NCBI GenBank assembly: GCA_964016885.1
Contig: OZ024746.1
Span: forward strand, 95,976,001-96,040,000
Direction: 5' to 3'
From: Eledone cirrhosa
Lineage: Eukaryota
Length of the DNA stretch: 64,000 bases
Notes under the pieces: model-generated
The model's database searches: none
What the model saw: only the letters and a program-made list of their open reading frames with translations
Told to the model about the DNA's origin: nothing
Program-made: the position numbers and the translations under genes
Part shown: piece after piece, positions 1 through 64,000 of the stretch
Layout of the letters: every line of letters begins with the position of its first letter
How positions within the stretch are numbered: the first letter of the stretch is position 1

Positions 1-121
1 CACTCATCATAATTTTGCAGAGGTCTCGACAGCAATTTTTACACTGTGGAGCTGAGCTACCTGCCACCCAGCCTTTTTGGTTCCAATTCTTCTTATTTCT
101 TATTTTTCTTTTTATATTGTA

Positions 122-817
122 CTAGCAGTGGTATCCGGCGTTGCACGGGATAAGGTATTTTGGAAGGCGGGCCGCCAACAGACCTAATCGTGGAAAAACT
201 GCATGCCTGGACAATATGTAAAGAAAATAAAGCGAATACTCTGATGGCTGGATAATCTTTAAGATTTTCCTCGAATGAAGCAGGAAAAATGCAGGTTTTC
301 ACCTAATGCGGGCCCTAGGGGATCAAGAAAATGAATTTTTTTATGTGCATAATATGCCTTGAAATTTCGGGAAAATCGGCTAGACGTAACGCCTCCAAAA
401 AGCCCTAAAAAGCAGAAAAAATGAAGTTTTTCACCTAATGCGGGCCCTAGGCCATAAAAAAAGTTGGATTTTCTTTGCTCACGGTATGAAGAAGAGACTG
501 ACTAATACATCGTTACAATTTCAAGGAAATCGGTCTGACGTAACGCCTCAAAAAAACCTAAAAACCTTTTAAAAAAACGCAGTCAATCTACTGTCACAAC
601 CACTATTTCTTTCTCTCTAACTGTTTATAAAGGTACCCAGAAAACCCCATATCTTGGGAACCCGCGTTTTGATTTACACGACGCTTGTTTTATTCCATTT
701 GTATCCCCATTTCAGGGGCAACTTCCTTTCAAAGTATTTTCCCATTATGCGCCCTATTGGCTGTATTACATTACAGACAAGCAAGCAAGCAATCACAGAG
801 TTTTAGTAATATAAAGA
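122..817 (-). mobile_element. Non-autonomous Helitron-like element
   Basis: On the minus strand it starts TC(TTTATATTACTAAAAC) and ends CCCGTGCAACGCCGGATACCACTGCTAG|T. This is a subterminal GC-rich hairpin plus CTAG at an A|T site, with no TSD. The 3' end matches 3897-3924. Confidence 0.7.
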
Positions 818-829
818 TAGATAGATAGA

Positions 830-921
830 GGTATTATTTGATATTTCATATACTATTATATCATCTCTACCACCCTCTGGACCTTCTCAACACCCCATGT
901 GGGGCACTTTGAGAACCTCTG
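830..921. mobile_element. Right end of a hAT-type MITE (same family as 2981-4110)
   Basis: Ends CACTTTGAGAACCTCTG like 4094-4110, and the subterminal sequence is similar. A degenerate left end may lie near position 18. Confidence 0.55.
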
Positions 922-991
922 ATTTAGCACAAAGATAAATGACAAATGTAAAAATATTTGTTACAAAAAAATAGTATAAATTTCAATCTAG

Positions 992-1120
992 GGCTTATCC
1001 GGCCGCTTCGTCTTCACAACGGTCAACGCTGTGACCTCAGGTATCCTTCGACCCAATGCTGTCGAGCTCTTCTGCAAAATCAGAACATCAGCAGCCCATC
1101 TGAAAAAGGAGCCCCATGAG
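992..1120 (+). CDS. Candidate internal host-gene exon (43 codons, phase 0-0)
   Basis: Acceptor TTTCAATCTAG|, open frame GLSGRFVFTTVNAVTSGILRPNAVELFCKIRTSAAHLKKEPHE, donor |GTGGGG. Non-repetitive and GC-richer than its flanks. Protein not recognised. Confidence 0.4.
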
Positions 1121-1175
1121 GTGGGGTGGCTGTTGCAGTGGGTGTCGCTAGGCAACTACTTGATAGAGGACAGAG

Positions 1176-1596
1176 TGCATTTTATTGTGGTACCAGCACT
1201 ACCACAGAGTGAGGGCTGGGTCTATTTTATTGTGATGCCATCACTACCACAGAGTGAGGGCTGGGTGTATTTTATTGTGGTACCATCACTACCACAGAGT
1301 AAGGGCTGGGTGTATTTTATTGTGACACCAGCACTACCACAGAGTGAGGGCTGGGTCTATTTTATTGTGATGCCATCACTACCACAGAGTGAGGGCTGGG
1401 TGTATTTTATTGTGGTACCATCACTACCACAGAGTAAGGGCTGGATGTATTTTATTGTGGTACCATCACTACCACAGAGTGAGGGCTGAGTGTATTTTAT
1501 TGTGACACCATCACTACCAAAGAGTGAGGGCTGGGTATATTTTATTGTGCCACCATCACTAACACAGAGTGAGGACTGGGTGTATTTTATTGTGGT
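1176..1596. repeat. 45-bp minisatellite, about 9 copies
   Basis: Unit TTTATTGTGGTACCATCACTACCACAGAGTGAGGGCTGGGTGTAT. It explains the 15-aa repeat ORF. Confidence 0.95.
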
Positions 1597-1955
1597 GCAA
1601 TCGAAAGGTTGTGAGTTCAATTCTCAGACCAGGTGATGTGTTGTTTCCTTGAGCAAGACACATTATTTCACATTCCTCCAGTTTACTCAGCTGTAGAAAT
1701 GAGATGATAGGGACCCCAGTCCCTATGATCCATTGCAAAGTGGTCGTGGAGGTGCCACGGCAAAAAAGCACCCAGCCCACACTGTAAAGTGGACATGTAG
1801 GCACCACAGAAAAAAAAGCACCCACCACTCACTGTAAATGAGGTTGGTGTTAGGAAGGGCATCTAGCTGTAGAAATCAAACCAGAATCAGTTCCCATCCC
1901 ACCCTTGCAAACAGGGAAAAGCAGATGTAAAATGATGATGATGATGATGATGATG
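1597..1955 (+). mobile_element. tRNA-derived SINE family A with RTE-type tail (5' clipped)
   Basis: B-box GAGTTCAATTCT, central CCTTGAGCAAGACAC domain, tail GGTGTTAGGAAGGGCATC...(GAT)n shared with the RTE LINE 3' end. Confidence 0.85.
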
Positions 1956-2067
1956 TACCAGCACTGCCATATTTGTTTGTCTTTTTTACTAATAGTCAAT
2001 GAAATCTGATTAATGGTATTATAACAGAAACAACCTTATAACAAGACTGATATTGCCTTATAAATAT

Positions 2068-2241
2068 TATATCGGTAGAGGGTCGAACGCCATGCTTTGC
2101 AGCATAGAGTTATGGCCCTTAATGATCTGAGTTCAAATCCCGCTGAGGTTAACTTTGCCTTTCATCCTTCTGGGGTCGATAACATAAAGTACCAGTAATA
2201 CACTGGGTAATTGCTGGCCTTGTGCCAAAAGTAGAAACAAT
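2068..2241 (+). mobile_element. SINE family B (Nin/Meta-like central domain)
   Basis: B-box GAGTTCAAATCC, GCCTTTCATCCTTNNGGGGTCGATAA core, tail GGCCTTGTGCCAAAAGTAGAAACAATT. Confidence 0.85.
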
Positions 2242-2610
2242 TCATCATCATCATCATCTTCGTTTAACGTCCGTTTTCCACGCTAGCATGGGTTAGACGG
2301 GAGTTGTTCCACTTGAGGCAAGGCTGGTCCGGTGACCGTGTCTCACTCGTATAGGACTGTCTGGCAGGTTTTCTACGGCTGGATGCCCTTCCTAACACCA
2401 ACGACATTTACAGTGTGGAACTGGGAACTTTTTACCGTGTTACCTACACAACCACATTACAGCGTGGACTGTGTGTGTTTTTTGTCGTGACACCTACACG
2501 AACTCGATCTCATTTTTTTGTGCTGTTGGTGGGAGTGGGAGGATAGGGTAGAAGTAGTAGATTGGGTGTATATTTGGTTAAGAGGTGCCTACTGACTGTA
2601 GGTTTCGCTC
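2242..2610 (-). mobile_element. RTE LINE 3' UTR fragment
   Basis: (CAT)n followed by the reverse complement of the RTE 3' UTR at 48020-48418. Confidence 0.8.
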
Positions 2611-3144
2611 TGTACATATTGTTATATATTATGTACATTTACAAACCATTTACAATTATGTTTCTCCTATAATGGATTGTTATGGCTATGATCTGTTATA
2701 CTTAAAGTGCCAATCCTACTCTTTATATTTAGTTATAAAAGCATTTTAATGTTTACACTTGTTTGGCCAGTGGCGTTGCTAGAATGACTCTACGATAATG
2801 TAATTGTTTTAATAAGCAATGGAAATTGTTAAAAAAAAAAGGCATTTAAAAAAATATATATATTCAAAACTAATTTATAAGGAAATGGGTGGCTCAACCA
2901 ATTCGTAGCTATTCACACTGAATAAATTGACTAATACATTCTGTCTATTGCTCTATGGTCTACTCTATGGAAAGTTAGAGCAGAGATTCTCAAACTTTTG
3001 GGGCTACTGCCCCCACCTCATGGCCACGTTATAACCTCAGCACCCCACCCCTATTTCCAGAGAGACTTGGCTACATGCAAATTGTAAATAATATATAATA
3101 AATAAAGTCATTAATTTATCTATATATAGATGGATGGATAGGGA

Positions 3145-3326
3145 GGTGGATTGGCAGTATTAGTGGAGGGTCAGACATGCTTTCCAGCATAGTTACGTCC
3201 CTTTACGATCTGAGTTCAAATCCCGCCGAGGTTGACTTTGCCTTTCATCCTTACGGGGTCGATAAAATAAAGTACCAGTAATGCACTGAGTAATTGCTGG
3301 CCTTGTGCCTAAAGTAGAGACAATTA
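3145..3326 (+). mobile_element. SINE family B
   Basis: Full-length match to the other family B copies. Confidence 0.85.
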
Positions 3327-3331
3327 ATTTA

Positions 3332-3924
3332 TCTATATATATATAAAACTGAGGATGTCTGTCTGTGTCTGTGTGAGTTTGAATCCCTAAAACTAGAGAA
3401 GCACCCAACCTACTGTTTACAAACTTTACACATGTTTACTTATGTTTCAGGGAGTGTTCTGAGCAAAAGAAACTTCAAATTTTCAATGCCCTAGGGACCG
3501 CATTAGACGATTTAACGATCTCTCTCTATAATTCTTAGTCTTTCTCTTTTTAGATAGATACATACATATAACGTCGCGCCCTTATAATATCTGTCTGTAT
3601 GTCTGGCTGCCTGCATTACATCACTTCCTACAATTCGTTCTGCGTCCAGAATGCGCCCTTATAATATCTGTCTGTATGTCTGGCTGTCTGCTGCCTCCGG
3701 TTATTCTGCCACCCTTGCTCAAGACAAATCTCACACTCATTCCCCAAACAGTTGGTAAGTGCACACAACTTCTTCCTCACGTTTTAAGCCACAGTGTTGC
3801 TTACTTACGTACCACCAGACCCTTACTTCTTTACCAGCCGTGGTTGTGGCAATACTAAGCTTAGCTAAGGCGGTTATATATTTCACAATACCTTATCCCG
3901 TGCAACGCCGAGTACCACTGCTAG
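3332..3924 (+). mobile_element. Non-autonomous Helitron-like element
   Basis: A|TCTATATATATATAAAAC start and CCCGTGCAACGCCGAGTACCACTGCTAG|T end. Confidence 0.75.
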
Positions 3925-4110
3925 TATATAATAAATAATATAATATATACTATGTATAAATAAATATTATAAATGTTTTTATTTTACTATATTTATATAT
4001 AATATGTATCACTTGATATTTACTATACTTTTATATCATCTCTATCCACCACTTCCTAAACCTTCTCAATGCCCCCTGGGAGGCAGTAGCGCCCACTTTG
4101 AGAACCTCTG

Positions 4111-4420
4111 AGTTAGAGCATTGGGCTTGTAATTGAGAGGTTGTGAGTTTGATTGTCAGACTAGGTGATGTATTGTGTCCTTGAGCAAGACACTTTATTT
4201 CATGTTGCTCCAGTTCACAGAGCTGTAGAAATGAGTTGCGATGTCGCTCGTGCTAGCTGTATCACAGCCTTAGCCGCTCCCTTGGTCAACATCGGTAGCA
4301 TGGAGGAGGGAGACTGGCATGCATGGGTGACTGCTGGTCTTCCACAAACAAACCAGCCGAGGCTTTTGCCTTGGAGGGGAACTTTCTAGGTGAAAAACCA
4401 TGGTCATTAGTGACCAATGG
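4111..4420 (+). mobile_element. tRNA-derived SINE (family A head and core, different 3' part)
   Basis: GTTGTGAGTTTGATT and CCTTGAGCAAGACAC. Relatives lie at 14070-14265(-), 20475-20790(+) and 27390-27660(+). Confidence 0.75.
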
Positions 4421-4754
4421 AGAGCGCTATGACAAAGATTAGTGTTCACTCACCTCTTATCTGAGAAATGGATTTGACCAATTCACAGCTATTCACACTA
4501 AATAAAATGACTAATATGTTCTGTGTATTCCTCTCATGTCTATCTTATGGCATGTTCTATGACAAAGATTAGTGTACACTCATCTCTTATTGGAGAAAGC
4601 CATTTAGTTATTTATAACATCAGAGAAAATCAATAGAAACTCATTGTCGAACTTATAGACATCTCCTAGTATGGCATACAGACATCGATAATCAACAAAC
4701 CTTGTTTTATTGATTGGTGTACATAAGCAGAAACACAACATTGGTGTGGAGTGG

Positions 4755-6250
4755 CACACATACATACACACACACGTGAACATCCTCTCATACACATACA
4801 CACACACGTGAACATCCTCTCATACACATACACACACATGTGAACATCCTCTCATACACATACACACACATGTGAACATCCTCTCATACACATACACACA
4901 CATGTGAACATCCTCTCATACACACGCACACACGTGAACATCCTCTCATACACATACACACACATGAACACTCTCTCTCACACACACACACACACATGAA
5001 CACTGTCACATACATACACTCACTCACACACACACATGAACACTGTCACATACATACACTCACTCACACACCCACGTCAACACTGTCACATACATACACT
5101 CACTCACACACCCACATCAACACTGTCACATACATACACTCACACACTCACACACACATGAACACTGTCACATACATACACTCACTCACACACACACATG
5201 AACACTGTCACATACATACACTCACACACACACATGAATACTGTCACATACATACACTCACTCACACACCCACGTCAACACTGTCACATACATACACTCA
5301 CTCACACACCCACATCAACACTGTCACATACATACACTCACACACACACACACACATGAACACTGTCACATACATACACTCACACACTCACACACACATG
5401 AACACTGTCACATACATACACTCACACACTCACACACACATGAACACTGTCACATACATACACTCACTCACACACACACATGAACACTGTCACATACATA
5501 CACTCACTCACACACCCACGTCAACACTGTCACATACATACACTCACTCACACACCCACATCAACACTGTCACATACATACACTCACACACACACACACA
5601 CATGAACACTGTCACATACATACACTCACACACACACACACACATGAACACTGTCACATACATACACTCACACACTCACACACACATGAACACTGTCACA
5701 TACATACACTCACACACTCACACACACATGAACACTGTCACATACATACACTCACACACTCACATACACACTCTCTCTCATACACACACACACACATTCA
5801 CACACACACTCTCTCTCATACACACACACACACATTCACACACACACACATGAACACTGTCACATACATACACTCAGACACTCACACACACACATGAACA
5901 CTGTCCCATACATACACTCACACACTCACTCATACACATGAACACTGTCACATACATACACTCACACACACACATGAACACTCTCTCTCGTACACACTCA
6001 CACACATGAACACACTCACACACACACATGAACACACTCACACACACACATGAACACACTCACACACACACATGAACACTCCCCCACACACACATATATG
6101 CACACTCTCACACATACACATGACCTCTCTCACATACACACTTTCCCACACGCACACAAACACTCTGTCACACACACACACACACGAACACTCTCATACA
6201 CACACACATGCACACTCACACACACTCTCACATACACATCAACACACACA
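4755..6250. repeat. CA-rich minisatellite arrays
   Basis: About 30-40-bp units containing GAACATCCTCTC, then GAACACTGTC, embedded in (CA)n. Confidence 0.95.
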
Positions 6251-7111
6251 TGCCCCTATGGCCCCATTAACCCTTTAGTTACCAAACTGGCAAAACTCAG
6301 CCCTTGTCTTATGAAATAAAACCACCTATTTTAAAGGCTGAAAGATTTTTTATTTAAATTGGAAACCTTTAACCCTTTCATGACCACATTTCTAATGGAA
6401 TCCACTTAGTTTCAATTAATTAATGAAGTATTTTGAGAGATTTACTAAAATTACTAATTATTTCATTACTAAGATAATTAATTAATTGTTTGTACTTTAG
6501 GCACAAGACCAGCAATTATCCAGTACATTACTGGTACATAATTTTATCGACCCCGTAAGGATGAAAGTTAACCTCGGCGGGATAATTAATTAATGAAGTA
6601 TTTTGAGAGATTTACTAAAATTATTAATTATTTCATTACTAAGATAATTAATTAATGAAGTATTTTGAGAGATTTACTAAAATTATTAATTATTTCATTA
6701 CTAAGATAATTAATTAATGAAGTATTTTGAGAGATTTACTAAAATTATTAATTATTTCATTACTAAGATAATTGTTTCTACTTTTGGCACAAGGTCAGCA
6801 ATTACCCAGTACATTACTGGTACTTTATTTTATCGACCTCGTAAGGATGAAAGGCAAAGTTAACCTCGGCAGGATTTGAACTCAGATAGTAAAGAGCCGT
6901 AACTCTATGCTGCGAAGCATAGTGTCCAACGCTCTACCGATACTGCGATTTAATGTAAGGTTCTTGGAAGATTTTAATTTAAATTTTAATTAAATTTTAA
7001 ATTTTAATTTTAATTTTAATTAAACCTTTAAAATGGGTGGTTTTATTTCATAAAACAAGGGCTGGGTTTTGCCAGTTTGGTAACTAAAGGGTTAATGGAA
7101 TCATAGGGGCA
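6251..7111. repeat. Inverted repeat (~87-bp arms) enclosing a ~62-bp tandem repeat and SINE B copies
   Basis: 6251-6337 matches the reverse complement of 7024-7111. The arms contain TTAA|CCCTTTAG MITE-like ends. Confidence 0.8.
6773..6948 (-). mobile_element. SINE family B
   Basis: Reverse complement of the family B consensus. Further copies at 7541-7718(-), 15603-15822(+) and 15895-16060(+). Confidence 0.85.
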
Positions 7112-7724
7112 CCATCCTGACACAGTGTCTTGGGAATTTTAAACCTGGTGGAACATATCTCTCTCTAGGTTGGAACACAGCCTATCAGTTCCAGAGTGAG
7201 GGGGAAGAGAGAAAGAGAGAGAAGGGGAAAGGGAGAGGGGGAAGAGATTGAAAGAGAGTAAGCAGGAGAGAGAAAGAGAGATAGAGAGAGGGGGAAGAGA
7301 TTGAAAGAAAGTGAGCAGGAGAGAGGAAGAGAGAAAGAGAGGGAGGGGGAAGAGAGAAAGAGAGGGAGAGATATATTCAGAAAGAAAAAGAGAAAGTGGT
7401 AAAGAATTGCTCCCAGTACTGGACTAGTACTTTATTTCTCAACCTTGAAAGGATGAACTGTAAAGTTGACCTCAGTGGATTTTGAACACAGAGTGCAGTG
7501 ATCTGGACCCCCCCCCCTCCACCACCACCACCTTTTACTAATAATTATGTCTACTTTTGGCACAAGGCCAGCAATTACTCCAGTGCATTACTGGTACTTT
7601 ATTTTATTGACCCCATAAGGATGAAAGGCAAAGTTAACCTCGGCGGGATTTGAACTCAGGTCCATAACTCTATGCTGCAAAGCATGGCATCCGACCCTCT
7701 ACCGATACTGCCAATCCAACCTAC

Positions 7725-8075
7725 ATAAGTTTGTTAAAAGGTGGGTGAAATTGGCGAGTCTGGCCCGAGTGAACGGGCCCGCTCTGAGTATGCGCCTGTA
7801 GACTGAGGAGTGGGAAAAGTGAGAGAGGGCGCTTGCCCTGGTGGTCAGGGTGGCCATGGCCTTTTTGTGTGGTTTTTGCCACAAGTGACTCTTGGAGGTT
7901 TCCCCCTTTTTGGGGAATTTTTGTTGTTTGAATTTTTTTTATTTCTAGCCCAATTTTGTTAGAACCTGTTTACACGACCAAAACCCACTTTGTATCATCT
8001 TGTACTGTTCTGTGCCGTCTCTAATGTTTTTCTTCGTGTTAACCCTTGTGGCCAATAAAGAAACCATTATTATAT
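7725..8075 (+). mobile_element. 3' end of an L1/Tx1-like LINE
   Basis: Translates KFVKRWVKLASLARVNGPALSMRL*, resembling an L1-clade ORF2 C-terminus (F..RW). Followed by a T-rich UTR, AATAAA and an (ATT) tail. Confidence 0.55.
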
Positions 8076-8519
8076 ATATGAAATAATGAGACTACTTTAG
8101 GTTAGCAGTGATAAGCTGGAGAATCTTTTGTGTATAGGGTCATGATGACTAACCATTCACTGTACTATAAAAAAAACGCCCACCAGTACAAGTTCTACAA
8201 TCGTATTGAGTTGTTACCCCACACCCTTCCAGTGTTGCACACAGAACCTTGCCTGGTGTGTTAAGGTTTCAAGGTCATTAAGTGTGCATGAATTTTTAAG
8301 TTTGGAGCAAACTAGAAGGTGCCCCATAGTTTGTAATACTAAAAGCTCTGCAATGCTAAAAGTAAATGTGGTAAGAAATTAGAGATCACATGGAGTGGAG
8401 AGGCCTCTTTTAGCTTGCAGTGAAAAAGCTGCCTCTCTGGTGTAGGTGGTATAAGAAATATACTTAAAACCCCCTGTAAAGTGGCTGACAAATGAACTGA
8501 GACAATGCAGGGTATAGAG

Positions 8520-8731
8520 CAGGCATGTTAAACTGAGGGTCGCCCGAGGTCCACATGGGTCACATGTGTTGTCTGAGGGCCACACGCGATAACTAATTGC
8601 ACACATTACAGCTAATTTTTCTCATTTTATATTATACGAACATGCTTGTGCAGTAAAAACATTCATGCAGGCTGCAGGTGTGCTTGTAAAGGGCTGCATG
8701 CGGCCCATGGGCGGCATGTTTCACTTGCCTG
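8520..8731. mobile_element. hAT-type MITE
   Basis: TIRs CAGGCATGTTAAAC / GTTTCACTTGCCTG, 8-bp TSD GTATAGAG, subterminal GCGGCCC. Confidence 0.85.
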
Positions 8732-9468
8732 GTATAGAGGACCCTTTGGTCCTGTTTTGGACATGACATCCTCTCTAGTGTGGGTTCTAGGATAAAATGC
8801 TTCCAGTACACACTGTGAAGGGGTAAGAGATTGAACAGAGACTATATAGGATAGAGAGGACTCTTTAGTCTCACTGAGTACATGACAACATCTCTAGTAC
8901 TGGTGGCACAATAAAATATACCCAGTACACTCTGTAAAGTGGTAATGTTGGTTCCATAACAAAATACATTCACTAAACTTTGTAAAGCAGTAGTACTGGT
9001 TCCATGATAAAATTCACCCACTACAATCTATAAAGTTATAGAGCTTGTTCCACAATAAAATACATCCAGTACACTCTGTGAAATGGTTGGCTGTAGGAAG
9101 GGCATCCTGCAGTATAAACAATGCCAAAGTATAAACTGTAGGTGCAGGGTGTGGTTCTCCAACCTGTCTAGTTTTTAGAACATGACAATCCGTCCAAACC
9201 ATGCCAGTGTGAAAAGTGGATGTAAAATGATAATGAGGATGATGATAATGAAGTTTATTGCTAATTGTACAAGTGGCACAAATGTTTACCAGTTGCTTGT
9301 CTGTCGAAGTATAACAATGGTAAATTAATTAGAATTGCATTTGTAATCTCACAATTAATCTTACTTATTTTTTTGTTATGCTTATCAAATAATATTGCAT
9401 CTAGTTTTATCTAGTTATGTCAAGTCATGGATTATTTGTGTAGTTCATAAGAAGCTACTAAAAGGGTC

Positions 9469-10220
9469 AGTGTCAAGAAAGCCATCTGATCATAAAGAAT
9501 TGACTCAAAAGGGACCCAGGTGTCAAGAAAGCCATCAGATGATAAAACATTGCCTCAAAAGGGACCCAGGTGTCAAGAAAGCCATCAGATGATAAAACAT
9601 TGCCTCAAAAGGGACCCAGGTTTCAAGAAAGCCATCAGATGATAAAACATTGTCTCAAAAGGGACCCAGGTGTCAAGAAAGCCATCAGATGATAAAACAT
9701 TGTCTCAAAAGGGACCCAGGTGTCAAGAAAGCCATCAGATGATAAAACATTGTCTCAAAAGGGACCCAGGTGTCAAGAAAGCCATCAGATGATAAAACAT
9801 TGTCTCAAAAGGGACCCAGGTGTCAAGAAAGCCATCAGATGATAAAACATTGCCTCAAAAGGGACCCAGGTGTCAAGAAAGCCATCAGATGATAAAACAT
9901 TGTCTCAAAAGGGACCCAGGTGTCAAGAAAGCCATCAGATGATAAAACATTGCCTCAAAAGGGACCCTGGTGTCAGGAAAGATATCTGGTTAAAAATATT
10001 GCTTCAAAAAGGACCTCGGTGCCAGGAAAGATATTTGGTAATAAAAATATTGCTTCAAAAAGGACCCCAGTGTCAAGAAAAATATCTAGCAATAAAAATT
10101 TGCTTCAAAAAGGACCCTGGTACCAGGAAAGATATCTGGTTATAAAACATTGTCTCAAATGGGACTCTGGTGTCAGGAAAGTCATCTAGCAATAAAATAT
10201 TGCTTCAAAAAGGGACCCCA
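9469..10220. repeat. 50-bp minisatellite, about 15 copies
   Basis: Unit GTGTCAAGAAAGCCATCAGATGATAAAACATTGTCTCAAAAGGGACCCAG, degenerating rightward. Confidence 0.95.
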
Positions 10221-10835
10221 TGAGGAGTATGAAGCTTGTTATGAGCCTTGCAGAACTTCTGCTTTAGAAGGGAAACTGGCTTTAAAATAACTGTTGTTGT
10301 TCATCATCATCATCATCACCATCATCATTTACATCATCTTCCACGTTAGCAGGGTAGGACGACTGTTTTGTTGTATGGAATATATTTAAGACGCCTACTA
10401 AAAAGACATCCACAAATATTCAACTGCTTTATGTAAGTATGTTAATTTCTAATCCACTCTTGTTATTTTTTACCACATATATAAATATAACTAAAAAAAT
10501 GTTGAATGTTCTTATACTATAAATTGTAATAATGATTTCTTTATTTAAATGAAAGATTATAAAGAAATCATTATTCCAATTTTTCTTTTGCTTATATCAA
10601 TAGTAATAAGTATAAGAACAGTCAATGTTTTTTTCTAGTTATATTTTTATATGTGGTGTTCGGGTTTTTTATATAACTGATGATTAGTTGTGTAACTTGA
10701 ATACATTTGGTTTTCTAATAAATTACCTACAATATATTTTAGGTTGGCTACTGATTAATTACTCTGGTCTTTTGAGTTGTGGCGCCTGACATCTATATAG
10801 TCTATATAGTAAATATTACTAACTATTATACACAT

Positions 10836-11056
10836 ACGAGGGGGGGAGGGCTGAAAAGATCCTGGCTTTGGGTAAAAGAAAATACAGGAGGATCAGTTAA
10901 TTATGATTTTATTTAACATATTCTCCTCTCAGATTCACACTTACTGCAGCAGTCCTTCAGTTTTTCTAAGAATTCTAAGAAGCACTCAGAAGGTTGGGTT
11001 TCCATCCAGGCCTCTGTAGCAGTGATCAAGCCAGGAAATTTTCATCACCCTCTCTT
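10836..11056. mobile_element. Tc1/mariner-type MITE
   Basis: TA|CGAGGGG...GCTGAAAAG left end with an imperfect inverted right end. A second copy lies at about 13400-13612. Confidence 0.7.
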
Positions 11057-11076
11057 ATATATATATAAGTATGCAT

Positions 11077-11109
<33 letters not shown>

Positions 11110-12003
11110 AGTATGCATACACACACACATATATATATATATATCAAAATGAAAATCCGAAGGCAAGGTAAAATTTCCAATCATTTTAATCATGACACAT
11201 GTTTCAATAAGAGATAGATCGATCGTGAAGCCATGATCAATTATCACTGATCTGGTCAGGTGAAAATGAATTGTCTTCAAATTCTTGATATGAGGGAGAA
11301 AATTAGCGATGTTCACTCACAGAGTTTATTCCCTCATATGAAGATCAAGCAGTCAAAATACAGCGACTGCTATCATCATCTTTTAAGGTCATAAAACTAT
11401 CAAGCTTCTATATCCCAATAGCTGCAAAAGATGCTGGACATCAACCAAATTTGTAGAAATATAGTCAGTCACAGTTAATGTGAGTGGGTACACACACACT
11501 CAACACCGACTCGAGGTCAAAGCAAAAGATATATATACTCATACCAACGCAGTATCAAATCTGTAGAACTATAGACGGTCATAATTAGTGTGAGTGAGTA
11601 CACACACCGAAGCGATGTCAAAGAAAAAATAATAAATATAAGAATATACCAACATAGCATTCACCGAAAGTTAATTTACAAAACAACAAATGCTACATTG
11701 GTTAAATCTCAATTTGACGATGTAAATTGGAAATATTAGGTCAACACAAGCAAGTAAGTTCAGTTCAGTGTTCTGCTATACGTGTATAGATTGAATTGTA
11801 ACATCCTTATCTCCAAAAAGTGTATGTCTAGGTATATACACATCCATGTGAAGAGCAAGCAATCAGCTCATATCAAACTCAGTATGTACCGCTGTCCCAT
11901 TGAGAATCCGAGTCCCCAAATCTGTGCGTGCAAGCAACTGCTATGTAGTTGGCTCAACTTATAATAAAAAAGAAATAGGATTTCGCTTCAAGCACAGCTT
12001 CAT

Positions 12004-12054
12004 ATGCAAATGAGATTAATCACCTCATTTACACAGACGAGAAAAGTATATATT
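12004..12054 (+). promoter_or_regulatory. Candidate octamer plus TATA module upstream of an HHR
   Basis: ATGCAAAT at 12004-12011, a 34-bp spacer containing TCACCTCATTTACAC, then GTATATA at 12046. The same layout occurs at 40531->40484(-). Confidence 0.35.
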
Positions 12055-12096
12055 CTCGCCTGTCTTCTAGTCCAGCAGTCGCAAGCGGTGGGAGGG

Positions 12097-12140
12097 ACCG
12101 TCCTGACGAAGGCCAGTTAAGCCTGAAATGCATAGACGGT
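12097..12140 (+). ncRNA. Type I hammerhead ribozyme, canonical core
   Basis: ACCGTC-CTGACGA-AGGC(cagttaa)GCCT-GAAA-TGCA-TA-GACGGT. Loop III is palindromic. Stem I can extend to 12070/12163. Confidence 0.9.
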
Positions 12141-12365
12141 TGTCCCCCCTGCTTCTGCTGGACATCACCAGAGGGCGTTAGCCGCCCCCCCCCCCCCCCG
12201 GTGTTTGCATAGCTACGGCTTCCTAAAACCGTATTTCTTTTATATATATATAAGTATGCATACGCACATACATACATACATACATACATATATACATACA
12301 TACATATATATATATATATGTATATATATATATGTATGTATGTATGGGTTATATCGATCATTAAT

Positions 12366-12550
12366 AATTGTTTCTACTTTTGGCACAAGGCCAGTAATTA
12401 CCCAGTGTATTACTGGTACTTTATTTTATCGACCCCGTAAAGATGAAAGGCAAAGTTAACCTCAGCGGAATTTGAACTCAGACCATAAAGGGCCGTAACT
12501 CTTCACTGCAAAGCATGGCGTCCGACCCTCTACTGATACTGCCAATCCAC
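12366..12550 (-). mobile_element. SINE family B inserted in an HHR element
   Basis: Family B match flanked by a TAATAAT duplication. Confidence 0.85.
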
Positions 12551-12650
12551 TAATAATGTTTGGTTCATTTGTAAACAAACGAGTCTGATTAAAAGCTGAG
12601 CCATCCCAGTGACCGGTTATCACCTGTTTGTTCAACACTGGCTTTGAGGA

Positions 12651-12693
12651 ACAATCAACATGTTTCTGAGACATTACCCTTCACCAGGACTGT
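12651..12693 (-). ncRNA. Degenerate type I HHR (A6G core)
   Basis: ACAGTC-CTGGTGA-agggtaatgtctca-GAAA-CATG-TT-GATTGT. The flanks are homologous to the 40.4 kb element. Confidence 0.6.
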
Positions 12694-12744
12694 ATACTTC
12701 TCAGCCAATGTGTTGTTCGATATAACCCATATGTACATATGTAT

Positions 12745-13085
<341 letters not shown>

Positions 13086-13180
13086 TGCGTATGTATACTT
13101 ACTTTTATGTATCTGCTGTGCTAGATTGAGAAATAAAATCTTTATTTTATTTATATAAATATATAGGTATATATATAGAG

Positions 13181-13288
13181 AGAAATGGCTTCTACAGGAC
13201 TAGAACTGTTTCATTCGGGAGAAATCATAAGGAAGCTCTGATGATTTCTCCCGAATGAAACTGTTCTAGTCCTGTAGAAGCCATTTCT
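13181..13288 (+). repeat. 48-bp-arm palindrome containing an HHR-like core
   Basis: Arms 13181-13228 and 13241-13288. CTGATGA at 13238, GAAAC at 13257, GTA at 13274. Stem I pairs poorly. Confidence 0.8.
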
Positions 13289-13624
13289 ATATTAAATATT
13301 TATACTTTGCTATGTATTGAGTACCTTACTGTGGTTACCCTCAATTGAACACGGGATAAAGGTATATATATACTTTTTAGCACCCCATCATATATATAGA
13401 TTGGGGGCTGAAAACTTCCTGGCTTTGGGTAAAAGAAAATACAGGATGATCAGTTAATTATGATTTTATTCAACATATTCCCCTCTCAGATTCACACACT
13501 TACTGCAGCAGTCCTTCAATTTTTCTAAGCCTTGTAAAAAGAACTCGGAAGATTGGGCCTTCAACCAAGCCTTTGTGATAATTTTAAAACTAAGAACTTT
13601 TTAGCACTCCTTATGATGATGATG

Positions 13625-13985
13625 ATCATCATCATCACCGTTTTACGTCCGTTCTTCCACGCTAGCATGGGTTAGACGGGTTGTCCAGTTGTGGGCAGTG
13701 CCCAGTCGGCTGACCTTGTCTTGCTCATACGGAAACTGATTCTGGCTTGATTTCTACAGCTGGATGCCCTTCCTAACACCAACCTCATTTACAGTGAGTG
13801 CTGGGCGCTTTTTTTCCATGGTGACTATACGTCCACTTAACAGTGTGGGCTAGGTGCCTTTATTGCCGTGGCACCTCCACGACCACTTTGCAGTGGAATG
13901 ATAGGGACCCCAGTCCTATCATCTCATTTCTACAGCTGAGTAAACTGGAGTAATGTGAAATAAAGTGTCTTGCTCAAGGAAACAC
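13625..13985 (-). mobile_element. SINE family A (5' truncated)
   Basis: Core plus RTE-type tail. Full-length copies at 15237-15565(-), 19696-20082(-) and 41580-41920(-). A 3' part lies at 38423-38648(+). Confidence 0.85.
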
Positions 13986-14413
13986 TTATACATTTATATA
14001 ACATTAGGCTATATCATATTTAGTAAATATCCCTAACAAGTTTGTATATAAACTCTGTGTCTGTATAAAAGGATAAAGAGCCTCTTCGGTCATGAGCAGC
14101 CATGGGATTTGCACCTAGAAAGTTCTACTCCGAAGTACAATCCTGGGCCAGGTTGTTTGTGGAAGACCAGCAGTCGTCCATACATACCAGTCTCCCCTCT
14201 CCACACCACCGATGATGTCCAACGGAAAGGCAATGGCTGATACAGCTTGGAACCAGTGATGTCACAACATATACTATATATACTCACTATATATACACTC
14301 TATACTCTATATATACACTATATACTCTATATATACACTATATATATACACTCTATATTCTATATATACACTCGATACTCTATATATACACTATATACTC
14401 TATATATACACAG

Positions 14414-14855
14414 GTGGTGGTGGTGGTGGTGGCGGTGGTGACGGTGGTGGTAGTGGTGGTGGTGGTGGTGGTGGTGATGGTGGTGGTGGCGGTGGCGGTG
14501 GTAATGGTGTTGATGGTGGTGGTGGTGGTGGTGGTAGTGATGATGGTGGTTGTATTGGTAGTGGTGGTGGTGGCAGTGATGGTGGTGGTGGTGGTGGTGG
14601 TAGTGATGGTCGTGGTAGTGATGGTGGTGGTTGTGGTGGTAGTGGTGGTGGTGGTGGTGATGGTGGTAGTGGTGGTGGTGGTGGTGGTGATGCTGGTGGT
14701 GGTGGTGGTGGTGGTGGTGATGCTGGTGGTGGTGGTGGTGGTGGTAGTGATGATGATGATGGTGGTGGTGGTGTTGGTGGTGGTGGTGATGATGATGATG
14801 GTGGTGGTTGTGGTGGTGGTTGTGGTGGTGATGACGATGGTTGTGATGATAATGA
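14414..14855. repeat. (GGT/GAT)n trinucleotide array
   Basis: Seen directly in the sequence. Confidence 0.95.
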
Positions 14856-16091
14856 TTGTGTGAGTGTATGTGTGAGTGCATGTGTGTGTGTGTGTAAGAT
14901 TGTGTGTGTGTGTGTAAGATTGAGTGTGTGTGAGTGTATGTGTGTGAGTGTAACATGAGTCTAAATCATAATATTCTGACATCATCTGGGTTATTTAATA
15001 ATGAATGTATTCTCTGCTTTATATATATGAATGTGGAGAAGGGGTTGTCTAAGACAGCCCTTAGATACACAAGAGAAGTCGATATAGATTTAACCAATCA
15101 GGCTTCTAAATGTTAAGTTTTTCAGGCTGTATTTCTAACCATTATTTAATTCAATAGTTTATTGTTAGTCAGATGTTATGGTCTGTAACGATAAGACCCA
15201 GAGGTCAAACCAAATTTTACAGTCCTGTATTATATTCATCATCATTTTTACGTCCGCTTTTCCCTGCTTGCAAGGGTGGGACGGGAAATGATTCTGGCCT
15301 GATTTCTACAGCTGGATGCCCTTCCTAACACTAACCTCATTTACAGTGAGTGCTGGGTGCTTTTTTGCTGTGGCACCTCCACGACCTCTTTGCAGTGGAA
15401 TGACAGGGACCCCAGTCCCTATCATCTCATTTCTACAGCTGAGTAAACTGGAGCAATGTGAAATAAAGTGTCTTGCTCAAGGAAACAACACATCACCCGG
15501 TCTGAGAATTGAACTCACAACCTTTCGATTGCAAGGCCAATGCTCTAACCACTAAGCCATGTGCCTCCACTGTAAATTTATAAACATTATTGTAAAGAAC
15601 TATGGCGGTGGATTGGCAGTATCGGTAGAGGGTCAGACACCATGCTTAGCAGCATAGAGTTACGGCCCTTTATGATCTGAGTTCAAATCCCACTGAGGTT
15701 AACTTTGCCTTTCATCCTTACGGGGTCAATAAAATGTAGTACCAGTCATGCACTGGGCGGGATTTAATCGACTTCTGCCTCCCCCTATATTGCTGGCCTT
15801 GTGCCTATATAAGGAACCATTATTTAATTCAATAGTTTGTTAGTCAGATGTTATGGTCTGTAATGATAAGACCCAGACTAGTGTAAATAACTATGGTGGT
15901 GGATGTCATGCTTACCAGCATAGAGTTACGGCCCTTTAGGGTCTGAGTTCAATTCCCGCCGAGGTTAACTTTGCCTTTCATTCCTACTGGGTCGATAAAA
16001 TAAAGTACCAGTAATGTACTGGGGTAATTGCTGGCCTTGTGCCAAAAGTAGAAACAATTATTGTAAAGGATTATAGTCAGAGTTAGTATGA

Positions 16092-16862
16092 AATCATCAT
16101 CATCGTCATCATCGTCATCATCATCATCACCATCAACATCACCATCATCATCACCATCATCATCAGCATATTCATCAGCATCATCATCATTATCATCATC
16201 ATTATACCTACCACCATGATCGTCATCACCACCACCACCATCATCACCACCACCACCACCACCACCATCATTATCTTCATCATCATCATCATCACCACCA
16301 TCATCTTGACCATCATCATCAGCACCACCACCATCACCACCATCATTATCATCATCATCACTGCCACCACCATCACCACCACCACCACCACCACCACCAC
16401 CACCACCACCACCACCATCATCATCACCACCACTACAACCACCACCACCACCATCATCACCATCACCATCATCACCATCACCATCACCATCATCACCATC
16501 ACCACCATCACCACCACCACCACCATCACTATCATCATCATCACCATCACCACCACCATCACCACCATCATTATCATCATCACCACCACCACCACATCAC
16601 CACCACCACCACCATCACCACCACCATCATCATCGCCGCCACCACCACCACCACCATCACCACCACCATCATCATCACCACCACCACTACCACCATCATA
16701 ATCACTATCACCACCACCATCACCACCACCACCATCATTATCATCACCATCACCACCACCACCACCACCACCACCATCACCACCATCACCACCACCACCA
16801 CCACCATCATCATCACCACCACCACCATCATTATCTTTATTGTAGTTATCGTCATCATCATC
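16092..16862. repeat. (CAT/CAC)n trinucleotide array
   Basis: Seen directly in the sequence. Confidence 0.95.
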
Positions 16863-17134
16863 AATTTTACATACATTTTTCCAGAATGAAATTGGTAATA
16901 GAAGACATTTTCAGACAATTCTACAACCTGATGACCTTTGTGATGTTACATACCCTTGGTTTCTCAGTAAGATATAGATCTTCACACATTAAACTGCTGT
17001 CATCTCACAGTCTGATCTTTTAACCCTTTTCTTACCAATCCAGCCAAAACCGGCTCTGGTTCTATTAAATAAAGTCACACATTTTTCAAGTGTGCTCATG
17101 TTTGTTGCCTATATATTACGCTTCAGCTAAATGA

Positions 17135-17298
17135 GAGTACACAATTCTATCCAACAAGTTCAAAGTATAGTCTGAAGGTTTGAGGAGTACACAATTCTAT
17201 CCAACAAGTTCAAAGTATAGTCTGAAGGTTTGAGGAGTACACAATTCTATCCAACAGGTTCAAAGTATAGTCTGAAGGTTTGAGGAGTACACAATTCT
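17135..17298. repeat. 50-bp tandem repeat, about 3.3 copies
   Basis: Unit GAGTACACAATTCTATCCAACAAGTTCAAAGTATAGTCTGAAGGTTTGAG. Confidence 0.95.
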
Positions 17299-17349
17299 TT
17301 CTGTTGCCACAGAATTACATTCAGTGCTATTATTGTTACATCCTAGCTT

Positions 17350-18054
17350 CAGTTCAACAGTTCTACAGTTCAACAGGTCTACAGTTCAACAGTTCTACAG
17401 TTCAACAGTTCTACAGTTCAACAGTTCTACAGTTCAACAGTTCTTCAGTTCAACAGTTCTTCAGTTCAACAGTTCTTCAGTTCTACAGTTCTTCAGTTCA
17501 ACAGTTCTTCAGTTCAACAGTTCTTCAGTTCAACAGTTCTACAGTTCTTCAGTTCTACAGTTCTTCAGTTCAACAGTTCTACAGTTCTTCAGTTCAACAG
17601 TTCTTCAGTTCAACAGTTCTACAGTTCTTCAGTTCTACAGTTCTACAGTTCTTCAGTTCTACAGTTCTTCAGTTCTACAGTTCTTCAGTTCTACAGTTCT
17701 TCAGTTCAACAGTTCTACAGTTCTTCAGTTCTACAGTTCTTCAGTTCAACAGTTCTACAGTTCTTCAGTTCAACAGTTCTTCAGTTCAACAGTTCTACAG
17801 TTCTTCAGTTCTACAGTTCTACAGTTCTTCAGTTCTACAGTTCTACAGTTCTTCAGTTCAACAGTTCTACAGTTCTTCAGTTCAACAGTTCTACAGTTCT
17901 TCAGTTCAACAGTTCTACAGTTCTTCAGTTCAACAGTTCTACAGTTCTTCAGTTCTACAGTTCTACAGTTCTTCAGTTCAACAGTTCAGCAGTTCAACAG
18001 TTCTACAGTTCAACAGTTCTACAGTTCTACAGTTCAACAGTTCTTCAGTTCTAC
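17350..18054. repeat. 8-bp satellite CAGTTC(AA/TA/TT)
   Basis: Three interspersed octamer variants. Confidence 0.97.
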
Positions 18055-18378
18055 AATTTATTGTGCTTCATTGTGTCGAAATAGAAACTTGTAATTTACT
18101 GTTCCTTGTTCAATTACTTACGCACATAGTTCAACACTGTAAATATGGTTGGTGTTAGGAAGTGTATCCAGCTGTAAAAATCTGGCCAAATTTACAGTCC
18201 CATCAGAGCAAGGTACAGTGTGACCAATTCTGGCCAGACTTGTCTCTCGACGCAGAAACCCTCCTAACTTAGGGAAGTATGGAAAATGGATGTTAAACGG
18301 TGATGATGATGATGATAATAAGGAAATAAAAAAGACACGACAAACCTATTTTAAGTTATGTTCCAGTCACCACATTAA

Positions 18379-18586
18379 TCCTTTAGCATTTAAACTGGCT
18401 GCATCCGGCCAGAATTCTCTCAACTCTTTCTCTTCAAACTGTCCATAACTGGCCACTCATACTGATGTTAAGGTATTGTTCTCGAAATAAATAACTTTAA
18501 AATCTCGTAGATTTGATATTATATAAGATAAAGTCTTTACCACAAAAATACAATAGTATATCTAGAGTAATGTAAATGCTAAATGG
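18379..18586. mobile_element. TTAA-flanked (piggyBac-like) MITE
   Basis: TTAA|TCCTTTAGCATTTA...TAAATGCTAAATGG|TTAA. A second copy lies at about 19251-19468. Confidence 0.75.
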
Positions 18587-19574
18587 TTAATAACAAGAAA
18601 GGTAGTTCTATTACTATATCCTTCTAAATTCTTGATTATTTTCAAAATTATTAAAAAATAATAGTGTATTTCATTAGAAATATGATAATAAAAGGGTTAA
18701 TAGACAGCTTCCTCATAAGCCAGGTTTGTTATATTCAAAGAATTTTATGGCAAAGATTATAATACATTATTTTCATATAGATAGTTACAAATAAATTACT
18801 TCTCATTTCGGCAGATTGCTAGTCAAAACTATTTAATGTTTTCTCATTTTAGTTTCTGAATTCAAATCCTGCCAGAACTGAATTTAATTTGGCTTTCACC
18901 CTCAGGTGTTGATAAACAAAAAAGTATTTATAATATATTGGAATTGATTCAATAATATTGGCCTTGTGCCTAGCTTTTAAAAAATAATCAATATTCTCAC
19001 TAAGGTTGGGGTTGAGATAGTTGGGCAGAAAACTACAGAAAACTAAACAAGAGAGAACCTCTACATGGTTGCCTGACCTACAAGCAGAGCTAGATTGGGG
19101 GTGGGGGTTGCATGGCACTTCAGGTTGGGGGTGGGGATCATACACAAAATATGACAATACATAGCAATCCCCCTCCCCCCAGTTTTATATATCAAAGGTA
19201 GCTTGGTGCGAATAATTTGAATTGAAAAGTTATCTATAGAAGAATATTAACCCTTTAGCATTTAAACCGGCCATATCAGGCCAGAATTCTCTCACCTCTT
19301 TCTGTTCAAACTGGTGGTAACTGGCAGCTCATACTGATGTTAAAGTATTGTTCTCAAAATAAATATCAAAATATCATAGATTTGATATTATATGAGATAA
19401 TTATGTGAGGTAAAGCCTTTACCGTGAAAATACAATAGTAAATATAGTGTAATGTAAATGGTAAAGTGTTAAATTCAAAAAATCTAACCATCCTAAAACT
19501 AAAAAACCCAGCTGAGGGCACAAATAAATTACTACGGCCGTCACTGGCGGAGGCTCAGGGCAATTACCAACCCC

Positions 19575-19661
19575 GTTTAAGCAAAGAATCACTGCTTTCA
19601 CCCTTAACGGGACCTTCTGAAGATCCTGTTAAGGGTGAAAGCAGCAATTCTTTGCTTAAAC
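19575..19661 (+). repeat. Palindrome centred on an HHR core
   Basis: Arms of ~43 bp centred at 19618. The right side reads CTGAAGA-tcctgttaagggt-GAA-AGCAG(caattct)TTGCT-T. Confidence 0.75.
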
Positions 19662-21497
19662 TTTAATCTTAATGTTATTTTAATAAATATATATATCATC
19701 ATCATCATCACCGTTTTACGTCCGTTCTTCCACGCTAGCATGGGTTAGACGGCTTGTCCTGTTGTGGGCAGTGTCCGGTCGGCTGACCTTGTCTTGCTCA
19801 TACGGGAACTGATTCTGGCTTGATTTCTACAGGTGGATGCCCTTCCTAACACCAACCTCATTTACAGTGAGTGCTGGGTGCTTTTTTGCCGTGGCACCTC
19901 CACAACCACTTTTGCAGTGGAATGATAGGGACCCCAGTCCCTATCATCTCATTTCTACTGCTGAGTAAACTGGAGCAATGTGAAATAAAGTGTCTTGCTC
20001 AAGGAAATAACACATCACCCGGTATGAGAATTGAACTCACAACCTTTCGATTCCAAGCCCAATGCTCTAACCACTAAGCCACGTAGGTATAAATATGTAT
20101 ATATATATATGATGGTAAAAAAACGGGAGATTATATCTGTAGTTGGCAGAGCACTCAGTCCAAAGGACAAGTTCGGTATAAAAATCACCATCATCATTAT
20201 TATCATCATATATTATGTATAAGTACATGTCAACATGTTAAATTATACATGGGTGTGTATGCTAATATGGAAAAACAGACATAAAATGATAATGTACATA
20301 CATACATCAATGTAAAAAATGTGAATAATTTAATCACATGAGAGATAATATACAATAAAAAAATTGTATTAAAACAATGCTTCAATTATCCAATACATAT
20401 ATTTAATAAATGTCTTTTCTAAAGTATAAAATATATTTTACTAATATTGTTTCATCTATAAATAGTGAGTGATGGTGCATGACTTAGTGGTTAAAGTGTT
20501 GGCCTTACAATTAAGAGGTGTGAGTTGGATTCTAGGATCGAGTGATGCATTGTGTTCTTGAGCAAGACACTTTATTTCATGTTGCTCCGGTTTACTCAGC
20601 TGTAGAAATGAGTTGCGATGTCACTGGTGTCAAGCTGTATCGGCCATTGTCTTTCCCTTGGACAACATCAGTGGTGTGGAGAGGGTATGCATGAGCGACT
20701 GCTGGTCTTCCACAAACAAGCTTGCCCGGACTTGTGGCTCAGAGGGAAACTTTCTAGGTGCAAATCCCTGGTCACTAGTGTCCAATGGGGGCCTTATATT
20801 TAGTGATTAGAAAGTCCCATAGCAACCATGCAACATCCATTTTGAGAAAAATCTTTGCCTGCTTCGGGCCCCAAAGGGGTCTTGTATTGCCTTGCAAAAT
20901 TTCTCTTGGAGGCCCTGGGAGCAATGATAAAATGCACCCAGCATACTCTGTAAAGTGTTTTGTGATCAAACAGAAACAAGGTGTCTTAGAGAGGATTCTC
21001 ATGTTTTATTGAGTACACAAGAGAGCTTGTCATGTCTTTGATACAACTGAAGGATCCTTGCCAACTTTTAGGATAGTAGGAGCAGTGGTGGTAGGTGTGT
21101 TTCTTTACATAGAACAAAATAGTTTTTAAGGACAAAGGAAATATTCTGTAAATATGTGTGTGTATCTCTATTGTGTTAATGGACTGGTCAAGAGTTCAGA
21201 TGGGCAAAGGGAGGGATTGTAAGATAAATTCTATGGGATTGGCAACAGTAGGGTTGTAAAAGAAATTCTATTTTTGGAATATGGTTTTAGAGTGTGTGTA
21301 CGTGTGAGAGTGTATATATAAAAAAAATACACACATGTGTGTAGGGGAGGGGGAGCTTCAGCCTATAACCACTGTTTTGTATAGAACCTTACTTCCCTTT
21401 TCAAATATATATATATATATTTAGCTTTATGTTCTTTCTTATATCCTATTTTCCCTAAACCACAGGTTTTCAACCCATTTAAGCCAAATCACGAAAC

Positions 21498-21550
21498 GGG
21501 GGTTGTCACAGGTTGTTTTTTCATTGAAAAAACAACCTGTGACAACCCCC
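21498..21550. repeat. Perfect 26-bp-arm palindrome at the start of a pLTR-like segment
   Basis: GGGGGTTGTCACAGGTTGTTTTTTCA-T-TGAAAAAACAACCTGTGACAACCCCC. Confidence 0.9.
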
Positions 21551-21735
21551 ACCCCTCTCTTATTTGAAGAACTATTGTAACGCGAACTGGCGCGAAATTT
21601 ATTATAATTATTGACAAACCAATCAAATTACTTCTCCAAAAACCTGGCTTTCGAGCCACTTTTTCCATATAAAACAAGTAACATTTAGAGACCAACCAGA
21701 TGTGAGAAAAACCACAGACCCTCCATCTCAACTCA

Positions 21736-21773
21736 CCTTTTGAAAAGCAGAAGAACTGCGAAACCGGTAAAGG
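21736..21773 (+). ncRNA. Minimal type I HHR with U3-A8 core variant
   Basis: CCTT-TTGAAAA-GCAG(aagaa)CTGC-GAAA-CCGG-TA-AAGG. Confidence 0.75.
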
Positions 21774-21904
21774 AACCAAATAAATATATATATTTTAAAA
21801 AAAAATAAGACTTCAGTTGCATTTTCGATTTCATCTCTTTTTCTTTATACTTCCACTCGTGTAGGACACCTCGGTTATTTTCCATTTTGTAAAAAAAACC
21901 TCAC

Positions 21905-21992
<88 letters not shown>

Positions 21993-21996
<4 letters not shown>

Positions 21997-22158
21997 AAGT
22001 ATGACCCCGACGGCAGAGCTCTAGCCGTTTCGACGGCTATTTCTGGACAGAAATAGCCGTCGAAACGGGTTGAGCCCTGCCGTCGGGGTCATACTTTTTC
22101 CTATTACCCACTCTACTACCCTAAGTATTGAGTACTCTGGCTTCTATTTCTAATTCTT

Positions 22159-22164
<6 letters not shown>
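21993..22164 (+). mobile_element. PLE-like 3' remnant: 53-bp-arm palindrome with an HHR 3' half, inside (TA)n
   Basis: Arms 21993-22045 and 22048-22100. Family consensus GAAAC-GGC(ttgagctct)GCC-GTC. Other copies at 25777-25964 and 28001-28139. Confidence 0.7.
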
Positions 22165-22197
<33 letters not shown>

Positions 22198-23033
22198 TAG
22201 AAAGGAAAAGAAAATGCTGACAAATTTTTCCCAGTGAAAAATAGTTTAATTAGGAATAAATATAAATTAGTAATAAGTATTGGTTAGTATTCAGTTTTAA
22301 TTTTAAGTTTTTACCGGTTGCGCATTTTTAATGCTTTTCAAAAATAATTTGTTTGCTCTAATCTGATTATTATCTTTCCTACTTATTAAGACTTTCATCT
22401 TTGCTAAATTTAGTTTTTACCTTTTCAACTCTACATTCTTTCCATGCTTCAAATTTTGCTCTATCTCTCTTATGGATTCAGCTATAAAGACTAGGTTATC
22501 AGCATAAAGGAACTCCTATGGAGTGCCATTTGTAAACTACTTGGTGATGGCCTGAAGGAAAATGATAAACAGAAGTGGTCTGGTGATTGAGTCCTGGTAG
22601 AACCCTACCTGCACTTCAAATTCATCACTGTACTCATTGCTAACCCTGACTCTGCTGGTTGCTCTTTTTTTACATAGCCTGCATGGCCCTCACAGCTTCC
22701 TGAGTGGCCACCAGATTACAGTCCTTCTCCAGATCTACAAATGCTAGATACAGTGGTTTACTCTTAGCCAAGTATTTCTCCTTTGTACTTTGTTTCATTC
22801 ATGACTCTTGTGCTATAAGAATCACCACACATTTTCCCTGACGTCACATATATATATATATATATAAGCAGAAGGGATATTCAATTTGTTGGTAATTCAA
22901 CAAATATAAATGTTTATAACTGATTCAGAGCACTTGACAGGTTTTCTGGAGTATAATATTCAATGATATTAAATAAATGGAAACTGTATTTATAAAACCA
23001 TATTTATTCTATATATTTCAAGAGTACCAAAAC

Positions 23034-23088
23034 TTTATCTGATGAAAGCGTACCAAAGTTTTGGTACCCTTGAAATATATATAATAGA
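23034..23088 (+). ncRNA. Type I HHR inside a long palindrome (22961-23135)
   Basis: TTTAT-CTGATGA-AAGcGTACCAAA(gt)TTTGGTACcCTT-GAAAT(atat)ATA-ATAGA. Confidence 0.8.
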
Positions 23089-25025
23089 ATAAATATGGTT
23101 TTATAAATATAGTTTCCATTTATTTAATATCATTGTATATATATATATATATATACTTGTAGCTTAATTGCTATAAATTAATGTTTTGTCTCTCGTCTCT
23201 TACTCAACTGGACAGCATTTGGCTTATGTCAGATGCTGTGACCCCAGGTGGGCCAGCAGTGCCGTTGGTAGGGGGTCAAAACTGCCTAAATCCACTTCAA
23301 CACCCGATGACCCTGGAATTCTGTGTCCTTCATTTGTATTTTCATTTTTAAAAAATAATTTTTTAAGGTTTCTCCTTAAAAATTGTTTTCTGTTCATTGT
23401 CTTATCTTCCCTTTGTTAATTTTCTTAATTTTATCTCTCCTGAAGTTGTCTCACCAGAAAGAGGAAATTGGTACTTCCCCTACATGGCATAAATCCAAAC
23501 TGCACCTCTAATTTGATTCTGTCCCTAATTAGTTGTGTTGTAAACCTTTCAGCAACTTTCATGACCTAGTCCATCAACTTCATGCCTCTGTAATTACTTC
23601 TCTCTAATTTCTCTAATGCATCTTGTAGCAATTTACAATTGTGTGTATGTGTATGTGTGCGTGTGTGTGTTTGTATGATCATATATATATATATATAAAC
23701 AGTTATGTGTGAGCAAACATGGTCATCTGATCTAACTTGTCTCACAAGGGGACAACTCGTCAAACCCATGCTATCGTGGAAAAATGGACGTTAAACACTG
23801 ATGCTATATATATATATATGTGTGTGGGTGTGTGTGTGTGTGTGTGTGTATATACATGTGTATATATATAAATATATATACATGTGTGCATATATAGAGA
23901 GAGAGAGGGGGGGGAGATATAGATAGATAGATAGATAGAGCTCCAGTATGTCCTTCGCCGTGACATCTGTGCATATATGCACGCATTCATATAATATGCG
24001 CGCGCGTGTATGTGCGCACCGACTTGTGAGCGCGTATGTTTGTCTTGTTTACCTTAAATTAAATAGGTTCTTTTATTTACATTCATGTGAGGGTTGGTGT
24101 TTGTTTATAAGGAAGAAAATGATCGGTTACGGCACTAAGGTTACGGCACTAAGGACCACCTGTTGGATTTGGTAATGGGAAGTGATTTTTGCGTCTTCTG
24201 TCGATACGCACTGTCTCAAAGAAAAGCACATGGCTCTATCTTCTCTCTTCTCTCTTCAATAGAAGGAAAGCGAAAATGACGCTGCAACTGTTGCATGAGT
24301 CATGTTTTGTAGTATGATATAAACGGAGAATGAGAATATGGAAGAAAGAAAGAGAGAGAGAGAGAAAGAGAGAGAAGAAAATCAATACATGAAAATACAA
24401 TTTTTCGGATATGTGTAATATTGTTGATATGCAAGGAGAGAAGCTGGTAAGAAAAAGGAAGTAATTAAAGGGTTAGAAAAAGGAAAGAAGGGAGATTGGA
24501 GGTGTTTTGTTAACGTACGTAAGAATGTATTAGGAGTGGTTGGCGGAGTGAGAAGACGGGAACTGGAATGTAGTGCATGTGAGTAGAGGAATAGAGTAAA
24601 GAAAGTTGATAGAATAAATGAATTAGAGAGAGGAAAAGAGTGAGACAGAGAGGGGGATAGAGAGTGTATGTGTGACCGAGTGAGAGAGAAAGAGAAAGCG
24701 AGGTAGAGAGCATTATATATATATTTATTTATTTATTTGTATATATATCTACACCTTCGCGCGCGTGTATGTGCAATTGTTCTGCCTTAAACAAGTATAT
24801 AGAGAGTATTTATCAAATAGGCAGTGTTTTATTTTACTGTTCAAACTAACACAACAGTACATTACGCCGAGGCTGACAGGTTGAGGGTGAATATTTAAAC
24901 GAATCTTACCGACAAAGACAAGTCAGGGAGAGCGGTCAGTAATTACAGACGGACAAGTAAGCCAATCTCTTTCTCTCTCTCTCTCTCTTTTGTCTCTTTC
25001 ACACGCACACTTGTGTGCGTGTATG

Positions 25026-25075
<50 letters not shown>

Positions 25076-26251
25076 ACATAATCTATACATGTATTACATA
25101 TTTATATATGCGATAAAACTTATTTACATTTACAAAAAAAAGGGGTATTTTCATTTCTGTGGATGATTATATGTATGTATGAATGTAGGTGGGTGTGTAC
25201 GCGCATACACATGTATATAATATATATATGTATGTATATATATATATGTGTGTGTGTAATGTTGCTTTCAAATATCATAAATAAAATATGATTCTGGATA
25301 AGAATTCCCTCTATCATTGGCAACTTTTACCTCAAGCAAAGATTGAATTAAACACGGCAGATTAGCGGTTCCTTCATGGTTTTCACGTTGCTACAGCTTT
25401 CACCGGCAAACTACACTATACGGTGGATATGCCAGTGAGAGAGGCTACACACGCGCTATCAACCGACGAGGAATAAACAGATATATGTCCCTCAAACTAA
25501 ATATATAATTACCGTCTAAAAAGGAAGAAGGTTATATTGGACACCATCTAGTTCCATGTATACAAAACGGATATGTCTGGAATGTGTTTAATCATAGGTT
25601 GGGTTAATTAAGCAGGCCTAGGGCTAAATGAAAAGCTAGGTAGCAGATAACCGGTCAGTTCAGATGTTAGTATTACAGTATTTGTAGAGGTGTAGTGCCG
25701 GTTTCAAGACATCTGACACCAACCACTTTATACATACATACATATATAACTATAACTATATATATATATATATAATATAGGAAAATGTATGACCCCCGAC
25801 GGCAGTGCTCAAGCCGTTTCGACGGCTATTTCTGGACTTAGTCGAAACGGCTTGAGCTCTGCCGTCGGGGTCATACATTTTCCTATTACCCACTCTACTA
25901 CCCTAAGTATTGAGTACTCTGGTGCGTTATGGTCCATCTGGTTCCTTACCACAACTCCTTCGTTATATATATATATTTATATATATATAAATCCGAGGCC
26001 ATATTTATTTGGTTTTGGTTTATTAAAATCCGTAATGTACATTTTGCTGAGGACTATCAGTTATGACATCCTCAGCTCCTCAAACGGTAAACCTAAAAAA
26101 ACAATGAAATATTATTTTAAAACCCTTTAAATTTGGAAAATCTTGATACAGGGAGCTGGCCGGACGTGTGATATCGTTGATAACAGAGCTCGTATGACTA
26201 AAATGATTATATTTCGCCTGTTTCATAGGAACCATTTCGCATGCTCCGCTT

Positions 26252-26366
<115 letters not shown>

Positions 26367-27675
26367 CTGACGGGAGAACCCTAGTAAAACCTAACCCTAA
26401 TCCTAAACAGGCCTAACCCTTTACATACTCAATTAATCAGGTGAATCGGACAAGATATTGTCAGTTGCTTCTTTCGAGATCCTATTGTCAATGCTACCCC
26501 CCTTTACTCGAGCAATAGGTGACTGGATCGGCCGAAACCTTGACAGTAATGATTCTAATGATAGTAATGATGATGATTATGATAATGGTTTCCTTATTAA
26601 CCACACAGGAGTGAATGATAAATGAGTAATGTATGTATATATATATACGCGTAATGTACACGCACTAATATATATACACACATACAAATAATGAATCAAG
26701 ACATCAAATATGCATGAAATAACACTATAAGGTTTCTCTTATGATTCCACCTGTGTACATATTCTTCTATAGAATATATATTTGGTATATATACAATATA
26801 CTGTGTGTTTTTTTTACGATAGATGGCTCTTTTTCTCTCTCTCTATATATATACGTATATTTTTTTTTATTTGGTTGTGTGTATGTATATATATATATAT
26901 ATATATATGGTGTGTGTTGTGTGTATATTTTATTTATTACGTGAAATAAACCCATGCAGGACTGACTAGTTCTCCCCCCCCCCCCCTTTAAAGAATCCGT
27001 TTGAGCGTTTGACAGACGAAATCTCTGAGAACGAAACAGAATTAGATCCGTGAAAGTCGTTTATTTAATTAATAAAATATATCCACTCTATTTGTATCTT
27101 GCCTTACTGTCTCGAGCTCGGAGGCTCATCTGGCCGGTGCTTCTGTGGCATGAATCGACTGAGAGAACAAGACTTCTCCCTGGACAGGACGCCAGTCCAT
27201 CACAAGGTTAAACCTCCATATATTGCTGGTACTCATTTTTTTTCTTGAACTAAGTATACTGGAGCGACGTCAAATTAAGTGTTTTGCTCAAGAACACAAT
27301 ACATAACCTAGCCCAAGTATCGAACCCACGACATTCCTTGGTTTAAATTGTTGTTCTCTCCATTCCTATTGACAATTGTGATGTTTCTAGCGTGGTCTAG
27401 TGGTTAGGGTGTTCAGTTGGCGATCATAAATTCGTGAGTTCTACACCCGCACCTCGTAACACATTGTGGCCTTAAGCAGGGTACTTTATTTCACGTGGCT
27501 CCAGACAACTCAGCTGGTAAGAATTAATTATACCTGTAATTATAGTGCCAGCCTTTATACTCACTGTGTTACACTCATTTCTCCTCAGAACTATATTTTG
27601 AGTGCGCATGTCTGTGGAATGCTCAGCCACTTGCTCGTTCATTTCAAGCGTTCACTTCCCAGAAGGATGAAGGTC

Positions 27676-27719
<44 letters not shown>

Positions 27720-27859
27720 GTGTTAAACAATATTCAATGAGTATGTCAAAGAATGAGTTTTACAGTAGATTGGAAGCACTCTACGGCAAAATAATTTTCC
27801 ATAGTTATTAATATTAAAATACAAATATTAATAAAATAGATGTTCTTTTGATCAATTAC

Positions 27860-27912
27860 ATTTTATTATACATATTTCGGATCTACAACAGTACGTCCTC
27901 ATCAGACAAAAT
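27860..27912 (-). ncRNA. Type I HHR
   Basis: ATTTTGT-CTGATGA-GGA...TCC-GAAAT(atgt)ATA-ATAAAAT. The element runs into (TA)n at about 27715. Confidence 0.8.
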
Positions 27913-28155
27913 ATAATGATACATGATATACCCTGAGATGTTAAATGGTTAAGATTTAATCAAGGTAGTATATATATTTTCATTTAGTAAATTTTCATTT
28001 AGTCCAGAATTAGCCGTCGAAACGGCTTGAGCTCAGCTGTCGGGGTCTTACTGGTTCCTATTACCCACTCTACTACCTCAAGTATTGAGTACTTTGGTGC
28101 GTTATGGTCCACCTGGTTCCTTACCACATTTCCTTCGTTATATATATATATATAT

Positions 28156-28265
28156 ATATAAGTTAAAACAATGAAATAAAAAATCAAGTCATTAGAGATA
28201 TACTTCACTGCTGTGAAGTATATCTCTAATGACTTGATTTTTTATTTCATTGTTTTAACTTATAT
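28156..28265. repeat. Perfect ~53-bp-arm palindrome with a 4-nt loop
   Basis: 28156-28208 matches the reverse complement of 28213-28265. It abuts (TA)n. Confidence 0.9.
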
Positions 28266-28393
28266 CATGACTCTGTTTTCCTTTCAATGTTTTATTGTTT
28301 TCCAAGATTTATCTTAACCTACAACATTTTCAACATATGGATTACATCGAGTTCTTCATGCAGAATAGAGCCCCACAACTTACTGTGGATACC

Positions 28394-28429
<36 letters not shown>

Positions 28430-28432
<3 letters not shown>

Positions 28433-29420
28433 TCTTCATTTAATGTCATTTTTCCACACTAGCATGGGTTACACAGGTTGCCCCGTTTGAAGCAAGTCAG
28501 GTCAGGTGACTCCGTCTTGTTCATACAGGACTGTTTCTGTCTTGGTTTCTATGGACGGATGCCCTTCCTAACACAAACCACATTTACAGTGTGGGCTGGA
28601 TGTTCGGCACAGTGTGCACTGGGCACGTTTGTTTTGTCACCAACATAACACAGTGGGGACTAGGGATGGTGGAGGGACTCTGGGGAAAAAAGATGTGGAC
28701 AGGGTAGTGAGGGAGGGGAATGAGAGGGATAACAGGTTGAGGAAGGTGTTGCCTTCTAGGTATAAGCCTCATCCTGAGAACAATAGAGGGCGGGTCTTCC
28801 GTAAAACTGCATAGCGCCAGAGGTCGCGGTCCTGAGTCATTGCCTTTGAGAGGTGTAATTGTGCAAGGTCAGCTTTTATTACCTCATCCCAAGTCTTCCT
28901 AGGCCTACTCACACAACAGCTACCATCGACTTTGAGCGCTCTGTACCTTATTATACAGTTGTCATCCTTCATATGCATCACATGTCCATACCAACGCAAT
29001 CTCCTCTCGACAACTGATCCCTTTTAAGCCTAATTTCTCACGCAGTGTATTTATACTTTGTCGTTCACGTATATTGCTATTGCACATTCAGCAAAGCATG
29101 GAGGCTTCATTTCTTTTCAGTCTTTGCCGGTCCGCTGCACACAGTGCCTGGGTTTCACTGCTGTGCAACATTGTTGTTCATATACATGCATCATACAGTC
29201 TGCCTTTCATTTTGAGAGAAAAACCTTTTGTAGTTAGTAATGGTAGTAGCTCCCTGAATTTTCTCCAGAACACCCTCCCCCACTACTGATTTGGTCACCC
29301 GGGTAACAGAAACTGTCTGCCACTTGAACTGAGCCATCTGAACATTTGAAGGTGGTTGTATTTTGAGGGTTGTTGCTACTTACTGCCCCTCTGCACCTGC
29401 CACAAGTAAAACCTACAATA
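28430..29420 (-). pseudogene. Degraded RTE LINE 3' fragment
   Basis: FTCGRC...DSFCYPGD and RWYGHVMHM...RPRKTWDE remnants with a (GAT) tail. Other decayed pieces at about 22440-22790, 23450-23630 and 30268-31120. Confidence 0.85.
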
Positions 29421-29670
29421 TAATACATATATGTGTGTATATATTAATATGTATTTATATATGTATATATGTGTCTATATGTGTGTATATATGTATATAT
29501 ATATGTATGTCTAACCCATGCTAGCGTGGAAGATGGACGTTTAACGAAGATGATGTGTGTATATATATGTGTATATATATATTATATTAGTAATAATAAT
29601 ATTAGCTGGAATAGTTAAACTACTTTACCAATTGATTAAAAGCTCGGTGCAATGGCGGTCACATAGAGCT

Positions 29671-30172
29671 GTATATAGTAATTTCAAAAACACCGAAGAT
29701 TCAAGGCATTGTCAAACTGACACGTTTCTGCCGGCCTAAACTCTTGGGCCATAATATTACAATTCCATAATATTACAATTCCATAATATTACAATTCCAT
29801 AATATTACAATTCCATAATATTACAATTCCATAATATTACAATTCCAAAATTTTATAACCTGACCCTCAGATGTTGATCCAGAGTCGGTATCCTTAGAGT
29901 TTAGTTATACATTATCAATATTTCACATAGGTTAAAAGTTCATTATTTTAAGTACAGTCATCATTCGTTATAATAACAGATTACAGGAATATTTTAAAAA
30001 TCTTTAAAAATTCCAAAAATCTCAAAGAATGTTTTAAAAACTGTTTCAAAAATAATTTGAAAACAATTGGAATTGTAATATTGTGGCCAAGGGTGGTGAT
30101 TTTAGGCCAGCAGAAACATATGACAGTTTGATAATCCCTTGAATCTTCGGTGATTTTGAAATTAATATATAT
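29671..30172. repeat. Diverged ~100-bp inverted repeat enclosing a 16-bp tandem repeat
   Basis: 29671-29770 matches the reverse complement of 30065-30172. AATATTACAATTCCAT is repeated about 5 times. Confidence 0.75.
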
Positions 30173-31149
30173 ATATATATAAGCAGGGAAAAGCGGACGT
30201 AAAATGATGATGATATATATTAATCTGTACTTATAATAAATATTTGCTCTACAGGTTTTTATATATATCATCATCATCATTGTTTAACGCCCATCTTCCA
30301 CGCGAGCATGGGTTAGATGGTTTTGTTCTATTTGATGCAGGAATGGTTGGGAGACTGTCTCGCTTGTACGGAAGTGTCTCTTGCAGGTTTTCTACAGCTG
30401 GATGCCCTTCCTAACACCAACCAACTTTACAGTGTGGAGTGGGAGCCTTTTTACCATGTCTCCTACACGAACCACTTTACAGTGTGGACTGGGTGCTTTT
30501 TGTTGTCATCAACACAGTGGACCGAATTGGGAGGATGGGGTAGGGTGTGTGAGGTGGGGTGTATATTGGGTTAAGAGGTGCCTACTGACTGTAGGTTTGT
30601 ATTCAAGGGAAGGCAGATCTTCTGTTCAACTGCATGTTGCCAAAGATCTCGATGCTGTGACATTGTCTTAGAGAGGTGCAAGTGAGCGAGGTCAGTTTTT
30701 ATCACCTCGTCCCAGGTTTTTCTGGGTCTACCCACTCCGTAGCTTTCATCAATTTTGATCGCCCTGCACTTTTTTATAAAGCTGTTGTCCTTCATACGCA
30801 TCTGTGTTGGTACACAATCTCCTCTCCAGAACACAACATTTGATACCTCTTATGTTTAGTTTCTCTCTCAATTCGTTTATGCTTTGCGGTTACTGTTACA
30901 CATCCATCAGAGCATGCAAGCTTCATTTCCCTCTAATCCACACAAGTCCTCAGCACACAACACCCAGGTCTCACTACCATATAATATCGCTGTTCGCATA
31001 CAAGCATCATACAATCTGCCTTTTACTTTTAGAGAAAAACACGGCCAACAGCGGTATTAGCTCTCTGAACTGTTTCCATCCCGTTCTAACTCCGATTACT
31101 ACACTTTCAGAGCACCCTGTATGTCCAGTCCTTTGCAGATGGCTCAATG

Positions 31150-31520
31150 GATAACTGTGGTTATGCTTTCACTGTGGATGTTGGTTATCTGTTCATCTTC
31201 AGTACAACTATGAAGTGTGCAGTGTGAGTGATCTGGTCCACTGTCTTGCTACATTTATTCCAGATACGTGTAAGTTCATTTCTTATGTATCCGGTTTTAG
31301 CACCAAGGGGAAGGGCTGATCTATAATGCACAAACATGTCTCTGTTGGTGGCTTTCCTATAGAAGTTGGTGTATATAGTACCTTCTTCTGTTACTCTAAG
31401 TTGGAAGTCCAGCAGAGACAAGGAACCATTTTTATCAGGGGGTTCTGTGGTAAATCTTACGTTGTTATCTATGTTTGAGAATGTAATAGATATTATGTCA
31501 GCTTCTTCACAAGATGATGT
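31150..31520 (-). pseudogene. Penelope-like RT thumb fragment
   Basis: VRFTTEPPDKNGSLSLLDF...FYRKATNRDMFVHYRSALP..AK.GYIRNELTRIWNKCS matches the PLE FT.E..FLD..YRK..S.HP..R..CS pattern. Confidence 0.75.
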
Positions 31521-31817
31521 GTAGGCTGGATCAGTAAAGTGATGAATATCGATTCAGGAGCAGTAGAGGCCCAGGAAGACCAAAGAGGACTTGGATGGGA
31601 TCAAGCTAGGTTTGGCCTGGCTCAAATTTGACTGGCGGACGGAAACACATGGAGTGGGACGCTAAAGAGCACTTTCAGGCAGAACCCATCCCTACTTGGG
31701 GATTAATTGAGTCCTGCATAATAAAAAAATGGATGATGATGATCAAAATTGAACATAGCTGTGTATTTAATAATACATTCCTTTTGAAAAGTTGTTCCTC
31801 ATTTATATAAATATATA

Positions 31818-31848
<31 letters not shown>

Positions 31849-32113
31849 TATATGGATCTACTTATGAGCAGGGTATGGCGTGGCCAATAGGTGAAACCCC
31901 TCTCATAACAGGACCACCCAGCTCCACACTGTAAAGGTGGTTGGTGTTAGGAAGGGCATCCAGTTGTAAAACAAACTGGCCAAAATACAGTTCCGTTTGA
32001 GCAAGGTACTGCGTGGCCAAATAGCCAGACTTGCCTCACAGTGTGGACAACCTATCAGACCCATGCAAGCATGGAAAATGAAACATTAAACAGTGATGAG
32101 GATGATATATATA

Positions 32114-34283
32114 TCATCATCATCATCATCATCGTTTAACGTCCATCTTCCACGCTTGCATGGGTTTGTACGGGAGTTTTCCCACTTGAGGCAAGATTTG
32201 TTGTGCTGCTCGTATAGGACTGTCTGGCGGGTTTTCTATGGCTGGATGCCCTTCCTAACACCAACCACGTTTACAGTGTGGACTGGGAGGTTTTTACCGT
32301 GTTACCTACACAGCCACATTACAGCGTGGACTGTGTGTTTTTTTGTCATGACACCTACACGACCTCATTTGTTTCGGACTGGATGTTGTGGTACCAACAT
32401 AACTTCATATTTAGGGGGGGGGGGAACTGACTGTAGGTTTCACTTTGTACTTAGGCAAGGCGGGTCTTCAGTATGACTGTGTAGCGCCAAAGATCTCGGT
32501 CCAGTGACATTGTCTTGGAGAGGTGTAAGTGTGTGAGGTCGGAATTTATCAAGTCGTCCCAGGTTTTTCTGGGTCTGCCTACTCTGTGGCTACCGTCTAT
32601 TTTTATTGCCCTGCACTTTTTTATACAGCTGTTGTCTTTCATGCGCATCACGTGACCGTACCAACATAGTCTTCTCTCGAGTAAACAACGTCTGATCCCT
32701 CTTATTCCTAATTTCTCACTTAGTTCGTTTATGCTTTGCCGTTCATGTATATTACTATTACACATCCAGCGGAGCATGCAAGCTTCGTTCCTCTCCACTC
32801 TGCGTATATTCTCTGCACACAATGCCCAAGTCTCACTGCCATGTAACATTGCTGTTCGTATGCAGGCATCATACAGCCTGCCTTTCATTTTTATAGAGAA
32901 CCCTTTAGCGGCCAATAGTGGTATAAGCTCTCTGAACTTTTTCCATCACGTTCTGACTCTAGCTACTGTACTTTCAGAGCACCCTCCCCCACTGCTAATT
33001 TTGTCACCCAGGTAACGGAAGGTGTCCACTATTTCTATAGAACCATCTGTGCAATGGAATGAGCTAGTATTCTGTGGGCACTTGCTGCTACTTATTGCAC
33101 CAGAGCACCGGCCACATATAAAATCTATATTCTTAGTTAGCTTACCTTTGATCCCACTACATCTTTTATGCATCCATACTTTGCATTTGGGACATAAAAT
33201 GGAGTTTCTGCCTACTCCTTTCCTACACACTGAGCATGGCCATTTGCCAGATGGGACCGGTGCTCTATTTTCCTTCCTACAAACTAGAACTTTAGTCTTA
33301 GACAAGTTAACCTTAAGGCCTTTTGATTCTAGGCCATGCTTCCATGTTTGGAATTTCTTCTCTAGTTCAGCCATTGATTCAGCTATGAGCGTTAGACCAT
33401 CTGCATATAGGAGTTCCCATGGGCAGCCGGTCTTGAACTCCTCTGTTATAGCCTGAAGGGCAATAATAAATAGTAGGGGGATAAGAACGGAGCCCTGATG
33501 AACACCAACTTTTACGCTAAACTCTTCACTATATTCGTTGTTAATTCTAACCTTGCTGACTGTTTCTTTATACATGGCTTACATAGCTCTCACAAGCCAT
33601 TCATCAACACCTAGTTTTCTAAGCGCCCACCAGATAATGGAGCGGGGGACTCTGTCAAAGGCTTTCTCCAAGTCAACAAAAGCTAAGTATAGGGGTTTAC
33701 TTTTAGCTAGGTACTTCTCCTGTAGTTGTCGTACAATGAAAAGAGCATCTGTGGTACTTTTACCTGACACAAACCTGAACTGCATTTCATCTAGATCAAT
33801 TCGTTCTCTGATTAGTTGCGCTATTACTTTTTCTGTGACCTTCATGACCTGGTCGATTAATTTGATGCCTCTATAGTTACTCCTATCTAGGGCATCTCCT
33901 TTACCCTTGTAGCAGTTAATGATGGTGCTGCTACGCCAGTCCTTCGGAACGGCCCCATTCTGTATGACCTGGTTTACTATCCGGGTAACCATAGTGTGTC
34001 CCACCGTTCCAGATGCTTTCAGCATTTCAGCAACTATTTCCGAAGGCCCAGCCGCCTTACCCGTCTTCATATATCTTTGATTGCCTTACTTATTATACTA
34101 CCTTCAACTAGCACTGCTGGTCCCTCTATTGGGTCGATGTGGGGGAGACTGTCTTTCTCCCATTTATTCTCCTCATTTAGTAGCCTTTCGTAGTGACACT
34201 TCCAAGCTACCTTCTTATCAGCGTCAGTGATGGCAAGTGCACCATCATCATTAAGGACACACTTCTCTCCGACAATATCACCA
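32114..34283 (-). mobile_element. 5'-truncated, inactivated RTE LINE copy
   Basis: Split ORFs with NYRGIKL, FVDLEKAFDRV, GVHQGS, YADG (catalytic Asp lost), a PHD insert and RPRKTW. (GAT)n tail. Confidence 0.93.
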
Positions 34284-36155
34284 TATGTATATGTATGTAT
34301 ATATATGTGTGTATATTTGTATATATGTATATATATGTGTGTATATGTGTATATATATATGTATATATATATATATGTATGTATATGTATATATATATAT
34401 ATATATGTATATGTATATATGTATGTATATGTATATATGTATGTATATGTATATATATATATATATATATGTATATGTATATATATATATATGTATGTAT
34501 ATGTATATATATATATATGTATGTATATATATATATATGTATGTATATGTATATATATATATATGTATGTATATGTATATATATATATGTATGTATATGT
34601 GTATATATATATATGTATGTATATGTATATATATATATATGTAAGTATATGTATATATATATATATGTATGTATATGTATATATATATATATGTATGTAT
34701 ATGTATATATATATATATGTATGTATATGTATATATATATATATGTATGTATATATATATATATGTATGTATATGTATATATATATATATGTATGTATAT
34801 GTATATATATATATATGTATGTATATGTATATATATATATATGTATGTATATGTATATATATATATATGTATGTATATGTATATATATATATATGTATGT
34901 ATATATATATATATGTATGTATATATGTATATATATATGTATGTATATGTATGTATATATATATGTATGTATATGTATATATATATGTATGTATGTATAT
35001 GTATATATATATATATGTATGTATATGTATATATATATATATGTATATATATATATGTATGTATATGTATATATATATATATGTATGTATATGTATATAT
35101 ATATGTATGTATATGTATATATATATATATGTATGTATATGTATATATATATATATGTATATGTATATTATATATATATGTATGTATATGTATATATATA
35201 TATATGTATGTATATGTATATATATATATATGTATGTATATGTATATATATATATATGTATGTATATGTATATATATATATATATGTATGTATATGTATA
35301 TATATATATATGTATGTATATGTATATATATATATATGTATGTATATGTATATATATATATATGTATGTATATGTATATATATATGTATGTATAGTATAT
35401 ATATATATATGTATGTATATGTATATAATATATATATGTATGTATATGTATATATATATATATGTATGTATATGTATTATATATATATATATGTATGTAT
35501 ATGTATATATATATATATGTATGTATATGTATATATATATATATGTAATGTATATGTATATATATATATATGTATGTATATGTATATATATATATAATAT
35601 ATGTAATGTATAATATGTATATTATATATATGTATGTATATGTATATATATATGTATGTATATGTATATATATATGTATGTATATGTATATATATATGTA
35701 TGTATGTATATGTATATATATATGTATGTATGTATATGTATATATATATATATGTATGTATATGTATATATATATATATGTATGTATATGTATATATATA
35801 TATATGTATGTATATGTATATATATATATATGTATGTATATGTATATATATATATATGTATGTATATGTATATATATATATATGTATGTATATGTATATA
35901 TATATATATGTATGTATGTATATATATATATATATGTATGTATATGTATATATATATATATGTATGTATATGTATATATATATATATATGTATGTATATG
36001 TATATATATATATATGTATGTATATGTATATATATATATATGTATGTATATGTATATATATATATGTATGTATATGTATATATATATGTATGTATATGTA
36101 TATATATATATATGTATGTATATGTATATATATATGTATGTATATGTATATATAT

Positions 36156-36187
<32 letters not shown>

Positions 36188-36327
36188 GTATATGTATATA
36201 TATATATATGTATGTATATGTATATATATATATATGTATGTATATGTATATATATATATATGTATGTATATGTATATATATATATATGTATGTATATGTA
36301 TATATATATATATGTATATGTATATAT

Positions 36328-36359
<32 letters not shown>

Positions 36360-37419
36360 GTATATGTATATATATATATATGTATGTATATGTATATATA
36401 TATATATGTATGTATATGTATATATATATATATGTATGTATATGTATATATATATATATGTATGTATATGTATATATATATATATGTATGTATATGTATA
36501 TATATATATATGTATGTATATGTATATATATATATATGTATGTATATGTATATATGTATGTATATGTATATATATATATATGTATGTATATGTATATATG
36601 TATGTATATGTATATATATATATATGTATGTATATGTATATATGTATGTATATGTATATATATATATGTATATATATATATATGTATGTATATGTATATA
36701 TATATATGTATGTATATGTATATATGTATGTATATGTATATATATATATATGTATGTATATGTATGTATATGTATATATGTATGTATATGTATATATTAT
36801 ATATGTATGTATATGTATATATTATATGTATGTATGTATATGTATATATATATGTATGTATATGTATATATATATATGTATGTATGTATATATATATATA
36901 TGTATGTATATGTATATATATATATATGTATGTATATGTATATATATATATATGTATGTATATGTATATATATATATATGTATGTATATGTATATATATG
37001 TATATGTATGTATATGTATATATATATATGTATGTATATGTATATATATATATATGTATGTATATGTATATATATATATATGTATGTATATGTATATATG
37101 TATGTATATGTATATTGTATATATATGTATATATGTATATATATGTATGTATATGTATATATGTATATATGTATGTATTGTATATATGTATATATGTATG
37201 TATATGTATATTGTATATATATGTATGTATATGTTGTATATATATATATGTATGTATGTATGTATATATATATATGTATGTATTTGTATATATATATATG
37301 TATATATATGTATGTATTTGTATATATATATATATGTATGTATATGTATGTATATGTATATATGTATATGTATGTATATGTTTATATATGTATGTATATG
37401 TATATATATGTATATATGT

Positions 37420-37452
<33 letters not shown>

Positions 37453-38020
37453 TATATGTATATATATGTATATATTATATTATATATGTATATATATGTA
37501 TTATGTATATATGTATATATATGTATGTATATATGTATATATGTATTATATATATGTATATATGTATATATATTATATGTATATATGTGTATATGTATAT
37601 ATATGTATGTTATATATATGTATGTATGTATATGTATGTATGTAGTATATGTATTGTATTGTATATGTATATGTATGTATATATGTGTATATGTATGTAT
37701 TATGTATATGTATGTATATATGTATATGTATGTATATATGTATATGTATGTATATATGTTATGTTGTATATGTAGTATGTTATGTATATTATGTGTATGT
37801 ATATGTGTATTTGTATATGTGTATGTATATATGTGTATGTGTATGTATATATGTGTATGTTATATGTGTATGTGTATGTGTATGTATATATGTGTATGTA
37901 TATGTTATATGTGTATGTATATATATATGTGTATGTATATATATGTGTATGTATATGTATATTTGTATATGCGTATATGTATATGCGTATATGTATATGT
38001 GTATGTATATATGTGTATAT
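34284..38020. repeat. 3.7-kb (TA)n/TATG compound array
   Basis: Seen directly. Higher-order unit TATGTATGTATATG(TA)n. Confidence 0.98.
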
Positions 38021-38222
38021 AAAAGTTGAATGAATTCTCGACAGTTAGATTATGTAACTGTCTTTATCCCATTGCAGAAACTAATTAGTTGGAGTGAAAA
38101 TTTAAGTAAGTTAAAAAAAATTTTTTTTAATTTTTTTAAAAAACTTTTTTAAAGAATTTTCTTATTTTACGTCTTTTATATTATTGTTCTGCATCCTCCT
38201 GCATTGAACCACCTAGGTACTA

Positions 38223-38422
38223 NNNNNNNNNNNNNNNNNNNNNNNNNNNNNNNNNNNNNNNNNNNNNNNNNNNNNNNNNNNNNNNNNNNNNNNNNNNNNN
38301 NNNNNNNNNNNNNNNNNNNNNNNNNNNNNNNNNNNNNNNNNNNNNNNNNNNNNNNNNNNNNNNNNNNNNNNNNNNNNNNNNNNNNNNNNNNNNNNNNNNN
38401 NNNNNNNNNNNNNNNNNNNNNN
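38223..38422. other. Assembly gap (200 N)
   Basis: Run of N. Confidence 1.
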
Positions 38423-39049
38423 TCATTCCACTGCAAAGTGGTCGTGGAGATGCCACGGCAAAAAAGCACCCAGCCCCACACTGTAAATGTGGTTGGCGTT
38501 AGGAAGGGCATCCAGCCGTAGAAAACCAGCCAGAAACAGTCCCTATACAACCAAGATACGGTCACCTGACCCAACATGCCTCAAATTGGACAAACCTGTT
38601 TAACCCATGCTAGCGTGGAAGATAGATGTTAAACAATGATGATGATGATATATATATCCCTATGTCTCTCTCTCATTCTCTCTGAGCCACACCTGGTTCA
38701 ATATAATAACAATGACATGCCATATGTCACAACACCTCTCTCATTACGTGTTGCAAGGTCAGTAGCTGTGACTAGATATAAAGTTTAGGACAACATTTCA
38801 TGTGCAGCCAGTCAGTTCTTTTTCTGATTCATATTCAAAAAATTTTAGATTCTATGATTATCAAATGTTGATGTTTTAAATTAGGTCTACCACGCTGTTG
38901 GTTTTTAGTAAACATATTTCATTATTGAATTTTTTTTTATTATTATTTTACAGAACGTTTGTGAGGTTCTGTGAAAATATAGATTTGTCTACTGCCCCAC
39001 AAAATTCACTAAAACATCATGCAAAAATCTTGTAATGGCATAACTCATA

Positions 39050-39054
<5 letters not shown>

Positions 39055-39088
<34 letters not shown>

Positions 39089-39965
39089 AATTATATATAT
39101 ATATATGTATAATTATATATATATATATGTATAATTATATATATATATATGTATAATTATATATATATATATGTATAATTATATATATATATATGTATGT
39201 ATATATATATGTATATATATATGTATATATATATGTATATATATATGTATATATATATGTATATATATATGTATATATATATGTATATATATATGTATAT
39301 ATATATGTATATATATATGTATATATGTATGTATATATATATGTATATATATATGTATATATATATGTATATATATATGTATATATATATGTATATATAT
39401 ATGTATATATATATGTATATATATGTATATATATATGTGTATATATATGTGTATATATATGTGTATATATATGTGTATATATATGTGTATATATATGTGT
39501 ATATATATGTGTATATATATGTGTATATATATGTGTATATATATATGTATATATATGTGTATATATATATGTATATATATATGTATATATATATATATGT
39601 ATATATGTATATATATATGTATATATATGTATATATATATGTATATATATGTATATATATGTATATATATGTATATATATGTGTATATATATGTGTAATA
39701 TATATGTGTATATATATATGTGTATATATATATGTGTATATATATATGTGTATATATATATGTGTATATATATATGTGTATATATATATATATATGTGTA
39801 TATAATATATATATGTGTATATATATATGTGTATATATATATGTGTATATATATATATATGTATATATATATATGTATACATATATACTGTATATATATG
39901 TATACATATATATGTATACATATATATGTATATATACATATATATACATATATACATATATATAC

Positions 39966-40020
<55 letters not shown>
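39055..40020. repeat. (TA)n-derived array
   Basis: Seen directly in the sequence. Confidence 0.98.
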
Positions 40021-40022
<2 letters not shown>

Positions 40023-40830
40023 AGTATGTACACATACATACATATATGTATACCGACGTACAGTAGTATGTATATATATATATATATACATACATGCACA
40101 CATATATATATATGCACGTATGGATTCACCGAACATTTATTATAATGCTCGGTGTGTTTGTAAACAAACATCCCGTATTAAGCCGTAGTGTCTAGCAACC
40201 ACCGTTGCTCGTTTGTTCAACACTGACAAAGGAACGCTGTACTAGTTTCAAGCTTGTTAGGTACATACATATATGTACGCATCAGTTTAGCGGACGCTTA
40301 TTGTAGCGCCCGCTTTGTTCGTTTGTAAACAAACTGAACAGCCTGAATTTATGCCGCATGGCGTTAAGGCAACCACGTCACCTTTTTGTTCAACACTGAC
40401 ACAGGAACGATGTACTAGTTTCAAGCTTGTTAGCTATCATCAGCACCGTATACCCATCTGCCAGATAGTTGAACGTTCGAAAGTATATACTTTCCTTATG
40501 AAAATTAACGGCTGAGCAGCCTAATTTGCATATCGAGTGAGTTAAATCGGTCAGGCGCGCCGAAAAAGATGAGTTGTAATAAAATGAAAACGAAATTTCA
40601 TTTCTCACTCTTAGTACGGCACTTACTTAAATGTAAGTATGTATGTATACGTACATACATATATGTATACAGACGTACAGTAGCATGCATATATATAGTA
40701 TACATATATACATACAGGTACACATACATATATGTACGCATCAGTTTAGCGGACGCTTATTATAGCGCCCGCTTTGTTCGTTTGTAAAACTAAACTGATG
40801 CGTACATATATGTATGTGTACCTGTATATG
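40021..40830 (-). mobile_element. Non-coding HHR-bearing element in partial tandem, with a terminal inversion
   Basis: Units 40021-40260 (diverged, cut in stem II), 40261-40715 and 40716-40788. The inverted piece 40790-40825 mirrors ~40714-40749. Flanked by (TA)n. Confidence 0.75.
40407..40449 (-). ncRNA. Type I hammerhead ribozyme, canonical core
   Basis: ACGGTG-CTGATGA-tAGCT(aaca)AGCTt-GAAA-CTAG-TA-CATCGT. Confidence 0.9.
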
Positions 40831-40841
40831 TATTATATATG

Positions 40842-40940
<99 letters not shown>

Positions 40941-40941
40941 G

Positions 40942-40986
<45 letters not shown>

Positions 40987-40993
40987 GTATATG

Positions 40994-41024
<31 letters not shown>

Positions 41025-41025
41025 G

Positions 41026-41082
<57 letters not shown>

Positions 41083-41095
41083 GTATATATATATG

Positions 41096-41148
<53 letters not shown>

Positions 41149-41182
41149 GTATATATATATGTATATTATATATATGTATATA

Positions 41183-41253
<71 letters not shown>

Positions 41254-41541
41254 GTATATATATATATATGTATATGTATATATATGTATATATATGTATA
41301 TATATATATATGTATATATATATGTATATATGTATATATATATATATGTATATGTATATATATGTATATATATATATATGTATATATATATGTGTATATA
41401 TGTATATATATGTATATATATATATATGTATATATATATGTGTATATATATATATGTATATATATATGTGTATATATATATATGTATATATATGTATATA
41501 TTATATATGTATATATATGTATATATATATGTATATATATG

Positions 41542-41572
<31 letters not shown>

Positions 41573-42811
41573 GTATATATCATCATCATCATCATCATTT
41601 CATTTTACGTCCGCTTTTCCCTGCTTGCAAGGGTGGGACGGGAACTGATTTTGGCTTGATTTTCTACAGCTGGATGCCCTTCCTAACACCAACCTCATTT
41701 ACAGTGAGTGCTGGGTGCTTTTTTTGCCGTGGCACCTCCACGACCACTTTGCAGTGGAATGATAGGGACCCCAGTCCCTATCATCTCATTTCTACAGCTG
41801 AGTAAACTGGAGCAATGTGAAATAAAGTGTCTTGCTCAAGGAAACAACACATCACCCGGTCTGAGAATTGAACTCACAACCTTTCGATTGCAAGGCCAAT
41901 GCTCTAACCACTAAGCCATGTATATATATATGTGTATATATATATATGTATATAATATGTATATATATATATGTATGTATATATATATGTATATATATAT
42001 ATATTGTATAATATATATAGTATGTATATATATATGTATATATATATATATGTGTATATATATATATATATGTGTATATATATATATATATGTATATGTA
42101 TATATATATATGTATATATGTATATGTATATGTATATATATATGTATATATATATATATATGTATATGTATATATATATATGTATATATATATATATGTA
42201 TATATATGTATATATATGTATATATATGTATATATATATATGTATATATATGTATATATATGTATATATATGTATATATTATATATATGTATATATATAT
42301 ATATGTATATATATGTATATATATGTATATATATGTATATATATGTATATATATGTATGTATATATATGTATATATATGTATATATATGTATATATATGT
42401 ATATATATATATGTATATATATGTATATATATATATATGTATATATATGTATATATATGTATATATATATATATGTATATATATGTATATATATATATAT
42501 GTATATATATGTATATATATGTATATATATATATATGTATATATATGTATATATATGTATATATATGTATATATATGTATATGTATATATATGTATATAA
42601 TATGTATATATATGTATATATATGTATATATATGTATATATATGTATATATATGTATAGTATATGTATATATATGTATATATATGTATATATATGTATAT
42701 ATATGTATATATATGTATATATATGTATGTATATATATGTATATATATATGTATATATATGTATGTATATATATGTATATATATATATGTATATATATGT
42801 ATATATATATG

Positions 42812-42864
<53 letters not shown>

Positions 42865-42870
42865 GTATAT

Positions 42871-42905
<35 letters not shown>

Positions 42906-43338
42906 GTATATATATATATATGTATGTATATATATGTAATGTATATGTATATATATGTATATGTATATATATGTATATGTATATATATGTATATGTATAT
43001 ATATGTATATGTATATATATGTATATATTATATATATGTATATATATATGTATATATGTATATATATGTATATATATGTATATATATGTATATATATATA
43101 TGTATATATATGTATATATATGTATATATATGTATATGTATATATATGTAGTATATTATATGTATATATATGTATATGTATATATATGTATATGTATATA
43201 TATGTATATGTATATATTTATGTATTGTAATGTATATATATGTATATATATATATGTATATTATAATATATATATGTATATATATGTATATATATATATA
43301 TGTATATATATGTATATATATATATGTATATATGTATG

Positions 43339-43371
<33 letters not shown>

Positions 43372-43562
43372 GTATATATATATGTATATATATATATATG
43401 TATTATATATATATATGTATATATAATGTATATATATATATATGTATGTATATATATATATGTATTATATGTATATATATGTATATATATGTATATGTAT
43501 ATATATGTATATGTATATATATGTATATATATATATATTGTGTATATATATATATATGTATC

Positions 43563-43594
<32 letters not shown>

Positions 43595-43947
43595 GTATAT
43601 ATATGTATATATATGTATATGTATATATATGTATATATATGTATATATATATATATGTATATATAGTATATATATGTATATGTATATATATGTATATATA
43701 GTGTATATATATATATATGTATATATATGTATATATATGTATATATATGTATATGTATATATATGTATATATGTATTATATATATATATGTATATATATG
43801 TATATATATGTATAATATATATATATGTATATATATGTATATATATGTATATATATATATATGTATATATATGTATATATATGTATATATATATATATGT
43901 ATATATATGTATATATATATGTATATATATGTATATGTATATATATG

Positions 43948-44001
<54 letters not shown>

Positions 44002-44020
44002 TGTAATATATATATATATG

Positions 44021-44083
<63 letters not shown>

Positions 44084-44136
44084 GTATATATATATGTATA
44101 TATATATATATGTATATATATATGTATATATATATG

Positions 44137-44169
<33 letters not shown>

Positions 44170-44294
44170 GTTATATATTATATATATGTATATATATATA
44201 TATGTATGTATATATATATATATGTATATATATATGTATAATATATATATATGTATATATATATGTATATATATATATATATGTATATATATGC

Positions 44295-44329
<35 letters not shown>

Positions 44330-44425
44330 GTATATATATGTATATATATATATATATGTATATATATATGTATATGTATATATATATGTATATATATGTA
44401 TATTATATATATATGTCTATATATG

Positions 44426-44458
<33 letters not shown>

Positions 44459-44559
44459 GTATTATATATATATATGTATATATATATATATGTATTATAT
44501 ATATATATGTATATATATGTATATGTATATATATGTATATGTATATATATGTATATGTC

Positions 44560-44606
<47 letters not shown>

Positions 44607-44773
44607 GTATATATATATATGTATATATATATATATGTATATATATATATGTATATATATATATGTATATATATATATGTATATATTATGTATATATATA
44701 TATGTATATATATATGTATATATATATGTATATGTATTATGTATATGTATATATATATGTATATATATGTATG

Positions 44774-44827
<54 letters not shown>

Positions 44828-44871
44828 ATATATATATATGTTATATGTATATATATATGTATATATATATG

Positions 44872-44911
<40 letters not shown>

Positions 44912-45069
44912 TAGTATATATATATGTTATATATATGTATATATATATGTATATATATATATTATATATATGTATATATATATGTATATGTATATATATA
45001 TGTATGTATATGTATATATATATGGTATATATATTATATATATATTTATGTATATATATGTATATGTAT

Positions 45070-45119
<50 letters not shown>

Positions 45120-45224
45120 GTATATGTATATTTATAGGTATATATATATGTATATGTATATATTTATGATATATGTATATATATATATATGTATATATAT
45201 GATATATATATGTATATGTATATA

Positions 45225-45265
<41 letters not shown>

Positions 45266-45473
45266 GTATATGTATATATATGTATATATATGTAATATAT
45301 ATATATGTATATATATATATATGTATATATATATGTATATATATGTATATATATATGTATATGTATATATATATGTATATATTTATGTATATATATATAT
45401 ATGTATATATATATGTATATATATATATATATGTATATATATATGTATATATATATGTATAAATATATATATA
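40831..45473. repeat. (TA)n-derived arrays interrupted by one SINE A (41580-41920)
   Basis: Seen directly in the sequence. Confidence 0.97.
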
Positions 45474-48418
45474 TGAGGAAGGCGCCAGAATCCTGGAATT
45501 CTGTGATGCAAATAACCTAACTATCTGTAACACTAACTTCAAAAAACGTGACAATCACCTGATCACCTATAGATCCGGGGAACACACAAGCCAGGTAGAT
45601 TATATCCTTACCAGAAGACGTGACAGAGTGTCTGTTGTTAACACTAAATCCCTCCCCCATGAAGAATGCACCTCCCAACATAGACTGATAATTAGCGACC
45701 TCATAGTCAGGACGAGACGTACTCGACAACAGAAGAGGACTATCCTCAGGAGGAAAATATGGAAGCTAAAGGGACCCACAGCCAGGAATAAATTTCAAAG
45801 CATATTACTTGATGCTTTCGACAGTAAGGAAGAACATTTAGAGTCGGACAATATAGAGGGAGAGTGGGAATTTCTGAAAGCAAACCTTGCTGTTGGCGAC
45901 AGACGAGGTCTGTGGCTGGAGCAGGCCTGTAGGCAGGAGGGAGAGTAACATGGTGGTGGAACAGTAAGGTGGAGGGAGTCAATTAAGGCCAAAAAGCAGG
46001 CTTGGAAAGTATGGCGGGATGGGGGAAGTAGAGAGGACTATCAAAGTGGCCAGGAGGGAAGCTAGGAGACAAGTGTACTTAGCAAGAAGGGAAGCTGAGG
46101 AAAAGAAAGTTCAAGCCATGTTCTACAACGCGATGACCAAAAACGTGAGGTGTTCAGGATTGCTAGGCAATGCGTCAAGGAAAACCGTGATATTTGTCGG
46201 GGAGAAGTGTGTACTAAACGACGATGGCACACTTGCCATCACCGACGCTGATAAGAAGGTAGCTTGGAAGTGTCACTATGAAAGGCTACTAAAATGAGGA
46301 GAATAATTGGGAGAAAGGCAGTCTCCCCCATATCGACCCAATAGAGGGACCAGCAGTGTTAGTCGAGGGGAGTATAATAAGTAAGGCAATCAAGGATATG
46401 AAGACTGGTAAGGTGGCTGGGCCTTCGGAAATAGTTGCTGAGATGCTGAAGGCATCTGGCACGGTGGGACACACCATGGTCACCCGCATAGTTAACCAAG
46501 TCGTACAGAATGGGGTTGTTCCGAAGGACTGGCATAGCAGCATCATCGTTAACTGTTATAAGGGTTAAAGGAGACGCCCTAGATAGGAGTAACTATAGAG
46601 GCATTAAATTAATCGACCAGGTCATGAAGGTCACGGAAAAGTAATAGCGCAAACTAATCAGAGAGAGAATTGACTCTAGATGAATGCAGTTCGGGTTTGT
46701 GTCAGGCAAAAGTACCACAGACGCTCTTTTCATAGTACGACAACTACAGGAGAAGTACCTAGCTAAAGGTAAACCCCTCTACTTAGCTTTTGTCGACTTG
46801 GAGAAAGCCTTCGACAGAGTCCCCCGCTCCATTATCTGGTGGGCTCTTAGAAAACTAGGCGTTGACGAATGGCTTGTGAGGGCTATACAAGCCATGTATA
46901 AAGAAACAGTCAGCAAGGTTAGAATTAACAACGAATATAGTGAAGAGTTTAGCGTAAAAGTTGGCGTCCATCAGGGCTCTGTTCTCAGTCCACTACTATT
47001 TATTATTGCCCTTCAGGCTATAACAGAGGAGTTCAAGACAGGCTGCCCATGGGAACTCCTATACGCAGACGACCTGACACTCATAGCTGAATCAATGGCC
47101 GAGCTAGAGAAGAAATTCCAAACATGGAAGCACGGCCTAGAGTCAAAAGGACTTAAAATTAACCTGGCTAAGACCAAAGTTCTAGTTTGTAGGAAAGAAA
47201 ACAAGGCGGCGGTCCCTTCTGGGAAATGGTCGTGCTCGGTGTGTAGGAAAGGCGTAGGTAGAAACTCCATTTTATGTCCTAAATGCAAAGTATGGGTGCA
47301 TAAAAGATGTAGTGGGATCACAGGTAAGCTAACTAAGAACATAGATTTTACATGTGGCCGGTGCTCTGGTGCAATAAGTAGCAGCAAGTGCCCACAAACT
47401 ACTAGCTCTTTCAATTGCGCAGAGGGTTCTATAGAAATAGTGGACAGCTTCCGTTACCTGGGCGATAAAATCAGCAGTGGGGGAGGGTGCTCTGAAAGTA
47501 CTGTAGCTAGAGTCAGAACTGGTTGGAAAAAGTTCAGAGAGCTTATACCACTATTAGCTGCTAAAGGGTTCTCACTAAAAATGAAAGGCAGGTTGTACGA
47601 TGCCTGCATACGAACAGCAATGCTGCATGGCAGTGAGACCTGGGCATTGTGTGCAGAGGATATACGCAGACTAGAGAGGAACGAAGCTTGCATGCTCCGC
47701 TGGATGTGTAACAGTAATATACGTGAACGGCAAAGCATAAACGAACTAAGGAAAAAATTAGAGATAAGAGGGATCAGATGTTGTTTACTCGAGAGAAGGC
47801 TACGTTGGTATGGACACGTGATGCGCATGAAAGTCGATAGCTGTATAACAAAGTGCAGGGCAATAAAGATAGACGGTAGTCACGGAATAGGCAGACCTAG
47901 AAAAACCTGGGACGAGCTGATAAACTCCGACATCACACACTTACACCTCTCCAAGACAATGTCACTGGACCGAGACCTTTGGCGGTACTCAGTAACAGAG
48001 AAGACCCGCCTTACCTAAATATATAGTAAAACCTACTCCAGCCAGTAGGCATCTCTAACAAAATACACCCCGTCCCACCACCACCACCCCCACCCGATCC
48101 ACACCACCCCGTTCTATGTAAAGTTATGTTGGTGCCGCGCCATCGAGGCCGAAACAAATGAGATCGTGTAGGTGTCACGACAAAAAAACACACAGTCCAC
48201 GCTGTAATGTGGCCGTGTAGGCAACACGGTAAAAACCTCCCAGACCCACACTGTAAATGTGGTTGGTGTTAGGAAGGGCATCCAACTGTAGAAAACCTGC
48301 CAGACAGTCCTATGCGAGCAAGACAATCACTCTTGCCTCAAGTGGGACTACCCCCGTCCAAACCCATGCAAGCGTGGAACACGGACGTTAAACGTTGATG
48401 ATGATGATGATGATGATA
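45474..48418 (+). mobile_element. RTE LINE, 5'-truncated within the APE endonuclease
   Basis: EGARILEFC...NTNF...SQVDYIL...SQHRL (APE C-terminal half), a frameshifted linker, an open RT region, 3' UTR and (GAT)n tail. Confidence 0.95.
46684..48018 (+). CDS. RTE reverse transcriptase, C-terminal portion, with an inserted PHD finger
   Basis: QFGF, DLEKAFD, GVHQGSVLSP, YADD, KTK, C4HC3 finger at 47233-47364, FRYLG, RWYGHV.R, GRP.KTW. Confidence 0.92.
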   Translation: MQFGFVSGKSTTDALFIVRQLQEKYLAKGKPLYLAFVDLEKAFDRVPRSIIWWALRKLGVDEWLVRAIQAMYKETVSKVRINNEYSEEFSVKVGVHQGSVLSPLLFIIALQAITEEFKTGCPWELLYADDLTLIAESMAELEKKFQTWKHGLESKGLKINLAKTKVLVCRKENKAAVPSGKWSCSVCRKGVGRNSILCPKCKVWVHKRCSGITGKLTKNIDFTCGRCSGAISSSKCPQTTSSFNCAEGSIEIVDSFRYLGDKISSGGGCSESTVARVRTGWKKFRELIPLLAAKGFSLKMKGRLYDACIRTAMLHGSETWALCAEDIRRLERNEACMLRWMCNSNIRERQSINELRKKLEIRGIRCCLLERRLRWYGHVMRMKVDSCITKCRAIKIDGSHGIGRPRKTWDELINSDITHLHLSKTMSLDRDLWRYSVTEKTRLT

Positions 48419-48794
48419 TATATATGTATGTATATATATATGTATATATATATGTATATATATATGTATATATATATATATGTATATATATATGTATATA
48501 TATATGTATATATGTATATATATGTATATATATATGTATATATATATATATGTATATATATATGTATATATATATATATATGTATATATAGTATTAGTTA
48601 TACTATTTATGGTTATGTAAACACAAAACCTTAAGCAGTTGTAAGTATTTTACACACACCCTAAATAGTGGTAGGCAGTAATGTATTACTACCTTATTAC
48701 CAGTAAGTTAAGTAGCTCAATGTAAAAACATCAGATGATTTACAGAGCAGTTATATGAAATATAAGAATCAAAGAACTGTTCAAAACATTATTG

Positions 48795-48841
48795 TGCTTA
48801 CAGCTGTTTCCTCCAAACCGAGGTTTGGATTCTTCGGAGCA
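48795..48841 (-). ncRNA. Type I HHR (U4C core) in the PLE 3' arm
   Basis: TGCT-CCGAAGA-aTCCAAACC(tc)GGTTTGGAg-GAAAC(agct)GTA-AGCA. Confidence 0.75.
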
Positions 48842-48991
48842 ATTTATTAATGCATGGACAGTTATATGACCTCCTTTTCAGTCGAGAGACATACCAACAC
48901 ATATTCAAACATTGATACATATTCAAACATTGAGGGTCAACATTCATTACAGAATTTAGAGTGGCAGTACACACTTTGAGATTACATTTAT

Positions 48992-49178
48992 GGTGGATTG
49001 GCAGTATCGGTAGAGAGTCGGACACCATGCTTTGAAGCATAGAGTTACGTCCCTTTATGATCTGAGTTCAAATCCCGCCGAGGTTAACTTTGCCTTTCAT
49101 CCTTATGGGGTCGATAAAATAAAGTACCAGTAATGTACTGGGTAATTGCTGGCCTTGTGCCAAATGTAGAAACATTTA
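48992..49178 (+). mobile_element. SINE family B inserted in the left PLE arm
   Basis: TSD ACATTTAT. The empty site is visible in the right arm at about 52855-52865. Confidence 0.92.
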
Positions 49179-50472
49179 TATTAATAGGTACAATCAAAAA
49201 TCAAGGATATAGGTTAAAGTACAACATGAAGATAAGTGGTTATATAGTGCAAATGTTATATGTGTGGCACGCATGTGCGTCTTGTTTATATAGTGTGGCA
49301 GGGAGATATGTGTGGTAGAGGCACTTAGGTAGGTAAATAAGAGTGTTAGGTTGGTAGATCTGGTGGCAAAGTCTTTATATGATTGATATAGTCTGTGTGT
49401 GGAGAAATATTATAAGCATTAAAGATAGTGCAAGCATTAAAAGTGTTATAAGTATTGGAGATGCGCAGCGCAGGGATGTCAAGTAATTCATGTACTTCGG
49501 CATTTTCATGGTCAAGGGAGTGTATATTTCGATTATATGCCTTTCACATAATCCACGACAATCCAGTTAGAGATCGTAGTCTGGTGTTCTTTAGTTCGAT
49601 ACAGGAGGTTGTTACGTTTCGAGAAACGCCATTGAATACCGGAAGTGTGTGTGTGGCTAAGGGGAGTTAATGCATGCGGGGAGGTAACTCTGGGGTTTCT
49701 ATATCTAGCCATTAAAATGTGTCCCAATATAGACCCTAAATTCTATGGTGAGGTGCACCTTCCAAGAGAGACTTTTAAAGCATATAGTGTACTAACTATA
49801 GAGTAGTATAACTAAATTATGCTGAAGGTGATCATATTATTATTAAGGTGGATTAACCCATCTTAAGGTGCTACAAATGGAAATTATAGATGATGAGCGA
49901 GGATTCTAAATTAATGATCTCTGTGGTTGTAGTCTGCTCATATGACCAGGCGCGGTGATTGCAGGATTGCTTCAGGACCCAATGATCTCTGGTAAGATCT
50001 GGGTCATCGCTTGCTACATTGGATGTCGAAAGGTAATCGTCCCCAGGCAGGCCAAAGGTCAATCCGCAGTCCTCGCGACCCCTCTCTGACCGTCAGATCA
50101 TCCATATACGTACAACCCGCACGGCAGTTGCATTGCATTCACTCACTGCGCTCAGCAGCCCGGTCCTACTGGTCAACAGCGCTACTCGATTAAATCATTT
50201 TACATCTGTCTAAGGAAGGTGTTTCCTCTGCCCAACACCATCCAACCGATCAATTCATGCTCAAATTACCCTTAGAGCGGTGTAGTGCCGTCCAAGTGGG
50301 TGGATGTTGTCACACCTGCCGTAGAGGTATAAATGGGTATTTTCCCTGCGAAGGGTTCCAGAGGGATGTCGTTGTTTGTGTTATAATGGATCAGCTAGTG
50401 TTGGGTATGTAGTATAGGGTGTGTCTCTGGTGTTTGATGCTAGATGTGGTGTTAGGTTCCAGTCCGACATTG

Positions 50473-52365
50473 CTATATATAGGGCTTAAAGTTTTGGAAG
50501 GAATGTCTGAGGCGGTGCTGGCAAGTTGCAAACACCTCAGATTTTTTGTTAAGTAGGTTACGGTTGGAGAAGATAATATTGTGTGTCTCTAATATACAGA
50601 GGTTACAGAATTTATTAGGTGGTTTGTACGAGGTCGCGCTGCCTATCACTTCCCATTTGAGTGTGTATGGTTTATTTTTAGATTTTAGATAGTGTATGTA
50701 GCTAGAAAGTGAGGTGGAGTTGGCTAGGCTGTGCTTTTTGAACGAGTGGATGTGCGAGTTATATCTGATTTTGAAGCAGTTAGAAGTGGAGCCTACATAG
50801 GTTTCTGAAGAGTTATTAGTCGTGACTGTGCATGAGTATATGACATCCTTGGTTAGGCATTTATTATCTAAAGGGCAGGTTCTATTAGCTCTACAGTTAC
50901 AATTATTCTGTGCGTTAGTCCGCTGGTTATAATGCAATGCGGAAGTCTGTGTGGTGGATATAGGATTTTGGGTGTTCGGGTTGACAACCCTGGTGTTATT
51001 ACTTATACTAGTGTTATTTCTATTGTTACTGCCGTTGCTATTGTTGCTTGCTACAGTGGTATTTAGAGGGTCTGCATCCCGTTGTGATTTTGTTTGTTGG
51101 AAGTAAGAACTAATTTTACTATTATTGCTGCTAGCTATGTGGTATGCTAAGTTAGGCGTCGTAGAGTATGAGATTTTAATGGTGTTTTTGTTTAAGAGGT
51201 TGTGGTACTTGTGTCCTAGAGGGAAATTTTTATCTAGTAGTGAGAAGAAAGCCCTAGGTATGTTGGTGGAGACATTTAGGTTGAAAGGAGGGTTGAAAAA
51301 TGTATTATTTCTTCTTCTATTTTTGCTTTTAGTGTTTGGTGTGTTGCTTTCTCCTAAGGCCTCACAGTAGTTTCCATGGTAATGGTTACTTCCGGTGGCA
51401 CCCTCCGCTTTGGTGTACTTGTGGTTGCTATTCCTATTATTAGATTTCCTCATGGACATGTTGTGCGAGATGATGTTGTAGCTATGTGTTTTCTTAGGTA
51501 GGGACTCAATTTCTATGTTATGGCCGGAGCTAGCTAATGCTTGATTGTAATATTGTGAGTTTTTGCTAAATATGTTTGCGTCATAGGACAGACTAGAGAT
51601 TCTATTGGACACCCCCTTAGAGATAGAGTTTAATATTGATCTAGGGTGATTAGACTTGGTATCTACGTAAATAAGTTTCTCATTAGGCTTATGGAAAGGT
51701 GTATATATTTTTGAGTCTAGGTATAGTGTGGCGTCTAGGAAGTTAACATTTTTAGTGTTTTTGTCCATGGTGATACTAAGGTTAAAGTTTTTGAATGTCT
51801 TATGCAGTTGTTTTCTAGTTCTTTCTATATTAAATTTTTTATATTCTATGAGTAGAAGTGCATCATCGCGGTACAAACCACCGTTGAGGTAAGGGAGGTC
51901 TTTATGGATTTCATTGAGGAGGTATAGGCCGACCAAATCAGTGACTTGCGCCGAGTCACTAGATCCCATGGTTATGTCAAAGTTGTTGTGCGTATCCTTG
52001 CGTGTCCATAGTTGGTCCTCGAAGGTGATTATGGTTTTACGGGCCGCAAGGATGACATCAACCTGGGCTCTAGTCAGGTCGCTATTGGTCATGGCCATGA
52101 TAAGTGCCTTATTTAATAGGATAGGGGAAATAGAGGTGTAGTATGAATTGATATCAAATTGAATAAATTTTTTGTTCTTATTATTCTTGATATCCTTAAA
52201 CCATTCAATTACTTCACCCGTATTTCCCCATTGTTTAAGGTGTATCTTGTGTTTAATTTGTGGGATGATTTTATCCAAAATCTTCTTGCTGATAATACCA
52301 ATGTCGGACTTGGAAGGGCAGATAAGTCTTATCGTGGGGTTGCTGATGAAGTTCTCCTTATGCAT
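50473..52365 (-). CDS. PLE polyprotein (RT plus GIY-YIG endonuclease), N-terminally truncated
   Basis: HKENF..NP..RLI.P.KS.IG, FDINSYYTSI, FDITMGS.D.A, GLYRDD, NFLD, SNHP, CNCx5CPLx3C linker, VIY..TYVGST, C-terminal CNLC..E..CQH. These are Naiad signatures. Confidence 0.92.
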   Translation of the reverse strand: MHKENFISNPTIRLICPSKSDIGIISKKILDKIIPQIKHKIHLKQWGNTGEVIEWFKDIKNNKNKKFIQFDINSYYTSISPILLNKALIMAMTNSDLTRAQVDVILAARKTIITFEDQLWTRKDTHNNFDITMGSSDSAQVTDLVGLYLLNEIHKDLPYLNGGLYRDDALLLIEYKKFNIERTRKQLHKTFKNFNLSITMDKNTKNVNFLDATLYLDSKIYTPFHKPNEKLIYVDTKSNHPRSILNSISKGVSNRISSLSYDANIFSKNSQYYNQALASSGHNIEIESLPKKTHSYNIISHNMSMRKSNNRNSNHKYTKAEGATGSNHYHGNYCEALGESNTPNTKSKNRRRNNTFFNPPFNLNVSTNIPRAFFSLLDKNFPLGHKYHNLLNKNTIKISYSTTPNLAYHIASSNNSKISSYFQQTKSQRDADPLNTTVASNNSNGSNNRNNTSISNNTRVVNPNTQNPISTTQTSALHYNQRTNAQNNCNCRANRTCPLDNKCLTKDVIYSCTVTTNNSSETYVGSTSNCFKIRYNSHIHSFKKHSLANSTSLSSYIHYLKSKNKPYTLKWEVIGSATSYKPPNKFCNLCILETHNIIFSNRNLLNKKSEVFATCQHRLRHSFQNFKPYI

Positions 52366-53005
52366 TAACTCCCCTTAGCCACACACACACTTCCGGTATT
52401 CAATGGCGTTTCTCGAAACGTAACAACCTCCTGTATCGAACTAAAGAACACCAGACTACGATCTCTAACTGGATTGTCGTGGATTATGTGAAAGGCATAT
52501 AATCGAAATATACACTCCCTTGACCATGAAAATGCCGAAGTACATGAATTACTTGACATCCCTGCGCTGCGCATCTCCAATACTTATAACACTTTTAATG
52601 CTTGCACTATCTTTAATGCTTATAATATTTCTCCACACACAGACTATATCAATCATATAAAGACTTTGCCACCAGATCTACCAACCTAACACTCTTATTT
52701 ACCTACCTAAGTGCCTCTACCACACATATCTCTCTGCCACACTATATAAACAAGACGCACACGCGTGCCACACATATAACATTTGCACTATATAACCACT
52801 TATCTTCATGTTGTACTTTAACCTATATCCTGGATTTTTGATTGTACCTATTAATATAAATGTAATCTCAAAGTGTGTACTGCCACTCTAAATTCTGTAA
52901 TGAATGTTGACCCTCAATGTTTGAATATGTATCAATGTTTGAATATGTGTTGGTATGTCTCTCGACTGAAAAGGAGGTCATATAACTGTCCATGCATTAA
53001 TAAAT

Positions 53006-53052
53006 TGCTCCGAAGAATCCAAACCTCGGTTTGGAGGAAACAGCTGTAAGCA
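53006..53052 (+). ncRNA. Type I HHR (U4C core) in the inverted PLE arm
   Basis: Identical to 48795-48841 in the opposite orientation. Confidence 0.75.
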
Positions 53053-53115
53053 CAATAATGTTTTGAACAGTTCTTTGATTCTTATATTTCATATGTATAT
53101 ATATATGTATATATG

Positions 53116-53148
<33 letters not shown>

Positions 53149-53769
53149 GTATATATATATGTATATATATATATATGTATATATATATGTATATATATAT
53201 ATTGTTATATTTGGGGAGGGTCATATTTGCGTAATATTGCCAGAATTAATAACAGAACACACTCACTGTTTGGTTGGTTTTCGCTTCTCGCTGTCTTTTA
53301 TATATATATATCTGCGATCTAACTTACTCGGTCCTCAATGTTGCCATTGACTGACCGGCGGTCAAAAATAATACAGATACAATATAGACAAACACATATA
53401 TATATAGTTTACATAAATCTTTCGTTGCACATCTGCAACATCGTCAGTGGTGTTATATTCATTGTTCCTCCTGTTGTGTTGTATGTCTACGCCATTTTTT
53501 TTTGTTCAGTCCGTCTATATATTTATTTATTTATTTGCTTGTTTGTTTATCTTATTTTATTTTGTCTTCTTTGCGCATGCGTTTGCGTGTGTGATGTGTG
53601 ACTAGTGTGTATAGTGTTGTGTCTGCTGGGTGACTAGTGTGTGTTTATGTGCTTGTGTATGTATTTATTTATCTTATTTTATTTAATTTAATTTACTTAT
53701 TTATTTATACTTCTCTTAGGTCAGTGTTGTTTGTTTGGGTGTTGTTGTTGTTCCACTCATTCTTTCTGT

Positions 53770-53870
53770 TTATATATATATATATATGTATATATATATG
53801 TATATATATATGTATATATATATATATGTATATATATATGTATATATATATATATGTGTATATATATATG

Positions 53871-53903
<33 letters not shown>

Positions 53904-55162
53904 GTATATATATATGTATGTATATATATATATGTATATATATATGTATATATGTATGTATATATGTATATATATATGTATATATCTATATATGTATATA
54001 TCTATATATGTATGTATATATATTTGTATATATCTATATATGTATGTATATATATATGTATATATCTATATATGTATGTATCTATATATGTATGTATATA
54101 TATATGTATGTATCTATATATGTATGTATATATATATGTATATATCTATATATGTATGTATATATATATGTATATATCTATATATGTATGTATATATATA
54201 TGTATATATCTATATATGTATGTATATATATATGTATATATCTATATATGTATGTATATATATATGTATATATCTATATATGTATGTATATATATATGTA
54301 TATATCTATATATGTATGTATATATATATGTATATATCTATATATGTATGTATATATATATGTATATATCTATATATGTATGTATATATATATGTATATA
54401 TCTATATATGTATGTATATATATATGTATGTATATATCTATATATGTATGTATATATATATGTATGTATATATATATATGTATGTATATATATATGTATG
54501 TATATATATATGTATGTATATATATATGTATATATCTATATATGTATGTATATATATATGTATATATCTATATATGTATGTATATATATATGTATATATC
54601 TATATATGTATGTATATATATATGTATATATCTATATATGTATGTATATATATATGTATGTATATATATATGTATATATCTATATATGTATGTATATATA
54701 TATGTATATATCTATATATGTATATATCTATATATGTATGTATATATATATGTATATATCTATATATGTATGTATATATATATGTATGTATATATATATG
54801 TATATATCTATATATGTATGTATATATATATGTATATATCTATATATGTATGTATATATATATGTATATATCTATATATGTATGTATATATATATGTATA
54901 TATCTATATATGTATGTATATATATATGTATATATCTATATATGTATGTATATATATATGTATATATCTATATGTATGTATGTATATATGTATGTATATA
55001 TATATGTATATATCTATATATGTATGTATGTATGTATATATGTATGTATATATATATGTATATATCTATATATGTATGTATGTATATATATATGTATGTA
55101 TATATATATGTATGTATATATATATGTATGTATATATATATGTATGTATATATATATGTATG

Positions 55163-55223
<61 letters not shown>

Positions 55224-55346
55224 GTATATATATGTATGTATCTATATATGTATATATCTATATATGTATATATCTATATATGTATATATCTATATATGTA
55301 TATATCTATATATGTATATATCTATATATGTATATATCTATATATA
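53770..55346. repeat. (TA)n-derived array with TATC/TATG higher-order unit
   Basis: Seen directly. The same unit type resumes at 56340-56500. Confidence 0.98.
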
Positions 55347-55764
55347 CCTTAACAACAAAGACCAATCATTCACTGTATCTAAATGCAATGATAATCGATG
55401 CGGCACATGTCAATCCATACACGCCGGTCAATATATGAAAACAAAAACTGGAAAAATATTCACAAATGCAAATATGAACTGCAAAAGCAGAAATCTAATT
55501 TACTGCATTAAATGCCCGAATTGTGAAGAACTATATGTCGGTCAAACTGGAAATGCACTATCGGAACGTGCACGGGTACACCGTCAACAAATCAGAGACC
55601 CAAATGTCCGTCAGATACCCCTAAGCGGCCACCTGGCAACATGTGGTCAGGGAATATTTATAATATTCCCATTCTACAAATTACACAGCCCAAATGAAAT
55701 CAAGAGAAAAATCAAAGAAAAGAATTTTATTGATAAATTCAAACCCAAGCTAAATGAACAATAA
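55347..55764 (+). pseudogene. 5'-truncated PLE (Neptune-like): Cys linker plus GIY-YIG endonuclease
   Basis: [10 protein letters not shown]...[24 protein letters not shown]...R..HR...H...R.IKE..FI.KFKPKLN. The upstream 'ORF' is microsatellite. Confidence 0.88.
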
Positions 55765-55964
55765 TAACGCCTAGGGGTATTACTTCTACTACCACTATGA
55801 CCACGACCACTAACAACAACAACAACAACAATAATAATGATAATAAAAGTGATGTTGATGGTGATGATTAATAGAAAATGCTATTTTCATCATTTCAAAA
55901 AAGCAAAACAATTGATACGTTGGATATGACTATTGGTCGTTAGCATGCTCAACCAGCCGTGACG

Positions 55965-56110
55965 CTTAAACCAATCAGCTGTAGTAATTCAGTGAAACTA
56001 CACACTGATTGGTCGAAATACAGTTTACAGGGCTTTGCATTCTGGAGCCACTTTTCTCTGTATAAAATGTATAAAAGGTAGGAAATTTACCCATCTCATT
56101 ACAGTTGAAA
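55965..56110 (+). promoter_or_regulatory. Candidate Pol II promoter in the pLTR
   Basis: CCAAT at 55971, ATTGG at 56008, TATAAAA at 56061 and 56070, all upstream of the HHR. Confidence 0.45.
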
Positions 56111-56139
56111 ATTGCAAACTCGACTGTCACCACATATCA

Positions 56140-56178
56140 TGAACCTGAAGATTGCGAAAGCATGAAAGTACTTGTTCA
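56140..56178 (+). ncRNA. Minimal type I HHR of the PLE pLTR
   Basis: TGAAC-CTGAAGA-tTGC(gaaa)GCAt-GAAA-GTAC-TT-GTTCA. Confidence 0.9.
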
Positions 56179-56899
56179 ATTAACACTTAGAATTTAATAT
56201 TCTATCATACTATTTCATTATAATACCATTATATATATTTTAAAGGATTGTAAATAAAACGAGTAAATCAGACAAAGTTGGAATTCCTCTTATTAATATA
56301 ATCTTCTATACACAATCATACACACCCGTGTATATTTACCTATCTATATCTATATATGTATATATGTATATATGTATATATCTATATATGTATATATCTA
56401 TATATGTATATATGTATATATCTATATATGTATATATCTATATATGTATATATCTATATATGTATATATCTATATATGTATATATCTATATATGTACATA
56501 TATATGTATATATGTATATATATATATGTATATATCAGTAATAATATAAACAGTAATTCTCTTCTCGAATGGGCCATGGTGCCCAAATCCTGAATTAAAA
56601 GACTTCGCCAGGTGGTGCTATTAAGTTAGACATGGCCTGGGCCAATACTGGCCAAAACATTTCAAAGTTATATCTATATATGTATGTGTATATATATATC
56701 TATATATGTATGTGTGTGTGTAAATATATGTATGTATTTATATATATATGTATGTATTTATATATATATGTATGTATGTATGTATATGTATATATATATG
56801 TATGTGTATATATATATGTATATATATATGTATGTATATATATATATGTATATATGTATGTGTATATATATATGTATATATATATGTATGTTTGCCATA

Positions 56900-58225
56900 T
56901 ACTTTGCAATGGTTTTCTGTATTGCATTCAGGAATTGCGAGCATGGTGTTTACATCCGATATCGAACCTCAGGCAGCATATTTAACATCAGGCGCTTTGC
57001 TGCGAAGACAAAAGTATTTACATCAGTCATAAGAGACCTCTTGTATGCAGATGATTGCGATCTTGTAGCGCACACAGAGAGTGATATGCAGCACATTTTG
57101 AATGTATTTTCTGACGCTTGCACTGCCCTGGGTTTGACTGTCAGTCTCAAGAAAACCGTCGTCATGTACCAACCTGCACCTGGTAGGCAGTACACTGAGC
57201 CAAACATCTATGTGTATGGCAAACGACTTGGAGTGGTTGATCAGTTTGTCTACCTGGGAAGCACTGTCAATCGATACGGCAACCTTGACAGTGAAATCTC
57301 ACTTAGGATTAGGAAAGCAAGTGATGCTTTCGGAAAGCTAGAAAGGCGACTCTGGGGTCGGCGAGACATATGCAGGAGGACAAAGGTAAAGGTGTACAGG
57401 GCATGTGTACTCTCTTGTCTTCTTTATGCCTGCGAGACCTGGGTCACATATCGACGCCACCTTAAGCAATTGGAGCGTTTCCATCAGATGTGTCTCAGAC
57501 GGATACATGGCGTTCGCTGGAGGGACCACATCAGTGATGTCGAGATTTTGGAAAGCTCTATGTGTGACAGTATAGAAGCTCTTGTGCTTAAGCAGCGACT
57601 CCGTTGGAGTGGTCACCTTGCCAGGATGAAGGATTCTAGAATACCAAAACAACTCTTCTATGGAGAGTTGGTTAAAGGAAAACGACCGCCACATAAACCA
57701 AAAAAGAGGTATAAGGATTTCTTGAAGGCCTCTCTGAAAGACGCTAACATCTCTGCTGATACATGGGAAAATATTGCTGCTGATCGTAATAAATGGAGAA
57801 AGACTGTATATGAGGGAAAAGTTGCCTTTGAGGCATCTCGAATCGCACACGAGAAAGTAAAGCGGGACGTGAGGAAGGGTATTGCTGTTGCACTTCCAGA
57901 CGGCGAGGGTCCTCCTATGTTTCTGACATGCAGCGTCTGTGCGAGACTCTGCCTAAGCAAAGCTGGACTCGAAAGTCATCTTCGCAGTCATAAAGTAAGA
58001 CCAGTGGTTGACTACCAGGCTGCTGTTGGAGATGCTACTCATCATGCTTGCCAAACATGTGGTAGAGAATGTAAATCAGCAGGAGGACTCAAGCGACATG
58101 CAAAAGTACACGAACTCCAACCACAGCCGACTATTCCCAGTAAATGTTTTGGTTGCCGACTCTGTGCAAGACATTTTGGATCATTGGCTGGGCTAAAAAG
58201 CCACATTCGATCGCAGCACTGTTAG
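56900..58225 (+). CDS. 5'-truncated BovB-like RTE LINE ORF (RT C-terminal half plus three C2H2 zinc fingers)
   Basis: [40 protein letters not shown]...[11 protein letters not shown], then three CxxC...HxxxH motifs. Confidence 0.9.
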
Positions 58226-58233
58226 TTGCTATC

Positions 58234-58273
<40 letters not shown>

Positions 58274-58592
58274 GCTTATGTGCGTGCGTGTGTGTGTATA
58301 TATATATGAATATGTATATTATTATTGTTGTTGTCGTTATTATTATTATTGCTATTATTATTATTATTATTATTATTATTGAATGCCATGGTTGACGGAG
58401 GCTCGGCTCTGTAAGGTATAGTAATTTTTAACCGTTAAAACAATTGTAAATTGTTTAAAACTTGAACCAAATTGTTGATAAAGACACCCTCCTCCTCGTG
58501 AGAGGGGTCTTTCTGTCCGTTATTTGGCCCTTCGGGGTTAAATAACCAGTTATTGGGGTTTTGTACCCAAAATTTCATTTTAAACAAAAAAA

Positions 58593-60693
58593 CATGGCTA
58601 CCAAAAAAAAAAAATTTCATACGTCACTCCCACTCATTCCGTCTTCTTCTTCCTCAATCATCACTACAGCAGAGAGAAGATTGTCTCTCTCCCTCCCTTC
58701 TTTAAATGTGTCTCTCTCCCTCCCTTCTCTTTCGCAAGCGACGAAAGAAAAGAAAAGTCTCGTGCAAAGCGTGCAAGGTTTCTCCACGACGACGACGACA
58801 GCGACGAAACAGGTGTGCGGGAAATACGAAAACCCAGTTCATTCGTCTGACGTCAGGAATAATAGCAGTAGCAGCCGTAATAACAACAGCAACAGTGACA
58901 ATGAAAACAACAGTAGCAGCCGCAACAGCATCACCAGCAGCATAAACAACAACAGCATTAGCAGCAGCAACACCAACAACAACCACAGCAACAGCGGCGG
59001 AGGCAGTAGTCGTAGTACCTGCAGCAACAACAAAAGTACCAGCAGCTCTGACGACAACAACAACAGCAGAGAAAAACCAATCTCATTTGCAGGTATTGCG
59101 AAAAACCTGGAAACAATCCTCATAACAAATGAGGAATTAGAGGAAGCGAAGAAGATGGTGACAAAGAACGGACACCGAGCAATCTGCAAGGCAGCGAAAA
59201 ATTTTTTCGAAACCCAAGAGCACTGTACGGTCACGTACCGTACAGTAAGTACAAAATCCCGTAGGGTGGAAAGAGCCACAGAGGCCCAAATACAAAAAGC
59301 CTTGGGGTCTGTGTGGCAGAGGAAAACGCACATCACCCGAGGCAAAAAATACGCCACCGTAGACGTACTTTTTGCCACACCCCAGGAGGCAAAGGCCCAA
59401 TCAGTAGTGACCCTAAGGAGCGAGGAAATGGTGTTGGTGCCCTCCTACTGCGGGCAAAAAATTGTGAGGGTCAAACTGACCCACGTCCCCCCCGGAATGA
59501 CCCCTTCTTGGCTGGCCGCGTCTGTCCTCGTCGGAATCGAGGACAAAACAACTGTACTGCAAGTACAGAAAAAAGTAAGAGAAGATTGGGTCGGCTCCTC
59601 CATTGAGATGCTAATCCAAACCAACCAGGAGTGCATCGAAGCTATCCCGGATGTGATAGACTTCGATAACGGCACTCAACTGCCCATAAGTGTTGAGGGC
59701 AAACGCCCGAAATGCTTTCGCTGTGGATCGAAGACTCACCTCAGGGCCTTCTGCAACGAGAAGACCCTGAGAAAGGAGAAAACCCCCCTCCTCCCGAATC
59801 CGGTTCCACGGCTACCAGCAACAGGACAAGCGGCAACCAGGAACGATAGGTCCGTGGCACCCATACCCACTCCACGGAAATCAAAGACAGCAGCAGCAGT
59901 GGAAATATTAACAACAACAACAGCAATACCAAATGCAGCTGCAACAGAGACTCCAGTGCAAACATCACCAACAACAACAAGTGAAAGAGTGGAGCTGGTA
60001 CCCCTCCCCGACCTTACAGAATCAGACATGGAGTGTGAGGTGGGAGAGGGATGGCAAAAGGTCTCAAGAAGGCACAAACGCAGAAGCAGCGCATCGTCGC
60101 CTTTGAAAAGGGAGGAAAGAAATGAGAAAAGGGTAAAGTCTACTGCAAAGAGACCCACAGCAGCAACACCACCAACACCATCACCACCCACACCAGCACC
60201 ACCATCACCACCGGCGACAACCCCACCGCCAACAACACCTTCAACACCACCACCACAAGCACCAACATCGCAAACACAACAACAAAACACACACACCCAG
60301 CAACAACGACAAGAAAATAGCAGAACCACACCCCACCCCCAGAAAAACAAATGCACGGCAATAAACACACACAACAAGAAACTAATGACTTACATAATTG
60401 AACACACAGACATTTCACAACAGGACTACATAATACCAGCACCAATCAAAACGCCAACTAACATAAGACTGCTAAAAATAGCACAGAAACAATACACAAA
60501 CATTAAAACGAAATTCCCCAACGCAGTTGGTGATTTCAGGGACCTAGGAGGAACCATTAATCGAAGAGTATATTCAGACATTCTCTTAGAAGAGCCGACG
60601 ACCAGCCGAAGGGACGATTCAACGGTCCCTTCACCAGACGATCAAGTAAAAAGGGATGTAAAAACCATCCCTCCTCTACCAAAAATACGGTAA
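58593..60693 (+). CDS. L1/Tx1 LINE ORF1 (gag-like, CCHC zinc knuckle)
   Basis: AACATGG start, SFA motif, CFRCGSKTHLRAFC, WQKVSRR, Ser/Asn- and Pro-rich tracts. Lies directly upstream of ORF2. Confidence 0.85.
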
Positions 60694-60728
60694 GTGGTCT
60701 TTCCCATCTTTTCCACTCTATTTTAAAC

Positions 60729-63700
60729 ATGACCTCACTCAGAATAGGCAGCATAAATGCGCGTGGCTTGGGGTCGTCATGGAAGCAGGGTCACCTGCTC
60801 AACGACCTCAGGTCACTAAACATAGATGTAGTGGCCATCAGCGAGACCAGAATCTCCGAAGCACGGGCCTTCGCACCGATCTTCGGCGGCTACGATGTGT
60901 ACGCATCTCCCAGCCGTCCTGGATCGGGTGGAGGAGTTGCTGTGCTTTTTCGGAGAGGTTTGGATCTCGCCATACGGGCCATCTTCCTGGACCCAGAGGG
61001 TAAGCTGGTGGTGCTGGACGTGACCAGCGGAGACGGGCAAGCTTTCAGGCTAGTGGCCGTCTATGCCCCGACAGGAGCAGGGCGGCCTGATTTCTTCCGG
61101 CGTCTGGAGACCTTTCTTGGAACGTCGCGCTCTTTAGTGTTAGTGGGCGACTGGAACGGGATCTTAGATGCACGCTGGGACTGTGTGGGATTAGCGGATA
61201 GGGGTGGAGGGTGCAAGAGCCTCACCAACCTGCTCAGGCGTTTTGAACTGTCTGACAGGTACCGATTGGATTTCCCGAATGTGCCAATGTGGACTTGGAC
61301 AAACCGCATAGGGTCATCCAGATCATATCTAGATAGAGTATTTTGTAGGGAAATAGATAGGTCTAGCATAGGCTGTCCACAATTCAAGATAGTCAGCTAC
61401 ACGGACCACAAATTCGTGATCTGTGTGCTTGACTTAGATAGGCTTCATAGACGAGGACCCGGCTACTGGAAGCTAAACGCGTCCTTACCAGCGCGCAAGG
61501 CCTACAGAGACCGGATTAGCGAACTAGTTAAGCGGGCGTTGACGGGGGCCATCGTCAACAACAAGTGGTGGTTTGCTCTGAAAAGAGCGATTAGAATAGA
61601 ATCCATTAGGTTTAGTAAGGCTTTAGCAATAGAGAAAAATAGAGCAGAGGGAGAACTAGTTAGAAAATTAGACGAGGCGCTTAGCAAAGGCATTGCGACC
61701 GACGTGCTTGCGGCGAAATTGGCCCTTGACCAATTCTTCAATGCAAAGCACGAAGGCTGCGTTGTCAGAGCTAGGGTGCGTGCTCTCAGACACGAGGGGA
61801 CGAAAGCCGTTCAATGGGCCCGAGTGGCGGAGGCGCGTCGTGGCAACAAAGCCACGATCCGGTCTTTGGTGGACCACGACGGGCGCATGCTACTCGATCC
61901 CGGGCAAATGTGTGAAGCTTTTCAGCGACACTTCGCTCAGCTGTTCGGGGGCAGCGGGGGGCCGGGTAGAGGGATGGACTTTAGTGTCTACCTCGACGGA
62001 CTGCCGCGGCTCTCGGCCACTGAGGCGAAGTGTTGCGAAAAGCCGATAACAGCCGCTGAAGTAAGGGAGGCAATGACTGGCTGCACAAGGGGTAAATCGC
62101 CTGGTTTGGATGGTCTGCCCTATGAACTTTACGTACAGATGCCAGACTTGTTCGGAGGCCTCTTGGCGGACGTCTACTGCAACTGGCAACAGAACGGGAG
62201 AATTCCCAGTTCTGTGAGCCGAGGAGCGGTGGCACTGCTGAGAAAGGATCCGAACAAGGGGGATAACATAGACAATTTCCGGCCCATAACTCTGCTAAAC
62301 ACAGAGTTTAAGATTTTGGCCAAGGTGCTAGCAAAGAGGTTGGCGCTTGTCGTTGGTGGTCTGGTGGGAGAGGCGCAGACATGCGCCATTCCCGACAGAT
62401 CCATCCACGACAACCTCCACCTCATGCGATACATCGTAGAGAGGGTAGCTAGGGAACCTGGCACGGGTGGGTCCTTGATCAATTTAGATCAGTCGAAAGC
62501 TTTCGATAGGGTCGACCATCGTTACCTAGCGGCAGTCCTGAGGGCGGCTGGCTTTGGGCCCGTCTTCAGAGGCTGGATCGCTGCCATGCACAGCGACATC
62601 TGCTCTGTGGTGAGAGTGAACGGTCACCTGTCGGAACCGTTCAACATCATGCGCTCGGTCCGCCAAGGATGTCCCCTCTCGTCCCTCTTGTACGTATTGA
62701 CTCTCGAGCCATTACTGCACAAACTGGAGACGTTGAGGGGAGTCCCGCGCGAACTAGGATGCGGAAGATCCGTGTCAGCATATGCGGACGATGTCACCGT
62801 AGTGGTGTCGAACGCCAAACACATCGAGGCGATCGGCACTACACTAAGAGAATACGAAGCGGTGACAGGAGCAATGATCAACCAGGAAAAGTCAGTGGGC
62901 CTGCAGCTCGGCACCTGGAGAGGCAGGTCCATGCCGTCCAACAGCGTCGTCGGGCGCTGGACGGACGGACCGGTTAAATTGCTAGGGGTCTGGTTCGGTC
63001 CGGACCTCCAGACGGACAAAAACTGGGACGAGGTGACGAGCAGGGTGGCTTCTCTCACCCAGAAATGGGCGGAGAGGAAGCTATCCCTGAAAGGTCGAGC
63101 GGAGGTGGCTAACGCGTACATCGCGTCTGTCATCTGCTACCGCCTAACCGTCGTACCTTGTCCTAAGCCTCGCCTGACTGCGCTGGAGCGTTTGCTCTTT
63201 CGCTTTTTGTGGAAGGGACGTGCTCCGATGGTCAGGCGGTCCATCTGTTGTCAACACCCGCTACGTGGAGGGCTGGGCATGCCGTGGCTGATGATGCGCA
63301 GGCACGCGCTCAGGCTACGACATCTCCACCTCTTCCTCGACGGTGATCAGGTGTGGTCGCCGTTTGCTAGACGCGTTTTTCCCCAGCTCGTTTCCTTGAC
63401 GGAGCTGCAGTCCTGGGTCAAGCGAAGACCGAGAGGGAGCGCCTGGAGACTGGAATGTCTTCAGGCGCTCACAGCCCTCGACCAATCGGGCAATGTGATC
63501 GGTGGAAACTCCACCTCGGCGTTCTATAGAGGATTAGTGGAGGGGAAGAGCGACGACGTACTTGGGGAAACTCTAGGCGTCGACGAAAATCAACTAGCCA
63601 ATCTCTTCGGAAGAACCTTCGGGCCAGGGCCTATGGACAACTTCCAGAAATCTCTGGCCTGGCAGTGCTACCGAGGAGCCTTGCCAGTTCGGGATAAACT

Positions 63701-64000
63701 CTACAGGCATGGAGGTGCCGTCAGCCGGGCATGTCCGAGATGCGCGCAGGGCGACGAAACCGTCCTGCACGCACTCGTCCAGTGTCCGAAAATTGCTGAC
63801 TTGTGGGTTTATGTCGAACACCTGCTGTCGCGTTTAGGACGGATCCAGCTATCATCTGAGTCTATCGTGAGGATTGCCCCGCCCTCCTCCTTTAGCCGGG
63901 AAGGGCAGGCAGTTTTTATCTGTCTGGTGGCCATGGCGAAAGAGATAGTATGGTGGACACGTTTGAAAGGGCTGAAGACGAGCACTTACCTCTTCGGTGA
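60729..64000 (+). CDS. L1/Tx1 LINE ORF2 (APE endonuclease, RT, Cys/His motif), runs off the window
   Basis: MTSLRIGSINARGL, VYAP, GDWN, LDR, TDH, YWKLN, KSPGLDG, NFRPITLLN, DQSKAFDRV, VRQGCPLS, AYADD, CPRC..ETVLH..C. The frame at 60729 matches the frame at 64000. Confidence 0.93.
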   Translation, partial: MTSLRIGSINARGLGSSWKQGHLLNDLRSLNIDVVAISETRISEARAFAPIFGGYDVYASPSRPGSGGGVAVLFRRGLDLAIRAIFLDPEGKLVVLDVTSGDGQAFRLVAVYAPTGAGRPDFFRRLETFLGTSRSLVLVGDWNGILDARWDCVGLADRGGGCKSLTNLLRRFELSDRYRLDFPNVPMWTWTNRIGSSRSYLDRVFCREIDRSSIGCPQFKIVSYTDHKFVICVLDLDRLHRRGPGYWKLNASLPARKAYRDRISELVKRALTGAIVNNKWWFALKRAIRIESIRFSKALAIEKNRAEGELVRKLDEALSKGIATDVLAAKLALDQFFNAKHEGCVVRARVRALRHEGTKAVQWARVAEARRGNKATIRSLVDHDGRMLLDPGQMCEAFQRHFAQLFGGSGGPGRGMDFSVYLDGLPRLSATEAKCCEKPITAAEVREAMTGCTRGKSPGLDGLPYELYVQMPDLFGGLLADVYCNWQQNGRIPSSVSRGAVALLRKDPNKGDNIDNFRPITLLNTEFKILAKVLAKRLALVVGGLVGEAQTCAIPDRSIHDNLHLMRYIVERVAREPGTGGSLINLDQSKAFDRVDHRYLAAVLRAAGFGPVFRGWIAAMHSDICSVVRVNGHLSEPFNIMRSVRQGCPLSSLLYVLTLEPLLHKLETLRGVPRELGCGRSVSAYADDVTVVVSNAKHIEAIGTTLREYEAVTGAMINQEKSVGLQLGTWRGRSMPSNSVVGRWTDGPVKLLGVWFGPDLQTDKNWDEVTSRVASLTQKWAERKLSLKGRAEVANAYIASVICYRLTVVPCPKPRLTALERLLFRFLWKGRAPMVRRSICCQHPLRGGLGMPWLMMRRHALRLRHLHLFLDGDQVWSPFARRVFPQLVSLTELQSWVKRRPRGSAWRLECLQALTALDQSGNVIGGNSTSAFYRGLVEGKSDDVLGETLGVDENQLANLFGRTFGPGPMDNFQKSLAWQCYRGALPVRDKLYRHGGAVSRACPRCAQGDETVLHALVQCPKIADLWVYVEHLLSRLGRIQLSSESIVRIAPPSSFSREGQAVFICLVAMAKEIVWWTRLKGLKTSTYLFG

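Follow-up and report, generated by a model that had tools for sequence, protein, structure and literature searches.

Hammerhead ribozyme repeats of Eledone cirrhosa with a predicted internal snRNA-type promoter

Two hammerhead elements in the window

The window, a stretch of 64,000 nucleotides from the genome of Eledone cirrhosa, contains two hammerhead ribozyme elements on opposite strands, each preceded by an octamer and a TATA box. A pattern search of this 64-kb window located ATGCAAAT followed by 34 bp and GTATATA at 12004-12052 on the plus strand (site A), and ATGCAAAT followed by 33 bp and GTATATA at 40531-40484 on the minus strand (site B). With any spacer of 25-45 nt allowed, these are exactly the two matches in the window, against 0.08 expected, and none of 100 shuffles of the window attained two. 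The arrangement that an earlier note on this DNA had described upstream of both hammerheads is therefore present. The octamer that it named occurs at both sites, but the common motif is longer, ATGCAAATKAG (here called the box). The surroundings of the two sites do not align, as had been noted: a comparison of the repeat monomers to which they belong (families A and B) gives a best blastn E value of 0.78, with pieces of just 7-18 nt.

At site A, a retrozyme-like element corresponding to the forward part of a 333-nt family A monomer occupies 11995-12240 (plus strand) and is 3'-truncated at TTTCTTT. Its sister copies are 95-97% identical, and the tandem period of 333 is seen in locus L041. The same monomer also supplies an inverted 5' piece with its T6 tract, at 11947-11994 (minus strand), which has the form of a Penelope-type inverted 5' end. 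The box ATGCAAATGAG (12004-12014) recurs letter for letter at -76/-77 in one U6 gene and in the MRP gene; the GTATATA box lies at 12046-12052, with a predicted +1 at about 12077. A weak PSE-core-like word, TCACC... (12020-12032), is located 26 bp before the TATA (p 0.06); in the predicted fold it is partly the loop and 3' arm of an RNA hairpin formed with the box. The type I hammerhead (12098-12139) is composed of CUGACGA, stem II, GAAA and a palindromic UGCA loop, with a predicted cut after AUA at 12134. It is enclosed by a long stem (12070-12163) with the arms GTCCAGCAG (12070-78) and CTGCTGGAC (12155-63), all on the plus strand. One antisense stop-free frame overlies the site.

The 3' junction of the element is formed by a (TA)/(TACA) microsatellite (12241-12346), the likely insertion target. 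The paired segment had been noted to end in TTTCTTTT. We rejected this sequence as a family A terminator: because the copy in the window stops at TTTCTTT, where the TA target starts, TTTCTTTT is a product of the junction. Sister copies have TTTCTTTGG; the (TA)n target contributes the fourth T. The family's own T6 run is found about 60 nt beyond TTTCTTTT, at about +223.

At site B, a family B insertion (40021-40798, minus strand) comprises a partial monomer, a full promoter-hammerhead unit and a second partial copy, which is of the older B2 subtype and has no CUGAUGA. An inverted 5' piece of family B lies at approximately 40790-40827 (plus strand). On the minus strand, the box ATGCAAATTAG (40521-40531) recurs unchanged in one U6 gene and in both tRNA-Sec genes. 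A PSE-core-like word, TCAGC... (40503-40515), lies 25 bp before the TATA (p 0.015) and doubles as the 3' arm of a hairpin in the predicted fold. The GTATATA box (40484-40490) sits inside a GAAAG/CTTTC palindrome, with a predicted +1 at about 40459. The type I hammerhead (40408-40448), with CUGAUGA, a U-U-closed stem II, GAAA and a palindromic CUAG loop, has a predicted cut after GUA at 40413 and is surrounded by a GTTCAAC/GTTGAAC stem (40388-40474). The earlier note cautioned that the extended stems begin upstream of the expected start site, and indeed they begin 7 nt (A) and 15 nt (B) before the predicted +1.

The paired segment of site A, with its stem, enclosed hammerhead and further hairpins, folds as had been proposed (z -2.5); the corresponding value for site B is -1.6. 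Both hammerhead cores are intact, but the description of a perfect hammerhead needs qualification, in that stem III consists of one base pair with the palindromic tetraloop in both ribozymes, and stem II of the site B ribozyme has a U-U pair at its base. Rfam returned no hammerhead match at site A, and at site B an HH9 match below threshold (18.6 bits, with a cut-off of 52). According to the accessible text of PMC7229834, hammerheads with a one-pair stem III and a palindromic loop cleave well only as dimers in newt and axolotl.

Other features of the window were also recorded. No hammerhead is among the 150 of 441 Rfam matches listed for it, in which TA-repeat microRNA matches dominate, and ARAGORN found no tRNA. 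A tRNA-like Rfam match at 20016-20088 (minus strand, 40.8 bits), without an ARAGORN call, is probably a tRNA-derived repeat. A LINE-type frame with endonuclease, RT and zinc-finger regions spans 60561-63998 (plus strand; 1146 codons, open up to the window end). Of the further LINE-type frames at 46684-48015 (plus strand), 32949-34085 (minus strand) and 56630-58222 (plus strand), two are copies that encode an RT with a PHD finger behind it, and one encodes an RT fragment with C2H2 fingers. Three more hammerhead-like motifs, at 23038 (plus), 56144 (plus) and 27905 (minus), have no box; their types also occur in the random sample described below.

Repeat families that carry the module

A and B are two unrelated, abundant tandem and dispersed families of the non-LTR retrozyme type. 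First-look searches of the 3.0-Gb genome gave 2697 candidates for family A, of which 40 were scored and were mostly 95-97% identical, and 752 for family B. A random 600 kb held two A and seven B-type hammerheads, and the true copy numbers probably lie, as a rough estimate, between thousands and tens of thousands. The units are dispersed or arranged head-to-tail in arrays of two to six, with a period of 333 nt for A, 466-522 nt for B (with an internal TA tract) and about 430 nt for the older B2. Each unit of both families contains a type I hammerhead, below the Rfam thresholds. The monomers are short, and no coding region, LTR, PBS or PPT was noticed in them.

Insertions of A and B often include inverted, 5'-truncated pieces, and they end in (TA)n. 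Their 5' ends are spread around the monomer and run through the cut site, and their 3' ends are concentrated between the hammerhead and the following promoter. All 39 family A blocks longer than 200 nt end at monomer offsets 234-318, and 41 of 42 family B blocks longer than 300 nt at offsets 292-428, in counts that include overlapping loci and with queries that bias the ends downstream. A GAAAT...TTTC hairpin and a U-tract, common to A, B and the families C and F introduced below, lie beside the clustered 3' ends. Partial tandems, inverted 5' pieces and (TA)n targets have been described for Penelope-like elements (10.1101/2021.04.23.441226, accessible part). GIY-YIG open reading frames were present in 3 of 15 random loci with frames scanned (56 of 100 frames); this GIY-YIG scan of the 15 loci found no autonomous partner element. 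The retrozyme characters of the two families are thus the type I hammerhead, short tandem and dispersed units, a predicted self-paired circular fold, and the occurrence of GIY-YIG frames and Penelope-type insertions. In one B array (L089), about 40 bp of the upstream flank recurs inverted downstream of the insertion, resembling the 'tail' described for Penelope-like elements.

The earlier suggestion that the promoter is external to the hammerhead element does not stand, as the module lies inside the repeated monomer and moves with it. Its spacing, on the other hand, is kept in further copies: among the best matches to the window sequence, 28 of 30 A copies and all 30 B copies retain it, with up to two mismatches allowed in the box and one in the TATA.

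The module extends beyond these two families. A genome-wide search for the box-TATA pattern, excluding typical A and B copies, gave 485 matches, compared with 2 in a reversed control; a second such pattern gave 206, compared with 1, and recovered the MRP gene as a positive control. In 50 loci of the larger set (the first 30, and 20 chosen for diversity), a hammerhead core follows downstream, exact in 15 and with one mismatch in 28, over backgrounds of 0.4% and 1.8%, respectively. TATA-like words are common in this TA-rich genome, which could suggest a chance coincidence, or else two stand-alone non-coding RNA genes each with an external promoter. With thousands of copies bearing the module, and 485 matches against 2, we regard either explanation as extremely unlikely; both are refuted by the copy structure.

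The module precedes hammerheads in at least six repeat families, of which C, D and E were defined from the fetched loci. Family C (466 nt, spacer 32) is a distant relative of B. Family D (about 350 nt, spacer 38; loci L126, L128, L146, L148 and L186) is older and has exactly the U6 spacing, with a T5-T8 run about 10 nt behind the hammerhead cut site. Family E has spacers of 33-35. Family F (L290-L304; 1385 candidates, spacer 34) was found in the random sample; it has three 33-bp octamer units and an exact PSE core, and GCATATA replaces GTATATA. What these otherwise unalignable families mainly have in common is the 11-mer and the TATA, which keep a near-constant spacing and lie 40-55 nt before the hammerhead core.

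Among 31 hammerhead-like motifs in the random 600 kb, the box precedes 4 of the 7 of B type, neither of the 2 truncated A copies, and 1 of the 22 others, which is family F. The module is thus a property of the short families and not of every hammerhead. For two hammerheads without a box, a GIY-YIG frame follows on the same strand at a distance of 2.5-3.4 kb.

These data also bear on the explanation that the elements are retrozymes in which box and TATA no longer act as a promoter, but are a remnant or a motif for folding or protein binding at the RNA level, with transcription supplied by flanking host units. In the predicted folds, the box pairs as the 5' arm of a hairpin, and a hairpin loop holds the TATA, with flanks that differ between families and stay complementary. 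In addition, the copies found by similarity are young, so that retention of the module says little on selection. However, the same 11-mer and TATA recur across unalignable families, they match upstream DNA of host genes that is not transcribed, and in the random sample the box precedes the B and F hammerheads counted above. We consider this explanation improbable.

A few matches lie outside the families. Two non-family matches of the set of 206 were fetched: one is a rearranged B2 copy and the other, before a SINE-like repeat, is unexplained; Rfam found nothing in these two loci nor in nine other odd loci. Two further promoters with box and PSE core (L178:1037-1084 and L056:43-90; spacer 33) resemble family A in the promoter alone and have no clear hammerhead behind them. 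A metagenome scan for box, TATA and core gave eight stretches, one of which has a loose downstream GAAA and none a convincing hammerhead; we took these as chance matches.

Native promoters and the choice of polymerase

We compared the module with the upstream DNA of the U6, U6atac, MRP, RNase P, 7SK, SRP, tRNA-Sec, U1, U2, U3, U4, U5, U11, U12 and U4atac genes of this genome. Likely pseudogenes were left out, namely U6 and U6atac copies that lack both elements or have a SINE replacing the box. In all seven distinct U6, U6atac, MRP and tRNA-Sec promoters, ATGSWAATKAG is found at -76 to -79 and GTATAWA at -31/-32, separated by 37-39 bp, and +1 falls 31-33 bp after the G of the TATA. Because these native promoters combine the box with GTATAWA, the motif seen in the window counts as a genuine promoter-type element in this animal, and the likeness to snRNA-type promoters that had been pointed out is supported. 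No box was found at the corresponding position in 13 U1, U2 and U5 promoters, nor in those of U4, U11, U12, U4atac, SRP, 7SK and RNase P. In the U6 array, every 1.8-kb unit apparently contains, about 480 nt past the U6 start, another U6-type promoter (spacer 37; L005:1981-2033) that is followed by no recognised gene, and in some units a SINE has taken the position of the U6 box.

The promoters without the box differ in the position of the PSE core. U1, U2, U4, U5 and U12, the Pol II snRNA genes, have YCAGY at -55 to -58, which is 24-27 bp before a TATA-like word near -31, and an AATTA word at about -89. In 7SK and RNase P, TCAGT lies 31-32 bp before the TATA, and both genes end in T8; the only 7SK candidate (L249:1501-1779, Rfam 45.1 bits) has a TATA, a PSE core and the T8 terminator. 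The distance between PSE and TATA may therefore set the choice of polymerase, with 24-27 bp in Pol II snRNA genes and 31-32 bp in 7SK and RNase P. In insects, PSE-TATA spacing is tightly kept, and the PSE sequence helps to set the polymerase (PMC1761439, accessible part). In U3, a degenerate box (2-3 mismatches) precedes GTATATA by 33 bp. The U3 promoters (upstream in L322-L327) have in common a 30-bp conserved block with the degenerate box and an ACGTCA word. Three of the four U3 copies examined have no T4 run in the 70 nt downstream, and one has a T7 right behind; by analogy with other animals, we take U3 of this genome to be a Pol II gene. This grammar of box, PSE core, TATA and spacing may be of use for U6-driven expression tools.

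Classification of the module as a type 3 Pol III promoter, as put forward earlier, agrees with box and TATA, which are those of the native U6 type, but not with the box-TATA spacing, which at 34 bp (A) and 33 bp (B) is 4-6 bp shorter than in the seven native box-bearing Pol III promoters. This spacing matches U3 instead. In comparisons anchored at the TATA, moreover, no native promoter matches A, B, B2, C, E, F and the promoter in L178 better than U3 (18-23 of 44, with small margins or ties), and family D is closest to tRNA-Sec/U6. In five of nine element promoters (A, B, F, L178 and one E copy), a PSE-core profile scores best 25-26 bp before the TATA, with a p value of 0.0008 for F; it does not peak there in C, D and two of the three E copies, and the core is absent from C, D and one of the three E copies. 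For 7SK, RNase P, one tRNA-Sec gene and the U6 array, the best score of this profile lies 31-32 bp before the TATA. The profile was built from 16 native Pol II PSE cores and sought post hoc, and a prior 13-site version gave p values of about 0.08 each for A and B. The PSE-like words that had been noticed in the two spacers are indeed the best PSE-core matches in their promoters, though weak: they score -2.3 bits (A) and 1.7 bits (B), compared with 6-21 bits for native sites (leave-one-out, 13-site profile). By inspection, the elements have no AATTA word near -89.

We consider it quite probable that the module is an active internal snRNA-type promoter, as predicted from these similarities. A plain U6-type Pol III promoter, at first the preferred reading, became less likely in view of U3, U4, U12 and family F. 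The closest competitor to our present reading keeps the same retrozyme cycle and sees in the module a compact type 3 (U6-like) Pol III promoter, from which most transcripts would stop at T-runs and rare read-through would feed the circles. The exact box is native to Pol III genes only (U6, U6atac, MRP and tRNA-Sec; 2-3 mismatches in U3), family D shows U6 spacing, the predicted +1 is a pyrimidine-purine step in both A and B, and many 3' ends lie at or just past T-rich tracts. Moreover, the second half of the box, AATKAG, is itself PSE-core-like and lies 33-35 bp before the TATA, between the distances in 7SK/RNase P (31-32) and U6 (38-40). On the other hand, spacers of 32-34 bp fall outside the native range of 37-39 bp, and A and B have no PSE core at 30-33 bp before the TATA (p 0.79 and 0.78). 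Because A and B show neither native spacing (37-39 bp from box to TATA, or 31-32 bp from PSE to TATA), we do not file them as type 3 Pol III promoters. T5-T6 runs occur inside the A, B2, C and F monomers, so that Pol III would stop before a second hammerhead; the T6 inside A would cut short the multimers that the palindromic stem III and inheritance of the promoter need. Young B copies, conversely, have no run above T4, which also counts against a Pol III unit. Family D, in which U6 spacing is combined with T5-T8 just behind the hammerhead, has nevertheless been amplified. On balance, a compact Pol III promoter is a possible but less likely explanation for the elements. For A and B the promoter sequences place Pol II ahead of Pol III by about 2 to 1, and Pol II is accordingly the somewhat favoured polymerase if the promoter is active.

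A proposed cycle and comparison with known systems

Folded as circles, the monomers show strong predicted structure, with z values of -6.3 for A and -9.0 for B (25 shuffles each) and -11.7 for C; an old D copy gave -1.4. L137:201-553, folded along with these, proved not to be a D monomer and was disregarded. An alignment of B and C (six related rows) has two-sided changes at 11 of the 44 pairs predicted. In A, B and C, the stems closing the hammerhead domain begin ahead of +1, and hence would form only in RNA that contains the promoter, either read-through or circular. If the folded RNA is of this kind, the caveat about stems that begin before the start site is explained.

We propose that these elements are mobile hammerhead repeats with an internal snRNA-type promoter, more likely served by Pol II, whose transcripts are cut and circularised and which move by Penelope-type retrotransposition; we assign a probability of roughly 0.52 to this reading as a whole. 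Transcription would start about 31 bp after the G of the TATA in one unit and cross the promoter of the next, and the read-through transcripts would be cut by paired hammerheads, as dimers. Because transcription runs through the next unit's promoter, the hammerhead-to-hammerhead monomer would include a promoter. The monomers would be ligated, likely into circles. A Penelope-type RT/endonuclease, presumably from a partner element, could then prime at (TA)n sites, and reverse transcription around the circle would restore promoter and ribozyme, often as partial tandems. Several arrays have private variants that are shared among their units, as expected from rolling on one template; two arrays (L087 and L069) deviate, with within-array differences of 4-5 compared with 2.5-4 between arrays. 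Such a cycle would explain how an upstream-type promoter, which is normally lost on retrotransposition, outlasts it, and would provide a route for its inheritance.

A real promoter could also operate without a circle, with uncut linear multimers as the template or tandem duplication at the DNA level after a SINE-like insertion. The clustered 3' ends beside the common GAAAT...TTTC hairpin and U-tract (A, B, C and F) fit a linear template, and hammerheads with a one-pair stem III are weak as monomers (PMC7229834, accessible part). The strong predicted circular folds, with stems that cross the start site, argue against this explanation, as does the finding, in the accessible part of the same paper, that the retrozymes assayed exist mainly as circles. 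We therefore judge it distinctly improbable.

More tentatively, we speculate that the proposed cycle with circular RNA describes a superfamily of retroposons with a chimeric promoter assembled from host parts (the box of Pol III genes, a PSE core and a TATA), in which box and TATA are hidden in hairpins of the circle. In this wider proposal, the spacing would be tuned to switch the polymerase, of the U3/Pol II type in A, B, C, E and F and of the U6/Pol III type in D. If true, a gene-external promoter would have found a way to become retrotransposable, and the families would form a natural spacing series for polymerase choice.

The following comparisons draw on the accessible parts of the published sources. 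The repeats resemble metazoan non-LTR retrozymes (PMC7229834; 10.64898/2026.07.22.740005) in being short, apparently non-coding units, tandem as well as dispersed, that each contain one type I hammerhead, in the predicted self-paired circular fold and in the co-occurrence with Penelope-like elements. Axolotl hammerheads are similar to those of A and B in the palindromic stem III of one pair, and to that of B in the U-U in stem II (PMC7229834). In animal tissues, circles of retrozymes can reach very high abundance, and how they are transcribed is not stated in these parts of the two papers. Their main texts describe no retrozyme promoter (the word 'promoter' occurs twice in the first, both times for T7, and 0 times in the second), and their supplements may bear on novelty. 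Literature searches, in which subscription papers were thinly covered, gave no description of an snRNA-type promoter in invertebrate retrozymes, and newt satellite 2 was the only case of an snRNA-type promoter that they found.

Newt satellite 2 (Coats, Zhang and Epstein, 1994, as cited in PMC2220036 and PMC6765202) is likewise a tandem repeat with hammerheads, and its internal snRNA-type promoter is reported to drive Pol II transcription. It is one amphibian family, whereas here, in an invertebrate, several unalignable families carry a TATA, together with a box that natively marks Pol III genes; the U6 spacing of family D is a further difference. The Sm-alpha and Sj-alpha hammerhead SINEs of Schistosoma also have a promoter and then a hammerhead in each repeat, and their multimers are cut by the ribozyme (PMC6765202); their promoter is of the Pol III SINE type, in contrast to the predicted upstream-type snRNA promoter carried inside the unit here. 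Penelope-like elements (Craig et al., 2021; 10.1101/2021.04.23.441226) share partial tandems, inverted 5'-truncated copies and (TA)n targets with A and B, which differ from them in that no RT/GIY-YIG coding capacity was noticed.

The SINE-type promoter of Sm-alpha and Sj-alpha consists of tRNA-like A and B boxes. The elements described here instead share the box ATGCWAATKAG and GTATATA with the U6, U6atac, MRP and tRNA-Sec genes of their host, and with U3, in which the box is degenerate, the 33-bp spacing. In A and B, the arrangement is 4-6 bp shorter than the host U6 type and has a PSE-core-like word at the distance found in U1, U2, U4, U5 and U12. The module is a real feature of these repeats, and its sequence suggests its function. 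At least six families here carry a promoter module of the host snRNA type, and one defined promoter across several unrelated families makes the transcription of retrozymes directly testable.

What the first reader, a model, noticed from the sequence alone, without database searches (positions are those of the whole stretch)
13181..25964. Long DNA palindromes whose symmetry centres fall on the hammerhead core or stem II
Seen: five palindromes from four sequence families (13181-13288, 19575-19661, 21993-22100, 22961-23135, 25777-25886) all turn around at the CTGANGA core or within stem II. The copies at 28001 and 40260 are truncated in stem II. Known: PLE insertions often have inverted 5' segments. 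Inference: cDNA synthesis stalls or folds back at the ribozyme, giving tiny two-armed insertions in (TA)n. The breakpoints lie upstream of the predicted cleavage site, so simple run-off at a cleaved 5' end does not explain them.
Basis: partly seen in the sequence, partly recalled or inferred. Interest (0 to 1): 0.7.

Follow-up and report, generated by a model that had tools for sequence, protein, structure and literature searches.

The report
Penelope hairpins mark capped RNA starts
These mirror-image DNA pieces are very common short insertions of Penelope-type jumping genes, and across families their centres follow one fixed site that is likely the capped start of the element's RNA rather than its ribozyme, which would give a testable model of how these elements copy themselves into both ends of a DNA cut.

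Summary
The five palindromes are real. They are head-to-head inverted pLTR pairs of four Penelope-like families with Hydra-clade protein motifs, each with 5,400-40,000 exact anchor matches in this genome. The ribozyme-stalling reading fails. In 131 palindromic loci sampled by a downstream anchor, the longer arm reaches one fixed family-specific site in 103. That site lies 45 nt inside the ribozyme in family A, 5-6 nt before the core in B and C, and 80 nt before it in D. In D only 7 of 69 ends fall in the core or stem II (9 expected by chance), so window palindrome 22961 is an outlier. The CTGAAGA at 19617 is made by the junction; the native motif is CAGAAGA. Copies starting at the site often carry an extra G that read-through copies lack, sometimes on both arms. 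The arms share subfamily variants, and usually one carries a tail. Best reading (inferred): both strands of a cut in (TA)n prime reverse transcription at two internal sites of one RNA, both cDNAs run off its capped 5' end, and they are joined. The structure is published; I did not find this reading in print. This scan reached it earlier on other genomes.

The parts
13181..13236 (-). Family B tail-less arm; 5' end at +2 from the family start
13237..13357 (+). Family B tailed arm from +6; hammerhead core 13238-13244, GAAA 13257-13260, predicted cut after 13276, stem I 3' strand 13277-13282
19575..19621 (-). Family C arm, 5' end at +4; outer end eroded, no TA tract beside it
19615..19690 (+). Family C tail-less arm; the CTGAAGA at 19617-19623 is made by the junction (native CAGAAGA); predicted cut after 19657
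21911..21992 (.). (AT)41 target tract
21993..22047 (-). Family A tail-less arm; 5' end about +3, in loop II of the ribozyme
22048..22140 (+). Family A arm from about +5 with a broken tail; GAAA 22062-22065, predicted cut after 22084
22866..23036 (-). Family D tailed arm, 5' end in the stem II loop (+99 from the family start; atypical)
23034..23135 (+). Family D tail-less arm from +78; core 23039-23045, GAAA 23072-23075, predicted cut after 23083
25777..25838 (-). Family A tail-less arm reaching +1
25841..25964 (+). Family A tailed arm from +16 (or from the start with a 14-nt deletion between GTC repeats)
27716..27969 (-). Fifth family (E), single tailed copy; begins 64 nt upstream of its core (27905-27899)
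28001..28139 (+). Family A single tailed copy beginning at the family start site
28156..28397 (.). Sixth family (F): palindrome 28156-28265 plus tail; centre 2-6 nt downstream of the predicted cut
40262..40470 (-). Family G minimal hammerhead (core at 40443) followed by a tandem copy that begins in stem II near 40262

Best explanation
The palindromes are the shortest class of ordinary Penelope-like insertions, and their centres follow a fixed family-specific site that is likely the capped 5' end of the element's RNA; both strands of a cut in (TA)n likely prime reverse transcription on one RNA, and the two cDNAs likely run off that end and are joined head to head. Shown: the shared 5' boundary in four families; its changing distance from the ribozyme; an extra G at that boundary; two fixed outer ends (tail-less and tailed, about 55-90 nt apart); shared variants in the two arms; Hydra-type RT/GIY-YIG ORFs upstream in long copies. 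Inferred: that the boundary is a transcription start, that the G copies the cap, that there are two priming events on one RNA, and that later central deletions or early stops move some centres downstream. The ribozyme coincides with the break only where it sits at the start.
For: Ends of anchored copies in a 20-nt window at the start: A 44 of 66, B 47 of 67, C 23 of 57, D 20 of 69; ends in the 40 nt before versus after the window's upstream edge: 2/53, 0/61, 7/30, 1/29. The longer arm reaches -8..+12 of the start in 38 of 41, 31 of 39, 15 of 20 and 19 of 31 palindromic loci. Letter before +1 in the first 100 listed matches (hand counts): C family G 59, C 24, A 17, against T in 36 of 36 read-through copies and G 22 of 100 one base further in (Fisher p 1.5e-7); A family G 51, C 43, A 6; D family G 35, A 16, T 49, with G in 12 of 17 ended and 0 of 13 read-through loci. 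Both arms with G and one base between: 5 pairs among the 200 matches; a single C/G between two full arms in L041, L263, L321, L338. B has TATAAATA 30 nt before its start in 12 of 12 long copies where the start was located. One tailed plus one tail-less arm in 113 of 131 loci; the tail-less arm reaches 4 nt or more further 5' in 56, the tailed arm in 37. L346 joins a short tailed inverted arm that begins at the start to a 2.5-kb body truncated in the RT. Arms agree at polymorphic columns: A 167 of 183, B 92 of 112, D 216 of 249 (shuffled 58%, 56%, 50%). In raw RAD reads of runs X4-X6 depth rises about 40-fold across the A start and opposite-strand joints begin at 1442-1453 of L056, start at 1445. 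In vitro a PLE protein extends both target strands from two internal RNA sites (PMC11167929); an extra G marks cap copying in L1 (PMC11702581).
Against: No RNA data: the start site is not shown to be a transcription start. In ended A arms the templated T is the commonest letter before +1 (T 23, G 15, C 8, A 4 of 50), so starts are spread or the G is often missing. Several D Gs can be read from the partner arm, and L323-L325 are near-identical repeats. B cannot be tested for G because it starts with GG. An RT that adds C at any RNA end would give the same G. A TATA box is clear only in B. The boundary is leaky: 39 of 73 C and 18 of 77 D copies read through, and 12 of 31 D palindromes stop more than 12 nt short. 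Start positions were picked from the same data, so the p-values are descriptive. Shared variants also fit snap-back or gene conversion; in C the test is uninformative (47 of 54 versus 75% shuffled). The read test on D was inconclusive. In family F 2 of 30 copies plus the window palindrome begin within 6 nt after the predicted cut.
Confidence: 0.7

Rival explanations
1. Snap-back: one cDNA runs to the RNA 5' end, folds back, copies itself up to a spot with TA microhomology and joins the other target end.
For: Arms share variants; short microhomologies at some centres (19615-19621; L151, L154, L307); self-priming was proposed for PLE palindromes (PMC3846280, passages) and snap-back after full-length cDNA is seen with R2 (PMC11371274, passages).
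Against: The copy should be a subset of the first cDNA, but the tail-less arm reaches further 5' in 56 of 113 loci; G on both arms with a one-base spacer leaves no loop; L346 has arms that contain different sequence; the tail-less end is also the end of long single copies (L119, L131, L132, L158, L164, L171). Later central deletions weaken the subset argument.
Confidence: 0.15
2. The ribozyme fold stalls the RT or triggers fold-back.
For: Ends inside core-to-GAAA are enriched in A (52 of 66), B (35 of 67) and C (12 of 57); window palindrome 22961 and L167/L187 turn in stem II of D.
Against: D: 7 of 69 against 9.0 expected, at least three of them alignment artefacts (L165, L208, L218); A: 2 of 66 in the 5' half; the four A ends at the 3' base of stem II belong to a diverged subfamily; the E palindrome in L326 centres 64 nt before its core.
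Confidence: 0.07
3. The boundary is a splice acceptor and the template is a spliced RNA with a short first exon.
For: An AG with a pyrimidine-rich or branch-like stretch lies within 10 nt of the start in A, B, C and D; in D. virilis Penelope the intron ends at the 5' end of helix I (PMC4209133, part 2).
Against: No recurring upstream exon: 1 of 126 non-templated junctions matched a 7-mer before an upstream donor, and that hit is not a family copy (no donors were available for B). Many A copies keep letters that would be intronic.
Confidence: 0.05
4. The hairpins are assembly artefacts, or MITE-like units copied whole.
For: One A junction form recurs identically in L004, L007 and L022, and with single changes in L016 and L018.
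Against: Arms differ by 4-7% at the median and only 5 of 109 pairs are identical; junctions are mostly different; opposite-strand joints occur in raw reads of other samples; long copies lead into RT/EN ORFs.
Confidence: 0.03

Closest known systems
EN+ Penelope-like element insertions with an inverted 5'-truncated pLTR and a one-sided tail (PMC3846280 passages; PMC8557442 passages)
   Same: Head-to-head inverted pLTRs, tail on one arm, hammerhead in the pLTR, simple-repeat targets, long copies with the same inverted arm (L346).
   Different: Most copies here have no body; tails are about 55-90 nt against 30-40 bp reported; the papers read ascribe the palindromes to self-priming or leave them open and do not map the centre to an RNA start.
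Hydra clade of C-terminal EN+ PLEs (PMC8557442, section 11)
   Same: CxCX5C linker, no cysteine pair between the GIY and YIG equivalents, CxxC and CxH near the end, (TA)n targets, hammerheads.
   Different: RWK and DKT motifs not seen (copies are 5'-truncated); no tree built; family C has a CAGAAGA core.
Anolis PAc in vitro reaction (PMC11167929, parts 1-2 of 4)
   Same: Both target strands extended, two internal RT start sites that define the tail, ribozyme cleavage not needed for insertion.
   Different: Poseidon clade; the text read does not treat the 5' junction, the cap or head-to-head joining.
L1 twin priming and cap-derived G (PMC11702581, passages)
   Same: Second target end primes a second cDNA; extra G at full-length 5' junctions.
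   Different: In L1 the two cDNAs cover adjacent, barely overlapping RNA parts; here both cover the same 5' segment.

Membership tests
EN+ Penelope-like elements | RT followed by a C-terminal GIY-YIG endonuclease upstream of the pLTR | tested here: met
   By motif reading and tblastn: A (L341, L345), C (L346, L347), D (L381, L382, L385, L386), B (EN part in L364, RT-EN in L372). Pfam 0 of 5 proteins and PDB sequences 0 gave no match.
EN+ Penelope-like elements | Inverted 5'-truncated pLTR with a tail on one end | tested here: met
   113 of 131 palindromic loci have one tailed and one tail-less arm
EN+ Penelope-like elements | Target-site duplication | tested here: inconclusive
   Flanks are (TA)n, so no duplication can be read
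Hydra clade | CxCX5C linker; no CCHH; CxxC and CxH at the EN end | tested here: met
   Linker CNC-5-C in A, B, C, D; one cysteine only between the GIY and YIG equivalents
Hydra clade | RWK and DKT motifs, and placement in an RT tree | not tested
   Fetched copies lack the N-terminus; no reference Hydra proteins on hand
Hydra clade | Insertion into (TA)n | tested here: met
Type I hammerhead ribozyme | Core CUGANGA and GAAA with stems I-III and NUH | tested here: met
   B and D in long copies. A has the U3-A8 form described in PMC4209133 in L032 and L056, other changes in L047 and L068. No hammerhead family among the 150 of 321 Rfam matches shown.
Type I hammerhead ribozyme (family C) | U at core position 4 | tested here: not met
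   CAGAAGA in 4 of 4 reference copies, with stems I and III intact
Type I hammerhead ribozyme | Self-cleavage | not testable with these tools
   Needs an in vitro assay
Non-LTR retrozymes | Tandem units each with a complete hammerhead | tested here: not met
   Copies are single or head-to-head and mostly lack part of the motif; definition from 10.64898/2026.07.22.740005, part 1
MITE / fold-back DNA transposon | Fixed unit with terminal inverted repeats copied whole | tested here: not met
   Variable junctions, asymmetric ends, ORF-linked long copies

The most novel reading that the evidence does not exclude
Penelope-like elements replicate through a strong-stop step: an RT dimer makes two short cDNAs from the 5' pLTR of one capped RNA, one per target strand; the stretch from cap to ribozyme cut (about 41-46 nt in A, B, C) acts like a retroviral R region for strand transfer into the body, and these hairpins are the events in which both cDNAs met each other instead. 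In family A the start inside loop II would switch off the 5' ribozyme while the 3' copy stays whole.
Probability: 0.2. Interest if true: 0.75.

Novelty: new member of a known kind. Interest (0 to 1): 0.48.

Why it matters
How Penelope-like elements, the retroelements closest to telomerase, form their tandem and inverted ends is named as open in PMC8557442. This genome offers a natural experiment: the ribozyme's distance from the break changes from -45 to +80 nt between families while the break keeps its extra G. That separates RNA start from ribozyme and gives exact predictions for the existing in vitro system and for cap-selected RNA sequencing. It also means thousands of hairpins can be read as a record of germline transcription starts.

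Tried and rejected
Rfam scan of the window: no hammerhead among the 150 rows shown of 321; the rows are mostly microRNA models on repeats. The first genome search used a query that held a junction, so its 30 loci are biased and were left out of all counts. Pfam and PDB sequence searches gave nothing; no Atlas result was obtained. No RNA holder was listed, which says nothing on expression. Reads laid on a D copy were dominated by diverged relatives and had low depth at the start, so the test was inconclusive. The five window loci were not checked in reads. Spliced-exon test negative. The own-end classes for family C were unreliable and were redone. Family F was checked for run-off at the cut: weak, 2 of 30. 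Rows dropped: the five rows of the decayed B satellite L102-L107 (72 to 67); probable segmental duplicates (L167/L187, L282/L285, L087/L088, L323-L325) were not removed.
Full report
Observation. The five palindromes are in the sequence. The window is G000:C6:95976001-96040000 of a 3.0-Gb animal genome; that it looks like a cephalopod is my recall, not a tool result.

Families. Exact anchor matches downstream of the ribozyme number 5,414 (A), 8,236 (B), 40,061 (C) and 6,673 (D); both arms of a palindrome can match in B, C and D. I took the first listed places on contig C1, which are not chosen for their 5' structure, and mapped 71, 72, 73 and 77 anchored copies on real long copies. Long copies of all four families lead upstream into an RT and GIY-YIG frame with a CxCX5C linker and no CCHH pair, which are the Hydra-clade features in PMC8557442 section 11. 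Pfam and PDB gave no match, and no tree was built.

Ribozymes. B and D have canonical cores and stems. A has TTGANAA-type cores, a long stem II and a loop of about 33 nt; the U3-A8 change is described in PMC4209133.

Breakpoints. Each family has one main 5' boundary. It lies 45 nt after the first core base in A (inside loop II), 6 and 5 nt before the core in B and C, and 80 nt before it in D. Ends in a 20-nt window there: 44 of 66, 47 of 67, 23 of 57, 20 of 69 (copies that run past -300 excluded: 5, 0, 16, 8; five B satellite rows dropped). D separates the two readings: 7 of 69 ends lie in core-to-GAAA against 9.0 expected, in 29 of 31 D palindromes the longer arm ends upstream of the core, and in none do both arms end inside it. 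A has 2 of 66 ends in the 5' half of its ribozyme. A fifth family in the window starts 64 nt before its core, and its palindrome in L326 centres there. Four window palindromes centre within a few bases of their family boundary; 22961 is the exception. The boundary was chosen from the same data, sampling covers only the first part of C1, and duplicates were not removed.

Extra G. In the first 100 listed matches the letter before the boundary is G 59, C 24, A 17 in C, where read-through copies have T in 36 of 36; one base further in, G is 22 of 100. Mutation of T would favour C, not G. A gives G 51, C 43, A 6 (C is templated in one subfamily), D gives G 35, A 16, T 49. These are hand counts. Among 30 D loci G stands in 12 of 17 ended and 0 of 13 read-through copies, though several can be read from the partner arm. 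Against: T is still the commonest letter in ended A arms (23 of 50). In L1 such a G is taken as the copied cap (PMC11702581, passages). B has a TATA box 30 nt upstream; A, C and D have initiator-like words (consensus recalled) but no clear TATA box.

Two priming events. The outer ends fall at two fixed sites per family, and 113 of 131 palindromic loci have one of each. The tail-less arm reaches further 5' in 56 and the tailed arm in 37, so often neither arm is contained in the other. Some junctions have G on both arms with one base between (L037, L084; five pairs). L346 joins a short tailed arm to a 2.5-kb truncated body. The arms share variants far above shuffled pairs in A, B and D, which points to one RNA or one source copy, but also fits snap-back or conversion. 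PMC11167929 (parts 1-2 of 4) shows in vitro extension of both target strands from two internal RNA sites, without need of ribozyme cleavage.

Independent reads. On a long A copy, raw RAD reads of X4, X5 and X6 rise from about 190 to about 8,250 mean depth (X4) across the boundary, and opposite-strand joints begin at 1442-1453 (boundary 1445); divergence upstream and RAD bias may add to the step. The same test on D was inconclusive. The window loci themselves were not checked, and no RNA run was listed.

Mechanism. Inferred: a pLTR promoter starts a capped RNA; the protein cuts both strands of (TA)n; each end primes at one of the two internal sites; both cDNAs run off the cap and are joined with little or no microhomology; early stops and later deletions shift some centres downstream. 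Priming in a downstream pLTR would give the long read-through arms.

Known and new. The inverted pLTR with a tail is published (PMC3846280 and PMC8557442, passages), as is a start site inside the pLTR (PMC8557442, passages). Searches listed no paper that ties the inversion centre to a capped start or to twin priming; the library lacks most subscription papers, and I did not read the supplements of PMC8557442 or PMC11167929, which may hold these families or 5' end maps. Also seen: PMC4209133 parts 1-2 of 4, PMC11371274 passages, 10.64898/2026.07.22.740005 part 1 of 5. I wrote the start-site and two-strand idea in my notes before the look-up; earlier notes of this scan give the same reading on other genomes and related two-armed elements in this one. 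They are not support. What this window adds is a set of families in which start and ribozyme come apart.

Verdict. Interest 0.48.

Noticed in passing
family C, e.g. L132, L140, L143, L158; window 19615-19662: Hammerhead-shaped motif with intact stems but CAGAAGA in place of CUGANGA, in a family with 40,061 exact anchor matches: a natural core variant or a dead ribozyme.
   Followed up: partly
family A, L032, L056, L068, L099: Core is the U3-A8 type with a loop II of about 33 nt that holds the inferred RNA start.
   Followed up: partly
window 28156-28397; L397-L426: Family F, TTGAAAA-type core with a long stem II; several copies start at the stem I 5' edge, and 2 of 30 plus the window palindrome start just after the predicted cut.
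   Followed up: partly
window 27716-28139: A family E copy and a family A copy lie head to head about 30 nt apart; L044 (D with A), L040 (a LINE with A) and L151 (A with C) show other mixed head-to-head joins.
   Followed up: no
window 25841; L002, L004, L007, L010, L012, L016, L018, L022, L029: Recurrent 14-nt deletion between GTC repeats in the tailed arm of family A; several copies share nearly the same junction, so a few hairpins may have been copied as units.
   Followed up: no
L102-L107: Decayed tandem satellite of about 68-bp units derived from family B.
   Followed up: no
L128: Family B arm that carries the family A tail; the A, B and D tails share a short ACTC...GAGT hairpin motif between the two end sites.
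   Followed up: no
window 21498-21550, 10521-10582, 40714-40825: Further palindromes not assigned to the four families.
   Followed up: no
window 20016-20088 (-): tRNA-like match (Rfam tRNA, 40.8 bits), probably a SINE head.
   Followed up: no
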